From Leptolyngbyaceae cyanobacterium (lineage in GTDB: Bacteria; Cyanobacteriota; Cyanobacteriia; Phormidesmidales; Phormidesmidaceae): DNA of 64,000 bases. The notes beneath the pieces are model-generated. The model saw only the letters and a program-made list of their open reading frames with translations. It made no database searches and was not told where the DNA came from. Below are positions 1 through 64,000 of the stretch, piece after piece. The first letter of the stretch is position 1; every line of letters starts with the position of its first letter. The DNA lies in the NCBI GenBank assembly GCA_965263355.1, contig CBDHHL010000032.1, positions 416,001-480,000 of the forward strand. The letters are read 5' to 3'. Made by a program: the position numbers and the translations under genes.

Positions 1-1
1 C

Positions 2-706
2 GGGCCTGTGAGTATTAGTCGGGCGGGTGTTCGTTTTTCCGGTGGGTCTACCACTGTTGCCGGACGAGAGTTTTACAATACGGTTGCCAAGCCGCTTGTG
101 GAGTTACAAATAGGTGAATCATTTGTGTTTCCATTGGCCTCGCCATCGCCAATTACCTCGTTGTTTGGTTGGCGTTGGCACCCGATTCACAACGACTATC
201 GATTTCACAGTGGTACGGATTTAGGGGCCCCTCAGGGGACGCCGATTTTGGCAACTCAGTCAGGGCAGGTTTCTTTGGCTGACTATCTAGGCGGATATGG
301 TTTAACGGTTATTTTGCGGCACAATGATAATACGTTGGAAAGTCGCTATGCTCATATGTCCCATATCCTGGTAAAGCCTGGTGAGTGGGTAGAGCAGGGG
401 GATGTGATTGGTTTGGTTGGTTCGACAGGGAATTCCACTGGTCCTCACCTCCATTTTGAGTTGCACCAGCTGACTAGTCAGGGATGGGCGACTGTTAATC
501 CTAATGAAGTGTTGAGCTATGCCCTGGCAAATTTAAATAACCGGATGGCTGGCAACCCTCTGCAGGCATTGAATATTATGCCGACAGCTCAAGCCTCACC
601 GCAAGTGTCGCCACCAGCCAAAGGCACTTTATCTAAGGCCGTTAAGAGCGAAACCTTGGTTAAGGATGCGCCCCACTTCCGACCAGCTCAACCCCATGCC
701 CAGTAG
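2..706 (+). CDS. M23 family metallopeptidase, 5' end probably outside the window
   Basis: HSGTDL (HxxxD) and GPHLHFE (HxH) M23 motifs; frame is open to the window edge. Confidence 0.9.
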   Translation, partial: GPVSISRAGVRFSGGSTTVAGREFYNTVAKPLVELQIGESFVFPLASPSPITSLFGWRWHPIHNDYRFHSGTDLGAPQGTPILATQSGQVSLADYLGGYGLTVILRHNDNTLESRYAHMSHILVKPGEWVEQGDVIGLVGSTGNSTGPHLHFELHQLTSQGWATVNPNEVLSYALANLNNRMAGNPLQALNIMPTAQASPQVSPPAKGTLSKAVKSETLVKDAPHFRPAQPHAQ

Positions 707-1133
707 TAGCTCTAGGTTTACCTATCACCGCATCATTCGTTTCCATGAAACTGATGCGGCTGGTGTGGTTTACTTTGCCAATATTCTCACCCTATGTCAT
801 GAGGCCTATGAAGTGGCATTGGCGGCTACGGGTATTGATATTGGCATATTTTTTGGGGGGGCGACTTTAGCGGTACCGGTTGTTCATGCATCGGTTGATT
901 TTCGGCGACCGTTACATTGTGGTGATCAGGTTGCGATCGCACTCATTCCCCGTGCCTTAGATGACACCACCTTTGAAATTCGCTATAGCTTGAGTAATGC
1001 GGCTGAACAAACGATGGCTACAGCATTGACTCGTCATGTGTGTATCGACAGTGCTAGTCGTCAGCGTCAAGCAATGAGTCCTGAATTGGTGCAGTGGATT
1101 CAGTCAATCACTGCAAAACCTGAGGACGCTTAA
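696..1133 (+). CDS. 1,4-dihydroxy-2-naphthoyl-CoA hydrolase (4HBT thioesterase)
   Basis: RFHETDAAGVVYFAN hotdog motif; adjacent to menC/menA; ATG at 696 preferred. Confidence 0.85.
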   Translation: MPSSSSRFTYHRIIRFHETDAAGVVYFANILTLCHEAYEVALAATGIDIGIFFGGATLAVPVVHASVDFRRPLHCGDQVAIALIPRALDDTTFEIRYSLSNAAEQTMATALTRHVCIDSASRQRQAMSPELVQWIQSITAKPEDA

Positions 1134-1173
1134 ACTTTCCCTGGGAATTATTTGTCCCAGGGTTCAGGCGAAA

Positions 1174-2157
1174 TCATCCTAATCTTTGCCATAGCTGTTG
1201 CCAATCGGTTTGGCTGAGGCCGTCGTTGGTAAACCATTGTTGGGTGCCTAATCCCAAGGCTCGATGGGGGATATCCGGGTAGGTCATGGCCAGATCTATG
1301 GCCAGACGAATTAGGGCTTGACGACCAACAGCCGTTTCAAAGACCGATGAAATAACCAGGTCAATGGGGTACTTGTGATAGAAATGTCGTAATCGCTGGG
1401 GGGAGCCCATGATCGCGGCTTTGATGATGTAGACGCCATCCCAGCCTCGATGAAAATGAACTTTAAGCTGTTCCAAACTGGCGATGGATTCATCAAGGGC
1501 AATGGGGGTGTGGTAGCGATAGTTCAGCCGCATCAAGGTATCAAATTCGTGGGGGGGTAAGGGCTGCTCTAAAAATTCGATGCGTTGGCCGTTGCGATCG
1601 CACCACTCCAGCCACTGACGGGCAGCCAGTTCATTTAAGCCACCGTTGGCATCTAACCTGAGTTTTGCCCCCAAGGGTAGCTGTCCCAATAGCTGATCTA
1701 GCCAATCCATTTCTTTAGCTATCAGGTCTACGCCAATCTTGCACTTAAAAATTCGATGGCCTTTCTGCCATAAATTAGGCCAGTGGTCCAGTGATGGTTG
1801 GCCCTGGGGCAAAAGCACCCCACACTGAGCATTGGGCAAATCAATCGGTCGGAGCTTGCGTTCCAAACTAGAAAAGACAGATTCTAAGCCAAACTGACAG
1901 GCTGGCAAAGTGGGCAAGAGGGAGGGCACCGCATGGTCAGATAGCTGAGATGGCAATTGTCCACAGAAGTCTAGGGCCTGTTCAAAGGTTTCGGACCCAA
2001 ACCATGGCAATGGTGCCACCTCACCAAAACCGCTACGACCATCTTCGTCGGTCAATTTGAGAATTAATCCCTGACGCACCTTCCAGTCACCATGATGGGT
2101 ACGAAGGGGTTGTCGGAACCGCCGTTGATAAGGACGAAACTCAAACCGATAAGACAT
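1174..2157 (-). CDS. menC: o-succinylbenzoate synthase
   Basis: Enolase-superfamily motifs KCK, RLDANG, EQP, LDES; next to menA. Confidence 0.93.
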   Translation of the reverse strand: MSYRFEFRPYQRRFRQPLRTHHGDWKVRQGLILKLTDEDGRSGFGEVAPLPWFGSETFEQALDFCGQLPSQLSDHAVPSLLPTLPACQFGLESVFSSLERKLRPIDLPNAQCGVLLPQGQPSLDHWPNLWQKGHRIFKCKIGVDLIAKEMDWLDQLLGQLPLGAKLRLDANGGLNELAARQWLEWCDRNGQRIEFLEQPLPPHEFDTLMRLNYRYHTPIALDESIASLEQLKVHFHRGWDGVYIIKAAIMGSPQRLRHFYHKYPIDLVISSVFETAVGRQALIRLAIDLAMTYPDIPHRALGLGTQQWFTNDGLSQTDWQQLWQRLG

Positions 2158-2184
2158 GGCGTAAGACGCTGAGGCAAGAGGAAT

Positions 2185-3117
2185 CTAAAGTGATCTAAGG
2201 GTAATTGACAGCTGCAGCCCTAAACATACAAGTATTCCACAACAAAACTGGAAGCGGATAGCTACGAACTTAGCATTTTGTACTAACTTGGGCTGATCGT
2301 GATAAAGCTTCACATGACGACAAAGTTGAATAGCGAAGGGAGCACTGGCTAAGGCTAGGGTCAGACTAGCAGGAAATATCCCTAACAGTAGCCCTGCCAG
2401 TAAAATTACAAAAATGCTGCCACAGAGCCATGGCAGGAGGTTTGCTCCAGCCTGGGTGCCTAATCGAACAATGGGTGATCGTTTACCGGCGGCTAAATCA
2501 TCATTAACCTGATGAAAGTGAGAACAAAAAAGCACTAACGTAGTGGCCATACCGATAATGGCTGCCAATCCCCAACAGCTAAGAGAGAAGGTTTGCGCTT
2601 GAGAATAATAGGCCGCTCCCACACCTAAACTGAAGCTAATAAAACATAAAGGCTCTCCCAACCCTTGATAGCCTAATCGAAAAGGGGGGCCTTGGTAGAT
2701 ATAGCCTAGACCACAGCAGATTAAAACTAGCCCCAGAATGGTGATGTCCTGTTGAATAAGTGTGATGGCTAGGACCCCGATAATGCCTAAGAGCAAACTG
2801 AGATTGCCCAGCCAAAAGATCAAGGATTGGTTTTGGGTCAGGTTGACTAGGGAATGATATTTATTTTTATCAATGCCTGTATCGGCATCATAGACATCAT
2901 TACTGAGGTTTTCCCAGACCAAGAGCAGGACTGCTGATAGTAGAAAAATCGCCAGGATCCGCCCGTCTAATTGCCCCGTTTCTAAGTGTGCCAGTAAGCT
3001 CCCTACCAGGATAGGAATGATGGCAACGCTATACATGGGGGGCTTAATGGCGGCGAGCCAAAGAGATTTACGAGCGACAACATTGCTAGACTCTAGATCA
3101 ATCGTGGGGATAGCCAT
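2185..3117 (-). CDS. menA: 1,4-dihydroxy-2-naphthoate phytyltransferase (UbiA family)
   Basis: AAIKPPMY, NLSNDVYD and DDLAAGKRS motifs; multiple TM helices. Confidence 0.93.
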   Translation of the reverse strand: MAIPTIDLESSNVVARKSLWLAAIKPPMYSVAIIPILVGSLLAHLETGQLDGRILAIFLLSAVLLLVWENLSNDVYDADTGIDKNKYHSLVNLTQNQSLIFWLGNLSLLLGIIGVLAITLIQQDITILGLVLICCGLGYIYQGPPFRLGYQGLGEPLCFISFSLGVGAAYYSQAQTFSLSCWGLAAIIGMATTLVLFCSHFHQVNDDLAAGKRSPIVRLGTQAGANLLPWLCGSIFVILLAGLLLGIFPASLTLALASAPFAIQLCRHVKLYHDQPKLVQNAKFVAIRFQFCCGILVCLGLQLSITLRSL

Positions 3118-3264
3118 TGGGACAAAAATCTTTTGAGACTATAAATCCATAGCTAGCATAGCGGGTGAGGTGTCAGTCTTAGTTTTCTAATCTGTAAAAG
3201 CCGGTTTCCCGAAATTAAGAAAACTGGGAAGAATACGTTGAAGAGGATGACTAGCATCAGGATA

Positions 3265-3561
3265 ATGACTTCACGTGCTGTTTTGCTCGCACAAGCTCGA
3301 CAAGGCAACCCAAATGCGATCGCAGCCTTAATCAATCAATCTCTCAAACTAAAATCAGCCACTATTCAAGTGCGCCAAAAAGGAGAGTTGTATCTGTTTA
3401 TGTCGTCTTTATTCGAGGGGAGGCTTACACCCTCTTTTCAGCGATTGGTATTTTTCTCGCTGTTCTATTTTGTTATTGCCATACCTGCTACCCCCTGGAA
3501 TGAATCTATAACAATAGTCCAGGCAGAATCTTCTTATGCTGTCCGGACTATTGATTGTTAA
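3265..3561 (+). pseudogene. Short ORF or remnant with a common cyanobacterial N-terminal motif
   Basis: LLAQARQGNPNAIAALINQSL resembles the start of many longer cyanobacterial proteins; AGGA before the ATG; the rest is unrecognisable. Confidence 0.45.
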
Positions 3562-3617
3562 GCCTGTAGTGAAAGGCTGGCGAAACACTTAAAGATTCGA
3601 GAGATTGTTTTTCCCCC

Positions 3618-6089
3618 TTAAACCTGGGCTACAGTCACCCCTGTACCGCCATCCGCTTGCTCAGCGTTGTCAAAGCTACGCACCTGGGGATGTCGCTTGA
3701 GAAATTCACGGACACCGCGTTTTAGTTTGCCAGTGCCATGGCCATGGATGATCCAAATGGGGCCAGTGGAGTTAGCGATAAAGTTTTCCAGATCGGCTTC
3801 TGCTTCGGCCACACGCATACCTCTAAGGTCAATGGTGTTTTTAGAGGTGCGTACAGCTGGGGCAGCAGGTTCTTTTTTGGCAACTTTGACCGTGGTGCGG
3901 CGTTTCTCAGGTACTTTTTCGGGAGCTGGTTTAGCTGTAGTTGCTTTTTGACCGGTGAGGGATTCAATCTCACTCAAATCGACGATGGTTTTCATCAAGC
4001 CAAAGCGTACCGCAATTTTGCCATCATCATCAGGGTCACCGACGACTTCAGCAGTTTGCCCCCCCAGACCAAGTAGACGGACTTTTTCCCCTAGTTTGGG
4101 TTTATAAGCAGTAATCACTTTTTTGGCCGGATGGTCCCCTTTGGGAGGGGCTGGCTGTTGTTGCGCAATGGTTTCTACTAATTCTGTCGCTTTTTGGGCT
4201 GCTTGGGCGGTTGGATTGCCCTTTTGTAGTTGACGAATGACCGTGGCAATTTCAGCTTTTGCTGCGGTTACGGCGGCTTGAAGGGCTTTTTCTTGTTCTA
4301 GTTTTTGGTTGAGTTCCCAATCTTTAATAGCGGCGGCTTTCCGTTCAATATCAGCTTTCAGCGCTTCCGCCTGAGCAACAATGCCAGCGGCTTGTTCGGC
4401 TTGGTCTTCCTGGCGTTTGCGCTGGGCTTCAAGACCGGCAATTACCTGGTTGACATCGTCTTGTTTACTGACGCCCACATAGGTTTGGGCCGTATCGACC
4501 ACGGTTGGATTCAACCCTAATCGTCGGGCAATGGTGAGGGCGTTGGACCGGCCTGGAATGCCCCACAGCAATCGATAGGTGGGGGACAGACTTACATCAT
4601 CAAATTCCACTGAAGCATTTTCAAAGCGCTCGTCCTGATATTTGAGGGCTTTGAGTTCACCAAAGTGGGTGGTGGCGATGGTCAGTCGGGTGTGGTTGGC
4701 GAGGTGTTGCAGGAGTGCGATCGCAAGCGCACTGCCCTCTGTGGGATCCGTACCTGCACCTACCTCGTCCAAAAGAACAAGGGAATTTTGAATGTCCGGA
4801 TTGGCCGTAGGGTGGGCACCGCCCACTAATGCTGCATTGCCTGCATCAACTCCCGCCCCAATCGCAGCCAAAATCCGGCCAATGCGACGAATATGCCCTG
4901 AAAACGTAGACAAGCTTTGCTCAATCGATTGTTCATCGCCAATATCCGCCAAAACCTGCGCAAACCACGGCAATTCCACCGGTTCTCGGGCCGGAACAAA
5001 TAAACCTACCTTGGCCATCAGCGCCGCCAGCCCCAGGGTCTTAAGCGTGACCGTCTTACCCCCAGTATTCGGGCCTGTAATAGCCACTACCCGAATATCC
5101 GACCGCATCGTGACATCGATGGGAACTACGGTTGGTCCGTTTTCATGGCGTTGCTGCCAGACCAAAATAGGATGACGGAGCTGTCGCAGGACGGTACGTT
5201 CACTCGGTCCACTAAATCGGGGTGGATTAGCCTCTAGCCATAGGGAATAGCGGGCACGGGCAGTAGCCAAATCCAATGTGGTAACAATGGCCATCAGTTG
5301 CTCTAAATCGTCACTGACCTCAGCCACTTGACCGCTCAATTGTTGGCGTATCAGCTCTTCTTCTCGGGTTTCTTGACGCTCTAACTGTCGCAAACGGTTG
5401 CCAAATTCTACTGCACCCTGGGGCTCAACATACAGGGTGGCACCACTGGTGGACACATCGTGAACAATGCCTGGAATCGAATCCTTTTGTGGTGCTTTTA
5501 CTGGAATTACAAAGCGTCCAGCTCGTTGGGTAATTAAAGCTTCCTGTAAAGCCCCCGTATGACGCTGCATAATCCGCTGTAGTTTGGCATGGAGCTGGTC
5601 ATGGGTGGTTTTGAGATTTTTGCGGATGCCTGCTAGCTTTGGGTTAGCTCGGTCGGTGACCTTGCCTCGATCGTCGATGCAGTGGTGGATTTCCTTTTCT
5701 AATTCTGGGTAAGTGCGCAGCTGGGCAACCAGGGCCTGGAGTACTGGAAAATCGTCTTCCTCTTGAGCATCAATGGCCCGACGCAATTGACGAGCGCCGG
5801 CCAGGGTGGTGGCAATGTTCAGCAGCTCTTCTCCCGATAAAATCCCCTGTAGTGTTGCCCGTTCCAGGGCTTCACCGATATCTTGCACCCCTTGAAAATT
5901 AAGCGGTGCAGAGTCTTCTAGCTGATATGCTTCACGGGTCTGGGCCAGGAGTTCTTCGCTGTCACTTTGCTGCTCAGGAATTCGTCCATGGCGAGCGGCA
6001 AGGGCACCTAGCTTTGTGGCAGCAAATGTGGCCCACTGCTGACATAACCGTGGCCATTCTAGGAGGTCTAGGGTTTCGGATTGGATCAA
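3618..6089 (-). CDS. mutS2: Endonuclease MutS2
   Basis: GPNTGGKT Walker A, LLDEVGAGTDP, C-terminal Smr domain IIHGHGTG. Confidence 0.96.
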   Translation of the reverse strand: MIQSETLDLLEWPRLCQQWATFAATKLGALAARHGRIPEQQSDSEELLAQTREAYQLEDSAPLNFQGVQDIGEALERATLQGILSGEELLNIATTLAGARQLRRAIDAQEEDDFPVLQALVAQLRTYPELEKEIHHCIDDRGKVTDRANPKLAGIRKNLKTTHDQLHAKLQRIMQRHTGALQEALITQRAGRFVIPVKAPQKDSIPGIVHDVSTSGATLYVEPQGAVEFGNRLRQLERQETREEELIRQQLSGQVAEVSDDLEQLMAIVTTLDLATARARYSLWLEANPPRFSGPSERTVLRQLRHPILVWQQRHENGPTVVPIDVTMRSDIRVVAITGPNTGGKTVTLKTLGLAALMAKVGLFVPAREPVELPWFAQVLADIGDEQSIEQSLSTFSGHIRRIGRILAAIGAGVDAGNAALVGGAHPTANPDIQNSLVLLDEVGAGTDPTEGSALAIALLQHLANHTRLTIATTHFGELKALKYQDERFENASVEFDDVSLSPTYRLLWGIPGRSNALTIARRLGLNPTVVDTAQTYVGVSKQDDVNQVIAGLEAQRKRQEDQAEQAAGIVAQAEALKADIERKAAAIKDWELNQKLEQEKALQAAVTAAKAEIATVIRQLQKGNPTAQAAQKATELVETIAQQQPAPPKGDHPAKKVITAYKPKLGEKVRLLGLGGQTAEVVGDPDDDGKIAVRFGLMKTIVDLSEIESLTGQKATTAKPAPEKVPEKRRTTVKVAKKEPAAPAVRTSKNTIDLRGMRVAEAEADLENFIANSTGPIWIIHGHGTGKLKRGVREFLKRHPQVRSFDNAEQADGGTGVTVAQV
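4807..4826 (+). repeat. GTAG-type REP-like palindrome inside mutS2
   Basis: GTAGGGTGGGCACCGCCCAC: GTAG followed by a GTGGGC/GCCCAC stem. Confidence 0.55.
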
Positions 6090-6172
6090 GGTGGAGGAGC
6101 GAGATGGGAGGACGTTTAGTAGTCTTTAGGATGTAATTGCTTTTTTAACTATATCGCCTCTATCTTGGGAAG

Positions 6173-7405
6173 ATGCTGCCGTCTGATTTACTGATCCATC
6201 GCCCTCGGGGTGACTCTATTGATGCCAAACAGCTGCCGCTGAATGAGGTGTGGATTGCGATCGCAACCAATCTAATTGCTTTATTTCAGGCTACGGTAGG
6301 CGATACCCAAGGCAACCTCAACCAAAAACTCCAAGAACTTGAAGGAGAAGACACGGACTACCGAATCAAACGAGGGTTAGCCCATATCCTACGCAGTAGC
6401 TTTAGTACGTTTGAGATTGTCAGTCCCTTAGACCCCCAGGATTTGCGTCAACGGGTCTTTACTTTGGCTGCCACCAATGCGCCATCACCGTTAGCGGCCC
6501 AACGGCACCTAGAAACATTAGCCAGCCAGCTTACCCAAGCCCTTGAGCGGGACGTTGAACCCGTTCATATTCAGCAAGGCCTTTATGCCGATCTTAAAGA
6601 AAACCGTATCCTTACGCAGTTTGATGCGCCAACACCGGAGGCCCTACTCCACCGCTATAACCTATCCCAGATCCAAGGTATTTTTTATCGAGCCAGCCAT
6701 GTGGTATTAAATCTGCACCGTAACGATCCTGGCGAGTATAAGCTAATGTTCCGTTACCTAAAACTGTTTCGGCTGATGGTCTACATCGAAGGGGAAGCCG
6801 ATCAAGGATTTACGATCACCATTGATGGGCCTGCCAGCTTATTTAAAGCGAGTACCCGTTATGGCCTCGATATTGCCAAACTAGTGCCAGCCATTTTGCA
6901 TGTTACTCGATGGCACCTCAGTGCCACGTTGCAATGGAAGGACAGCTATACTAAGACCTTATCTGAAAAACGCTATACCCTAGACTCAGACTGTACCCTT
7001 GTCAGCCACTATCCCCCTGGCAAACCCTATGACAGTATGCTTGAAGCCGCCTTCGCCGAGCGCTGGACTAGCCTAGTTGAAAAAGGTAAAACCCAATGGC
7101 AGCTAGAACGGGAAGTTGATCTTATTCCCATTCCTGGCAGTGTTATGATTCCTGACTTTCGTTTAGTTCATCCCGATGGACGGGTTTATTTGCTGGAGAT
7201 AGTGGGATATTGGCGACCAGAATACCTGCGCAAGAAATTTGCCCAGGTACAAAAGGCAGTCTGTCAGAATCTGATTTTGGCTATTTCAGAGCGATTGAAT
7301 TTAGCCAAAGCAGGCATTGACGTAAAAGACGTACCCGCCAAAATTGTTTGGTTCAAAGATAAACTGCAGCCTAAGCCACTACTGAACTTATTAGCAGAGC
7401 TATGA
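6173..7405 (+). CDS. DUF790 family (Bax1-like) putative nuclease
   Basis: YNLSQIQG, GPASLF..STRYG, and the nuclease-like motif IPDF...LLEIVGYW. Confidence 0.85.
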   Translation: MLPSDLLIHRPRGDSIDAKQLPLNEVWIAIATNLIALFQATVGDTQGNLNQKLQELEGEDTDYRIKRGLAHILRSSFSTFEIVSPLDPQDLRQRVFTLAATNAPSPLAAQRHLETLASQLTQALERDVEPVHIQQGLYADLKENRILTQFDAPTPEALLHRYNLSQIQGIFYRASHVVLNLHRNDPGEYKLMFRYLKLFRLMVYIEGEADQGFTITIDGPASLFKASTRYGLDIAKLVPAILHVTRWHLSATLQWKDSYTKTLSEKRYTLDSDCTLVSHYPPGKPYDSMLEAAFAERWTSLVEKGKTQWQLEREVDLIPIPGSVMIPDFRLVHPDGRVYLLEIVGYWRPEYLRKKFAQVQKAVCQNLILAISERLNLAKAGIDVKDVPAKIVWFKDKLQPKPLLNLLAEL

Positions 7406-7652
7406 AACAATACGCAACTGAAGCAACTAACGCTTCTTGTCTTTACTCGTATACTTAGTTAGATAGTAAATACTGTAGATTTAGCTAGCGAGGTTATTGT
7501 TCTGCCTAAGGCAATCTCGGTCAGATTAACTGATCGTAGTAAGAATCATTGCTTGAAAACAACTGAATTCGTATTATCAGCTAGTTACTTTTAATCTAGC
7601 CCTCAAATATGGGCTCACTAACACTTAAGGAACTCTACCTATTCCCTGCATT

Positions 7653-8021
7653 ATGACCACGGTTTTAATTGTGGATGACAGCTCAACCCTACGGGAGATG
7701 ATCTCTGGTCTCCTTATTAAAGCAGGTATGACTGTTTTGGAAGCTGAAGATGGTGAAAAAGCCAAAGAAATGATTACATCGAAACCGCCAGATCTCGTGG
7801 TTCTCGATATTGTTATGCCCAACATGAATGGTTACGAGCTATGTCGGTGGGTCAAGAATAATGGTGCCACCAAGGATGTACCCGTCGTCATTTGTTCATC
7901 TAAAAATGAAGAATTTGACCGTTACTGGGGCATGAAGCAAGGGGCGGATGCGTATATTGCCAAACCGTTTCGTCCTGCCGAGATGGTGGAAACGGTAAAG
8001 CATCTGTTGCGAGGAAGATAG
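7653..8021 (+). CDS. Single-domain response regulator (CheY/PilH-like)
   Basis: IVDD, LDIVMP phospho-acceptor, DRYWGMKQGADAYIAKPF. Confidence 0.93.
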   Translation: MTTVLIVDDSSTLREMISGLLIKAGMTVLEAEDGEKAKEMITSKPPDLVVLDIVMPNMNGYELCRWVKNNGATKDVPVVICSSKNEEFDRYWGMKQGADAYIAKPFRPAEMVETVKHLLRGR

Positions 8022-8098
8022 CCCCTAGACCGTCTAACTATTAAAGGCGTATGATTGGGCAAATTTAAGCCCACATTACTGTCTTTGATATTTGTCCC

Positions 8099-8755
8099 AT
8101 GGCAATTCAGCTGCGGATTCACGTCCCACCCCACCCACTAATCAAACACTGGCTTGGTGTGTTAAGGGACGTTAACACACCTTCTGCTGTATTTCGGAGT
8201 GCCATGACTGAAATAGGGCGTTGGTTAACCTATGAAGCAATTCGTAATGATTGGTTACCTACCCTAGAGACTACGATTGAAACACCATTAGCTCCTTGTC
8301 CGGCCACCTTTATTAATCCTGAAATGCCGCTTATGGTAATTCCTATTTTGAGGGCAGGATTAGCCTTAATGGAAGGTGTTCAAGCTGCATTGCCGACAGC
8401 GTCAGTTTATCATCTTGGCTTTGTTCGTAATGAAGAAACTCTAGAGGCCAGCTGCTATCTCAACAAGCTACCCGATCAAATTGATCCGGCTACCCGTGTT
8501 TTGATCAGTGAGCCGATGTTGGCAACGGGCGGTACAATGATGGCCACTATGGCAGAATTAGTGAAGCGTGGTGTGGATCCGTCTCTAGTTAGGGTTGTCT
8601 CAGTGGTTACGGCTCCTCCAGCGCTGCAAAAACTTGCTGAAGCGTATCCACAGCTCGTGATTTATGCAGGCATCATTGACGAAGGTTTAGATAAAAATGG
8701 CTTTATCGTGCCAGGGCTAGGAGATGCTGGGGATCGCACATTTGGTACTAACTAA
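8099..8755 (+). CDS. upp: Uracil phosphoribosyltransferase
   Basis: PILRAG, PMLATGG and PGLGDAGDR motifs. Confidence 0.96.
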   Translation: MAIQLRIHVPPHPLIKHWLGVLRDVNTPSAVFRSAMTEIGRWLTYEAIRNDWLPTLETTIETPLAPCPATFINPEMPLMVIPILRAGLALMEGVQAALPTASVYHLGFVRNEETLEASCYLNKLPDQIDPATRVLISEPMLATGGTMMATMAELVKRGVDPSLVRVVSVVTAPPALQKLAEAYPQLVIYAGIIDEGLDKNGFIVPGLGDAGDRTFGTN

Positions 8756-8767
8756 TCACGTCAGATC

Positions 8768-9091
8768 ATGAGTCAGTCGAGCAACTTTGCAAGTGGATTT
8801 TTTTTAGGGGCCCTGTTGGGTGGTTTTTTGGGTGGTGTGGCTGGGGTCCTGGCTGCTAATCGAATTAAACCTACAGAATCTGAAGAAACGGTTAGTTTTA
8901 ACCAGCTTTCGGAAGATATTAGACAGAACCTGGCCGATATGGGCAATGATGAGCGTGTGGAAGCTGCCCGTCGTGGCCTCGAAGACAAGATTTCTGAGCT
9001 TAATGCCGCTATAGAGGAGGTACGTCAGCAGCTTGGCAGTACCAATGGTCATATGACTGATGATTATGAACCTTCAACTATCGATTCTTGA
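8768..9091 (+). CDS. Conserved hypothetical protein with Gly-rich TM anchor and coiled coil
   Basis: GFFLGALLGG..G and ARRGLEDKISELN; lies between upp and yggT. Confidence 0.8.
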   Translation: MSQSSNFASGFFLGALLGGFLGGVAGVLAANRIKPTESEETVSFNQLSEDIRQNLADMGNDERVEAARRGLEDKISELNAAIEEVRQQLGSTNGHMTDDYEPSTIDS

Positions 9092-9223
9092 TCAGTCAAG
9101 ACTTTGTAAAAAGTTCAGTATTTTGAGGTGATTTAACCCTTAAACTTGTTCAGATGGAAGGCTGTTACACTAGATGCTAACGATCTCCAAGCATTCTCTA
9201 GTTCATTGTAACGATATACACCT

Positions 9224-9520
9224 ATGGTTATAGTTCTTCAAGCACTTGCCAGCTTTATCAGTATCTATCTTGTGTTGCTGATCATCCGAGTATTGCTTAG
9301 TTGGTTTCCCAATGTAGATTGGAGCAATCCAGCTTTTTCTGCCCTAAGTCAAATTACGGATCCGTACCTAAATCTTTTCCGTTCTATTATTCCACCTGTG
9401 GGCGGGATTGATTTCTCGGCGATTCTAGCGTTTATTGTGTTGAATTTTGTTCAATACGCTCTTAGCAGTGCTGTAGCAACCTTAGCTAGCAGCAGTTACA
9501 TGGTTTATTCAGCTTTTTAA
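9224..9520 (+). CDS. YggT/Ycf19 family membrane protein
   Basis: RVLLSWFP..TDPYL..FR..IPP..GIDFS. Confidence 0.92.
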   Translation: MVIVLQALASFISIYLVLLIIRVLLSWFPNVDWSNPAFSALSQITDPYLNLFRSIIPPVGGIDFSAILAFIVLNFVQYALSSAVATLASSSYMVYSAF

Positions 9521-9574
9521 TTCTGCGTCTGTAAGCTTTTTAGGTGTTTTAAAATTTCATTCACTATTGATTAT

Positions 9575-9618
9575 TTATTAAAGGGAGGTAGCTGATAATA
9601 ACTACCTCCCTTTAATAA
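9575..9618. terminator. Bidirectional intrinsic terminator
   Basis: Perfect 17-bp inverted repeat TTATTAAAGGGAGGTAG / CTACCTCCCTTTAATAA between convergent genes. Confidence 0.85.
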
Positions 9619-9648
9619 TGCTGGTATCTAGCAAATAAGGGGATATCC

Positions 9649-10083
9649 TTAATAAATACGTCCCTGACGTCGTACCTTGCCTACGAATCCAGATGCCTTA
9701 AAGTTCTTTAGCTTTAATGGGGGGGGTTGGTTGGCGGCTACTGACACTCGAATTTCGAAATCGCTTTCACCTGGGGGAACATAGTCTACGCCACCCAGTC
9801 TGCCTCGATTCTGCATGACTGGGTTGTTGTTCTTGTCGTAAATACGGCCAAAAATATCGGCATTGAGAATGGGTTTGCCAGAGTTATTGGTCAATGTGCC
9901 GGTCACCAAATAACAGGTGGCTTTGCCAAGACTGCCTGATTCAACAATGCCTTCAGCATATTCGGCAGGGCATTCGTCGTAGGCTAGGTTGGATACTCCT
10001 AAGGCGGTCATCGCATGGGCTGGAGCTGCTATGAGTCCAAAACACATGACGAGCAAGGCGACAATGGTTGCACGAAAAGCCAT
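9649..10083 (-). CDS. Conserved exported hypothetical protein
   Basis: Signal peptide ending AHA; NADIFGRIYD..NPV..NRGRLG; two Cys. Confidence 0.75.
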   Translation of the reverse strand: MAFRATIVALLVMCFGLIAAPAHAMTALGVSNLAYDECPAEYAEGIVESGSLGKATCYLVTGTLTNNSGKPILNADIFGRIYDKNNNPVMQNRGRLGGVDYVPPGESDFEIRVSVAANQPPPLKLKNFKASGFVGKVRRQGRIY

Positions 10084-10230
10084 AGCAAAATCAGGGTAAG
10101 GGGTAGGGTAGATTTAAATTTACTAAAATTGCGATCGCAAACTAGATTGTTTAACCGCAATCAGTGCTGCTAATGGCTATGTTAAAGGTCTATGGGGCCA
10201 AAAATACACCCTGATTAAATCAGCCAATCC

Positions 10231-10344
10231 CTACGCAGTTGGCTGACGATCAGGCAATACCCAGATAAGAATAGGGGTAAGTAAAATCATGGCTAAGGAA
10301 AAGCTAAAACAAATCCAAAGTCCTTCAATTTGAGCTGGTGTCAT
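10231..10344 (-). CDS. Small single-TM protein of 37 aa, missing from the ORF track
   Basis: MTPAQIEGLWICFSFSLAMILLTPILIWVLPDRQPTA*; GGAG ribosome-binding site ~9 nt upstream. Confidence 0.6.
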   Translation of the reverse strand: MTPAQIEGLWICFSFSLAMILLTPILIWVLPDRQPTA

Positions 10345-10575
10345 GACGGATTTCTCCAAAAGTATGGGATAAGGCGTCGAACAAGTGCTAAGTAAAAACA
10401 GTTAACCTGACGAGCCAATGACGGGTGAAGCCGTTATTGGCTATGCCCGCACTCAAAGTTACAAAACTTTCCCAGAGAATTCCCTAAAGAAATGTCCGTC
10501 TGTTAGAAACCGTAAAGTCTGCTTATTAAACTTTTACACAGCTATTGTCCAGTTGGGTTTTGTGGTTTACTCAAC

Positions 10576-12111
10576 CTACTTTGCCTGAACAAATCGATCT
10601 GCAGCCAGATGACGTAGTCGGTGAATGTCTTCGCGTCGAGAAATGGAGAGGGGAACGGTTGCTTTGATCGCCCGAACAAGGAGAGCCGTGTCTAACGAGC
10701 ACTGTTCGTGGATAGATTGATACAGGCTTGACACAATAATTTGCTGAATTTCTGCACCGCTAAAGCCCTCGGTTGCCTGGACCAGTTCGGTTAGGTCAAA
10801 ATTAGTCGGAACTTGGTTGTGCCGCTTCAGATGAATTGTCAGAATCGTGGCCCGGTCTTGAGGATCGGGTAAATCGACAAAGAAAATCTCATCAAAGCGT
10901 CCCTTACGGAGTAATTCAGGGGGAAGCTGAGAAATGTCATTGGCCGTGGCAACCACAAAAACTTCCTGGGATTTTTCCTGCAGCCAAGTTAAAAACGAAC
11001 CAAATAGACGACGGCTGAGACCGCCATCCGTATCCATGCCTTGGGCACCTCCCATGGTTTTTTCAATTTCATCAATCCACAATACTGCCGGGGACATTTT
11101 TTCTGCCAGGGAAACAGCTTGGCGAAAGTTCTTTTCTGAACCGCCCACATATTTATCGTAGAGTCGTCCGGCATCAAGTTTGAGTAGGGGCATTTGCCAC
11201 TCACGAGCAATGGTTTTAGCCGCTAATGACTTGCCACACCCCTGGATACCCACGATTAAAATCCCTTTAGGGGGCGTTAGGTTAAAGGCTTGAGCTTGGG
11301 GACTAAAACCCATGCGGGCACGGGCTAACCAATGCTTTAGGCCATCAAAGCCTCCCAGTTCGGCTGTATTTTTCTCAACTGGAATATAATCCAGCAAACC
11401 GCTTTCACGGATAATTTGCATTTTGCGTTCTAGCACCCGACCGATATCTTGTGAGGTCAAATGACCATCTTCCAAGGCCGCATAGGCAATTACTTTTTTA
11501 GTTTGGTTGAGAGTCATGCCCTGGGTCGTATTTACCAGGGTGCGCATTTCCTCTGGGCTAAGTTTGACCTTAATGCGTCCCCGTAGAGCCTGGACTGCGT
11601 CCACAATGGCTTTATGTAACTCGTCCCGGTCCGGCAAAGGCATATCAAAATAAACTGCCTCGTGGGCAATTTCCCTGGATAAGGAAACTTGCTCACCGGA
11701 AATTAGCAGGGTGGACTGGTTGTGGGAGAATTGTTGAGCTACTTCCCGAAAGAGTCGGGTAACGACCACATCGTCAAAGTGGGTGGCAAAGTCTTTGAGC
11801 CAGTAGACAGCGCGATGTTGAATAGCCTGCATATGGCGTAAGGCATCAATGGGCTCAGCGGTGTCAGTGTCGACCGCAGCACGGCTGGCTCCCGGTGGGG
11901 CATATTCATTTTGCCAACGGTTATAGCGATTTCCCTCTAACCGAACCAGACCCTGGGCAATACTCCATTCATAGACCGGGAGTTGCAAATCCAGGGTAGC
12001 TTTGTTGATCAATTTCTGGATGCGTTCTTCTTCAACCGTTTCCACCACAATGATGGGATGGAAGGACATGATTAAGGTTTGCAGGTGACGAACGCTGGCA
12101 GCAAAGGACAT
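10576..12111 (-). CDS. Ycf46-like AAA+ ATPase
   Basis: GIQGCGKS, LWIDEIEK, LLRKGRFDEIFFVDLP; ATG at 12111 preferred. Confidence 0.9.
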   Translation of the reverse strand: MSFAASVRHLQTLIMSFHPIIVVETVEEERIQKLINKATLDLQLPVYEWSIAQGLVRLEGNRYNRWQNEYAPPGASRAAVDTDTAEPIDALRHMQAIQHRAVYWLKDFATHFDDVVVTRLFREVAQQFSHNQSTLLISGEQVSLSREIAHEAVYFDMPLPDRDELHKAIVDAVQALRGRIKVKLSPEEMRTLVNTTQGMTLNQTKKVIAYAALEDGHLTSQDIGRVLERKMQIIRESGLLDYIPVEKNTAELGGFDGLKHWLARARMGFSPQAQAFNLTPPKGILIVGIQGCGKSLAAKTIAREWQMPLLKLDAGRLYDKYVGGSEKNFRQAVSLAEKMSPAVLWIDEIEKTMGGAQGMDTDGGLSRRLFGSFLTWLQEKSQEVFVVATANDISQLPPELLRKGRFDEIFFVDLPDPQDRATILTIHLKRHNQVPTNFDLTELVQATEGFSGAEIQQIIVSSLYQSIHEQCSLDTALLVRAIKATVPLSISRREDIHRLRHLAADRFVQAK

Positions 12112-12176
12112 AGGTAGACAATTCAGGCTATCTGGCTTTAAGATGCCCAGATAGCTATGCAAGGGGAAAGTGTAGG

Positions 12177-13400
12177 CTAGCTGTTGTTAATAGGATTATT
12201 GGACTGATTAACATCATCATTAACTTCACTAGAATCTGGCGTGATTCCAGGTGAAGGGTCTGTTATTTCCAGGAGAGACTCTGTATTATCTGGTACACCA
12301 GCTAACGCTGTTTTCCAGGAAGCAAAGTCAGAAAATTCCCATTGGTCGAGAATGTCTTTGACCAAGAGTTCTTGCAACCAAATTTTGGCAACAACAGCTA
12401 GGGGTAAGGCTAAGACTAGACCAAGAAATCCAAAGATGGCAGCGAAACAAATTTGTGCAATTAAGGTAAATGCTGGTGGTAAAGAGATTTGACGGGCCAT
12501 AACCGTCGGTGTTAACCAGTAGCTTTCAATCTGTTGGATAATGGCGTACCAAATAATCACAGGGATAATTTTGAAGGGGTCATCTGTAAGGGCAACGATG
12601 GCTGGGAAAATAACGCTCAAGCTTGGTCCAACATTGGGAATGAAGTTTAGGACACCTGCTAGTAATGCGTTGGCAAAAGGGAATTCGATGCCCAATAGTA
12701 GTAGGCCAACAAAGCTGAGAAAGAAAATAAAAACAGAATTGAGGACAATGCCACCTAACCAATTACACAGAGCGACTTCACATTCCTGTAGAATGCCGTC
12801 TGCTCGTCGTCGATAAAACGATGGAATTAATCGCAGCAGTGAATTGCGATAAAGTGTGGGATTTCCTAAAAACATGAGGGATAGAATCACCACCAGGAGT
12901 ACTTGAAGCAGTACCCGCAGGGAAGAGTTAAAAAAGGAAAAGAAGTTGTTAAAAACATCAAGAACCGTTGAATCAGGAAAACTATCCCAGTTAAAGACTT
13001 CAACTGACTGCAGCCAGTTGAGAAATTCTTCTGATTCAGGAAATCGCAGTTGTCTAGGGAGTGCAACAGTCTGACCCAGGAAGTCTAAAATTTTGGCCAA
13101 AATGAAAGGGATTTCATCAATGCCGTCGATGATAACTTTAATTAATTCATTGAATTGGGCAATGAAGGGGGGGACAACGCCTAACAGAAATAACGTAATC
13201 GATAAAAAGCTTATACTTAGGACTATAGGAATAGTAAATTGCCTTGGAATACCGGTTCTCTGGAGACGTCGGACAAAGCTATTGAGTGCGATCGCAATGA
13301 TCACTGCCATAAACACCAGCAGCAAAATTGCACGAAGACTCCAAAGGATGTAGACAGTCGCTAAGATACTGAGCAGGCCAATCCATTCACCAAGTTTCAC
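12177..13400 (-). CDS. AI-2E family transporter
   Basis: NFIPNVGP, QQIESYWLTP, many TM helices. Confidence 0.9.
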   Translation of the reverse strand: MKLGEWIGLLSILATVYILWSLRAILLLVFMAVIIAIALNSFVRRLQRTGIPRQFTIPIVLSISFLSITLFLLGVVPPFIAQFNELIKVIIDGIDEIPFILAKILDFLGQTVALPRQLRFPESEEFLNWLQSVEVFNWDSFPDSTVLDVFNNFFSFFNSSLRVLLQVLLVVILSLMFLGNPTLYRNSLLRLIPSFYRRRADGILQECEVALCNWLGGIVLNSVFIFFLSFVGLLLLGIEFPFANALLAGVLNFIPNVGPSLSVIFPAIVALTDDPFKIIPVIIWYAIIQQIESYWLTPTVMARQISLPPAFTLIAQICFAAIFGFLGLVLALPLAVVAKIWLQELLVKDILDQWEFSDFASWKTALAGVPDNTESLLEITDPSPGITPDSSEVNDDVNQSNNPINNS

Positions 13401-13581
13401 AAGATACTCCTGACTGTTACTACAGCTAATTATGTCCTATTGGTCTAATGCTGGTCTTTGAGCTACATCACAACGGTTAGGCAGAATTCAGCCTAATCTA
13501 GCTAACTCAAGCAGAATATACTTCCCTCAAAAAAATAAATCTGACATTCATCTGACATTCAATCATTACCTTGATGCTATT

Positions 13582-15939
13582 TTGACTACCCCAACTCCCC
13601 AGTGGCAGTTGCCCGATGGCGAAACGATATCGACTGATTGGGTAGACCTTGTCCAAGCCGTTACAAATTTTGCTAGTCCTCCCAAGCATGCAGCTCAGTT
13701 GCTCTGGCAGCGGGGCATTTGTACCTCTGACCAGCTAAAGGCATTTATTCATCCTGATGCTTACGAACCTACGCCACCTGATGCTTTTGGAATGGAAATG
13801 CTCCAGGCAGTTAAACGTATTCTGCACGCGTTAGAGCGTGAGGAGACGGTTACGATTTGGGGCGATTTTGATGCCGACGGTATTACCTCTACCGCTGTAC
13901 TTTGGGATGGTTTGCGGCAATTCTTTCCCGCCGGACAACTCAATTACTTTATTCCTAACCGCCTAACCGATGCCCATGGCCTTTCGTTTCATGGCCTTGA
14001 TGTCCTGGCAGCCAATGGCACGAGTTTAGTAATCACCTGTGATAACGGCAGTACCAATATGCCAGAAATCGACCATGCTCGACAATTAGGGATAGATATT
14101 ATAATTACTGACCATCATACAATACCTGATAAACGCCCAGCTGTGGTTGCCATCATAAATCCACGCTATTTTGAGGCCGATCATCCCCTGGCAAATTTAT
14201 CCGGTGTTGCCGTGGCCTATAAGCTAGTAGAAGCTCTCTATGAACAACTGACACCATCCCGAGGCTTGCACGAACTGACCGATTTGGTGGCCATTGGTCT
14301 GATCGCGGATTTAGTTCAACTGAGTGGTGATTGTCGTTATCTCGCACAAATTGGTATTCGTCAGCTCCAGACCCATCTAAAGACCGATGCCCCCATTCGT
14401 CCGGGTGTGGCCCAGCTATTAAAGCTATGTCGTCGCACAGGGGACAGACCTACAGATATTTCCTTTGGCATTGGCCCTCGCATCAATGCCGTAAGCCGAA
14501 TCCAGGGGGATGCTCAATTTTGCGTTGATTTGCTCACCAGTGACGATCCAAACCACTGTCAAGCATTGGCGGAGCAGACAGAGTGGGCCAATACCCGGCG
14601 TAAGGTGTTACAAAAAGACGTGTATAACCAGGTCAGCCAGCGATTGTCCGAATTGGATATGGCTACGGTTCAAGTGATAGTGCTAGCCGATGCTCAATGG
14701 CCGACAGGGGTATTGGGCATTGTGGCCGGGCAGGTGGCCCAGGAATATGGCAAGCCCACTATTTTGCTAACGATTGATGGTGAGGTGGCACGGGGGTCAG
14801 CCCGGTCAGTGAATCGGATTGATCTTTATCAGCTGGTGACAGACCAGTCCCATTTACTAACGAGTTTTGGGGGCCATCCGTTTGCGGCGGGGATGACACT
14901 GCCGGTGGAAAATATTGGCTTGTTTAGCGATGCCCTAAACCGTCAACTGCGTCAGGTGGGGGTCGTCTCTGGGCCTATCATCACTGTAGATCTGGAGGTG
15001 AGCGTTTGTGAGCTAGGCAAGAATCTGTTTCAGCAATTGAATGTACTAGAGCCCTACGGCATGGGTAACCTGGTGCCGCGACTGCTAATTCGTAATGCCT
15101 GGTTTGACAATACTTGGCATCAAAAGATTAAGGATCCCGTGTCAAAGCGTAAGCTCAGGTTTATTAAAACTCACTTTTTGCTCAAGGACGACACGTCAAC
15201 AGCAGGCTTCCCAGGTCTATGGTGGGGGCATTACAAGGACGACTTGCCGATGGGCCGGTGTGATCTGGTGGTGGAACTGGATTTTAATGCCTATTCTCGG
15301 CAAAAGCAGCCCCAGTATGGGGGCTATGAGGTACGGTTGATTGATGTGAGAGCTGTGGCGACTAAGGTGACAGCTACACCGAAGCAGCAGGTAATTGATC
15401 GTCGTGCTCAGTCTGCTGAATCCGAGGTATCAGATGCGGTGGTAGTGACCCAATGTCCAACAACATGGCAAGAATTGTGGCCCTGGTTTCATCAGGCTAG
15501 CCAGCAGCAGAAACCTTTAGTACTGGCCTATGGCAAGCCTGAGCTTGAGCCTCCAGTTGAAGTTTGGAAGCAATTGGTAGGCCTTGCCAAATATATGGCG
15601 CGCACTGAGACAAGTGTGACGGTGGCAGAACTGATGACAAAATTGAAGATGGGAGAGGTGACTTTACGAGCTGGGTTGTTGGCGCTGGAAAGTTTGGGGT
15701 TTCGGCATAGGCAAACTGATCTTGATATGGCAATAGAAAGTGAAGGGGAGGCTCTGTCTTCCTTATCATCTCCATCTGCAACCCTAACTCTTACGTATGA
15801 TGTAACTCTGGCAGCAACAATAGAACAACAACAGGCTAAGCTCCGTTTGTTCTTGGCAAGTTTACGAGAAGAACAGTTCCAACAAAAGTACTTTTCTGAT
15901 ATGCCTGTAACTATTGCCCAAACGGTTATGAATCCATAA
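13582..15939 (+). CDS. recJ: ssDNA-specific exonuclease RecJ
   Basis: GDFDADG, ITCDNG, TDHH, GSARS, FGGHPFAAG. Confidence 0.93.
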   Translation: MTTPTPQWQLPDGETISTDWVDLVQAVTNFASPPKHAAQLLWQRGICTSDQLKAFIHPDAYEPTPPDAFGMEMLQAVKRILHALEREETVTIWGDFDADGITSTAVLWDGLRQFFPAGQLNYFIPNRLTDAHGLSFHGLDVLAANGTSLVITCDNGSTNMPEIDHARQLGIDIIITDHHTIPDKRPAVVAIINPRYFEADHPLANLSGVAVAYKLVEALYEQLTPSRGLHELTDLVAIGLIADLVQLSGDCRYLAQIGIRQLQTHLKTDAPIRPGVAQLLKLCRRTGDRPTDISFGIGPRINAVSRIQGDAQFCVDLLTSDDPNHCQALAEQTEWANTRRKVLQKDVYNQVSQRLSELDMATVQVIVLADAQWPTGVLGIVAGQVAQEYGKPTILLTIDGEVARGSARSVNRIDLYQLVTDQSHLLTSFGGHPFAAGMTLPVENIGLFSDALNRQLRQVGVVSGPIITVDLEVSVCELGKNLFQQLNVLEPYGMGNLVPRLLIRNAWFDNTWHQKIKDPVSKRKLRFIKTHFLLKDDTSTAGFPGLWWGHYKDDLPMGRCDLVVELDFNAYSRQKQPQYGGYEVRLIDVRAVATKVTATPKQQVIDRRAQSAESEVSDAVVVTQCPTTWQELWPWFHQASQQQKPLVLAYGKPELEPPVEVWKQLVGLAKYMARTETSVTVAELMTKLKMGEVTLRAGLLALESLGFRHRQTDLDMAIESEGEALSSLSSPSATLTLTYDVTLAATIEQQQAKLRLFLASLREEQFQQKYFSDMPVTIAQTVMNP

Positions 15940-15961
15940 GCGTTTGAATTGCGGACTTATC

Positions 15962-16354
15962 CTATGTAGGATTTGTGATCAGTAACTCCCTTGTATTCTC
16001 TGACAATAAAAACCAGCTGATGGTATTTTCTGTTCTTTCTTTAGCTAAATAGAGATCAAAGGGGCCAGATTCTTTTTTTTCTCTACTAGGGAACTGGATG
16101 ATGACTTGATAGGTACCTTGTACATGAAAGACATCGTCACCTTGGGGTTCTCTGAGGGTCACCTCTACTTGACGGAGTTTAAAGTTTGTTAGCTGAGGTA
16201 CTTTTGGAGCTAAATGAGCGACTAATGTCTGCTGGGTTTGGGCAATTTTCAGGGCTAGAGCCTGTTCCACCACTGATTGAGGTGGCAATTTGCCACTACA
16301 GGCTTGTAAAAGTAAAACTAAGCCAAGTAAGCATAACCAACGTAAAAGACTCAT
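15962..16354 (-). CDS. Hypothetical lipoprotein
   Basis: Lipobox LQAC after a hydrophobic signal. Confidence 0.7.
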   Translation of the reverse strand: MSLLRWLCLLGLVLLLQACSGKLPPQSVVEQALALKIAQTQQTLVAHLAPKVPQLTNFKLRQVEVTLREPQGDDVFHVQGTYQVIIQFPSREKKESGPFDLYLAKERTENTISWFLLSENTRELLITNPT

Positions 16355-16463
16355 AACCCCTTATTCACTAGCATTCTAATTTTAGAATCGCATTACCGGG
16401 ATGTGAAGTAGATCATTAAGGTAAAGTCTGGGACATAGTTCCCTTATTACTCTTGTTTTTTCC

Positions 16464-17378
16464 ATGACTGCCCTTCTTACCTTAAACTTGCAAGCATTTC
16501 TGTACGGTTCATTTACGCAGCAGCAGCAATTTGTTTGTAGCTTAGGGCAGGCCCTAGAGACCGTCGGCTTTTTCGCTCTAGAAAATCATGGTATTGATAA
16601 CGCTTTAATCAGATCTGCCTATGGTGCTGCCGCAGATTTTTTCACTCTGCCAGAGGCCATTAAACAAAACTATGAACGACCAGACATCCATCAACAGCGA
16701 GGGTTTACTCGCTTTGGTCAAGAACATGCAAAGGATAGTAATGCTCCTGATTTAAAGGAGTTCTGGCATGTCGGTCGTGAAGCAGATCTGGCGAATCCAT
16801 GGCCCCAGGAGGTGCCCCAATTTGAACCGTCGATGTCCATGCTCTATACGAATTTGGAAACATGTGCAGCTCACTTATTACAAGCCTGTGCTCTGTATCT
16901 AGGCCTACCTAGAAACTTTTTTGATCAAGAAGCTGCTCAAGGCAGAAGCATTTTGCGGATCTTGCACTACCCGCCTTTAGCAGAGAATAAGCCTATCAAA
17001 GGCCTTAGAGCCGCCCCCCACGAGGATATTAATCTGATCACCCTCCTCTGTGAGTCCACAGGGCCAGGTTTGGAACTACTACGGGCAGATGGCAGCTGGT
17101 TAGCCATTGAATCCCTACCCGGTCAGATTATTGTGGATACTGGGGATATGCTGCAAGCCTTAAGTAATGGTGTCTTTAAAAGCACGACCCATCGAGTGGT
17201 TAATCTAGATGGGCAACATCGTAGATTTTCTCTACCCTTTTTTATGCATCCCCGTTCAGACTTTGACCTTACGCCTCTGTCTAGTTGTGTCGAGTGTACA
17301 GGTGGCCTCTCCAGATTTCCATCCCAGACAGCGGGACAATACCTGCAGCAACGTCTTCAGGAAATTGGATTAGCGTAA
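16464..17378 (+). CDS. Isopenicillin N synthase-like 2OG-Fe(II) oxygenase
   Basis: HED...H (TTHRV)...RFS iron- and 2OG-binding motifs. Confidence 0.9.
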   Translation: MTALLTLNLQAFLYGSFTQQQQFVCSLGQALETVGFFALENHGIDNALIRSAYGAAADFFTLPEAIKQNYERPDIHQQRGFTRFGQEHAKDSNAPDLKEFWHVGREADLANPWPQEVPQFEPSMSMLYTNLETCAAHLLQACALYLGLPRNFFDQEAAQGRSILRILHYPPLAENKPIKGLRAAPHEDINLITLLCESTGPGLELLRADGSWLAIESLPGQIIVDTGDMLQALSNGVFKSTTHRVVNLDGQHRRFSLPFFMHPRSDFDLTPLSSCVECTGGLSRFPSQTAGQYLQQRLQEIGLA

Positions 17379-17511
17379 TTATATCCAGGTGGGGGACGCT
17401 AACACGGCATAATAGATACCAGTCAAAAGATACCAGCCAAACTCTATTCTTCGACTAGCTTAGTACAAGCCCTCGATTAGTTCACAACAAGCTTTCTTTC
17501 CTACTAATTCA

Positions 17512-18444
17512 ATGAACATTGCCGCTGCCTTACCAACTGCTATCGTTACCCTCCGTGAAGGCGTAGAAGCTGCACTGGTGGTTGGGATTGTTTTAGCCTG
17601 TTTAAATAAGGCTGAGAAATCCCATCTAAATCAGTGGGTTTTTGGTGGAGTGATAGCTGGTATGGTGGGCAGCATTCTAATTGGTTCGTTTTTAGGCCTG
17701 GGATTACATCAACTGCAGTATGTGATGCCTAATGCTGAGGGGCTGTTAAAACCGATCCTTGGAATTCTATTTGGCAGTATCGCCATCATCATGCTGAGCT
17801 GGATGTTGCTATGGATGACCCGTCAAGCCAGATCTTTAAAGGCAGAAATTAGTCAGACTGTCACCACAGCTTTAACGAATGAAGCAGTTGGTCTGAGTAT
17901 TTTTAGCTTGGTCTGCATTGCTGTGCTTAGGGAAGGATTTGAAACAGTTTTGTTTTTGTTTACTCAGCCCCAAACGTTAATGGGGAGTCTTTTGGGTGTG
18001 GGTATGGGGCTGCTGGGGGCTATATTAATTGGATTTGGACTGTTTAAATGGGGCGTTCGCATTAATTTGAAATTGTTTTTTCAAGTCATGGGTGTGCTGT
18101 TGTTACTGATTATTTCAGGACTCGTGGTATCGGTGTGTCGTAGCATTGATGTTACATTTGCCACCCTCAGTCAGTTCAACAGCCTTTCCCTGGACCTGTG
18201 TCTTGGATTTGGGCAGTCTTGTGTACTAGGTCCCCTGATTTGGGATATGAGCCAAATCTTGCCAGATAAACAGCTGCCAGGGGTGCTCTTAAAGGTATTA
18301 CTGGGATATCGCGATCACATCTACCTGATTCAGGTAATAACCTATGTCTTGTTCTGGCTTGTCATTGGTAATCGATATTTCCGCATCCTCAATCAACCGA
18401 TTAGCAAAAACACTCAAACTACGCCAATGTCTCCATCAGCCTGA
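17512..18444 (+). CDS. FTR1 family iron permease
   Basis: Two REGxE motifs (LREGVE, LREGFE); TM helices. Confidence 0.92.
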   Translation: MNIAAALPTAIVTLREGVEAALVVGIVLACLNKAEKSHLNQWVFGGVIAGMVGSILIGSFLGLGLHQLQYVMPNAEGLLKPILGILFGSIAIIMLSWMLLWMTRQARSLKAEISQTVTTALTNEAVGLSIFSLVCIAVLREGFETVLFLFTQPQTLMGSLLGVGMGLLGAILIGFGLFKWGVRINLKLFFQVMGVLLLLIISGLVVSVCRSIDVTFATLSQFNSLSLDLCLGFGQSCVLGPLIWDMSQILPDKQLPGVLLKVLLGYRDHIYLIQVITYVLFWLVIGNRYFRILNQPISKNTQTTPMSPSA

Positions 18445-18641
18445 AGAAGCATAGCGTTCCGCTTACCTTTTGCAACAACATTAGTATTTAATATACTAAA
18501 AATAACAATTTATAACCTACTGGCAGATCTAGATGAGGCCTGAATTCTAATCTGTCGGCAACAAACTTGACTGACTCAGAACCCAAACCTATTCATCTAA
18601 AAATGCCGCTTTCATTAGGCAATTAATAACGATTGACTTCG

Positions 18642-19019
18642 CTATGAGCTTCTAGGGCTACTGTCGGAATCGCTTTGATCCAGTAGACGCTCAAACCGAT
18701 CTTTTGACCAGCGGTCTGTTGCGTAGGAAATGGCGCTGATTTCAGCTAGCCGAATAAGCCACACTGTTCGCTGATAAGGATCATCCGGTAGTTCATCATC
18801 TTCGTAACCTTCCGCGACATCCACATCCACAACTTCCACGTAGTCACCGTCTAAATAAATAGGAATGCCCACTAGTCTTGTTCCTGGCATTCGAAACCAA
18901 ACTTCACTACCGGTGTGTAGAGCTTCTTCTAAGCGTTTGTAGAGTCGTGTTTGATTTGGAGCTTTGCAGGCGCGGGACTCTGATTCATGCTGGATGAGCG
19001 GTCGAGGGGTATTTTGCAT
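18642..19019 (-). CDS. Hypothetical protein, possibly Sm-like beta-barrel
   Basis: AAGGAG before ATG 19019; helix followed by beta-strand pattern. Confidence 0.65.
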   Translation of the reverse strand: MQNTPRPLIQHESESRACKAPNQTRLYKRLEEALHTGSEVWFRMPGTRLVGIPIYLDGDYVEVVDVDVAEGYEDDELPDDPYQRTVWLIRLAEISAISYATDRWSKDRFERLLDQSDSDSSPRSS

Positions 19020-19490
19020 GCTTCTCTCCTTTTGGTCAATACACAATGCCGTACACAGGCCACTTACTTGTTTAACAGCGATAGTTAAACCTACTTAAGC
19101 AAATGGTTTTAGAGCTGGACATCTGGCATATCTCTACCGAGGGACACCTCCTTTTGCTAATAAAACAAGTGAATAGAGTTAGTTCAGCGGCTTGCCTAGG
19201 GCCTAAACTAAACACCTATAGTAGGCAAGCATATTATAAGAATGCCCAAGTCTACTATAGGCAGAACCTTTCTAGGTAGTCTACATCATAACAATATAGA
19301 CGAGTAGACCTAACAATCAAGAGATTTCTCTGGCCTATTCGCCTTTCATTTACTACGGCTACAAACGATCTCAAAAAATGTAATAGTTGGCAAAATTGCC
19401 GAGCTTAAATCACTACACCCAAACTGAAGTAACGTCTGTCATTACCCCAGGGTGTATGGATTCAATTAGAAATGATTAAAATAAAGCCGT

Positions 19491-20018
19491 TTAGCTCTGC
19501 TTTACCCGCATTAAGGGCTGACCAAATTCTACTGGCTCGGCATTTTGGACTAAAATTTCTACAATTTCACCAGACACCTCAGCTTCTATTTCGTTCATCA
19601 GCTTCATCGCTTCAATAATGCAAACTGTTTGCCCAGGTTTAATGCGATCGCCTGTATCTATAAATGGGGATTCATCAGGTGCCGGCGAACGATAAAAAGT
19701 CCCCACCATTGGGGAGGTTATCTCGTACAAATCAGAGACACCAGCGGCATTAGGTGGTGCTGCCTCTGGTGCCGTCGCACCAGCAGCACTACTACTTACG
19801 GCTACTGGTGACGCTACTACCATAGGTGCCGCAGGCGGCGACACAGTTGTAGCAGCAGACATTGCTGCAGTATCCGAGGATAACACTACAGCTTGACTGG
19901 GAGCAGTAGCTTTGCGTAGGGTGAGCTCAAACTGGGGATTTTTAAGCGTCAGCTCAGCGATATCTGTTTGATCGAGAGCGGCAACTAGCTGACGAAGCTC
20001 ACTAAAATCCAAATCCAC
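19491..20018 (-). CDS. accB: Acetyl-CoA carboxylase biotin carboxyl carrier protein
   Basis: EAMKLMN biotinylation motif; Pro/Ala linker; downstream of efp. Confidence 0.97.
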
Positions 20019-20087
20019 TATTTACAACTCCAAATAAATGATCAGCAACACCTATCCTTTCTAAACCGATAAAGCAATCTAAAATAC

Positions 20088-20645
20088 CTATTCCCGACCG
20101 AGATAAGAATCGTTACGGGTATCAATTTTGATTTTTTCACCAATTGAGATAAATAAAGGCACCATCACCTGCGCACCTGTTTCAACTTTAGCGGGTTTGG
20201 TACCCCCAGTTGCAGTATCCCCCTTCACACCAGGGTCCGTTTCGATTACCTCTAAAGTGACTGAATTAGGCAAATCAACTTCTAAAACTTGACCATTCCA
20301 ACGCAGTACAGTCACTTCCATCTCTTCCTTCAGATATTTTACCTGAGGTCCAATCTGCTCTTCTGAAAGCTGCGCTTCGTCGTAGGTTTCCATATCCATG
20401 AAAACGTATTGCTCGCCATCGCGATAGGTGTGTTGCATTACGCTCTTTTCTAAGATCGCTTGAGGAACTGTCTCCCCAGCACGAAACGTGCGTTCAACAA
20501 CGCTACCGGATTGTACATTCTTTAACTTGGTGCGTACAAATGCTGCCCCTTTTCCAGGTTTTACATGGAGGAATTCCACTACTCGCCACACGGAACCATC
20601 AAGTTCAATGCTAGTACCGGTGCGAAAATCATTGCTAGAGATCAT
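20088..20645 (-). CDS. efp: Elongation factor P
   Basis: [18 protein letters not shown]. Confidence 0.98.
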
Positions 20646-20859
20646 GGTGCTGGCAGACAGTAGATTGACAGTCGGCGGTTAACAGTCGGCAACTATTGTA
20701 CAGCTCAGCGGTCATTTAGCCGTATGGTTATTCAACTATGGTGACCAATGCAGCCAGTGATACAACATCGCTAACCATAAACCAGGTAGCTATCTGATAC
20801 GAGCCACACTATGGCAAGATCGTAAAGGTTTGTCACGCCGTTATCGTTAATTTCCAATT

Positions 20860-21999
20860 ATGGCTCGTTTTCAATATAGCTTTCAGGCCACTCTTGCGGG
20901 GCTTTTAGGCGTCGGTTTTAGTTTGTTCCTTGGCATGGCATGGTTCTGGGCACCAATTGCTGAAGCTGCGACCATGCCATCTTTAACTCTGCCGGTAGCC
21001 TATTTACCCCCCGGCGATGCAATTACTGATCCCGAAGCATTATTGCGTTATGCCCTGCCAATTGATAGTTCTGAAATTCGTAAAATTCAGGACGATTTGG
21101 AAGGTCTCAACTATGCTTTACGAACAAAGCAGTGGGGGCGAGCAAGTCGGGAAATTAATCGATCGGCAAAGCTGCTTAATCGCAAGCGTGCGGTTATTGT
21201 GAAGGCGATTCCAGAGGAGCGTCACTCTCTAGCTGAGCCACTGTTTGTGCAACTTGGTAGTCAGCTAGAGACTATGCAGGCAGCGATTAAAACCAAAGAT
21301 TTGGAAACACTCTGGAGCAATCGACGGGCCGCACTGAACACCATTGACGCTCTGGAGTATCTAATGGTGAAGGGGTTTCCCTATGAAGTACCAGATGAGT
21401 ATGACAACCTGCCTCAGTTAAAAGGGCGTGCGACGGTTGAAATTCAGACTGATGAAGGGCCGGTGACGGTAATTGTGGATGGATATAGTGCACCCGTTAC
21501 AGCGGGTAACTTTGTCGATTTGGTCGAGCGTGGTTTTTATGATGGTATGAGCTTTGATCGGGCCGAACAAAACTATGTGCTGCAGACGGGTGATCCGGAT
21601 GGGCCTGAGGTTGGGTTTATTGATCCAGAAACTCAGCAGTATCGCGCTATACCCCTGGAGATTTTAGTGGAAGGAGATGATGTGCCTACCTATGGAGCTA
21701 CTTTGGAAGAGCTGGGTCGTTTTTTAGAAAAGCCTATACTTCCCTTTAACTCCTTTGGTGCGTTAGCCATGGCCCGACCTGAGTCTGAGCCAGACGGTGG
21801 TTCTTCCCAATTTTTCTTCTTTTTGTTTGAGCCGGAGCTGACTCCAGCAGGGTTAAATCTATTGGATGGCCGCTATGCTGTTTTTGGTTACACCGTTGCA
21901 GGGCAGGAGGCGTTGGATCAGATGGGGCGTCAGGGGGGCAAGATCCTGTCGGCTAAGGTTGTGGATGGTTTAGATAATTTGGTTGTACCCAAGGCGTGA
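20860..21999 (+). CDS. Cyclophilin-type PPIase (CYP38/TLP40-like)
   Basis: LLRYALP helical domain, APVTAGNF, QTGDP, SQFFF. Confidence 0.9.
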   Translation: MARFQYSFQATLAGLLGVGFSLFLGMAWFWAPIAEAATMPSLTLPVAYLPPGDAITDPEALLRYALPIDSSEIRKIQDDLEGLNYALRTKQWGRASREINRSAKLLNRKRAVIVKAIPEERHSLAEPLFVQLGSQLETMQAAIKTKDLETLWSNRRAALNTIDALEYLMVKGFPYEVPDEYDNLPQLKGRATVEIQTDEGPVTVIVDGYSAPVTAGNFVDLVERGFYDGMSFDRAEQNYVLQTGDPDGPEVGFIDPETQQYRAIPLEILVEGDDVPTYGATLEELGRFLEKPILPFNSFGALAMARPESEPDGGSSQFFFFLFEPELTPAGLNLLDGRYAVFGYTVAGQEALDQMGRQGGKILSAKVVDGLDNLVVPKA

Positions 22000-22985
22000 G
22001 CATTGTTGGACCAACCATTGCTGACCTAGGCGAGCACGAGGTGCTCAAACGGTTGCGTCCATATTGTGCAGCTGTGGTAGGGGATGATGCTGCTATTCAG
22101 CCTATGCCTGCTGGTGAGCAGCTGGTGGTGACGACAGATGTGTTGGTGGACGGGGTGCATTTTTCAGATCGTACTCTTTCTCCCTGCGCTTTGGGTTGGC
22201 GAGCGGCGGCTGTTAATCTGTCGGACTTGGCTGCGATGGGTGCACATCCCTTGGGCCTAACTATCGGTATGACCCTGCCACCCAATACTTCTTGGTCATG
22301 GGTCGAAGCGCTATACCAGGGAATAGCTGATTGTCTGGGCCATTACGGAGGGGAAATCATGGGTGGCGATCTCTGCCGGGGCGAGCATCGTAGCTTAGCG
22401 ATTACAGCCCTTGGTTATGTCTCACAGTATCAGGCGTTGTATCGTAACCGGGCTCTGGCTCAACAAACCCTGGTCGTGACAGGAGTGCATGGGTCTTCCC
22501 GTGCTGGTTTGGCAGTGTTGCTAGAAGAAATAGAGGTAACGGGTGCTTTGGCCCAGGCATGGGTCCAGGTCCATCAGCACCCCCTGCCCAGGTTTGATGC
22601 GATCGCAATACTCCGCACACAAACCAAAACGATGGTTAACATTGCCGCTATGGACACCAGCGATGGATTGGCTGATGCTGTGATTCAAATCTGTCGTCAG
22701 AGTGGGGTAGGGGCAGCGCTTTTGCGATCACAATTACCGATGCCACCGGGGCTAATTGATGTAGTTGGACCAGTCACTGCCCAACACTGGACGCTCTATG
22801 GTGGCGAAGATTTTGAGCTGGTGCTGAGTCTGCCTCCGGAACTAGCTAACGCTTTTATAGAACGGCTGCCGGGTAGTCAAATGATTGGCCAGACTACTGA
22901 GGATGTAGCCATTCGGTTAATTGATGATGTGGATCAGGGACCCGATGTTTTATTGGATCAAAATCAGGGTTATCGACATTTTTGA
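21996..22985 (+). CDS. thiL: Thiamine-monophosphate kinase
   Basis: GDDAA, NLSDLAAMG, MDTSDGL, GGEDFEL. Confidence 0.95.
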   Translation: MSIVGPTIADLGEHEVLKRLRPYCAAVVGDDAAIQPMPAGEQLVVTTDVLVDGVHFSDRTLSPCALGWRAAAVNLSDLAAMGAHPLGLTIGMTLPPNTSWSWVEALYQGIADCLGHYGGEIMGGDLCRGEHRSLAITALGYVSQYQALYRNRALAQQTLVVTGVHGSSRAGLAVLLEEIEVTGALAQAWVQVHQHPLPRFDAIAILRTQTKTMVNIAAMDTSDGLADAVIQICRQSGVGAALLRSQLPMPPGLIDVVGPVTAQHWTLYGGEDFELVLSLPPELANAFIERLPGSQMIGQTTEDVAIRLIDDVDQGPDVLLDQNQGYRHF

Positions 22986-23009
22986 TGGTTTTAATGGGCA
23001 ATGACCTTG

Positions 23010-23939
23010 TTAATAAATCTTCCAGGCTTTAAGTGCATAGCCAAATGCGCAATCATCGGGATGTAAAATCTCTGCCAGAATTTCTAGAGAGTCTACCAAA
23101 CGGGGACCGGGGCGATTGAAATAATGATTGCCATCGACCAAAAAAACACGCCCGTTTTTAACCGCTTTTAGGTTTTGCCAGGGAGCCATTTGAGTGAGCT
23201 GATCGATGGATTGACGGCTCTGGCGTAAATCATAACCACAGGGCATGATCACCAAGATGTCGGGCTCAGCTGCATTTAAGTCTTCCCAGGGTAACCAGGG
23301 AGAATGCCGCCCCACCTGACCAAATAACGGATGCCCTCCTGCCATGGAGACTAATTCGGGAACCCAGTTGCCTGCCCCCATGAGGGGATCGGTCCATTCC
23401 AAACAGGCAACGGTGGGCTGGGGTAGCTTAGCCGGCACCTTTTCTAAACAGGCCTGCAATCGATCCTGCAGTTGGGCAATCGTGAGATCTGCGATCGCAT
23501 CTCCATTGACCGGGTCTAGCGATATGGCTACCCGGCGCAGATCATCCCACAAATCTGCTAGAACTTGAGGCTTGAGAGAAATCACTACAGGCTCGGGAGC
23601 AATAACCTGAGCGATCGCTTTTTGAACGTCCGCTAAACTGGCCGCACATACCTCACATTGATCCTGGGTAAGAATATGGGTAGGGCGTAGTTGCTTGAGG
23701 CGCTCGACGTTGACGTTATAAACACTGAGGCCCTGTTGTAATAGCTCACTTACCCGGTCGTGAACCTCTTTGCTGGTCCCATCGGGATCAAAGCTGGGTG
23801 AGGTACAAACCGGCAACGTTTGGACGGTCGGTGGAAAATCGCAGGAGTGGGAGCGCCCTACCAAAGACTCGCTAAAGCCAAGCTGGGTAACGATTTCTGT
23901 AGCGCTGGGAATTAAAGAAACGATGCGAAGCTCAGACAT
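23010..23939 (-). CDS. BtuF-like periplasmic-binding fold protein
   Basis: RIVSLIPSATE, FNRPGPRLVDSLE; no obvious signal peptide. Confidence 0.85.
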   Translation of the reverse strand: MSELRIVSLIPSATEIVTQLGFSESLVGRSHSCDFPPTVQTLPVCTSPSFDPDGTSKEVHDRVSELLQQGLSVYNVNVERLKQLRPTHILTQDQCEVCAASLADVQKAIAQVIAPEPVVISLKPQVLADLWDDLRRVAISLDPVNGDAIADLTIAQLQDRLQACLEKVPAKLPQPTVACLEWTDPLMGAGNWVPELVSMAGGHPLFGQVGRHSPWLPWEDLNAAEPDILVIMPCGYDLRQSRQSIDQLTQMAPWQNLKAVKNGRVFLVDGNHYFNRPGPRLVDSLEILAEILHPDDCAFGYALKAWKIY

Positions 23940-24224
23940 AGCAGCGCGATAAAAAAGACTATTGAGAAGCTACAGCGTATTTAATAGATGAGGCGAAGGG
24001 GAACGCCCGGAACCGAGGGAGCTTGACGACGTTTAGAAACTGGTTTAAGCACTAACTTAATGCTGTGACACGTCTTTACTTACAAGTAAGAAGCCCAATA
24101 TCACTACTTATAGGGTTACCTAATAGATATGGGTATATATGTCTACACTTAAAAGTTACTTAACAGATACGGGGGTTCCTACATATAGGGTATATCAGCT
24201 TCAGGGTATCTAAACGTCAGGATT

Positions 24225-25124
24225 TTATCTGGAACGGAATTCCACAGAGTGTGCATGCAAAATTACATCAAAATTTTTGTAGACATCATTGCCTAATAGA
24301 CCAATGGGAACAGCATCGCCAATGCTAACAGGCAGATTTCGACGGGTAATAATGCCCACACTTAGGAAGTCTACATACCCTACGTCAACCGCAACATCAC
24401 TACTGCTGGCAGTGGTCACTGAGACTTGACCAACGACATGAACTCCCAGCTCATTGGCCATGGTGCGGGTAATGTGAGTGTGGCTGGCCCCTGTATCTAA
24501 AATCATTGGATAACGCCTACCATTGAAGGTAGCTTCAATGACTGGTGTGCCGCCACGCCGCTCAATAATAGGGATGTGATAATCGCGAGTCGGTACTGTG
24601 ACGGCGGCTGTTGTTCCCTCAGAAATTGGTTTGGGTCGATTGAGCGAAATCTCTGATGGTGGCTGTTTTAAGTTTGTTAACCGCTGCTGTGCCTGAGATA
24701 GATTACGCTGATAGTCCTTGAGCTTGGTCTGGGCTACCGCATAATTTTGATCGTCCGTCGGCACTTCGTTTAGTTTTTGAATTGCCTGTTCCCAACGTCC
24801 AACAATTAAATCCCAATCGTCGGATGAAGTGGCTTGCTGTCCCAGGGTAAATGCGCTGGAGGCCAGGTTAATGGCTGCTTGATACGCTGGGTCAGCACTA
24901 GGCTGACTAGGGGGAGCGATGTTGTTGGCATCGGCCTTTTGGCTACCAGTAGCGCTATTAGCAGCAGACTTATCCACCTCTGTTGCCACCGGAGGCATGC
25001 TTTGAACCGGGGTAGATACAGGGGTGTTACCTAGATTCTCTGTTTGTACTGGTCCAGTTTGACAAGCGGCCAGGGTGCTCAGACAGAGAATCTGAATAAA
25101 TCTAATTCGTTTTTTTTCAAGCAT
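24225..25124 (-). CDS. Lipoprotein with retropepsin-like aspartic protease domain
   Basis: LAAC lipobox; ILDTGAS and GLLG motifs. Confidence 0.85.
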   Translation of the reverse strand: MLEKKRIRFIQILCLSTLAACQTGPVQTENLGNTPVSTPVQSMPPVATEVDKSAANSATGSQKADANNIAPPSQPSADPAYQAAINLASSAFTLGQQATSSDDWDLIVGRWEQAIQKLNEVPTDDQNYAVAQTKLKDYQRNLSQAQQRLTNLKQPPSEISLNRPKPISEGTTAAVTVPTRDYHIPIIERRGGTPVIEATFNGRRYPMILDTGASHTHITRTMANELGVHVVGQVSVTTASSSDVAVDVGYVDFLSVGIITRRNLPVSIGDAVPIGLLGNDVYKNFDVILHAHSVEFRSR

Positions 25125-25216
25125 GGTTCAAAAGTTACCCATGACCTCTAGGATGGTACCGGTCCCCATTGTGCTCACTGGTGTGATCAACCTTATCTAC
25201 CTTCCTGTTGTAACCC

Positions 25217-26386
25217 ATGTCTATTTTTTCCACTAGGTCCCAGCCCGCCTTGTTGGTGCTAGCCGATGGCTCGGTTTTTCGTGGTTGGTCGTTTGGGGCC
25301 ACCGGTACTGTTGTGGGGGAAATTGTGTTTAATACCGGGATGACAGGATATCAGGAAGTTTTGACCGACCCTAGCTATCGAGGACAGATTGTCACATTTA
25401 CCTATCCAGAACTCGGAAATACTGGCGTGAATGACGAGGATGAGGAATCGGCTGCACCTCAGGTGAATGGTGCGATCGCAAAAAATGTCTGTGAGCGCCC
25501 CAGCAACTGGCGCTCTACTAATACCTTGCCCGACTATCTTAAACAACACAATATTCCTGGTATCTATGGCATCGATACCCGTGCTCTAACTCGCAAGTTA
25601 CGCACCGTTGGAGCAATGAACGGAGCTATTTCTAGCGAAATTCTGAACTCGGATCAGCTCCGACAGCAGTTAGAGCTTATTCCCAATATGGAAGGCTTAA
25701 ATCTGGTCAAAGAGGTCAGTACCCCTGAGGTTTATGAATGGACAGAGACCACCCATAGAACCTGGGAATTTGCTTCAACGCTTTGTAATCAGACAGATGC
25801 TCCTGATCTGCTGACGGTAGTGGCGATTGATTTTGGTATCAAACGCAATATTCTAAGACGGTTGGCTAGCTATGGTTGTCGTGTGATTGTAGTACCCATC
25901 GATACCTCTCCTGAAGACATTCTCAATCACAACCCTGACGGCATTTTTCTATCCAATGGCCCTGGCGATCCTGCCGCTGTTGAGTCAGCGCCAGTCCTGG
26001 TCAAAGCTCTGTTAGATAGTCAGATTCCTACCTTTGGTATTTGCATGGGACATCAGATTTTAGGCCTATCCTTAGGCGCTAAAACCTTCAAACTGAAATT
26101 TGGCCATCGGGGGCTCAATCAACCCTGTGGTCTTACTCGACGGGTGGAAATCACAAGTCAAAATCATGGTTTTGCCATTGATGCTGATACAATTCCAACC
26201 ACAGAAATTGCAGTGACCCATTTCAATCTGAACGACCGCACTGTAGCGGGTCTCAAACACAAAACCTTACCTATATTTTCAGTGCAGTATCATCCTGAGG
26301 CTAGCCCTGGTCCCCACGATGCTGATTATTTATTTGAAAAATTCATCACTTTGATGCGTGATCATCGTAGAGATAGGGTAGGGTAA
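25217..26386 (+). CDS. carA: Carbamoyl-phosphate synthase small subunit
   Basis: [29 protein letters not shown]. Confidence 0.97.
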
Positions 26387-26535
26387 TTTATATTTTCCAT
26401 TAAGTATCGGAAAAGCTACAGATTAGGCTTATGCAAGTGCGTTTACGTTTCGCTTAATTTTCTTGCAGTCGGCCAAATCCTGACCTAAAATTAAACGTCT
26501 GAATTTGCCGTATCTATTGGCTTTAGGAGGTTATT

Positions 26536-26904
26536 ATCGCTGAGTCGCTGACCCTAACCGTAAGTTTAAGAGGCACCCGTGACGTTAGGGGGAAATGTCA
26601 AATATTTCGCCTCACTGGTTTGCTAGATGCGTTTTCAGAACCTACATTTCGCAAGGTTTTGAATCGATATATTGAAGAAGGACCGACCCACATTATTCTT
26701 GATCTGTCGGCAATTGATTTTGTCGATAGCTCTGGTTTAGGTGCACTGGTACAGCTGGTTAAAAAGGCAAAAGGTGAAAGTGGCAGTGTTCAAGTGGTAA
26801 CCAATGCCCGCGTTACCCAGACGGTGAAGCTAGTCCGTCTAGAGAAGTTCCTTTCACTACAGCCTACCGTCGATGCTGCCCTTGAGAATTTAAAAGATTC
26901 TTGA
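26536..26904 (+). CDS. STAS domain anti-sigma factor antagonist, probable ATC start
   Basis: FVDSSGLGALV; frame is open 28 codons upstream of the called start, to an ATC behind AGGAGG. Confidence 0.85.
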   Translation: MAESLTLTVSLRGTRDVRGKCQIFRLTGLLDAFSEPTFRKVLNRYIEEGPTHIILDLSAIDFVDSSGLGALVQLVKKAKGESGSVQVVTNARVTQTVKLVRLEKFLSLQPTVDAALENLKDS

Positions 26905-26976
26905 GTGTCGTCGTGAACTGGGCTTGGAACGTCAGGGGCCAATGGCGTGGTTGCTTTTGTTTAAGCGCAGGAGGCC

Positions 26977-27447
26977 TTGATGGATAGTCCTGATCAAACG
27001 GATGTCCAGTTGACTGTTTCCAGTCAACTCTCCAGTCAACTGTCTGAATTATTTGTCTTAGCTCATCTTCGGCCCCAACAGGTGCAGTCTATTCCACCGA
27101 TCGCGTTGGCCTATATTGGTGATGCTGTGTTTGAACTCTATGTACGCATGCAGCTTTTATGGCCACCTCAGCGCATACAAATGTTTCACCAGCAGGTGGT
27201 AGGGCAGGTGAAGGCTGAGCAGCAGGCTACCTATCTGGAAGTGTTAATGCCCCATTTAACCGATGCAGAAGCTGATATCGTGCGGCGAGGGCGTAATGCC
27301 ACATCTAAATCCCCAAGGCGTTTATCAGCAAAGATATATCGTCAGGCAACGGCGTTTGAAACCTTGGTTGGCTATCTCTACATCACCGATCAAACCCGTC
27401 TGTTTGAATTATTAAGTAAGTTGAGTGTTAAATCTGCTACCTTTTAA
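26977..27447 (+). CDS. mrnC: Mini-ribonuclease III
   Basis: LAYIGDAVFEL, RRGRN, ATAFETLVGYL; upstream of rlmB. Confidence 0.9.
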   Translation: MMDSPDQTDVQLTVSSQLSSQLSELFVLAHLRPQQVQSIPPIALAYIGDAVFELYVRMQLLWPPQRIQMFHQQVVGQVKAEQQATYLEVLMPHLTDAEADIVRRGRNATSKSPRRLSAKIYRQATAFETLVGYLYITDQTRLFELLSKLSVKSATF

Positions 27448-27529
27448 TCTCCCAGCGTTTGATTTTTAAGTTGTGGGTTGTGCTGTTGGATAAAACGCTA
27501 TGATGTGACTCCGCTTCTACTGCTAATCT

Positions 27530-28507
27530 ATGGCTAATCCCTCCTCTGATCGGCCTCGTCCGGCTAAAGGAAAATCTCGCCCACAGCTCAAAGGGGCTGC
27601 TAAACCCAGGTTTAAGCAGACGGCCAAACACCCCCCTAGAAAACCCTTTAAGAAACGACAACCTAAGGATGTAAGTGTCTCTGTACAGCCACGTCAACTG
27701 GCAGAGACGCTTCAAGAAGAGCGTCCAGATTTAGTGTATGGTCGTCATTCTGTGGAAGCTGCGATCGCAAATCATCGCCCGATAAATCGCCTTTGGGTTA
27801 ACTCTCGCCTGGTATTTGATGCTCGCTTCCGACCGTTGATTTTAGATGCCAAGGCCAACGGTGCTGTTGTTGATGAGGTTAATACCCAACGATTAAACCA
27901 GCTTACCCAAGGCGCAAATCATCAGGGCATTGTAGCTCAAATTGCTTCCCATGATTATGTTGAACTTGCTGAGCTGGTGACTAACGCCAAGGCAACCTGT
28001 CGTCACCCTGTAATCATTGCTGCCGATAGTATTACTGATCCCCATAATTTAGGGGCCATTATTCGCACTGCTGAAGCACTGGGTGCTCAAGGTGTTGTGA
28101 TCCCCCAGCGGCGGGCTGTGGGGATCACCCCAACTGTGGCTAAAGTGGCTGCTGGAGCCTTAGAAACATTGTCAGTGTCCCGCGTGGTCAACCTCGGACG
28201 TGCGTTAGAACAACTTAAAGAGGATGGATTTTGGGTCTATGGAACAGCGGCTAAGGCAGGCCAACCGGTTCACACCACACAGTTTGATCGCCCCATCGTT
28301 TTAGCCATAGGGGCTGAGGGAACCGGTCTGAGCCTATCGATTCAAAACCTTTGTGATGTTTTAGTCTCTATTCCGTTAACCGGTAAAACTCCTAGTCTTA
28401 ATGCCTCAGTTGCTACAGGTATGGTGCTGTATGAAATTTATCGGCAACGATGGTTAGAAAAATTACCGACAATTAATCTTGGCGGGGATCAAAATCAAGC
28501 TGTATAA
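27530..28507 (+). CDS. rlmB: 23S rRNA Gm2251 methyltransferase
   Basis: [28 protein letters not shown] motifs. Confidence 0.94.
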
Positions 28508-28572
28508 ATGTTATAAGCACAATTCTAGGCTGCGCGTAAGCTGGTTTTTTTAACACAACAGGTACGTACGTT

Positions 28573-28839
28573 ATGAAAAGCTTTTTGAGTAATCTTTTCA
28601 GCTTATTTTCAAACCCTTGGTGGGTGGAGATTTCTACATCTCAGCCTCGCTGTCTTTATTACTTTGGGCCCTTTGATACAGAAGCTGAGGCAATTCAACA
28701 TCAAGGGGGCTACATCGAAGATTTAGAACAGGAAGGCGCTCAACAGATTAATGTGATAATCAAGAGCTGTCCCGAGCCAGCCCATCTTACTGTGGAATAT
28801 ACGGAGCCTAGTGCTATTACCCCCGTTCACAACAACTAG
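28573..28839 (+). CDS. DUF1816 family protein
   Basis: WWVEI.T..P.C.YYFGPF...GYIEDL..EGA. Confidence 0.85.
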   Translation: MKSFLSNLFSLFSNPWWVEISTSQPRCLYYFGPFDTEAEAIQHQGGYIEDLEQEGAQQINVIIKSCPEPAHLTVEYTEPSAITPVHNN

Positions 28840-28891
28840 CGGAAAAAAAGCCTAGAAAAAGCTGAGATAACGTTGTGCAATAAGTTTCAAT

Positions 28892-28927
28892 AAAGAGGTG
28901 TTTGGAACAATGTTCAAGCACCTTTTA
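28892..28927 (+). terminator. Probable intrinsic terminator
   Basis: Imperfect stem AGGTGTTTGGAACA / TGTTCAAGCACCT followed by T run. Confidence 0.55.
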
Positions 28928-29211
28928 TTATTGGTATAAGGTACAGTATATCGACTAACCAGGGGCACTTTTCAGAGAAATCCCACTAGTGCATTGTCAA
29001 AGCTAAAAATTCGAGTTGGTTACTGACGAAGAGTGAAGGGTAGAGAGTGACTCTTTATCCCTTTAGACCCTTTACTCTTTATCAGTGTTATCCGAAATCT
29101 TAGGCTTGACAGACCACTAGGTAATACCGGAATCCTGATTTTTCAGGCAATTCTTTGTTCAAGAGAACAAAACGAACTCTTCTGTCAGGTTAGTTTTTGT
29201 TATCAGTCTGA

Positions 29212-30024
29212 CTAAGACTGCCAGAATCCATAGGTTTGTAACCACTGTCTAATATCACTGCATAGCTGTGATCCAATCTCCCAGGGCATGAGATGGGCGA
29301 CATTTTCGTATAGGTGCCATTCACAGTTAGATAGGGCCACCGCTGTTTCCTGACTAGATTCTGGTGTGATGTGTACATCATTGGCTGCCGCTAGCATAAG
29401 GCAGGGTTGATAGATTTGATGCAAGTCTTCTAAACGGTTATACCCCTGCTTTAGGGCTCTATTTAAGGCTTGGTTTGCCAGGTTAGAGGTTTTGATAAAT
29501 GCGGGTGTTCCTTCCTGGGCAATGTGACGATAGGCCTGGGCGCTGTGTTGGGAGAGCAAATAGCGAAACAATGACCGTTGACCAAAGGTGGATATATTCC
29601 ATGACCAACCAGGCCTTAGCCAGTTAATTACACCCGCAATGCCAGTCAGCAAATTGTCTTGCCAGGTAATGGCTGGGTGCCGGCCAACGGGTCTCGCTGC
29701 TGTACCAATTAAAATCAGCCCTGCAATCTGTTGGGGGTGCTTGAGAGCTAGTTCCATCGCCAATATACCCCCAAGGGACCAACCCAGCAGTAAGCAGGGC
29801 TGGTCGAACTGCTCTAAGATCACCGCCAAATCGTCTAAATGGTGCTGCATTTCAAAGGGTTGGGTGGTGCGACTACGTCCATAGCCACGCAAATCCGGCG
29901 CAATAACCTGAAAATGTGGGGATAGGTCCTCAGCAAATACCGACATACACCGCCCTGTTCCAGGATGCCCATGGAGACATAGTACAGGCATTCCTCGCCC
30001 ACAGCATTTAACTGATAACTCCAT
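29212..30024 (-). CDS. Alpha/beta fold hydrolase
   Basis: HGHPG, DLRGYG, GWSLG nucleophile, C-terminal His. Confidence 0.9.
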   Translation of the reverse strand: MELSVKCCGRGMPVLCLHGHPGTGRCMSVFAEDLSPHFQVIAPDLRGYGRSRTTQPFEMQHHLDDLAVILEQFDQPCLLLGWSLGGILAMELALKHPQQIAGLILIGTAARPVGRHPAITWQDNLLTGIAGVINWLRPGWSWNISTFGQRSLFRYLLSQHSAQAYRHIAQEGTPAFIKTSNLANQALNRALKQGYNRLEDLHQIYQPCLMLAAANDVHITPESSQETAVALSNCEWHLYENVAHLMPWEIGSQLCSDIRQWLQTYGFWQS

Positions 30025-30037
30025 AGGCCGCCAGAGA

Positions 30038-30442
30038 CTAGACCTCTTCTTTAGGGGTAAAATCGAGGGCTGCTGAGTTCATGCAATAGCGCTCTCCCGT
30101 AGGCTGAGGACCATCGGTAAACACATGGCCCAGGTGAGCATCGCAAACGGCACAGAGAACTTCAGTACGCACCATAAAGAGGCTAAAGTCTCGTTTAGTT
30201 GCAACATTCTCCGGTTTGCTGGAACTCCAAAAACTAGGCCAACCGGTCCCCGAATCGTACTTGGTCTCAGAGGAAAAGAGTTCAGCACCACAGCAAATGC
30301 AGTTGTATATGCCGACCTCTTTATTGTCATGGTACTTGCCGGTAAAGGCCCGTTCAGTACCGTGCTTACGGGTGACTTGATATTGCTCAGGGGTAAGCTG
30401 TGCTTGCCATTCTGCGTCTGTTTTTTGAATTTTCTCCACCAT
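30038..30442 (-). CDS. msrB: Peptide-methionine (R)-S-oxide reductase
   Basis: GTGWPSF, HLGHVF, RYCMNS, two CxxC. Confidence 0.97.
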
Positions 30443-30551
30443 GGTTTTACTCAGAAAGTCAGTTACAGCTTTTCTTGATCCTAACGCACATCAAGTGGAT
30501 CTAAAGGTGTTGTCTAATCTCCAGCTTTGATATTGGTTAGTGTCACAGTGA

Positions 30552-32645
30552 CTAACGTCGCTGACGATACCGTCGATACATTAAAAGACTGCTGCTGGCC
30601 AGGGTAAAGGCAGCTATGGGCGCAACCACTGGTACCCAAGCATTGGTTAAAAAGAATAGGACAGTGATTCCTGCGATCGCAACGACCCCCACACCATAGG
30701 CCATCACCAAATATCGACGTTTACGCAGCTGCCAGGTTAACAGGCTACCGCCGCTAGCCCATAGAATCACCCAGCCAATTTCTAGGCTGTCAGACCAGGC
30801 CCACGGTAGGGGATAGCCATCTAAAACAGCGCTGAGAAATTGACTTACCATGTGCAAGTGCACCTCCACTCCTGACATTTGGTACTTGTCGCTACTGATA
30901 TCGCTACGTAGGGTGTAAGGGGTAAAAAACTTATCAGTGCTGGTGTAGGCTGTGGTACCTATCAGCACCACTTTATTGGTAATCAACTTGGGATCAACAC
31001 CATTATTTAGAATGTCTGTCAGGGAGACTTGCTCAGCCACTTTAGTGGGGGAGCGATAGGTAATTGGGATCTGGTGCCCCATGGAATCAGCGGCCTGATA
31101 GCCCCCAAAGGTAGGACCCATTTCCCGAAAGCCCACATCACCGATGGCCATAAATTCAGTCTCTACAAGGCTGTCGGAGGATTGTAAATTATGCTGTTCA
31201 TATAAGTAGTGTAGGGCTACCAGGAGACCAAATGAGGTATACACGTCAGCGTTTGGCTCAGTACTGTCACTGGCAAACAAAAGATTGCGACGGATTTTAC
31301 CGTCTGGATCTAGGGGAAAGTCGTTAAAACTGACCTGGGCAGGATTTAACTCTGGTGGTGGTGGGATTCTTTCCCCTTCAAAGTCACCAAGCTTGGTAAT
31401 GCCGATAATATTATCAGCAGCTAAACTGCGAGCTAATGCTGCTCTGCCCTCTCCTACTGGGAAATTGCGATGTAGGTCCAAACCAATGGTCGTTGGATTA
31501 TGGCTTTGAATAATCTCAATAGCGTCGGCAATTGACTGGTCAGACGGACTATCACTTTGTTGATTGTTGAGATCTTGTTCGTTAATGCCAACCAGCAAGA
31601 TCCGGGGGTCTGGTCCTAGATCGCGCTGGTAAGCTACTAGCCCGTCATATACCCTGAGTTCTAAGGGGACCAAGGCACCCAGCTGGCGGAGCCCTAAAAT
31701 CAAGGCACTGGTAAAGGCGGTTGCGATCGCAACCGCCCGAATACTTTCCCTACGTGTGGGCTGCCATACCGTTGCCTGGGGCAAAAACGTCTCAGCCATG
31801 GTTAACTGATCGGCTTTCTCAGCCAGTTCATCTAAACGGCCTAAATCATGCAGTACCTCTGCAACAGATTGATAGCGTTGATAGAAATAATGGCGCACCA
31901 TCTTTTTTAGCAAATACCTGAGCCCTGGGCTAACGTTGGCATAGTCCTCCCAACGCAGTTCCAAGGAAGACATATCCTCAGGTAAATCGGTAGGCGAGCG
32001 ACCTGTTAACCCATGGATCGCCGTCATCCCCAAGGCAAAAATATCACTACTCAAACGCGGTTTACCCGCTAACTGTTCACTAGGGGTATATCCTTGAGTC
32101 CCCACCCCTACCGTTAGGCCACTTAATTCACTATTGACGAGTTGGGTGCGGATTTCTTTGACTGCACCAAAGTCAATCAGACAGAGCTTGCCATCATGCC
32201 TGCGCCGAATTAGATTGTCGGGTTTTAGGTCGCGATGAATCACCCGATTGTCATGAACAAATTTTAAGATACTTAGGGTTTCCTGTAATAAGGTGATGAT
32301 CTGCGCTTCGCTCAGGCGACCGGCCCGACGAATTTCATCCCCTAGAGACTCCCCATCAATTAACTCCTGGACCAGATAAAACTCTTGCTGTTCTTCAAAT
32401 GAGTCCAGCAGCTTTGGAATACAGCTATGGGTACCTAACCGTTGGAGGGTAGACACTTCTGTTTCAAACAGTCGTCGGGCCACCTTAAGAAAGGTGACAT
32501 CACTGCTGGCTGGCTTGAGTTGTTTCACCACACAATCAGGGGTGTTGGCCTGAAACAAGTCTCTGGCCACATAGGTCTGACCGAAGCCCCCTGCCCCCAG
32601 TACCCTGACTAACTGGTAGCGTTCCTTAAGAACCTGACCTAACAT
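30552..32645 (-). CDS. Ser/Thr protein kinase with CHASE2 sensor
   Basis: GAGGFG, HRDLKPDN, DFG, then TM, CHASE2 (DPDGKIRR, MSGVEVH) and C-terminal TMs; ATG at 32645 preferred. Confidence 0.9.
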   Translation of the reverse strand: MLGQVLKERYQLVRVLGAGGFGQTYVARDLFQANTPDCVVKQLKPASSDVTFLKVARRLFETEVSTLQRLGTHSCIPKLLDSFEEQQEFYLVQELIDGESLGDEIRRAGRLSEAQIITLLQETLSILKFVHDNRVIHRDLKPDNLIRRRHDGKLCLIDFGAVKEIRTQLVNSELSGLTVGVGTQGYTPSEQLAGKPRLSSDIFALGMTAIHGLTGRSPTDLPEDMSSLELRWEDYANVSPGLRYLLKKMVRHYFYQRYQSVAEVLHDLGRLDELAEKADQLTMAETFLPQATVWQPTRRESIRAVAIATAFTSALILGLRQLGALVPLELRVYDGLVAYQRDLGPDPRILLVGINEQDLNNQQSDSPSDQSIADAIEIIQSHNPTTIGLDLHRNFPVGEGRAALARSLAADNIIGITKLGDFEGERIPPPPELNPAQVSFNDFPLDPDGKIRRNLLFASDSTEPNADVYTSFGLLVALHYLYEQHNLQSSDSLVETEFMAIGDVGFREMGPTFGGYQAADSMGHQIPITYRSPTKVAEQVSLTDILNNGVDPKLITNKVVLIGTTAYTSTDKFFTPYTLRSDISSDKYQMSGVEVHLHMVSQFLSAVLDGYPLPWAWSDSLEIGWVILWASGGSLLTWQLRKRRYLVMAYGVGVVAIAGITVLFFLTNAWVPVVAPIAAFTLASSSLLMYRRYRQRR

Positions 32646-32818
32646 TGGCACTAGCAGTCCCTGAACAGCTTGCTGTAGCAAATATTCCAAGATGATTGGA
32701 TATTTGCACGCCCCACTAGTCAATCATCCATGTAATGCTCATTACTGTCTATTTAACAGTGGGACCAGCATTATAGATAGTGTACCTGGACTCATCACCC
32801 TAGGGTTGTGCCGCTGTT

Positions 32819-35083
32819 TTAACCCATAGGCAATGATTGAATTTTGCTGAGCAAGGTCGGTGGGTTAATGGGTTTAACCAGGTAATCATCAAAACTATCC
32901 ATCGATGGCCCACCTGATGGTTTCCCTTCAGTTTCCATGTCCCTGGCATCCATCAAAGAAATGACTTTAATCCCAGATGTAGCAACATAGCGTTTGAGAT
33001 CATCCACAATATACTTGCTGTTGCCACTGACCAAATGGTGATTGAGAATAATGGCAACCGGTTGCAAAATTTCTACCTGGTGAACAATACGCGAGCCTTC
33101 AATTACCCAAATAACTTGGTAGTTGGCAGCTGTTAGTAAGTCACAGATTAAACTGGCACTACTTTCATCATCTTCCAGCAAGATAATGCGACCAGTAGTG
33201 GGTTCAACACTTTGTAGTGAGTTAGATAAATCGTCTGAGGGCTGGAGCGGAATCCGTACTGTAAACATAGCCCCTTTGCCTGGTGTAGACACCACCTGAA
33301 TAGAGCCATTGTGAAGTTCAATAAGTTGTTTGGTTAGGGCTAATCCTAGGCCGGCACCAGAATACTGGCGTTGACGGGCGGTTTCTAACTGTTTAAAGGT
33401 TTCGAATAGAACCGCCTGCTGAGCTTCCGGAATACCGATGCCCGTATCTTCCACCTGGAACATAACATTCTGCGGATCACGCCAAACCCGTAGGCTAATA
33501 CGTCCATTTGCATCGGTGAATTTGACAGCATTACTGAGTAAATTGGCTAAAATCTGACGTATGCGACGAGGATCAGCTCGAAAATTATCTTCAGCCCCTG
33601 ATAACCGTAAACTTATCCGTAGGTCAACACCTTTAGCTTGAGCTTCTTGACGAAAACTCTCTAAGCTACTGCGAGCCAGATTAGACAATGAGAAATCATT
33701 GATTTCGAGAACAGTTCGTCCAGCTTCAATTTTAGCGACCTCCAGAATGTCGTTAATGACATCTAATAACTGTTCTCCACTACTGTGAATAGTATTGAGG
33801 TAGTCACGCTGCCGAGGGCTAAGATCGCCAAAAGACCAACGTAATAGAGTGGCTGACATCCCGATGATGTAAGTCAGTGGTGTCCGTAGCTCATGGCTCA
33901 TGGTCGCCAAAAACTCACTTTTAGTTTTGTTAGCTGCCTCAGCTGCTATCAGGGCATCCTTCAGGTTCTGAGTGCGATCCTCTACTTGTTCCTCTAGCAT
34001 TAACTTTTGAGACTGAAGCTGATGTTGTAGATCTGTTTGGCGAATCGCGATGGCAAGATGCTCGGCTACACGGACAAGAAAGTTTCCCTCCCACGCTTGC
34101 CAATGACGAAAATGATTGGACACCCCTGTGGACTTGCCAACTTCATCAATACAGTGATGTCCAATTAAGAGTCCCCACAGGGTATCGTCCAGCCATATGG
34201 GTACGACTAGTTGAGAGCCAACACAGGCCTGTTTAAGCTTTTTGATGAAGCAAGGATGCTGTTGATAACGCTCTGTTACATCTTCGATAGCCTGATACTG
34301 TGGCTCACGGGATTGTTTTGCATACCGTCCATGTACCTGGCTATCGATAAAGCATTGGGAATCAGACCAATGCAGGATAGACACTATGTCTGCATTGCCT
34401 CTTGCTTCGTAAGTGATGCAGGGAGAATTCCTACCATCATTATTAGACGGCTGACTCGACTGATTGGGGAGGGGAGGAGGATTGGCTACCTGATAGATAA
34501 ATAATCGATCAAGGCATAGCCATTCACAAACTTCGTTTAGGGTAGATTGAATGAGAGAGGGCAGTGGGTCTAACTGATGTAAACGAGTAATAACACGCTG
34601 AAGAATAGCTGAGGAAGACAGGGTAGGATCTGAAGAAAGCTGCTTTAGACCGCTTACATCCAGCATGAGCTGATGAACCCATTGAATCAGGGTTTGATTG
34701 TTTATGGGGAGATTTGGGGATAGGTTAGTGGCAGCTGCCTGGGCATGTTGCTGTAGTTGTGCCCATGTGATGCGACTATTTTCACTCAAGCAATTCACCA
34801 ACCAAGATGAAGATAAAAACCGTGTAATGATGCTTGGATCAGTACAGAGGCAAACCAAGTAGCTATATCTGCCATCAGGCTGAGCTAAAAGCAAACAACT
34901 GGTTTGTGCTGTTGAAAGCAGTGTAAATTTCTCAATGTCGGCTTCTGCTGGCAGCTCATTTAGATCTTGCTCAGATAGATGATAAATTTCTCCTGTTAAC
35001 AGACAAAAGAGACTTCTACGCACCTGTTCAAAAACATGGTGTGGTATTCGTTGATACTCTAAAGCTGAGGAGATACTAGACAT
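32819..35083 (-). CDS. cikA: Circadian input kinase CikA-like (GAF, His kinase, receiver-like domain)
   Basis: MSHELRTPLTYIIGMSATLLRW H-box, GAF domain, degenerate C-terminal receiver. Confidence 0.85.
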   Translation of the reverse strand: MSSISSALEYQRIPHHVFEQVRRSLFCLLTGEIYHLSEQDLNELPAEADIEKFTLLSTAQTSCLLLAQPDGRYSYLVCLCTDPSIITRFLSSSWLVNCLSENSRITWAQLQQHAQAAATNLSPNLPINNQTLIQWVHQLMLDVSGLKQLSSDPTLSSSAILQRVITRLHQLDPLPSLIQSTLNEVCEWLCLDRLFIYQVANPPPLPNQSSQPSNNDGRNSPCITYEARGNADIVSILHWSDSQCFIDSQVHGRYAKQSREPQYQAIEDVTERYQQHPCFIKKLKQACVGSQLVVPIWLDDTLWGLLIGHHCIDEVGKSTGVSNHFRHWQAWEGNFLVRVAEHLAIAIRQTDLQHQLQSQKLMLEEQVEDRTQNLKDALIAAEAANKTKSEFLATMSHELRTPLTYIIGMSATLLRWSFGDLSPRQRDYLNTIHSSGEQLLDVINDILEVAKIEAGRTVLEINDFSLSNLARSSLESFRQEAQAKGVDLRISLRLSGAEDNFRADPRRIRQILANLLSNAVKFTDANGRISLRVWRDPQNVMFQVEDTGIGIPEAQQAVLFETFKQLETARQRQYSGAGLGLALTKQLIELHNGSIQVVSTPGKGAMFTVRIPLQPSDDLSNSLQSVEPTTGRIILLEDDESSASLICDLLTAANYQVIWVIEGSRIVHQVEILQPVAIILNHHLVSGNSKYIVDDLKRYVATSGIKVISLMDARDMETEGKPSGGPSMDSFDDYLVKPINPPTLLSKIQSLPMG

Positions 35084-35479
35084 AGCTATTGAATATCTTT
35101 ACAAGGGTGGCAAACTAGGTACTATTTTGATGGCTAGACACTCACAAAACATGACAGCCTATAGTGGTCTTCCCGTCAGCACATCTGTTCTGATCATTGT
35201 CACAGTAATTAGGTTTATTTTTTTCTGGATAACGTTCTCAAAGGCGCGAAATACCTCCTTAGTTTTGATAGTATTGTCTAACTAGATACTGTTGTGAAAA
35301 ACAGTAAACATAGTTTGCTGAAAAGTATGTTTTTTAAGGGGGATTTGTCACAAACCCTTAGAGTCTCCAACAAACTTAGCAAACATATCATTTACTTTTA
35401 GAGCAGTTCAATTCCTTAAGAATAAAACCAACATTAGTCTCTAAAGTACTGAGCTGAAAACAAGAGTTTTGACTGGCTA

Positions 35480-35552
35480 TAAACCTTATCCATTTCTAGA
35501 TCTGTGAGTTTCCCGTAGAAGAACTCACAAGTTTCAACCTGGACGCGGTTTA
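35480..35552 (+). repeat. 73-bp dispersed hairpin element, copy A
   Basis: TAAACC...GGTTTA ends; shared core AGAAGAAC..GTTTCAACCTGGACG. Confidence 0.75.
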
Positions 35553-36062
35553 AATAAAAAATATCTTGTTAAAACCTAATCAGTCAGTCTTGATCTGATA
35601 TTGAGTAGTCTAGTGAAATGAACTATGAGGATTGGCCGTAATATAATTTTCAATGTTTATTTAAGATTAGTTTTTATTGATTGTTTCAGTAATCTCTATG
35701 GAAATATGTTGAATGTCAAATTCTTGAAAGTGCTACCATCCTAACTCTGCCGTTTTAAGTTAAGGATGAAACCCTATACTTCTTTCATAATTTCCAGAAA
35801 GCCTGTAGCTCCATTACGGAAATAAACATCGACTATTAATCGACAGCAAAAAATATCGTTGCTTAATCTATGGGAGAGTTGTTCTAGGGAAGACGTAACT
35901 CTAGATGATGTAGTAAGCAACATGACAAGCCCTTAGTTAATTTTATTTTTTTAGTAAAAAACTCAATCGCTCTACTGTCATTGATGAATATATTGTTACA
36001 ATACCCATCAAGTTTTGATGTGGCAGATATGTCAGTCTTCTTAGGGTCTTGGAGGTCCCGCA

Positions 36063-36452
36063 ATGGAACCTATCTCCGCTGAAGTTATCCAGCAGGTGGC
36101 CAATTATTTTAGCGTTCTGAGTGAGCCCATGCGGCTCAAAATTTTGAATCTGCTAGGCAGTGGTGAAAAATGTGTCCAAGAGCTGGTTGATGTTACTGAG
36201 ACTAGTCAGGCAAATGTTTCTAAGCATCTCAAAGTAATGATGCAGGCAGGCATTCTAACTCGACGGACTGAGGGAACATCATCCTTTTATCGGGTGGCGG
36301 ATGATCTAAGTTTTCAGCTGTGTAATTTGGTGTGCGATCGCATTGCCAGTCGGATTGAAGAGCAAGCTAAACATTTTCGTGCCTTCAGCTTTTCAAATCA
36401 AGAAATGAGTGCTCAGGAGGCAAACTCAACTGAAGCTGAAGTTGCAGGTTAA
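36063..36452 (+). CDS. ArsR/SmtB family transcriptional regulator
   Basis: LSEPMRLKIL, SQANVSKHL HTH. Confidence 0.92.
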   Translation: MEPISAEVIQQVANYFSVLSEPMRLKILNLLGSGEKCVQELVDVTETSQANVSKHLKVMMQAGILTRRTEGTSSFYRVADDLSFQLCNLVCDRIASRIEEQAKHFRAFSFSNQEMSAQEANSTEAEVAG

Positions 36453-36462
36453 GTGTAATTTT

Positions 36463-38604
36463 CTAAACGATACTGTAATGGCAGCCTACGGTTGCCCAGT
36501 GAGCTGTACTTAAAGTGTAGCTGTCAGAGTCAGTGCCTAAGTTTTCATAAGTGCATAAGTCGTTTAGCAGAGCTTGCACTAAAGGTAGGGCATTATTCCC
36601 CAGGGTAACTCTTTGATTGCTGGCTGTGTTAGCTACAGACAATAACTCTTGCCAACACTGGGTTAGAGGGCTTGTACTGCACACCAGGTAATTTTCTACC
36701 CTACCCTCAAGATCGTCTACTATCCAGGCATTTTGAAGCGGGAAATTGATTGATTCTCCAGGTGCTAGGGTCAAGGCAGTCTGCAATGAATCAAAGGAGT
36801 CGGGTTGGCCATCGCTGGGAGGAAAAAAGGCTAACATCCGATCACGAGTATCAAACCCTAACAACATTGCATATATGGGCTGATCACTAAAATTCAAGGC
36901 CTGATAACGCAGTTGGGAGCCTTTGGCTAACTCCACAGGTAGGATTTGACGGTTAACCGCCTCCGCTAAGCGACTTTTTGAGGCTTTATCTGAAGCTTGC
37001 CGAGTCTCCTGCTGTAGTAATAGTTTTTCTGTTGCTCCACCAGCTAAGAATAGGTTAAGCCGTACAGCCAAACGGGATGATGCCTGGTTTTCGCTCAATC
37101 GCAATAGCTTCATTGCCAGCATAGTTTTGAGCTGGGGCAAAAGACGACCGACGGCCATTTTGACCGCTTCATCTTGCTTTGCTAGGGTGTCAGCAATTGG
37201 AGCATGGGTGGGGGTGAACAGTCCATAGCCCTGTTTTACGATGGGCATGGCTGTTGTATCTATGGCTGTTTTCTCGTAATGACTTAACTCAGGCTTGCCC
37301 AAGATACAGTCAGCTGGATGGGCATCATCTGTAAACTCTACAAACGATATAGGCGCTAGGGCACTAGTCGCATCTACTCGCTCAATTCTTTCTAGATTTG
37401 AATCGAGGCCGACGATCAGTTTAATGCCTTTAGGCAACACACGTGTAACTTCATAGAGAGGCTGACCCACTGCCCAAGGGGCACCATCTGTCAATTTAAG
37501 TCGACCGGTAAGACCTGATTGCGCTCTCATCATCAGCAAGGGTTCATCGCCATCCAACTGGCGGGCGAACAAAAACTGCTCGCTATACTGCACCACATCT
37601 GCTGGTAAGCCCCCTAGCCAGAGACTAGCTGAACGACCTTCTACTGACGTAATTACCGCGTCTACATAAGGTAAATCAGCTTCTCCATAAATAATATGCT
37701 CATCAGCCGTTTGAGTAGTCCAGTAAGGTGTCTGGTTGGGTACCAACGGTAAAATTGCCTCCTGGGCCCCACGTATCGTCGCTGATAGCTGGGCTGGTAG
37801 TTGAGCATTCCACAGGTAGCGAGTCAGGCCATAGGTAAACAATCCAGCCCCAAAATCAGTCCACCTGCGTTCGATCACAGGTTGGCCGTTGCGGGCTGCC
37901 ATTAACAAATCACCTGGGAAAAATGGAGGTTCTGCACTGGTCTGTAATTGGCCTAACTCTGTAGCCACCGCCTCGGGTAGCTCAGGAAAATCGATTCCTG
38001 GAACCGTCAGTACATCGCTACGCGTTCGAGAGCGATATCCACTGGAAAGGGGATCACTAGGCTGACTGTAGCCAGCATCCACCACCGTAAACACCTGTTT
38101 AGTTTTGAGACGGGCCAAAATTTGCTTTACCCATGACACAGGCAAATCCCTGGACATTGGCTCAGCTGCCGTTGGTAGATAACCATCTACCGGTACCCAA
38201 GTTTTAATCGGTTTATCCTCTAGCAAGAGAGTGCTACCGTAACCACTGAAATGAACAACCACAAAGTCGTTGGCCATTGCTTGTTGGGTCAGTTGGTAAA
38301 GTGCTCCCAAAATAGCGGCCCGAGTTGCTTGGGTATCAACCAAGGTGACAATATTGTTGACAGTAAATCCAAACCTATACATTAGTAACTGACGCTGAAG
38401 CTCAACATCAGTTACGCAGCCTTGTAAAGGTTGACGAGTACCTCCCAATACGCTGCCTGGATATTGATTGATCCCAATCAAAAGGGCAAGTTTGCGACGA
38501 GAAGAGTCTGCCAGCGCCTGTTGCCAGCCAAGTAGTTGGGACTGACTCAGCCCCAATGCTCCTAAAATGACGCCTGTTGTTGACAAAAACTCCCGTCGCT
38601 TCAC
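36463..38604 (-). CDS. Caspase-family (C14) pseudoprotease with Tat-like signal and probable DUF4384
   Basis: KRREFL; KLALLIGINQY; GCVTDVELQ; dyad positions read SGYG and DAGYS. Confidence 0.85.
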   Translation of the reverse strand: MKRREFLSTTGVILGALGLSQSQLLGWQQALADSSRRKLALLIGINQYPGSVLGGTRQPLQGCVTDVELQRQLLMYRFGFTVNNIVTLVDTQATRAAILGALYQLTQQAMANDFVVVHFSGYGSTLLLEDKPIKTWVPVDGYLPTAAEPMSRDLPVSWVKQILARLKTKQVFTVVDAGYSQPSDPLSSGYRSRTRSDVLTVPGIDFPELPEAVATELGQLQTSAEPPFFPGDLLMAARNGQPVIERRWTDFGAGLFTYGLTRYLWNAQLPAQLSATIRGAQEAILPLVPNQTPYWTTQTADEHIIYGEADLPYVDAVITSVEGRSASLWLGGLPADVVQYSEQFLFARQLDGDEPLLMMRAQSGLTGRLKLTDGAPWAVGQPLYEVTRVLPKGIKLIVGLDSNLERIERVDATSALAPISFVEFTDDAHPADCILGKPELSHYEKTAIDTTAMPIVKQGYGLFTPTHAPIADTLAKQDEAVKMAVGRLLPQLKTMLAMKLLRLSENQASSRLAVRLNLFLAGGATEKLLLQQETRQASDKASKSRLAEAVNRQILPVELAKGSQLRYQALNFSDQPIYAMLLGFDTRDRMLAFFPPSDGQPDSFDSLQTALTLAPGESINFPLQNAWIVDDLEGRVENYLVCSTSPLTQCWQELLSVANTASNQRVTLGNNALPLVQALLNDLCTYENLGTDSDSYTLSTAHWATVGCHYSIV

Positions 38605-38625
38605 TCTCTAGTTACTCCATTAGCT

Positions 38626-39792
38626 CTAGGCTTGCATGGCTCGAGCTAGCTCGGCAGCCACTTCTGGACGTGAAAACTCCGGTGGGGGTAACTCGCCACG
38701 ACGCAGCATTTCACGGACCTTAGTACCCGATAAATGAATCCGTTCTTCCTTACTGCTAGGACTAGTCTTGCTAGTTGCCATAGTACCGGTACGGGTGCAG
38801 TAGAAGGCGTGCTCGAACTTCATCGGTGTAATACCCATTTCACCAGGCTCAAACTGGTCAAAGATGTGCTGGGCATCATAAGTACCATAGTAGTCGCCGA
38901 CGCCAGCATGGTCACGACCCACAATAAAGTGAGTACAACCATAGTTCTTACGAATTAAGGCGTGAAAAATTGCCTCGCGAGGACCAGCGTAGCGCATAGC
39001 CGATGGATTAATTGCCAAAATCACCCGCTCTTGAGGGAAATAGTGTTCCATCATGATTTCATAACACCGCATCCGTACATCGGCAGGAATATCATCCTTT
39101 TTAGTTGCACCTACCAGCGGATGTAAGAATAGGCCATCTACCGTTTCCAAAGCACATTTTTGAATGTACTCATGGGCACGGTGGATAGGGTTACGGGTTT
39201 GAAAACCGACCACCGTCTGCCAACCGCGCTCGGCAAACATGGCCCGAGACGCTGTTGGATCAATCTGATACTTGGGGAATAGAGGATGAGGATCACGCTC
39301 TAGTAGCCATACAGGACCTGCCAGATTAATATCTCCCTGGTCGTAGACAACTTTTACACCGGGGTGCTTTTCTTCATCTGTACGATAGACATTGATCGCC
39401 TCTTTTTTCTTATCGTAAGTGTATTTCTCAGTCAATTCGAGAACACCAACATAGCGACCTGTTTTGTCATTAAGACGTACAAATGTACCTTCGTTTAGAG
39501 GGGCCGCAATCTCTTCTGAAACAGATAGAGTGACGGGGACCGACCAAGGTAAACCATTGGCCAGACGCATGTCAGTTACAACTGGCTCATAGTCAGCTTT
39601 GCCCATAAAACCAGTAAGTGGACTAAACCCACCAATGGCAATCATGACTAAATCTGATAAAGCCCGATCATCTAGGGTGATTTGAGGTAAAAAATCAGCT
39701 TTACTTATAAATTCTGCTTTTTGCTCACCAGAGGCTAACCGATCAATGAGTGTACCGCCATGAGCAGCAATAAGACCATTAGTTAATGTCAA
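38626..39792 (-). CDS. sat: Sulfate adenylyltransferase
   Basis: [18 protein letters not shown]. Confidence 0.97.
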
Positions 39793-39834
39793 AATGACCT
39801 CTTTTCTTCTATATGGACTGCGTTATTGTTCATC

Positions 39835-39907
39835 TAAACCACGTCCAAGTTGGACCCCGTAGCTTCTTGATCAGAAAAACGACCGTGCTGGACGTGGAAA
39901 AGGTTTA
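39835..39907 (-). repeat. 73-bp dispersed hairpin element, copy B
   Basis: TAAACC/GGTTTA ends and perfect inner inverted repeat CCACGTCCA/TGGACGTGG. Confidence 0.8.
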
Positions 39908-39908
39908 A

Positions 39909-40967
39909 TTAGGCGAACGGTCGAATCAGACCGCCACCGAGCACCCGATCATCACCGTCGTACCATACCGCGGCCTGACCTGGGGTTACACTAAACTGAG
40001 GTTCTTTAAACACAAGCTTTACAGAACCATTGTCTAGCGGTAACACAGTTGCAGCAACGGCTGGGGATCGATAACGAATTTGTACCCTGACCGCAATCGG
40101 TGTATCAGGGACCTCGATTGATACCCAATTCACCCGATCAATAATGCAGTCAGGTTGATGAACACTGTCTCGTTCACCCACAACTACCTGGTTGCGAGCA
40201 ACGTCTAAGGCCACTACATATAAGGGGGCTGGAGCGGCAATGCCTAACCCTTTACGTTGACCAATTGTGTAATGATGAATACCCGTATGTTGACCGAGTA
40301 CCTGGCCATTGGTATCCACAATATCACCGGGTTTAGGGGCTAGATACTTATCTAGAAAGGCTTGCATAGATCCATGTTGCTCAATCAGGCACAGATCCTG
40401 GCTCTCTGGTTTCTCCGCCGTATGGAGACCGAGTTTAGTGGCCATTGCCCGAGTCTGAACTTTGGTTTGATCCCCCAGGGGAAATTGGGTAGCGCCTAGC
40501 TGCTCTTGGGTTAAATCATAGAGAAAATAGGACTGATCCTTCCTTCGATCCACGGCCCGACGCAGCTCGTAGCGATGCGTGTCTGGGTTTTGGGTAATGC
40601 GGGCATAGTGACCAGTGGCAATCCTATCTGCGCCTAGCTCCTGGCGGGCGTACGTCAACATAGGGCCAAATTTGACACTGCGATTGCACTGAGAACAGGG
40701 TAAGGGGGTTACGCCATGGCTATACCCTTCAACCAAATAGTTGATGATTTTTTCTTCAAATAGCTCACGGGTATCAACAACGTGATACGGAATATCTAAA
40801 TCTTCACACAGTCGGGCGGCATCTACCATACCTTCAGAGCAGCATTGCCCTTTTCCCTTCATCAGCCATAGGGTGAGACCGATCACATCTTGCCCCTGCT
40901 GGTGTAGTGTGGCCGCAGCGACCGAACTATCTACGCCCCCAGACAGACCAACAACAACTTTGCCCAT
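39909..40967 (-). CDS. mnmA: tRNA 2-thiouridine synthase
   Basis: SGGVDS, ATGHY, DQSYFL, ESQDLC, PGQAAV. Confidence 0.97.
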
Positions 40968-41117
40968 AGATGTTTGAATGTATCAAAATGCCATTTCTTA
41001 GGCTAGCATTCCATCTCCAAATCCGTGATGGCTCCCAAGCACTTTTGAGACTGGAAATAGGTTTAGGACTCAAGCCTAGACGACAAATTCCTAAAAGTTA
41101 CATCAAGCAATACGGTC

Positions 41118-42695
41118 ATGAAACCCTCAAATCCTGATGAAATGAGCGATAGACTTAGGCTGCAATCGTTCTGTGTTACGGCAGTGCAAATGCAAGCGAT
41201 CGAAGCCCAGCTATTTGAATCAGGGTTTCCGGTGGCGGCACTGATGGAAAAGGTGGCAGGGCGGATCACTGACTATTGGTTACAACATTGGGATCGGGGT
41301 CAGAAGGTTCTGGTACTGGTGGGACCAGGACACAATGGTGGTGATGCTTTGGTGGTGGCCCGTGAGTTGTACCTAAGTGGCTACAGTGTCTCTATCTATG
41401 CGCCGTTTGACCGATGTAAACCCTTGACGGCTGACCATGGTCGCTATTGCCAGAGTTTAGGGCTCCCTTGGTATGCCAATTGGGCTGAAGTAAAACCTGA
41501 GCTAGGCCAGTGTGATGTGATTTTAGATGGGGTGTTTGGGTTTGGCTTGAAACGTCCCTTAGAAGGAGAAATTGCCCTTGCCATTGATGAGATTAATCGT
41601 TGTTCTATCCCAGTGGTCAGCATTGATTTGCCCTCAGGTATTCATACCGATATTGGTCAGATTGGTCCAGCTATCATTGCAGAAACCACACTTTGTCTAG
41701 GGGTATGGAAACGGGCTTGTTTACAGGAATCGGCGCAGCCGTATTTAGGGCAGCTACATCTAATCGATTTTGATATTCCCCTGGCCAATATTGAGACAGT
41801 ACTGGGAGCTAATCCTCAGGTGCAGTGTTTGATACCTGAGCGGGCGATTCAGGCAATTCCCCTGAATCGGTCTCCTATTGCCTATAAATATCTATTGGGG
41901 CAATTGTTAGTGATTGCTGGCTCCAGGGAGTATGTAGGGGCAGCACTGTTGACAGGATATGGGGCTATGGCCAGTGGTGTCGGTATGGTGACGCTGATAG
42001 TGCCAGAAAGCATAAGATTACAAACCGTGGCTCAATTGCCGGGAGCATTGGTGATTGGTGCCAAGGAAACGTCTACGGGTAGGATTGTGGCTCTACCGTC
42101 ATTGGATCTGACCCGATATACAGCGATTGCCTGTGGCCCTGGTCTAGGGCGTCCAGTTGACTGGTTACCGGAGGTGTTAGCCCACCGTGCAGCACTAGTG
42201 CTAGATGCGGATGGCTTAAATGGTGTCATGGCAGAGCAGTTGGCAGCGCGTCAAGCACCTACGGTCATTACCCCCCATCCTGGTGAGTTTCGACGATTAT
42301 TTCCTGATTTAGAGGTAGGCCACGATGGAGCAATGCAGGCTGCTCAAATGACAGGAGCTACGGTGGTGCTCAAGGGGGCAAAAACGGCCATTGCTACGAA
42401 TGATGGTCATTTGTGGCTTAATCTTCAGAGCACGCCTGCCCTTGCCCGTGGTGGTAGTGGAGATGTATTGACGGGGTTGATGGGGGGATTATTGGCCCAG
42501 AAAATTATGGCAGCGAGTAATGCTAATGGGGCAATGCTCAATGCTACGTTGGGAGCAGTGTGGTGGCATGCTCAAGCTGGCCTATATGCTCACAAGCGAC
42601 GGACCGTGCTCGGTGTGGACCCACTGGAATTGGCTCGGTGTCTAAACCCGGCCTTGGCAGACTATTTGTGTGAAATGCAACATGGGTTACATTAA
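41118..42695 (+). CDS. nnr: Bifunctional NAD(P)H-hydrate epimerase/dehydratase
   Basis: GPGHNGGD, DLPSG, TPHPGEF, GGSGDVLTG. Confidence 0.92.
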   Translation: MKPSNPDEMSDRLRLQSFCVTAVQMQAIEAQLFESGFPVAALMEKVAGRITDYWLQHWDRGQKVLVLVGPGHNGGDALVVARELYLSGYSVSIYAPFDRCKPLTADHGRYCQSLGLPWYANWAEVKPELGQCDVILDGVFGFGLKRPLEGEIALAIDEINRCSIPVVSIDLPSGIHTDIGQIGPAIIAETTLCLGVWKRACLQESAQPYLGQLHLIDFDIPLANIETVLGANPQVQCLIPERAIQAIPLNRSPIAYKYLLGQLLVIAGSREYVGAALLTGYGAMASGVGMVTLIVPESIRLQTVAQLPGALVIGAKETSTGRIVALPSLDLTRYTAIACGPGLGRPVDWLPEVLAHRAALVLDADGLNGVMAEQLAARQAPTVITPHPGEFRRLFPDLEVGHDGAMQAAQMTGATVVLKGAKTAIATNDGHLWLNLQSTPALARGGSGDVLTGLMGGLLAQKIMAASNANGAMLNATLGAVWWHAQAGLYAHKRRTVLGVDPLELARCLNPALADYLCEMQHGLH

Positions 42696-42741
42696 AGCGA
42701 TGATTGCTGATAGATAGCTAAATTTAGTAGTGAAACCCACA

Positions 42742-43833
42742 CTACAGGCCTTTGGAGCGGGGGGAGCTGAGGCGCGATCGCAACGTAATGGCCGTTAGCC
42801 CCACAATTGTAAGCGGCACAATTACATATTTTAAGGCTGAACCAAACAGGACTGTGTTGTCGTGCTCGGTAGATTTCATGACCAAATACAACGTATAGGC
42901 CACGTAGTATACCAGCAGTAAGAGGCCTTCCCAACGACTGACCAAATTGTCGTTAAAGCAAATGGGGAAACACATAATGGCCACCCCAATCATGACTGGG
43001 ATATCAAATGCTAAAACGGAAGGCTCAATGGCAATACCATTAGGGGCTAACGCGCTGGTCACCCCCAATACCACTAAAATATTGAAAATATTGCTGCCTA
43101 CCACATTGCCCACAGCAATATCGCGCTCACCCCGTAAACTGGCCACAATAGAGGTAGCTAACTCAGGTAAAGACGTGCCTAACGCCACAATGGTTAACCC
43201 AATGATTAATGGATTAACCTCCAAGGCGTTAGCAATAGTGATGGCACCGTTGACTAACAGCTGTGACCCGATCACTAGGCAGGCCATGCCGCCCAAAAAA
43301 GCAAGTACCTCAATACCTACCTTGGGCCAGGCAAATGCTTTAGGACCATACTCCTGGGCATACTCGTCCTGAACATCCGGGTTGCTCTCACGACGGCTTT
43401 GGACAAGCAAAAATACGGTGTAGGTCAGTCCACCTAAAAACAAAACGACACCATCAGACGTCCCGATAGCCCCATCCAGGCTAAATAGAAACACTAGGCC
43501 AGACACGCCAATCATGATGGGAACATCTAGGCGGATTAGCTGCTGAGCCACAACCAACGGAGCTACCAGAGCCGAAGCCCCCAAAATCAACAACACATTG
43601 CAAATATTGCTGCCGACTACGTTACCAACAGCAAGCTGGGCTTGATTATTAAACGTGGCGTGTAAGCTAACAGCAAGTTCTGGTGCACTCGTACCAAACG
43701 CAACGACGGTCAGACCAATCACCAGGGGGGAGATGCGCATCATGGCTGCTAAGTTGGAAGCACCCCGGACCAAGAAATCGGCTCCAACAACTAAGAAAAC
43801 TATCCCCAGTATGAGAAATACAGTGGCGGTCAT
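42742..43833 (-). CDS. Calcium/sodium antiporter (YrbG-like)
   Basis: Two alpha repeats GTSAPE/GTSLPE and GNVVGSNI. Confidence 0.93.
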   Translation of the reverse strand: MTATVFLILGIVFLVVGADFLVRGASNLAAMMRISPLVIGLTVVAFGTSAPELAVSLHATFNNQAQLAVGNVVGSNICNVLLILGASALVAPLVVAQQLIRLDVPIMIGVSGLVFLFSLDGAIGTSDGVVLFLGGLTYTVFLLVQSRRESNPDVQDEYAQEYGPKAFAWPKVGIEVLAFLGGMACLVIGSQLLVNGAITIANALEVNPLIIGLTIVALGTSLPELATSIVASLRGERDIAVGNVVGSNIFNILVVLGVTSALAPNGIAIEPSVLAFDIPVMIGVAIMCFPICFNDNLVSRWEGLLLLVYYVAYTLYLVMKSTEHDNTVLFGSALKYVIVPLTIVGLTAITLRSRLSSPRSKGL

Positions 43834-43967
43834 GGCCTTACAGGCTATCTCCTTTCATCGGTTCCTTATCTAATTGTTGTCCAAAGTCAACTAAGCGACC
43901 AGCGATTTGAGTTGACTGGTTTTGTTAACCTGTTTCGGCAGTTTACTCTGAGCAATACATACCATGT

Positions 43968-44558
43968 ATGAATAATTACCCCCATGTAACCACGACACTA
44001 GCCCCTTGGCGATCTGCTTTAGCTCGAGCCCTTCATCGCAATCGTGCACGAGCCTACTGTCGTTACTTGCAGTTAGCCACTGTTAACCTAGAAGGTAAAC
44101 CCTCTAATCGTACCGTAGTTTTTCGTGGATTTGTTGATGAAAAACTGCAAATGGTGACCGATGGCCGCAGTGAGAAAGTCAACCAAATTCAAGCCTGCCC
44201 TTGGGCTGAAATTTGCTGGTACTTTACGGTAACCCGAGAACAGTTCCGGATCGCTGGCGAGTTGACTCTGATTGGCTCAGATAACGACGATCCGAAATCC
44301 ATACGTCTCAATGCTTGGCAAACCTTGTCAGCAACTGCCCACCAACAGTTTTATTGGCCCCATCCAGGCCATTTAAGAACAGATGAAAACACATTTGAGC
44401 CCACTAATATGGCGACGGAGCAGCCTCCAGATAGTTTCTCTGTACTGCTTCTAAATGCTAACCGGGTAGATTACTTGGTTCTGCGAGGCACACCCCAGAA
44501 TCGGTTTGTCTATGAATGGATGAATGGGGCATGGGTGGTTCAGGAGGTTAATCCTTAA
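43968..44558 (+). CDS. FMN-binding PPOX-type flavoprotein
   Basis: LQLATV..P.NRTVVFRGF, EICWYF..TREQFR. Confidence 0.88.
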   Translation: MNNYPHVTTTLAPWRSALARALHRNRARAYCRYLQLATVNLEGKPSNRTVVFRGFVDEKLQMVTDGRSEKVNQIQACPWAEICWYFTVTREQFRIAGELTLIGSDNDDPKSIRLNAWQTLSATAHQQFYWPHPGHLRTDENTFEPTNMATEQPPDSFSVLLLNANRVDYLVLRGTPQNRFVYEWMNGAWVVQEVNP

Positions 44559-44579
44559 ACGGAGCAGTCCCCTTAAGTT

Positions 44580-45341
44580 CTAACTCTGGGGGCAGCCGTC
44601 TAAAAATTCTTCAATGATGCGATCCTGTAATCTACAGCAGTCACCTGCATCAGAGGCTTTTGGTTCAGTATGATCAGACGACTGTCTGGCGGATATGGGA
44701 GTAGGGAGCGATGCCTGCTGAAGTTGAGCAATTTTCTGCTCCAAGGTTTCGATCCGGTCTACGAGAGTGCGAATGACGGCTGCTTCCGAGTCAGGTAATT
44801 GGCCATGTTCCAGGGGACCTGGTCGACTTGACCGATGGACGATCCGACCAGGTATACCAACTACAGTGCAGTCAGAGGGGACATCTCTGAGCACAACGGA
44901 GCCTGCACCTACGCGAACATTGTTACCAATTTGAATGTTGCCTAAGACTTTGGCACCAGCGCCGACAACGACTTGGGTACCGACTGTGGGGTGTCGCTTA
45001 CCGGTTTCTTTGCCGGTTCCGCCCAGGGTAACCCCTTGGTAGATCAAAGAATAATCGCCCACAATGGCAGTCTCGCCAATGACAACGCCCATTCCATGAT
45101 CAATAAACACCCCACAACCAATGGTGGCACCTGGGTGAATTTCAATGCCTGTAATTAGTCGAGCGACATGGGATATAAACCTGGGTAAAAAGGGTAGGCC
45201 TAAATTCCATAAACCATGGGCTAAGCGATAAAGCGATAACGCATGCAGACCTGGATAGCAAAACAAAACTTCCAGCACGTTGCGGGCAGCTGGATCTCGT
45301 TCAAAAACGACTTTAAAGTCGGCAATAAAAGTTCGTAACAC
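44580..45341 (-). CDS. cysE: Serine O-acetyltransferase
   Basis: ERDPAA, IEIHPGA, GKRHPT; GTG at 45341 with GAGG upstream. Confidence 0.95.
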
Positions 45342-45643
45342 GTAGACGTCCTCAAAGGTATTAGTTCGCTGCTGATTTTCAGTTAGGGCGGCAACTAGAA
45401 TGCGGTTTAAGTGGCACATTCGCCAGCGTCGCAACAGAGCCCTTGGATAAGATTAGCAACAGCGCAATGGACTCGTTGATAGATTTAGATATGACGCCAG
45501 TGCAAAGACACATTCAGGAACCAGCATACCGCAGGGAAAGAAGTTCAGCCTGAACGTTGCCTGAACTTAGTTGTGGAGCAACGCTAACTAAGGCGGTGGG
45601 TGTTGAGTGGTGTATTGAAAATTGTGTGAAGTGGAATTAAGTC

Positions 45644-46552
45644 ATGGTAGGTCCACAATCTTCCCGTTATATTCTTTTTGTGCAGCACGGTTGGCATGAT
45701 ACCAATCGCCGTATGCAGCGCCTTGGACATTCACTGGCAGATGACCAGACAGAAGTGATTGCGCCTAATCTGGGACTGATTAAAACCTGGTGGCGGATTG
45801 AACCGTTGATTAAACAGGTGGAACGGGTGGCGATCGCCACCCATCAACGCTACCCACATCGCCCCTGGCGCATTGTTGGTCATTCCATGGGCGGTCTGAT
45901 TTGGCTAGAACTGTTGCAGCGTCATTCTGAATGGTGGCCTCAGATCAATTCAGTTAGCTTGGTGAGTTCCCCCGTTGGTGGGGCAGATTTGGGCAGAATT
46001 TTTGATCCGTTCCGCTGGGGCATTGGCATTGCCAGGGATCTGGGCACCGACCGTCGAGCGATCGCAGAACAGTTGGCCCGACATATCCCGATGCAAACCA
46101 TTGCCAGCGATTACGATGGCGGCAGCGATGGCACGGTACCGATTCAGTGCTCCCAATTTCGCTATGCCAGCTACACCCAGCTTAGGGGTATTCGTCACGA
46201 CAATACCAAAGATCATCCCGATGTCACGTCAGCGATTCAAACCTTTTGGACCAGGCTGCCGATTGCGCCAGTGCGGCCTGTAGACCCGTTAGCAGACGCC
46301 ATAGTCGCCGACCTTCAAGCTATTCCAGGAATGACCGATGCCCACCCGCGTGACTTTAAACGAGCCACTGTCTGGGCCACCCTTAGGGATGGGTTCACCT
46401 TACGCACCTGGCGTCATCCCTTGGGCATCCACCATGTGTTTCTTGCTGATGCGTTGCAGCGCAGCTGTTTTGCTGGATTTGTCGGCTGGCCCGATACGCC
46501 CTATCTGTATGAACGATTAGCTGCGATTAAACAGCGATATGGCCAAAGCTGA
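45644..46552 (+). CDS. Alpha/beta hydrolase (lipase/esterase-like)
   Basis: QHGW, GHSMGG, SDGTV. Confidence 0.85.
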   Translation: MVGPQSSRYILFVQHGWHDTNRRMQRLGHSLADDQTEVIAPNLGLIKTWWRIEPLIKQVERVAIATHQRYPHRPWRIVGHSMGGLIWLELLQRHSEWWPQINSVSLVSSPVGGADLGRIFDPFRWGIGIARDLGTDRRAIAEQLARHIPMQTIASDYDGGSDGTVPIQCSQFRYASYTQLRGIRHDNTKDHPDVTSAIQTFWTRLPIAPVRPVDPLADAIVADLQAIPGMTDAHPRDFKRATVWATLRDGFTLRTWRHPLGIHHVFLADALQRSCFAGFVGWPDTPYLYERLAAIKQRYGQS

Positions 46553-46696
46553 TGTTGTTAATTTGTGAGCACATCAATTTACGATACTCTTGCTGAGTAA
46601 GCTCAGTTGGTGACAACCTAGGGCAGAACATGATGTATGTACTGTTTAAGGTGTGATGCCTGCTGAGTATATGTATGCGATGGCTGTTCAGCATAG

Positions 46697-47062
46697 ATGG
46701 AGAGGATATTGTCCCAGATGCCTACACCGTTTTTATTACCTATTCTTATTTTGGCTTCAGTCATCCTAAATACGTTAGGCCAAAGTTTATTAAAGCTTGG
46801 AGCGGGGCAAAATCCGTTTAATTTGTATCTGTTTAGTGGATTAGCTGCCTACGGTATCAGCACAGTTTTTTATGTGACGGTGTTGGGTAAACTCAATGTC
46901 TCGGTTGTTTATCCCGTGGTGATTGGTTTGACTATTCTCTCCACCACCTTTGCTGGCATGCTTCTATTAAAGGAACAGGTATCTGCTCTGCATTGGTTTG
47001 GCATTGGGCTGATGATAAGTGGTATTTCAGCCATTGCGGTTGGCAAAATAATTTCAATTTAG
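46697..47062 (+). CDS. SMR/EamA-like small membrane transporter (ArnE/F-like)
   Basis: Four TM helices; GQSLLKLG, SVVYP, LLKEQVS. Confidence 0.8.
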   Translation: MERILSQMPTPFLLPILILASVILNTLGQSLLKLGAGQNPFNLYLFSGLAAYGISTVFYVTVLGKLNVSVVYPVVIGLTILSTTFAGMLLLKEQVSALHWFGIGLMISGISAIAVGKIISI

Positions 47063-47118
47063 CCCTACTTAAAGACTTAATGTCTTGGTGAATCTTACCC
47101 CCCTGAAGGAGATGTCCT

Positions 47119-48813
47119 GTGTCACAGCTTCCCCAATCGTCAGCAACCGGTTCTACTGGTCAAGGCCAGCATTTTATTGAGCAGATCCGGATTGAGTGGA
47201 TTTTGATTACGGCGATTGCGATCGCATGTCTGCTCCGAGTCATTTATGTAGGTGTGCGAGAACTTTGGTACGACGAAGTGTTGTCACTGTTGCTGTCTAC
47301 CAGCCAACGAGCGAGCTACACTGACCCACCGACTACACCCATTGCTCTGGCTAATTACAGTGCCCTGTTACAGCTCCCCAAGTTTAACGGTATTGGTGAT
47401 TTGATTAAAGCCATAAAGCCCCTATTACAAGGGCTGGTTGGTCGTGAACCCCATCCGCCATTGTTCTTTTTGTCCCAGTATTTGTGGTTACCCCTGACCG
47501 GCACTAAAGAAGCCGCCCTGCGTGGGCTCAACCTGTTGTTAAGTTTAGGCGCAATCTTAGGAGCCTATGGCATGGGCAAGGCCCTATTTAATCACCGGGG
47601 TGGGCTGGTGCTCGCAGCTTTACTAGGGTTAAACCCGTTTTACTGGTTTCACTCCCTCAATCTGCGCATGTACTGCCCAGCGGTTTTGTGGGTTACCCTG
47701 AGCGGCTGGGCGACACTACAGCTCTGTAATCAGCGATCTCCTCGTCCAATGCGACTATTGTGGTATCTGGTGCTTACCCTGTCTATTGCGGCTGGAATGT
47801 TAACCTATTATCTCTCTGCCCTATGGTTTTTATCATTGGGCTGTGTGATTCTCATCCAAGACCGCAAACGCTGGTGGCAGTACGCTCTGTGTGGCTTTGG
47901 TGCCATATTTTTAGCAGCACCCTGGTTTTATTGGGGGCTGCCCCAACAGCTGAGAAATGTAGACCTCAATCGTTTTGCCACTAAAAGTAGTTTGGGAGAA
48001 ACCATTGCCAAGCATACTCAAGGCGTATTAGAAGTACTTGGGATTCAACTCACGGTGGGCGATTGGGCAACAAGTTTGCCAGCTGCTGTTGTGTTAGGGA
48101 TGGGGGTACTTGCCATACTGTTATTAGCAACAGTTATCTGGCAGCTATGGCGGCTGTTACGCAATGATTCTCCTGCATTACTATTTTCTGTCATAATTTT
48201 AGGATGTTTGCCCTTATTGTTAATGCTAGGGTCTGATATTTTGTCGGGCAAATCTACATTGGCTTGGGGTTTTGGACGCAGTGCGATTTTTATTTTGCCT
48301 GGGTTTTTGTTGCTGGTGACAGCCTGGTTAATGAATCTGTCTAATACCTGGCAAAAACTAGCATTAATAGCAATCTTGGTTCTATATCTCGGGTTAAATG
48401 TGGGCGATATGGTTGGACGCAATCGCCAGGTATTTCAACAGATTTCTGCCACGGCAACAGCGTCAGACACTACGCTAATAGCTATGAATTCAAAGGCCTG
48501 GGGCCATGTGTTGCGGTTGGTTTACTATTTTCCTAGTGATACGCCTGTGAAGTTATTGGCGACTGATGCGGCTATGCTGCCTGATGCATTAGAGAGTGCT
48601 TTATCTGACTCAGGAGAAAAGTATGACCAAATTCTTTGGTTAGAATCGGGAAGACCGGTGTGGAATGCGCCAACAGAGGCTGAGGCTGAGCAAATTCGTC
48701 AGGCTATCGATGGTCTTTTGGGGGCTGATTATCGGGTGGTGGGGCAACAGGAATTGGTCGGTACGATGAAGTTGGATCGGTTTAGTTTAAAGACTTATGA
48801 GAAAGTATCTTAG
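47119..48813 (+). CDS. GT-C glycosyltransferase (PMT/ArnT-like)
   Basis: LWYDE, HPPLFF, RMY; many TM helices. Confidence 0.85.
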   Translation: MSQLPQSSATGSTGQGQHFIEQIRIEWILITAIAIACLLRVIYVGVRELWYDEVLSLLLSTSQRASYTDPPTTPIALANYSALLQLPKFNGIGDLIKAIKPLLQGLVGREPHPPLFFLSQYLWLPLTGTKEAALRGLNLLLSLGAILGAYGMGKALFNHRGGLVLAALLGLNPFYWFHSLNLRMYCPAVLWVTLSGWATLQLCNQRSPRPMRLLWYLVLTLSIAAGMLTYYLSALWFLSLGCVILIQDRKRWWQYALCGFGAIFLAAPWFYWGLPQQLRNVDLNRFATKSSLGETIAKHTQGVLEVLGIQLTVGDWATSLPAAVVLGMGVLAILLLATVIWQLWRLLRNDSPALLFSVIILGCLPLLLMLGSDILSGKSTLAWGFGRSAIFILPGFLLLVTAWLMNLSNTWQKLALIAILVLYLGLNVGDMVGRNRQVFQQISATATASDTTLIAMNSKAWGHVLRLVYYFPSDTPVKLLATDAAMLPDALESALSDSGEKYDQILWLESGRPVWNAPTEAEAEQIRQAIDGLLGADYRVVGQQELVGTMKLDRFSLKTYEKVS

Positions 48814-48855
48814 AAGAAGAAGACAAGAGAATGCATATAATCCAAATCATGGTTC

Positions 48856-49689
48856 TTAGGTTTCTTCTAGGACTGACAGCTGTTCGCCTCGCTGAGCATA
48901 AAAGACATCTTCTACATCGCCGCGACGAAATAGGGGTTGTTGTTGGCGTTTAGACAGTCGATGTTCCAGTCCAGCTTTAATGAGTAAATCTAGGATGTCT
49001 TTTTTGCGTTGACCAAACATGGCAGCTGCATCCTGGAGCCGAATCCATTGCTGGCGAAAGAGTCCTAGAATTTTTTCTTCGGGGTCTTGTTGGATTTGGG
49101 TGAGTAAAATCTTGGCTAGGAGCCAGCAGGCTTTGGTATCGGCCTCGGCGCGGTGGGATGTGCCGACGTCAAAGTTGAAGTGTTTGACTAAATTGGGCAA
49201 GCTGCGGGACGGCAGGTCTGCCAGTAGTAGCCGGGAAAGTAGGACGGTGCAAAAGCGGTGGCTGGGGGGACGATGGTAGTGAACGTCAAGGCGTTTGTAT
49301 TCGGATTGGAGAAAGCCGTAGTCAAAGTCCAGGTTATGGGCGGTGAGGACGTCTTGGCGGAGTAGGGATTCGTAGTCGGCCCACACTTCCTCGGGGTAGG
49401 GGGCTTTGCTGACCATGGCGGTGGTGATGCCGGTAATTTTGGTGATGAAGGGGGGCACCTTGCCAGTGGGGTTAATCAAGGAGGTTTCCTGCTGCAGGAT
49501 ACCGTCAGTGAGGTTGGCTTTGAGGACGGAAACTTCGATAACGTTGGATTTGTAGGCGACGGAGCCGGTGGTTTCGACGTCGACGACGGTAAGGGTGGAT
49601 TGGCTTACCCGCCGGTAAAAGGCCAGCAGTTGCTTGGACAAGAGGGAGGATTGGCCCTGGTATTTTTTGTCCGACGGTTGAGCGGCCAT
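48856..49689 (-). CDS. DEDDh 3'-5' exonuclease (DnaQ-like)
   Basis: DVETTG, AHNLDFD, HRAEAD. Confidence 0.9.
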   Translation of the reverse strand: MAAQPSDKKYQGQSSLLSKQLLAFYRRVSQSTLTVVDVETTGSVAYKSNVIEVSVLKANLTDGILQQETSLINPTGKVPPFITKITGITTAMVSKAPYPEEVWADYESLLRQDVLTAHNLDFDYGFLQSEYKRLDVHYHRPPSHRFCTVLLSRLLLADLPSRSLPNLVKHFNFDVGTSHRAEADTKACWLLAKILLTQIQQDPEEKILGLFRQQWIRLQDAAAMFGQRKKDILDLLIKAGLEHRLSKRQQQPLFRRGDVEDVFYAQRGEQLSVLEET

Positions 49690-49764
49690 AGTGGGTGGCG
49701 GGGACAGCGTAGTTATTTTAGCGTTACAACTATAGTCTGCCTTTGAACAGCCAAACTATTATAC

Positions 49765-49931
49765 AAACTACGGGACGGGAGCAAGCGGGTAATGCTCGTC
49801 CTTGTTTGGTGCTTAGCCGTACTCAGTTTAATCAGGCGAGAAAAGGGATTGTGATTGTTTCTTCGATTACGAGTACGGTTAAGCCTGATATTAAAACGAT
49901 GATTGTTATTCCTGGGACTGGTTCCGCCTGA
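49765..49931 (+). pseudogene. PemK/MazF toxin fragment
   Basis: GREQAG..RPCLVLS..FN..IVIVSSITS; both ends missing; no antitoxin gene. Confidence 0.75.
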
Positions 49932-50046
49932 TGGGATGATTCAGCCAAAATGCTTGTAATGCAAGGGATACAGACGTTTTAGAAGAAGCTCGCTCAAATC
50001 GTTACTCTATAGGCCTTTCAGGCATTTTTCCCATTACACGGAACCA

Positions 50047-50761
50047 GTGCCCCCCCTTTTGCTTGGAGCTATGTTGTCAAAACTTAAACTCGGACAAAAA
50101 TTTACCCTGATGCTGCTGGCCGTCTTTTTAGGCGGCATCCTGATGAGCGGTATTGCCCTATCCAAGCTGCTCAACTATACAGCCCAAGCAAAGTTAACCA
50201 ACAAAGCACTGATGCTGATGGAAACCATGAACTCCGTGCGTCAGTATACCGTTGAGGAGGTGAGACCAGAGTTAGCAGACCGTAGCGAAACCGAGTTTTT
50301 GCCAGAAACCGTCCCCAGCTACTCAGCCCATAGGGTGTTCGCAACACTCCAGGCCAGCCCAGATTACCAAGACTTCTTCTATAAAGAAGCCGTTCTTGAC
50401 CCCACGAACCCCAAGGACCAGGCCGATGAGTTTGAAATAGAGCTAGTGAACTCGTTTCAGCGTGAAATTCGCGAAGAATTACATGGGTTTAGAAATGTGT
50501 GTTTACAGGGTGTTTGCCCTTGCCATCTTTCTAGTTAACTTCTGGCTCAAACGCTATGTGGTGCGTCCTATAAACCGTATGGCTGCCACTGCAGAGGCCG
50601 TCAGTACTGGCGATACCCAAGCTGAATTTGTCAAATGGTCCGATGATGAGGTGGGTAACCTGACTGATTCGTTTAACCGTATGCGTCTGAGTTTGCAGAT
50701 GGCCATGCAGCGGTTAGAGCGCCATCGTCGTAAGCGTAAAGGGAGTCCAGGGGCAGGTTAA
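50047..50761 (+). pseudogene. DUF3365 (Tll0287-like)-HAMP protein with internal deletion and frameshift
   Basis: N-part has MNSVRQYT, FLPETVPSYSA, YKEA..PTN; TM-HAMP part is in another frame; junction ~50495-50510. Confidence 0.75.
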
Positions 50762-50767
50762 AGGCAG

Positions 50768-50852
50768 GTAGGGGCAATCCCTTGTGGATGCCCGCACGGC
50801 TTGGGCTGGCACAAGGCACAGCCCCTACAAGATTGCAGCCCCTACAAGATTG
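50768..50852. repeat. Inverted pair of GTAG-type REPs plus a 17-nt tandem duplication
   Basis: GTAGGGGCAATCCCTTGTGGATGCCC (50768-50793) and GGGCTGGCACAAGGCACAGCCCCTAC (50803-50828); CAGCCCCTACAAGATTG x2. Confidence 0.8.
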
Positions 50853-50888
50853 TTCTTTAAATGGTTTTACCTGACATAGGTTGCAACA

Positions 50889-52464
50889 TCATTTTGTCTT
50901 CACGCTAATCTCACTGCGTAGCTCTTTGCGAAACTCTTGGGCCTTTGCACCATCTGGAATTTCTCTAGCTAACCGGTCAACAAACCTGGGCGGACTCAGG
51001 TCTGGATAGTCCGCCAGGGTATCTTCCACAATCATGCTGGCCATGGGACCAATACAATGAGCCAGGGCCTGACGACAGCGAGTAATCAGCTCAGGCGTTA
51101 ACCCTTGCTGACGTTGTTGCAGTACGGTGTTAATCTCAGGCATTGTGTCGCTGGCGGCCAATGCTTCATCTGGGATACAAATGTGGCTTAAAAAGACCGT
51201 GGCCTGATCGGCGTCGGATATTTGTCCTGCTAGAATTTCAACAATTTCCTGGGGAGTTGCATGGGGATTGTCCTCTAATGTTTCTTCGATTACCATGTCG
51301 GCAATGGGGCCGATGCAGCGGCTAAGTTCATCACGACATTGGGCAATATAAAGACGGATCGGGTCGAGAGACATCTGCCTGCTTGGGAAGAACTGCGGCT
51401 GCAGGAAGGGGCTGAATAGGGGTGAGAGTTTTATTAAAGTCTTTAGGCAGTAACGGTGTGAGCCGCTCGAACACCTCCTGGGCAGATTGAAATCTATCCA
51501 GGGGCTGTTGCCGAGTCATGGTGGCTATAATTTTCCCCAGCTTTGGATTAATCTTTGCATGGGGTGTCCAGTCCATGTCCAGGGTATGCGAGTCCATTAG
51601 ATCGCGGGGATGCTTGCCTGTGAGGAGGACCAGCGCTGTTACTCCAAGGGCATATAAATCACCAGAGGGGGCGCATTTGCCAAACATTTGTTCTGGCGGG
51701 GAATAGCCAAATTTGCCGACGGCGGTTAATGCCTTTTGTGGAGTTTCATTCTGGGTCACTATGTCTGATAAGGAGTCAGACATAGTGTTGTTGACCAGGC
51801 CAAAGTCGATTAGGACAGGGAGGTTGCGATCGCGAGAATACATCACATTCTCAGGTGAAATATCGCGATGCATAATGTTTAGACTATGCAAGTAATCCAA
51901 CACCCTTAGCATATGGGCTAACCAGACGATCACCTCAGCTTCAGTGAACACCTTAGACTGCTTTTTGCGCTGCTGGAGCAGTTTTAGGTAGGTGACTCCG
52001 TTAATGTATTCCTGCACGATAAACAACCGTTTCGCCTGGGTAAAACAGGCCATAAACTTAGGAATTTGCGGATGGTCAATGCTGTGGAGCGTCTTTGCTT
52101 CCCGCTGAAACAGTTCAATCGCTTTTTTTAAGAATTTGCTTTGTTTTTGAATCGGGCGTAGCTCCTTGAGGACACACAGTTCACCAAACCGCTGGGTGTC
52201 TTCCGCCAGATACGAAAAGCCAAATCCACCCTGTCCTAACATCCGTTTGATGGTATAGCGCCCTGCTACTTTAGTGCCCTCAGCTAGCACTGGCGTTGGT
52301 GTTTGGGAGGCCGTTTGAACAGACGGCTGCCAATGTTTTGTTTTTTGTGCGTCAGTTGTAGCAACAGATACGGACATGCGGGCACTAAAGCCAACCGCAT
52401 CAGTCACAACAATAGCGGCTAGAGCACGCTGTCCTCGGCTAGGGGTGGGAAGGTCGCTGGGCAT
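50889..52464 (-). pseudogene. Ser/Thr kinase with truncated adenylate-cyclase N-terminus and frameshifted C-terminal repeat domain
   Basis: LAAIVVTDAVGFS cyclase stub; intact kinase motifs HRDISPEN and DFG; one extra base near 51349 separates two C..L..CIGP repeats. Confidence 0.75.
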
Positions 52465-52957
52465 GGACGTAGGGGCGTTATAAAAACGTCACATTTTTGA
52501 ACAAATGAAATCAATGGTTAATGCCTTGTCTAAGGAGTCTACAAAGATGACATGAGACGGAGATGAACTGCCGTACGAAATATCATCAAGGGAACATCAC
52601 AACGCTATAACCTTCACGCAAAGGCTGGGCATTTTCCGATGAAATCCCCTGTGACGCCCTAGAAACCGTACATCCATACAAGTCAGTAAAAGTAACCAGA
52701 AAATTGGTTCCATGCGTAGGTCTTCAAGCTTGTACAGATTTGACAGTATAAGTTTCTATTTCAATTACAAAGCTTAATCACCCTGAATTGATAGATATCC
52801 GTAAATTTATGCTTATGGATAACCTGATGAGCAGTATCAAGGAAATGAGGGTTGATATCCAGTTAATTTGGACAAGGTTTAGCGATAGCATTTAAAAATT
52901 GACGTTTTTTAACCCCCTACTTTAGTGCAAACAGCAACCCCAAAGGGCACACAACCT

Positions 52958-53815
52958 ATGGACACACAGAACCTGAGCCGAATTATCGACACCGCCTGGG
53001 AAAACCGTAGTTCGATCAATTCCAGTACATCAGGCGAAACCCGTGATGCCATTGAATATGTAGTTAACGGTCTCGATAGTGGCCAGTATCGTATTTGTGA
53101 AAAATCAGGTGATGGCTGGAACGTCAACCAATGGCTAAAAAAGGCCGTACTGATGTCCTTTCGCCTGAATGACTCCACCGTTATTTCTAGCGGTTTAACC
53201 TATGCCGAAATGGGTGACGCTCCCTGGTTTGATAAAGTCCCTTCCAAGTTTTCCGGTTGGACCCAAGAGGACTATGCCCAAGCCGGTTTTCGTGCCGTAC
53301 CCAACTGCGTCGTCCGCCGGGGATCCTACGTTGCCAGTAACGTGGTGCTGATGCCCAGCTTTGTCAATATCGGCGCATACGTTGACAGTGGCACCATGGT
53401 AGACAGCTATGTCACTGTCGGCTCCTGTGCCCAAATTGGCAAAAACTGCCACCTATCTGCAGGGGTTGTCATTGGTGGTGTACTGGAGCCTATACAGGCC
53501 AACCCCGTCATCATTGAAGACAATGTCTTTGTCGGCGGCCAAAGCGAAGTTTCCGAGGGGGTCATTGTTAGAGAAGGAGCGGTGTTAGCCATTGGGGTGT
53601 ACCTAAGTCAGTCCACCAAGATTGTTAACCGCGACACAGGCGAGATTACCTATGGTGAGATTCCCCCATATTCTGTTGTTGTACCTGGAGCATTGCCTGG
53701 TAAGCCCCTAGCTGATGGGACCCCTGGCCCTAGCTTATATTGCAACGTAATTGTCAAGACTGTGGATGACAAGACCCGGTCAAAGACATCGCTCAACGAG
53801 TTGTTGCGAGATTAG
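52958..53815 (+). CDS. dapD: Tetrahydrodipicolinate N-succinyltransferase, proteobacterial type
   Basis: [47 protein letters not shown]. Confidence 0.93.
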
Positions 53816-53867
53816 GTTGAACCTGAAACAGTCTGTTTAGGAAAACTAATTTCTAACTAGTTCAATC

Positions 53868-53959
53868 TCCCCTCTCGGGCGGGGTGCCTAGAGGGCGGGG
53901 TGGGTTGGCCGATAGCGCTCAATTTCGAAACCCACCCCGAAGCCCCTCCCAGGAAGGGA
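53868..53959. repeat. GC-rich palindromic intergenic repeat (CCCCTC..GGGGTGGGTT type)
   Basis: CGGGGTGGGTT / AACCCACCCCG perfect arms with imperfect outer arms TCCCCTCTCGGG / CCCAGGAAGGGA. Confidence 0.75.
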
Positions 53960-53998
53960 TGAATTATCGCCTAATGCATTCACTTTAAAGTCTAAATA

Positions 53999-54898
53999 AT
54001 GTCTCTTTTCCCCTTCGACCAAAAGGACGGATATCTGTGGCTCAACGGTGAAACCGTTGTCTGGAAAGATGCCAAAATTCATCCCTTGACCCACGGTCTC
54101 CACTACGCCAGTAGCGTTTTTGAAGGCGTTCGCATCTATAATGGCAAACCATTTTTACTGGCTGACCATATCGAGCGACTGCACCAGTCCACCAAAATTT
54201 TGGGCTTTGAAATTCCCTATTCCACAGATGATATTATTGCCGCTACCCACGATCTGCTCGCTAAAGAGTCCATTGATGTAGGGTATATCCGCCACTTTTC
54301 CTGGCGTGGTAGCGAACGCCTGCGGATTTATGCACCAGACACGTCCACCTGTGTAGCCATTGCCGCCTGGGCGTTTCCCACAACGTTATTTAGCATTGAG
54401 ACCAAGAAACCTTTAAAGCTCACTAGCCAGATTTCCTGGCGTAAGCCTGATCCAGCGACAGCACCTACCGTCAGTAAAGCTGGCTGTCTATATCCTATCT
54501 GCTTTATGAGCAAGCATGAAGCAGTCCAGCAAGGGTTTGATGATGCTCTAATGCTGGACTATCGAGGGCTGATTGCCGAGTCTACCGCCTCCAATGTGTT
54601 TCTGATTATGGATGGAGCTGTGCATACACCGATTCCAGACTGTTTCCTTAACGGCATTACTCGTCAAACAATTCTTAAGCTGGCAAAACAGCTTGGTATT
54701 CCTACTGTTGAGCGCCATATTAAACCAGAGGAACTAGCGCAGGCCCAAGAGGTCTTTTTAACTGGGACAACCTGTGAAATTGAGTCGATTAGCCAGATTG
54801 ATCAGCAGACATTTGCACCGTTTGGCCCAGTGACCATGCGTTTAATTGGGGCCTATAGGGACTTTGTAATGGAGCAAACGGCGGCAGTCGGTTTGTAA
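53999..54898 (+). CDS. Fold-type IV PLP aminotransferase (IlvE-like, divergent)
   Basis: THGLHYASSVFEG, catalytic Lys in SKAGCLY, LNGITR, EVFLTGT. Confidence 0.9.
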   Translation: MSLFPFDQKDGYLWLNGETVVWKDAKIHPLTHGLHYASSVFEGVRIYNGKPFLLADHIERLHQSTKILGFEIPYSTDDIIAATHDLLAKESIDVGYIRHFSWRGSERLRIYAPDTSTCVAIAAWAFPTTLFSIETKKPLKLTSQISWRKPDPATAPTVSKAGCLYPICFMSKHEAVQQGFDDALMLDYRGLIAESTASNVFLIMDGAVHTPIPDCFLNGITRQTILKLAKQLGIPTVERHIKPEELAQAQEVFLTGTTCEIESISQIDQQTFAPFGPVTMRLIGAYRDFVMEQTAAVGL

Positions 54899-54942
54899 GG
54901 TTTGTACAATATCTAATCACTCTTCAAAAGAATTTCATTTCT

Positions 54943-56145
54943 ATGTCCGTTAGTACCGTCACTACCCCTATTTTCGATCCCGTAAACGTCACCCAAGAAC
55001 TTATCCGCTGTCCCAGTGTCACTCCCGACCGAGAAGGGGGCTTAGACGTGGTCCAACGTCACCTGGAATTGTTGGGCTTTACCTGTCACCGCATGACCTT
55101 CCACAATGAGCCAGGTAGTTATGAGGTAGACAACCTCTATGCTCGCCTGGGTACTGAGGGGCCAAATCTAGCCTTTGCGGGGCACACTGATGTAGTGCCT
55201 GAAGGTAATCGTGAGCGCTGGGGAGATATTGACCCCTACAAGGGAGAAATCCGAGACGGTATTTTGTGGGGGCGGGGGACTGTCGATATGAAAGCGGGTA
55301 TCGGCTGCTTTATTGCAGCTGTTTCATCGTGGCTGGCTAAGAACAAAGACAGCTTTGACAGCTTTAAAGGCTCGTTTAGTTTCATTATTACCGGCGATGA
55401 AGAACACGAGGCCATTAACGGGACCAAACCGGTAATGAGATGGTTAGAGGCACGAGGCGAGAAACTAGATGCCTGTGTTGTGGGTGAACCAACTAATCCT
55501 CTGGAAATGGGAGACTGTGTTCACATTGGCCGACGGGGTAGTATCAACACGTTTATTACGGTTAAGGGCAAGCAGGGACATGTGGCCTATCAGCGAAATG
55601 TGCTAAACCCGGTGCCTGCAGCAGTGGCGATGGTAGCTGCCCTGCAGAATCTAACGTTAGATCAGGGCAACGAATGGTTTGAACCGTCGAATCTGGAAAT
55701 GACCCAGTTTGAGACGGCCAAATGTGCGGAAAATGTGATTCCGGCTGAGGTGAAACTGCGGTTCAATATTCGCTTTAATGATGAACAAACGGGCGAAGGG
55801 TTACAACAGTTGATTTGTGAAACCGTTGACCCGATTGCCCGTGACCATGGCACCGAGTACGATATTCGCTTTCGAGTAAGTGGTGAAGCATTTCGTACCG
55901 ATCCACAAGATACTTTTGTAGCCTTGGTACAAGACGCTGTTGAAGAGATTGCTAACCGACGACCCAGGCTAAGCACAGAAGGCGGTATCACCGATGCCCG
56001 GTTTCTGGTTACCCACTGTGTGACTGTCGAGTATGGGCCGTTGGATAACACAATGCATCAGATTGGTGAGCATATTCCCATTGCCCATATTCATGAGCTG
56101 CACCAGGTGTACGAGCGAATTATCGACAAGTTTTTTGCCGATTAA
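54943..56145 (+). CDS. dapE: Succinyl-diaminopimelate desuccinylase
   Basis: GHTDVVP, DMK, GDEE, VGEP, GRRGS, GKQGHVAY, FNIRFN. Confidence 0.92.
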   Translation: MSVSTVTTPIFDPVNVTQELIRCPSVTPDREGGLDVVQRHLELLGFTCHRMTFHNEPGSYEVDNLYARLGTEGPNLAFAGHTDVVPEGNRERWGDIDPYKGEIRDGILWGRGTVDMKAGIGCFIAAVSSWLAKNKDSFDSFKGSFSFIITGDEEHEAINGTKPVMRWLEARGEKLDACVVGEPTNPLEMGDCVHIGRRGSINTFITVKGKQGHVAYQRNVLNPVPAAVAMVAALQNLTLDQGNEWFEPSNLEMTQFETAKCAENVIPAEVKLRFNIRFNDEQTGEGLQQLICETVDPIARDHGTEYDIRFRVSGEAFRTDPQDTFVALVQDAVEEIANRRPRLSTEGGITDARFLVTHCVTVEYGPLDNTMHQIGEHIPIAHIHELHQVYERIIDKFFAD

Positions 56146-56215
56146 TTTCTATGGGCACCTTTGGGGGATCAATGCAAAGCGGAACGATTTTCGCAAAAAT
56201 ATAGACTATCGGAGT

Positions 56216-56277
56216 ACTCTGCAAGAAGAACAAAGCTCTACGGAACACTCTGCGAGAAGGGCAAAGCTCTACGGAAT
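56216..56277. repeat. 31-nt imperfect tandem repeat
   Basis: ACTCTGCAAGAAGAACAAAGCTCTACGGAAC / ACTCTGCGAGAAGGGCAAAGCTCTACGGAAT. Confidence 0.75.
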
Positions 56278-56594
56278 GCGCGCCCTTTCTAAATTTCGAC
56301 TTTCGAATTCCGAATTCTGACCTGGTTGCCAGCAACTATCCTATGATAGAGAGCAGACTTATTTCCAATTGAGACAACGCTAATGACATTAGCAACGGCT
56401 CCCCAAATTCCCAAAGAAAATCGCCTACTTTTTAACAGCTGTTCTGTTCCTTCTTTGCTGGTACCCATAATATTCACCGACCTGGAAGCTTTATCAGAGT
56501 GAGATCTCACTAGCCAAAAGTCGCATTCTGTAAAGGCTATCCTGACTATTTCACAGTTCTGTTGAATACTTAGGGTATTGTCCAAACCGGAACT

Positions 56595-56930
56595 ATGCGA
56601 CTACTCATCCAACTCATTGGCTTAGCCCTGATGCTGCTAGGCATTTACTACTTAGGTAAGAATATATTCTTTACTACAAACGTTAGCCCCTATTTCTGGC
56701 GTGGCCTTGCAGCTGACGCGTCAATCTTCTTGCTGTGTGCAGGTATTTGTTTGCTGGTATTTATGCCGCTCGGCTTTATGAAACAGTTGGGCTGGATTTT
56801 TGTTGCTGGTGGAATTCTCTGCATTTTTATCAGCAGTCGCGCCATCCTCACTCCTACTAGCCTGTGGCAGTTTTTCGTTGCCACCTCATCTATGGCGTTT
56901 GGGTACCGGTTATTTGCGACTGGGCGCTAG
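56595..56930 (+). CDS. Hypothetical membrane protein
   Basis: Four hydrophobic segments; GIYYLGKNIFFTT, PTSLWQF. Confidence 0.75.
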   Translation: MRLLIQLIGLALMLLGIYYLGKNIFFTTNVSPYFWRGLAADASIFLLCAGICLLVFMPLGFMKQLGWIFVAGGILCIFISSRAILTPTSLWQFFVATSSMAFGYRLFATGR

Positions 56931-57048
56931 TTGTTGACTATTCCCTGACCTTTCCACAACCCTGGAAAATGTGAGCGATAGCGGTTGGTGGGAAGTGAGT
57001 TGGGGACTAGAAAGCTTCTAACAGAAAGCACAAAAATGGCCCCACCCC

Positions 57049-58422
57049 TTAGTTCAAGCTTACAAAAGTCTCCTTATACTTTTTTCCCTTAAATCTCATT
57101 TTTACGCCATTGGCTGGAGCTAGGGTAACACCTCGCCGTTTTGGAGCTTCAGGGGTTTTATCGGCCCACTCTAGCTGATAGCGTGATACCAGTGTCGCCA
57201 AGACCAGCTTCATCTCAAACTGGGCTAAGACTTCACCAATGCATCTGCGGATGCCGCCGCCAAAGGGTAAAAACTCATAGTTAGAAAACTGACGTTCTAA
57301 AAAACGTTCAGGTCTAAACGACTTGGAATCTGGGTATAGGTCAGGACGATGGTGGGTGAGATAAATCGCTCCATATAGTCGGGTACCTGGTTCCAGGTCA
57401 TAGTCCATCAATCGCATCGGTGAGGTTACCTCACGGGGAACCGTTAGCATGGCAATGGGATAAATCCGCAGGGTTTCATTACAGACAGCAGTGAGATAGG
57501 GCAGTTTTGTAATCTCCATCGGGTCAGGTGATGGCCCTAAACTGTTTAGTTCAGCGATTAGGGTTTGGTAAATCTTTGGCTCTGTATAAATCCAATAGAG
57601 TGCCCAAGAGATAGCACTGGCGGTTGTTTCGTGACCCGCTAACAACATGGTCAATAGCTCATCATGGAGTTCAGTATCGTCCATGGGCTGACCCGTTTCA
57701 TCCCGTGTTGCGATCAAAAGGCTGAGGATATCGGTCTTTGTGGTGGTGTCTTGGACACGTCGTTCACTAATCTCAGCCAGCAGTAACTCACTCACCTGGT
57801 GGCGTATATGCTGAAAATGTCCCCATGGACTACGGGGTCCCCAATCAAGGCGCAGGGCTGGAAAAAATAAGGCAGCAGATACCAGGATGTTTTGAAAACA
57901 GTCGGTAAATTCGACGATTAAGGCTTTGAGCAGCTCAAATCGGGGACCATCACTGAGACCAAAGACTACCTTGAGAATGACCTCTAGGGAAATCGTTTGG
58001 GTTAGCGATCGCGCCAAAAATACATCCCCAGGGGACAGGTTTTGCATCGCATTCTCAGTTAGCTCAAGAATTAACTGACCGTATTGGGGAATCTGTTCCC
58101 GATGAAATGGCGGCATCAATAATTTGCGTTCGCGCCGATGCCGGTTGCCCTCTAAGCAAAAGATGGAATAATCCCCAACAACCGGATTGAGCAGTGGATT
58201 CGGCGGAGCCTTAATATTCTCGCCAGAGAACATTTGTTGAATCCCTTTGGGATGACTGACAAACAAAACGGTGTCATAGTTGCCCATCACTGGCGCATTA
58301 AAAAGATCCCCATCTCGTTTAGCCCCCTGTTCAATATAGGCCAATGGATTAATCGTGTAGTGCAACACCTGTAACCAGCGGGGAGCTGTCGAAGCTTGAG
58401 GAATAGACAAATAAGACGCCAT
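57049..58422 (-). CDS. Cytochrome P450
   Basis: AGHETT, ETLR, PERF, FGGGIRRCIG heme motif. Confidence 0.96.
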   Translation of the reverse strand: MASYLSIPQASTAPRWLQVLHYTINPLAYIEQGAKRDGDLFNAPVMGNYDTVLFVSHPKGIQQMFSGENIKAPPNPLLNPVVGDYSIFCLEGNRHRRERKLLMPPFHREQIPQYGQLILELTENAMQNLSPGDVFLARSLTQTISLEVILKVVFGLSDGPRFELLKALIVEFTDCFQNILVSAALFFPALRLDWGPRSPWGHFQHIRHQVSELLLAEISERRVQDTTTKTDILSLLIATRDETGQPMDDTELHDELLTMLLAGHETTASAISWALYWIYTEPKIYQTLIAELNSLGPSPDPMEITKLPYLTAVCNETLRIYPIAMLTVPREVTSPMRLMDYDLEPGTRLYGAIYLTHHRPDLYPDSKSFRPERFLERQFSNYEFLPFGGGIRRCIGEVLAQFEMKLVLATLVSRYQLEWADKTPEAPKRRGVTLAPANGVKMRFKGKKYKETFVSLN

Positions 58423-58497
58423 AATGCAGGTTCAAACCACTCGCTAATACTTATGTTTAGTTGCTTGCGCTCGTAACATAGTATACCAGTATTAGTT

Positions 58498-59679
58498 TTA
58501 TGATTCCGATAAGCGCTTAACCTTGGCACCGGCCAGGCGTTTATGGATTTCAGCCAGGCGTTGGGGGATGACATCCTGGTGGGGACTGTGCTGTAGACAG
58601 CGGTTAAGGTCCAATGATTGTAGATTATCGGCCTGAGAGCCGGGAAACCAATGGCTAGCACCGCCTAGCAGGTTATAGCGGGCAGCGGCATATTCGGTCA
58701 TATCAAATGCATCCATTAGGTTGCCAAGCCACAGGATTATGGGGATATTTAAGTTGCCAGGGGTATTGTCTGGTTTGGGGAGACCCACATCCCAGGTTTT
58801 ATACCAGGTTTCGCCCAGGGTTGCGATCGCACTCTCTTCCAACCGTTTCAGAATCGGTGTTAGCACCTCATCCGCCTGATCGAGCAGAGGCAGTACGTTC
58901 ATATGCTCATCAAAGTCGCTTGGTTTAGCTGCCCCCAGGCTCAACGTATGCACCTGGCGATGACTCAAACAAAATAGGTCATTAAATACCATGGGGCTGA
59001 GCGGTGCGCACAAATCCACTAGCTTTTGGGGTGGGGCATACAGGTGACCGCCTTTATCCGAGGGGCTAATGATAAACACACCGATATCTTGTTGTTGGGC
59101 CGCTTCAATTGCAGGCCAGTTATTTTGAAAAATGTAGTACCAGTGTAGGTTCATGTAGTCGAACTGACCGGTATTCACCGTATCGACAATCACATCTGTG
59201 GGGCCATGGGTGGAAAAGCCCACGTAGCGCACTCGGCCCTGCTTTTGCAGGTCGCGTACCACATCCATACAGCCACCGGGACGCAGGGTCCAATCCAATA
59301 GCCCATGGGTGTTGATGCCATGGATACCCAGCAGATCCACATAGTCCATTTGTAGGTTTTTTATGGACTTATTGAAGGTGGCCAGAAATTCCTTGGGGTC
59401 TTCGCGGGGGGTGACTTTGGTTTGAACGATGATGCGATCGCGATCAAACGTTGGCAAAACCTTACCCAGCTGTATTTCAGATGTGCCATAACCACGGGCC
59501 GTTTCAATATGGTTGATACCCAGCTCAACCGCCCGTTTAATAGTAGCGTCTAAATTTTCCTGATTTTTAGCCGGAATTTGCCACTGCGGTATATCTTTCC
59601 AGGAGTGCTGGTACCGCATGCCACCGCAGGAAAATACCGGCATTTGTAATTCTGTGCGTCCAAATCGACGATATTGCAT
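58498..59679 (-). CDS. Aldo/keto reductase
   Basis: MQYRRFGRTEL, HIETARGYG, GFSTHG. Confidence 0.9.
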   Translation of the reverse strand: MQYRRFGRTELQMPVFSCGGMRYQHSWKDIPQWQIPAKNQENLDATIKRAVELGINHIETARGYGTSEIQLGKVLPTFDRDRIIVQTKVTPREDPKEFLATFNKSIKNLQMDYVDLLGIHGINTHGLLDWTLRPGGCMDVVRDLQKQGRVRYVGFSTHGPTDVIVDTVNTGQFDYMNLHWYYIFQNNWPAIEAAQQQDIGVFIISPSDKGGHLYAPPQKLVDLCAPLSPMVFNDLFCLSHRQVHTLSLGAAKPSDFDEHMNVLPLLDQADEVLTPILKRLEESAIATLGETWYKTWDVGLPKPDNTPGNLNIPIILWLGNLMDAFDMTEYAAARYNLLGGASHWFPGSQADNLQSLDLNRCLQHSPHQDVIPQRLAEIHKRLAGAKVKRLSES

Positions 59680-59768
59680 TCGCTGACTAAGAATGTATTT
59701 CTTGATTAGTATGCAAGATCTAAATCAATTCTGCTGTTGATGTAACGAATAACCTTGCAGGGCATAAC

Positions 59769-59794
59769 GGGCACCCACAAGGGGATGCCCCTAC
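59769..59794 (-). repeat. GTAG-type REP copy
   Basis: Reverse complement GTAGGGGCATCCCCTTGTGGGTGCCC nearly matches 50768-50793. Confidence 0.8.
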
Positions 59795-59846
59795 ATACCC
59801 CAATCATTTAATCGAAAATTGTTTGGGGTTAAAAATTCAAACCAAT

Positions 59847-60554
59847 CTACATGGTGCGAACCGACGCCTTGCCATCAATTACCTCACCAATCAACACTTC
59901 ATCGGCCAGACCAACAAACAACCCATTCTCCAAAACACCTGGAATGTTGTTAACGGTCTTCTCCATCTCAGTGGGGTTATCAATGCTAGTAAACTTGACA
60001 TCCAGCACCATATTCCCCTGATCCGTAATCACTGGACCATCCTTATTCACACCCATGCGTAACTCAGGTGTACCTCCTAACGCTTCTAACGCCCGCGTAA
60101 CCGGCGCGACTGCCATCGGCAAAACCTCCACTGGCAGCGCAAAGGTGGAACCCAGCTTGTCAACGAGCTTAGAGCTGTCAACAACAACCACAAAGCGCTC
60201 GGCCAGACCATCCACAACTTTCTCACGAGTGTGGGCTGCTCCACCCCCCTTGATCAAATTTTGCTGAGGATCTACCTCATCGGCCCCGTCAATGGCAATG
60301 TCGATGCGAGGGGCTTCATCTAGCGTGGTTAGTGGAATACCGTGCTTTTTAGCCAGTACTGATGCCTGGAATGACGTGGGAATACCAACGATGTCAGTAA
60401 TTTCGCCAGCGGCCAGACGTTCGCCAATAAACTGAATGGCAAACGCGGTGGTAGAACCCGTGCCCAGACCCACAATTGAGCCGGATTTTACCTGGGCAGC
60501 GGCGGCGCGACCCACTTCTTGCTTCATTAACTTAACCGGGTCCATATCTCCCAT
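59847..60554 (-). CDS. rpiA: Ribose-5-phosphate isomerase A
   Basis: GLGTGST, DGADEVD, IKGGGAA. Confidence 0.97.
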
Positions 60555-60730
60555 GGGGTCGATAACTCCTGTAATTGTCTTAAAAGTAGCGTGCTAAACC
60601 GTGATCTAAACCAAGGTCTAAAGGACTAATGCAGTCAAAACGGACGTATTAATCATTCAATCAGCAACTACTAATCTTCGGTATCTAGCATGACGGAAAT
60701 TGGGTCGGCTGCATAGCCAGGAAATGAGTA

Positions 60731-60881
60731 TAAACTTTGTTCACCTCCAGAACTGGTGTTTTTCCATAGAAGAACCGATAGGTTTCAACTTGGACGTAGG
60801 TATAAACCATCTCCACATCCAGGACGGTCGTTTATTCGTATCTATAGAAGAACCGACAGGTTTCAATTTGGACGTGGTTTA
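60731..60881 (+). repeat. Two tandem copies (C, D) of the ~73-bp hairpin element
   Basis: 60731-60804 and 60803-60881 share a TA and both align with copies A and B. Confidence 0.8.
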
Positions 60882-61152
60882 TAAAAATCCATTAGTTAGG
60901 GTGGATCAACCGGTAAATGTATATGTACAAACCAGCAAAGTTAGTGGCATATACTGACCAAATTGTCTGGAATTATACGCCAGACAGTTTCAGACATTGG
61001 TGCAGATAGAAGCCTGGGACTCTGATTCTACCGTTTATAAATGTCTGTAGTTTAGAGTATCAGACATTTACTGCCCCTAGGCTGTAGTCAGACTCCATGC
61101 GGAGTCACGTTATCTTCTATGTAGTTGCCCCTACACACTTAGGAGTAGCATT

Positions 61153-62481
61153 ATGAATTTTTTACCTCGACCCCTATCCCTCCGATCATTACGGTGGCTG
61201 ATGGCTCCCCTAGCCTGTTTACCAATGATGATGCCATCACCTACCCTGGCTCAGGAACTTACCCTGAGTGAAAAAGTTCTGAATATGGAACTTAGGCTAG
61301 AGTCAGAGTATGAAACTTATTTTGGTGAAGACCTGGCTGATGTCACCCAGTCGCCCGAAGAGATTGCAACCACATTGGCTCGCATTGGTGAAGAAACAAA
61401 TACTACACCTGCTGTTATGTGGGCAATTCCGCGCGAGGATCATTTACATCTTGTGTTGATCATGCCCAATGGTGAACCGATTGTGCGGGATTTGTACGAT
61501 GTTCCTCGGGATCTCTTAGAAAAGACAACTGAGCAATTTCATCGCTACATTAGCCGCCCGTCTGGCAATGCTTACATGCCAGCTGCGCGCAAACTGTACG
61601 ATTGGCTGATTGGTACCTACGAAGAAGAGTTTTTAGTCCCCGCTGGCGTTGATACGTTATTGGTCTGTGCGGGGGATGGTCTTAGGGGAGTGGCCCTACC
61701 AGCCCTCCACGATGGAGAACAGTTTTTAGTTGAAAAGTACAGTACGACTAGCATTCCAGCGTTTAACCTAATCGATACAGACTATGAACCGATTGAACCA
61801 GGTAATCTCCTGGCCATGGGGGCATCTGAGTTTTCGGATCTAACGCCGTTGCCGGCTGTTCCTGTGGAGCTGTCGAGTATTGCTTGGCAGTTGAGAACGG
61901 CTGAAGGGAGCGATCGCAACTGGCAAGGCCGGTCTTTGCTCAACCAAAGCTTCACCATGGAGAACTTCAATACTCTGTTAAGCCGCCAATCCTATGACAT
62001 TGTTCACCTGGCTACCCATGCTGAATTTAAGCCAGGCAAACCAGAAAACTCTTACATTCAGCTATGGGACCAGCGACTGACCCTAGAACAGATGAATAAT
62101 TTGAACTGGCAGCTACCCGAGTTGGAATTGTTGGTACTGAGCGCCTGTGAAACAGCCGTGGGGGATAGCGACGCGGAGATGGGCTTTGCTGGATTAGCCC
62201 TTAGAGCGGGTGTTAAATCAGCTGTTGCCAGTCTATGGGATGTAAGCGATGTGGGCACCCTGGCCCTGATGAGCGAGTTTTATCACCAACTTCCGCAGTC
62301 AGCAACTAAGGCAGAGGCCCTGCGTCAGGCCCAGCTTAACCTGCTCCAAGATACAGCTAAAACAGTTGATATCAGCAGATTGCAGAAGTCGATAGGAACT
62401 GCTGATACAGCCCAAGCTAATACATCCCTATCCCACCCGTTTTACTGGGCTGGTTTTTCAATGATTAGCAGCCCTTGGTAA
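61153..62481 (+). CDS. Exported CHAT domain protein
   Basis: Signal peptide; VHLATHA and LSACET (His/Cys retained); HPFYWAGF. Confidence 0.92.
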   Translation: MNFLPRPLSLRSLRWLMAPLACLPMMMPSPTLAQELTLSEKVLNMELRLESEYETYFGEDLADVTQSPEEIATTLARIGEETNTTPAVMWAIPREDHLHLVLIMPNGEPIVRDLYDVPRDLLEKTTEQFHRYISRPSGNAYMPAARKLYDWLIGTYEEEFLVPAGVDTLLVCAGDGLRGVALPALHDGEQFLVEKYSTTSIPAFNLIDTDYEPIEPGNLLAMGASEFSDLTPLPAVPVELSSIAWQLRTAEGSDRNWQGRSLLNQSFTMENFNTLLSRQSYDIVHLATHAEFKPGKPENSYIQLWDQRLTLEQMNNLNWQLPELELLVLSACETAVGDSDAEMGFAGLALRAGVKSAVASLWDVSDVGTLALMSEFYHQLPQSATKAEALRQAQLNLLQDTAKTVDISRLQKSIGTADTAQANTSLSHPFYWAGFSMISSPW

Positions 62482-62911
62482 GCCGAGAAATAGGGTACAG
62501 TCAGGCACTCAAATGATACGGTCACATAGTGATTAATCGCTAGATGCCATAAGCAAGCCCTAATTGCTGGTATTCCCCTAGTCTTAGGCTATTGCTTGTG
62601 TCGAGTAATTGTGAATGACGGATAAGATTCAGAATTTTGGATTCTATCCGTCAGATCTGACACTGAATATTCTGACACTGAATATATGGTTAGGCGGCGA
62701 GGCGGCGATCATAGAGCTGTAGCCCTCGCTAAGGCAAGAACGCATTCAGCAAAATTTAAACCCATGGGCGGAGCAATTTTTACTAAATACAAGTCGACGA
62801 TAGCACCATGTCTAACGTATAAACGGATAAAGTCTACCAAATGGTTAGTCCTCGATCTCGTCACTGCTTGATATTGTGAAATGCTCTGTAAATTCTGTCA
62901 CTGTAAGTTGA

Positions 62912-63802
62912 ATGGAAAACACCCTCAAAAATAAGCCCGTTCCATCTCAAAGTCTTCTGGGGGGCTATTTTCAATTTTTGCGGACGCCAAATCTTATGGA
63001 AGCGCCTACGAATCTGGGCTTTAATCAAATTCGCAACCATATTCTGCGATTGTATACCCCTCATCTACTAGTCATCTTGTTAATCGGGACAGTGATCACT
63101 CAGGCGATAACGGAGACAGATAATATTCTCCTTGAGGATATCTTATCAGAGCTGTCTGCCTGGTTGATTCTCTTTTTGTTGGTGGTGATGGCCCCCGTTG
63201 TGGAAGAGATTATTTTTCGGTTACCGCTAAGGCCGATTGCACTTAGTCTTTCTATTCCAATTTCGATTGCGATTATCTATCTCTTAGGTCTCTTCAGGAT
63301 AAATCCAGCGATTTCATCTGTTGTTGGGTTTATGCTGTTGGGGTTTAATATTTACCTTGCTACAAGGCATCTCAAAATTCCCCGATTACAACAGTTCTAT
63401 ACGAGATTTCCCCGACCGATTTTCTACCTATCGGCCATTTTGTTTGGTGCTATCCACATTGGTAACTACAATAGTCGGGTGTGGGCATTGATGCCTCTAT
63501 TGGTTCTACCCCAATGTGTATTGGGTCTTTTGCTAGGGTTTGTGCGGGTACGATACGGGCTTGGTTGGGCGATTTTTACCCATGCGTTTCATAATGGCTG
63601 TGTGATGGCACCATTTATAGTGATGCTGGGGTTGGGGTCGTCGGAGTTGCGATCGCAAATGGGGCAAAACATGGACTTTGAAGCTCTCACCTTGCTCGAT
63701 AAGCTACTGACTGTTGGTCTGGGATTCTATTTTATCGGTGGGTTGGTACTTTGCGTTATAACGGCTTGGAACGTGATTCGAGAATGGCAGTCTGCTTCAT
63801 AA
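62912..63802 (+). CDS. CPBP (CAAX/Abi) intramembrane metalloprotease
   Basis: EEIIFR, FGAIH, HAFHN. Confidence 0.88.
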   Translation: MENTLKNKPVPSQSLLGGYFQFLRTPNLMEAPTNLGFNQIRNHILRLYTPHLLVILLIGTVITQAITETDNILLEDILSELSAWLILFLLVVMAPVVEEIIFRLPLRPIALSLSIPISIAIIYLLGLFRINPAISSVVGFMLLGFNIYLATRHLKIPRLQQFYTRFPRPIFYLSAILFGAIHIGNYNSRVWALMPLLVLPQCVLGLLLGFVRVRYGLGWAIFTHAFHNGCVMAPFIVMLGLGSSELRSQMGQNMDFEALTLLDKLLTVGLGFYFIGGLVLCVITAWNVIREWQSAS

Positions 63803-63885
63803 ATTATGATTATGTCACCACAGAACCCAAGGCTTTCTAGCAGGCTATGGCCACATTAAAAAGTCATTTAATTTTAATAGGGAGA

Positions 63886-64000
63886 ATGATAAAAGTACCG
63901 AAAAGATGTTGGACCATAATCGGATTGGGCGTTACTTTGTTTGGGTCTGGCATCACGGCTGTGTTTGCAAAAATGCTCGAATTGCACCCACTGAGATTTC
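63886..64000 (+). CDS. Partial hypothetical protein running off the window
   Basis: GGGAG before the ATG; MIKVPKRCWTIIGLGVTLFG signal/TM-like start. Confidence 0.5.
   Translation, partial: MIKVPKRCWTIIGLGVTLFGSGITAVFAKMLELHPLRF

Follow-up and report, generated by a model that had tools for sequence, protein, structure and literature searches.

A dapD–transaminase–dapE cassette in cyanobacteria without DapL1 and its predicted route to diaminopimelate

A cassette of three genes, coding for a DapD-family enzyme, a fold-type IV transaminase, and a DapE-family enzyme, occurs in cyanobacterial genomes without dapL1 and very probably replaces DapL1 as the route to diaminopimelate (DAP) in its hosts. 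Our fuller interpretation is tentative and held with slightly less than even confidence. The cassette may be a self-contained DAP module that is mobile. In this view, proteobacterial succinylase enzymes would have become convergently acetyl-specific in hosts without succinyl-CoA, and a branched-chain aminotransferase (BCAT) would be the first enzyme of fold type IV to have taken on N-acyl-DAP transamination. The module would have displaced DapL in no fewer than five lineages of cyanobacteria, on three occasions at the dapL locus itself, perhaps guided by short homology between the cassette leader and the 5' end of dapL. Cyanobacteria are generally taken to make DAP and lysine by way of DapL. 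Its displacement would be a case of a core enzyme repeatedly replaced in nature by a longer imported pathway.

Locus and integrity of the cassette

The cassette and an element upstream of it lie in the 64,000-nucleotide stretch of DNA that was analyzed (the window):

52878-52909, + strand: conserved upstream element that accompanies the cassette and contains a TA[G/A/C]CAT hexamer at 52886-52891
52958-53815, + strand: dapD-family gene, 285 aa counted from the ATG, over the TIGR00965 cut-off; predicted acetyl-CoA user
53999-54898, + strand: fold-type IV PLP transaminase gene, 299 aa, PF01063; candidate DapC substitute
54943-56145, + strand: dapE-family gene, 400 aa, over the TIGR01246 and PRK13009 cut-offs; predicted N-acyl-LL-diaminopimelate deacylase

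The first-pass annotation had reported three intact, co-directional genes, and their reading frames, coordinates, and shared + strand are as it gave them. Spacers of 183 bp and 44 bp separate dapD from the transaminase gene and the latter from dapE, respectively. An alternative GTG start at 52925 would make DapD 11 aa longer. A single contig of run X2, which may be the source sample, covers 50807-56275 with 0 differences, and a search of genomes for dapD, PF01063, and dapE synteny found the three genes contiguous and in the same order in 15 of 22 other cassette genomes. Together these rule out an assembly chimera, a concern raised at first pass. In G004, an apparent truncation of DapE is a scaffold N-gap and the C-terminus is found elsewhere.

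The decayed region described upstream of the cassette is real with respect to two signaling genes, but any tie of the decay to the cassette falls away. Compared with the L002 copies, a cyclase-kinase gene lacks ∼aa 38-199 and has a frameshift, and a Tll0287-HAMP gene carries both a deletion and a frameshift; cassettes of relatives adjoin full-length versions of these genes. Composition of the cassette (GC 0.48-0.51; GC3 0.48-0.54) matches that of seven host genes (GC3 0.40-0.65). This host-like GC and GC3, together with dS to relatives of at least 0.86, rules out that the cassette was recently inserted into DNA undergoing decay. Scans for repeats and promoters found no signal above chance.

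Mutual exclusion with dapL1 and transfer among lineages

Across 172 genomes of the family, dapL1 (called when TIGR03542 is over its cut-off) is present in 134, none of which has the cassette. DapD is found in 21 genomes, DapE in 20, and the transaminase in 19, all inside the 38 dapL1-negative genomes, so that all 21 family cassette genomes lack dapL1. In a second family, dapL1 is present in 55 of 61 genomes, and the sole DapD carrier, G173, is without it. A Fisher test of the exclusion (p 6e-17) ignores phylogenetic dependence and carries no weight in our argument. For the window genome itself, we infer the lack of dapL1 and sucC by reading across from close relatives. Of the 172 genomes, 17 show no dapL1 and no cassette gene of full length. 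In one of these (G049) the end of dapE is at a contig edge, and for four members of the window's clade with neither dapL1 nor the cassette (G035, G042, G044, and G050), incompleteness is the sole explanation we offer. The cassette had first been regarded as a possible second lysine/DAP route; its mutual exclusion with dapL1 instead supports the stronger claim of replacement. A host dapF, another gene proposed for checking, is over its cut-off in all five cassette genomes tested, and ddh is absent from the same number.

The nearest non-cyanobacterial matches of the three proteins are at 53-58% (transaminase), 64-68% (DapD), and 47-53% (DapE) identity. The named ones are alphaproteobacterial, supporting the horizontal origin suggested at first pass. 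Cassette DapDs nest phylogenetically among alphaproteobacterial, succinyl-type DapDs and not with DapH. Within cyanobacteria, the cassette is found in five separate lineages (MutS2 tree, plus G173). In the cassette tree, G128 and G173 nest inside the window's clade (98/97 and 99/98), and topologies excluding them from it are rejected by the AU test (p 0.024). Both results disfavor vertical descent with differential loss. The cassette is predicted to have passed whole from one cyanobacterial lineage to another, together with its own upstream element. Among the non-cyanobacterial matches listed, dapD or dapE is near none of 79 ilvE-like metagenome loci, many of them shorter than the requested 6 kb flank; because of this, the grouping of the three genes is not attributed to a common donor operon.

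Locations of the cassette indicate replacement in place. The dapL locus of G117, the sister of G128, has the order glmM-like, GDSL-like, dapL, HAD; in G128 these flanks enclose the cassette and a 786-aa ORF. In G158, G159, and G161, dapD follows a SagB-family gene, which in G030 precedes dapL. In G034, dapD adjoins a gene that neighbors dapL in G033, but the orientation is opposite. No neighbors are shared between the G173 cassette and 20 dapL loci of its own family, and comparison of the window's clade with the dapL loci retrieved showed no swap in place. A tblastn search of cassette loci found no dapL remnants.

Predicted reactions of the three enzymes

DapL1 converts tetrahydrodipicolinate (THDP) to LL-DAP (PMC4176475, PMC7133116), and the cassette would provide the same conversion to the host in place of this one-step enzyme. 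In the proposed route, the DapD-family enzyme would N-acylate ring-opened THDP, most likely with acetyl-CoA; the IlvE-derived enzyme would transaminate N-acyl-2-amino-6-oxopimelate at C6 with L-stereochemistry, probably from glutamate; and the DapE-family enzyme would remove the acyl group. Host DapF and downstream enzymes would then yield meso-DAP and lysine. All substrates and the division of labor among enzymes are what we infer from sequence. An acetylase-type DAP route with a fold-type IV substitute for DapC is our best reading, at about even confidence.

Residues of the DapD pocket suggest that the donor is probably acetyl-CoA. DapD is over the cut-off of TIGR00965 (385.9 vs. 375.4 bits) and well below that of the DapH model (TIGR03532, 105.9 vs. 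231.75). As given in a passage of PMC10403215 citing Beaman 2002, succinyl recognition is assigned to E. coli G163, R187, and E189, and the corresponding acetyl residues of S. aureus are V/N/V. By these positions, the cassette DapD has V171, Q195, and E197, retaining one of three succinyl residues; relative to the V/N/V given for DapH, V is identical, Q stands for N, and E is present instead of V. V171 and Q195 occur in 38 of 38 cassette DapDs and in none of 81 alpha-type matches, and R187 and G163 are kept in 133 and 137 of 150 distant DapD representatives, respectively. Aligned with five annotated acetyltransferases, which have V or I/N/V at the three pocket positions, the cassette residue A168 is A in all five and V171 is V in four. 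The acetyltransferase-like pocket would have arisen by convergence. Where dS is unsaturated, dN/dS of DapD is 0.02-0.06.

Host gene content also bears on the donor. SucC (E<=1e-10) is absent from all 21 family cassette genomes in a search that detects cyanobacterial SucC elsewhere, SucA from all five cassette genomes tested, and the class I CoA-transferase PF01144 from all 22 searched. The search for a succinyl-CoA source covered these three. G173 has a weak SucC match. Because the DapD pocket looks acetyl-type by the residues in the cited passage and searches of the family's cassette genomes turned up no standard source of succinyl-CoA, the succinylase route with succinyl-CoA that was first proposed is probably wrong.

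DapE is over the cut-off of TIGR01246 (384.3 vs. 361.8), and its metal and catalytic residues (H81, D115, E153, E154, E182, and H372) are invariant in 24 of 24 cassette proteins and 109 of 109 other matches. Four substitutions, T349I, G155H, K194H, and P217Q, are fixed in the 24 cassette DapEs. Loop V reads GGIT rather than GGTS, so that the counterpart of T325 is Ile in every cassette protein and Thr in all 109 other matches; mutants of T325 in H. influenzae DapE have activity that is reduced 25-50-fold or abolished (PMC4012986). R178, Y197, and G324 of DapE are reported to contact the succinyl end or the distal part of succinate (PMC11270798), and motif mapping, which involves no direct alignment to the H. 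influenzae protein, places R197, Y216, and G348 of the cassette DapE as their counterparts. In the assembly sequence of G158, dapE has a TAG.

Retention of these three DapE residues and of the E189 counterpart in DapD sits awkwardly with a purely acetyl route. Combined with DapD and DapE scores over succinylase cut-offs, it counts in favor of a true succinylase route fed by an unrecognized succinyl-CoA source, with the fold-type IV enzyme as an N-succinyl-DAP aminotransferase. We consider this improbable given the G163V and R187Q changes throughout cassette DapDs, where most distant DapDs keep both residues, and the missing SucC, SucA, and class I CoA-transferase in the cassette genomes searched. 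A DAP route that uses another acyl group, such as malonyl or propionyl, or that accepts several, is slightly less probable still. The V/Q/E of DapD is intermediate between the G/R/E and V/N/V of the cited passage and the DapE arginine is retained, but loss of R187 speaks against a carboxylated donor and A168 and V171 match acetyltransferase residues.

Fixed active-site changes in all three enzymes, including Ile at the T325 site where the H. influenzae mutants lose activity, could also mean that the cassette makes a different amino acid or metabolite by acylation, transamination, and deacylation. LL-DAP would then be supplied by two DapL2-like class I paralogues that hosts keep. One of these is over the PRK07366 cut-off and the other marginally over that of PRK09276, and both have the NCBI name 'LL-diaminopimelate aminotransferase'. 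Synechocystis equivalents of these paralogues coexist with dapL1 and are not known to show DapL activity. Furthermore, this explanation leaves unaccounted for the absence of dapL1 in all five cassette lineages and the swap at the dapL locus, and comparison of cassette neighborhoods found no accompanying biosynthetic or transport genes. It is therefore very unlikely, and the tabtoxin-like or unusual-amino-acid module considered at first pass is disfavored by the dapL1 exclusion and in-place swap.

The middle enzyme is likely to carry out the N-acyl-DAP transamination. PF01063 is its sole Pfam match. Among NCBIfam models it scores highest with the IlvE model PRK07544 (NF005726), but below the cut-off (372.7 vs. 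396), as it does with other IlvE models (NF005146, 266 vs. 279; TIGR01122, 243 vs. 245.55), and its scores with D-amino-acid transaminase models are far below cut-off (NF005209, 133.8 vs. 320; TIGR01121, 126 vs. 277.45). The predicted structure matches bacterial BCAT structures (TM 0.85-0.87) and is of fold type IV, not the fold type I of DapC, ArgD, and SerC. L-specific enzymes of this fold have a catalytic Lys, an F36/Y164 pair, and an alpha-carboxylate site of R40, Y95, and R97 (PMC8320979). The catalytic core of the cassette enzyme (K160, Y165, F41, Y36, G43, R45, Y96, and R98) is invariant between 50 cassette homologues and 70 alpha-type IlvEs. These BCAT-type residues and the retained dapF rule out a D-specific transaminase that yields meso-DAP directly.

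Conversely, the side-chain pocket is remodeled. At the substrate-stabilizing IlvE residues W126, Y129, and A258 (PMC9309667; W127, Y130, and A259 in precursor numbers), all 50 cassette homologues have F/V, T/S/A, and T/S, respectively. Relative to alpha-type IlvE, and with the first residue in E. coli mature numbering by alignment, W126 is replaced by F and Y129 by T, GTAA has become GTTC, G196 is A/T, and the O-pocket loop has gained R109 and Y111. The enlarged pocket with R109 would accommodate a long, carboxylated side chain. Alpha-conserved positions are replaced at 16 of 34 active-site positions versus 17 of 124 elsewhere (p 8e-5, with an active-site set taken from literature but chosen after the changes were seen). 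The first-pass idea of a non-homologous substitute for DapC is supported as a candidate.

Alternatively, host ArgD or one of the class I paralogues could perform the transamination, with DapD and DapE replacing DapL1 and the fold-type IV enzyme an accessory retained because of linkage or because it acts on another substrate. ArgD is over its cut-off in five of five cassette genomes, the E. coli enzyme is bifunctional and performs the DapC step (PMC9309667), the two DapL2-like paralogues are available, IlvE models remain the best-scoring for the fold-type IV protein, and the transaminase gene of one genome has a stop codon (TAG at codon 260 in the G047 assembly sequence). We nevertheless regard this as unlikely. 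Of the 21 cassette genomes in the family, 19 have the transaminase, and in the other two dapD lies ∼300 bp or less from a contig end. The transaminase gene still adjoins dapD in all three genomes with a relocated dapE. It is under purifying selection (dN/dS 0.04-0.08, with dS saturating), its fixed changes concentrate in the active site, and no common donor operon was seen among the loci listed. Lastly, the separate ilvE that was to be looked for is present: a native-type IlvE, only 27% identical to the cassette enzyme and over cut-off in the copy scanned, occurs in five of five hosts tested.

Relation to known routes and the upstream element

The cassette resembles the proteobacterial succinylase branch (DapD, DapC/ArgD/SerC, DapE) in its DapD and DapE scores, reaction order, and downstream DapF. 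It differs in its fold-type IV transaminase, a DapD without G163 and R187, a DapE without T325, and cyanobacterial hosts that show no SucA or SucC and have it in DapL1's place. With the Firmicute acetylase branch (DapH, PatA, N-acetyl-DAP deacetylase), it shares the predicted acetyl donor and, at A168, V171, and the amide at 195, residues of DapH. The Bacillus acetylase set frees E. coli from its need for succinyl-CoA (PMC10943122), and the cassette route would likewise run without it, but with other protein lineages, a DapE-type deacylase, and a fold-type IV transaminase. The transaminase has the fold and invariant core of alphaproteobacterial and E. coli IlvE, with 53-58% identity to the alpha type, but is below the family cut-off and altered in its side-chain pocket. 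Finally, the proposed net conversion equals that of cyanobacterial and plant DapL1 (sll0480 type), as does genomic position in three lineages, whereas DapL1 is one fold-type I enzyme without an acyl donor and the cassette is three unrelated enzymes consuming acyl-CoA. If confirmed, the cassette would represent a new DapC-step enzyme from an independently evolved PLP fold, a small natural set of substitutions for switching acyl-CoA specificity, and evidence that HMM annotations of 'succinyltransferase' and 'desuccinylase' can mistake the acyl group.

All 19 cassette upstream regions compared, the window's among them, have the upstream element 49-102 nt 5' of the dapD start codon as aligned. Its hexamer looks like a -10 box, suggestive of a promoter role; the element is absent from the list of a sigma-70 two-box scan. 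It also resembles codons 4-13 of dapL, at a level equaled in sum by 56 of 604 control ORF starts. G128 alone stands out, with a match to dapL of 28/48 in frame that is reached by 0 of 300 shuffles and 1.5% of controls in a post hoc comparison. By record title, cultured carriers of the cassette are Leptolyngbya sp. PCC 7375, Heron Island J, and Adonisia turfae CCMR0081.

The cassette and its surroundings

The ORF coordinates and intergenic gaps (183 bp between dapD and the transaminase gene, 44 bp between the latter and dapE) bear out the first-pass annotation of three intact, co-directional genes with 44 bp between the last two.

Features of the cassette and the genes upstream in the window
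50047-50761, + strand: Tll0287-HAMP gene, internal deletion with frameshift, two ORFs left (313 aa in L002, a related locus)
50889-52464, - strand: cyclase-kinase gene, in-frame deletion of roughly aa 38-199, plus a frameshift near aa 521 (L002 copy, 673 aa)
52958-53815, co-directional: dapD, intact, over the curated DapD cut-off
53999-54898, co-directional: transaminase gene (PF01063), intact, best score with the PRK07544 IlvE model, under every IlvE model's cut-off
54943-56145, co-directional: dapE, intact, over the curated DapE cut-off

Base composition of the cassette is like that of the host, and one public contig, possibly from the source sample itself, spans the kinase and whole cassette with zero differences. 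The decayed region reported upstream holds for the two signalling genes relative to their L002 copies, but in relatives the cassette lies at the same place adjoining full-length copies of both. The cyclase-kinase gene shows no indel relative to contigs of three runs. Gene-content statements for the window's host are drawn from relatives' genomes; the window's MutS2 nests with those relatives in a 16-row clade (support 100).

The spacer at 53816-53998 contains a G+C-rich repeat-like insert, and the length of this spacer varies among carriers from ∼12 bp (L056) to >400 bp (L003). Just 3' of dapE, the interval 56210-56320 holds a pair of 31-nt direct repeats together with a brief tandem array of 7-nt units. 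A 111-aa membrane ORF (56595-56930) comes next; it matched no family, and 14 related loci gave no hit to it.

Distribution, exclusion with dapL1 and carrier lineages

The cassette is real, conserved and unusual, and probably encodes a new form of the acyl-DAP pathway. The genomic evidence that it replaces DapL1 is strong, and we consider replacement very probable. A scan of genome contigs returned 15 loci, 14 of which are cyanobacterial (84-88% identity). In the family of G002 (172 genomes, including the window's relatives), dapL1 is over cut-off in 134 genomes; DapD (21), DapE (20) and the transaminase (19) all fall within the 38 dapL1-negative genomes. Likewise, in the family of G173, 55 of 61 genomes have dapL1, and DapD is found only in G173, which is without it. 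A second lysine/DAP route alongside dapL, as had been proposed, thus gives way to replacement, since all DapD carriers are without dapL1. In a class-wide even sample (n = 401 genomes), DapD occurs in three, each a carrier already identified. The conserved synteny put forward earlier as a check was found: the three genes are contiguous in 15 of 22 cassette genomes, dapE has moved away from the still-paired dapD and transaminase gene in three, and the cassette is broken at contig ends in four.

Neither system was found in 17 genomes of the G002 family, five of which fall in the window's clade by MutS2 identity. In one of these, G049, the dapE end is at a contig edge; in G035, G044 and G050, the search also failed to find the flanking aldo-keto reductase gene or any clear orthologue of the kinase. 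As a rough control for missed genes, MutS2 was not detected in 10 of 172 genomes. G035, nested in the window's clade, is a 4.1 Mb genome with one contig >1 Mb, in which no dapL1, cassette or cassette-flanking genes were found. Cassette-type DapE proteins (83-86%) in records of Symploca sp. SIO2G7, Cyanobacteria bacterium P01_F01_bin.42 and Cyanophyceae cyanobacterium (P0242, P0245 and P0246) suggest further cassette lineages. In the G173 family, G220, G223 and G230 each carry two or three matches to the DapL1 family that exceed the cut-off.

Carriers are split among four positions in a 62-row MutS2 tree built from the window and 61 of the 172 genomes. These are the window's clade; G128, whose sister is dapL-bearing G117 (support 99); G034, whose sister is dapL-bearing G033 (support 100); and G161, placed by a partial sequence on a long branch. 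G173 is a fifth lineage. In the concatenated cassette tree (15 rows), the window's clade takes in G128 and G173, which sit beside G040, and excluding these two is rejected (p-AU 0.024); together these results indicate transfer.

Gene order in G117 is glmM-like, GDSL-like, dapL and HAD (the first two labels are readings of the sequences). G128 keeps these neighbours on either side, and where G117 has dapL it carries the cassette together with a 786-aa ORF. In nine other dapL genomes fetched, dapL and the HAD gene are divergently oriented. The SagB-family gene found ahead of dapL in G030 lies ahead of dapD in G158, G159 and G161. The G034 cassette adjoins a dapL-flanking gene of G033, in opposite orientation. 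Among the dapL loci compared, no shared neighbours were found for G173 or the window's clade. All 19 regions compared carry, upstream of dapD, a 32-nt element that includes a TA[G/A/C]CAT hexamer and is conceivably a dapL remnant.

Enzymes and the predicted route

Cassette DapD nests among alphaproteobacterial-type DapDs, away from DapH, in agreement with the resemblance noted at first. It retains E. coli R104, R112, D141 and E169, and in 38 cassette DapDs ten alpha-conserved positions are replaced, including T142S, W143Y, G160A, G163V, A186G and R187Q. According to PMC10403215, succinyl recognition in E. coli involves G163, R187 and E189, for which an S. aureus acetyltransferase has V, N and V. 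At positions 160/163/187/189, five annotated acetyltransferases have A, V/I, N and V, and cassette DapD has A, V, Q and E. Distant DapD representatives keep G163 in 137 of 150 and R187 in 133 of 150. Outside the cassette clade, P0494, P0490, P0446, P0496 and other deeply diverged DapD-like proteins are also without R187 and G163; P0494, with S, Y, A, V and N at the same pocket positions, is possibly an independent acetyl switch.

The predicted transaminase model (pLDDT 87) matches bacterial BCATs. The PLP lysine, F36/Y164 pair and alpha-carboxylate site are invariant among cassette transaminases, a core that points to L-specific alpha-keto acid transamination. R109 and Y111 are gained in the O-pocket loop, W126 and Y129 are lost from the interdomain loop, and GTAA becomes GTTC. 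Changed positions are enriched in these elements, as defined in PMC8320979 (16/34 versus 17/124 elsewhere, for a site set chosen post hoc). Transaminase dN/dS is 0.04-0.08; the G047 copy has one in-frame stop.

Cassette DapE retains its metal ligands, R197, R198, H213, Y216, N264, R277 and G348, with T349I, S350T, G155H, K194H, P217Q and D375G fixed in 24 of 24. Loss of T325 (H. influenzae numbering; residue 349 of the window's protein) would, by PMC4012986, impair the standard reaction. Succinyl-end contacts, as given in PMC11270798, are intact, and DapE therefore does not support an acetyl reading.

In the proposed route, the DapD variant would convert THDP and acetyl-CoA to N-acetyl-2-amino-6-oxopimelate, the fold-IV enzyme would form N-acetyl-LL-DAP with glutamate as donor, and the DapE variant would release LL-DAP and acetate, with LL-DAP then taken on by host DapF. 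Judging from residues and missing succinyl-CoA enzymes, the acyl donor is probably acetyl-CoA. Position, retention, selection and pocket changes make the fold-IV enzyme the likely transaminase of the DAP route. We give DapL1 replacement, acetyl donor and transaminase role an even chance of all holding together. The succinylase route first suggested is less probable: DapD and DapE do pass curated cut-offs, but G163V, R187Q and the failure to find SucC, SucA or PF01144 speak against it.

No description of the cassette or its pathway in cyanobacteria was found in open-access literature listings, and dapC, ilvE and cyanobacter never occur in the main text of PMC13759103 (GapMind 2026). Comparisons drew on PMC4176475, PMC8320979, PMC9309667, PMC3281039, PMC4012986, PMC11270798, PMC7133116, PMC10403215 and PMC10943122.

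Host metabolic background

SucC had zero matches in 21 of 21 family carriers and in 14 dapL-bearing members of the G002 family; the search can detect cyanobacterial SucC, as weak matches in G173 and in four relatives of G173 show. The succinyl-CoA synthetase beta subunit was thus not found in any of the 35 G002-family genomes searched, with or without the cassette. SucA was not found in five of five carriers tested, nor PF01144 CoA-transferases in 26 of 26 genomes tested.

In five carriers tested, dapF and argD both scored above cut-off, and ddh was not found. The carriers tested keep PRK05942- and PRK07366-type class I paralogues (best score 500.6 versus the DapL2 equivalog cut-off of 593.25), part of which carry the NCBI name LL-DAP aminotransferase. 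The Synechocystis equivalents reportedly coexist with dapL1, with DapL activity not seen. Five carriers tested have three to four class IV genes, among them a native-type IlvE that shares 27% identity with the cassette transaminase. Both dapF and the separate ilvE raised in the first-pass annotation are present in the carriers tested. Three of five carriers (L022, L028 and L029) have a second IlvE-type gene, beside an ORF that we take to be a TrmB-like regulator.
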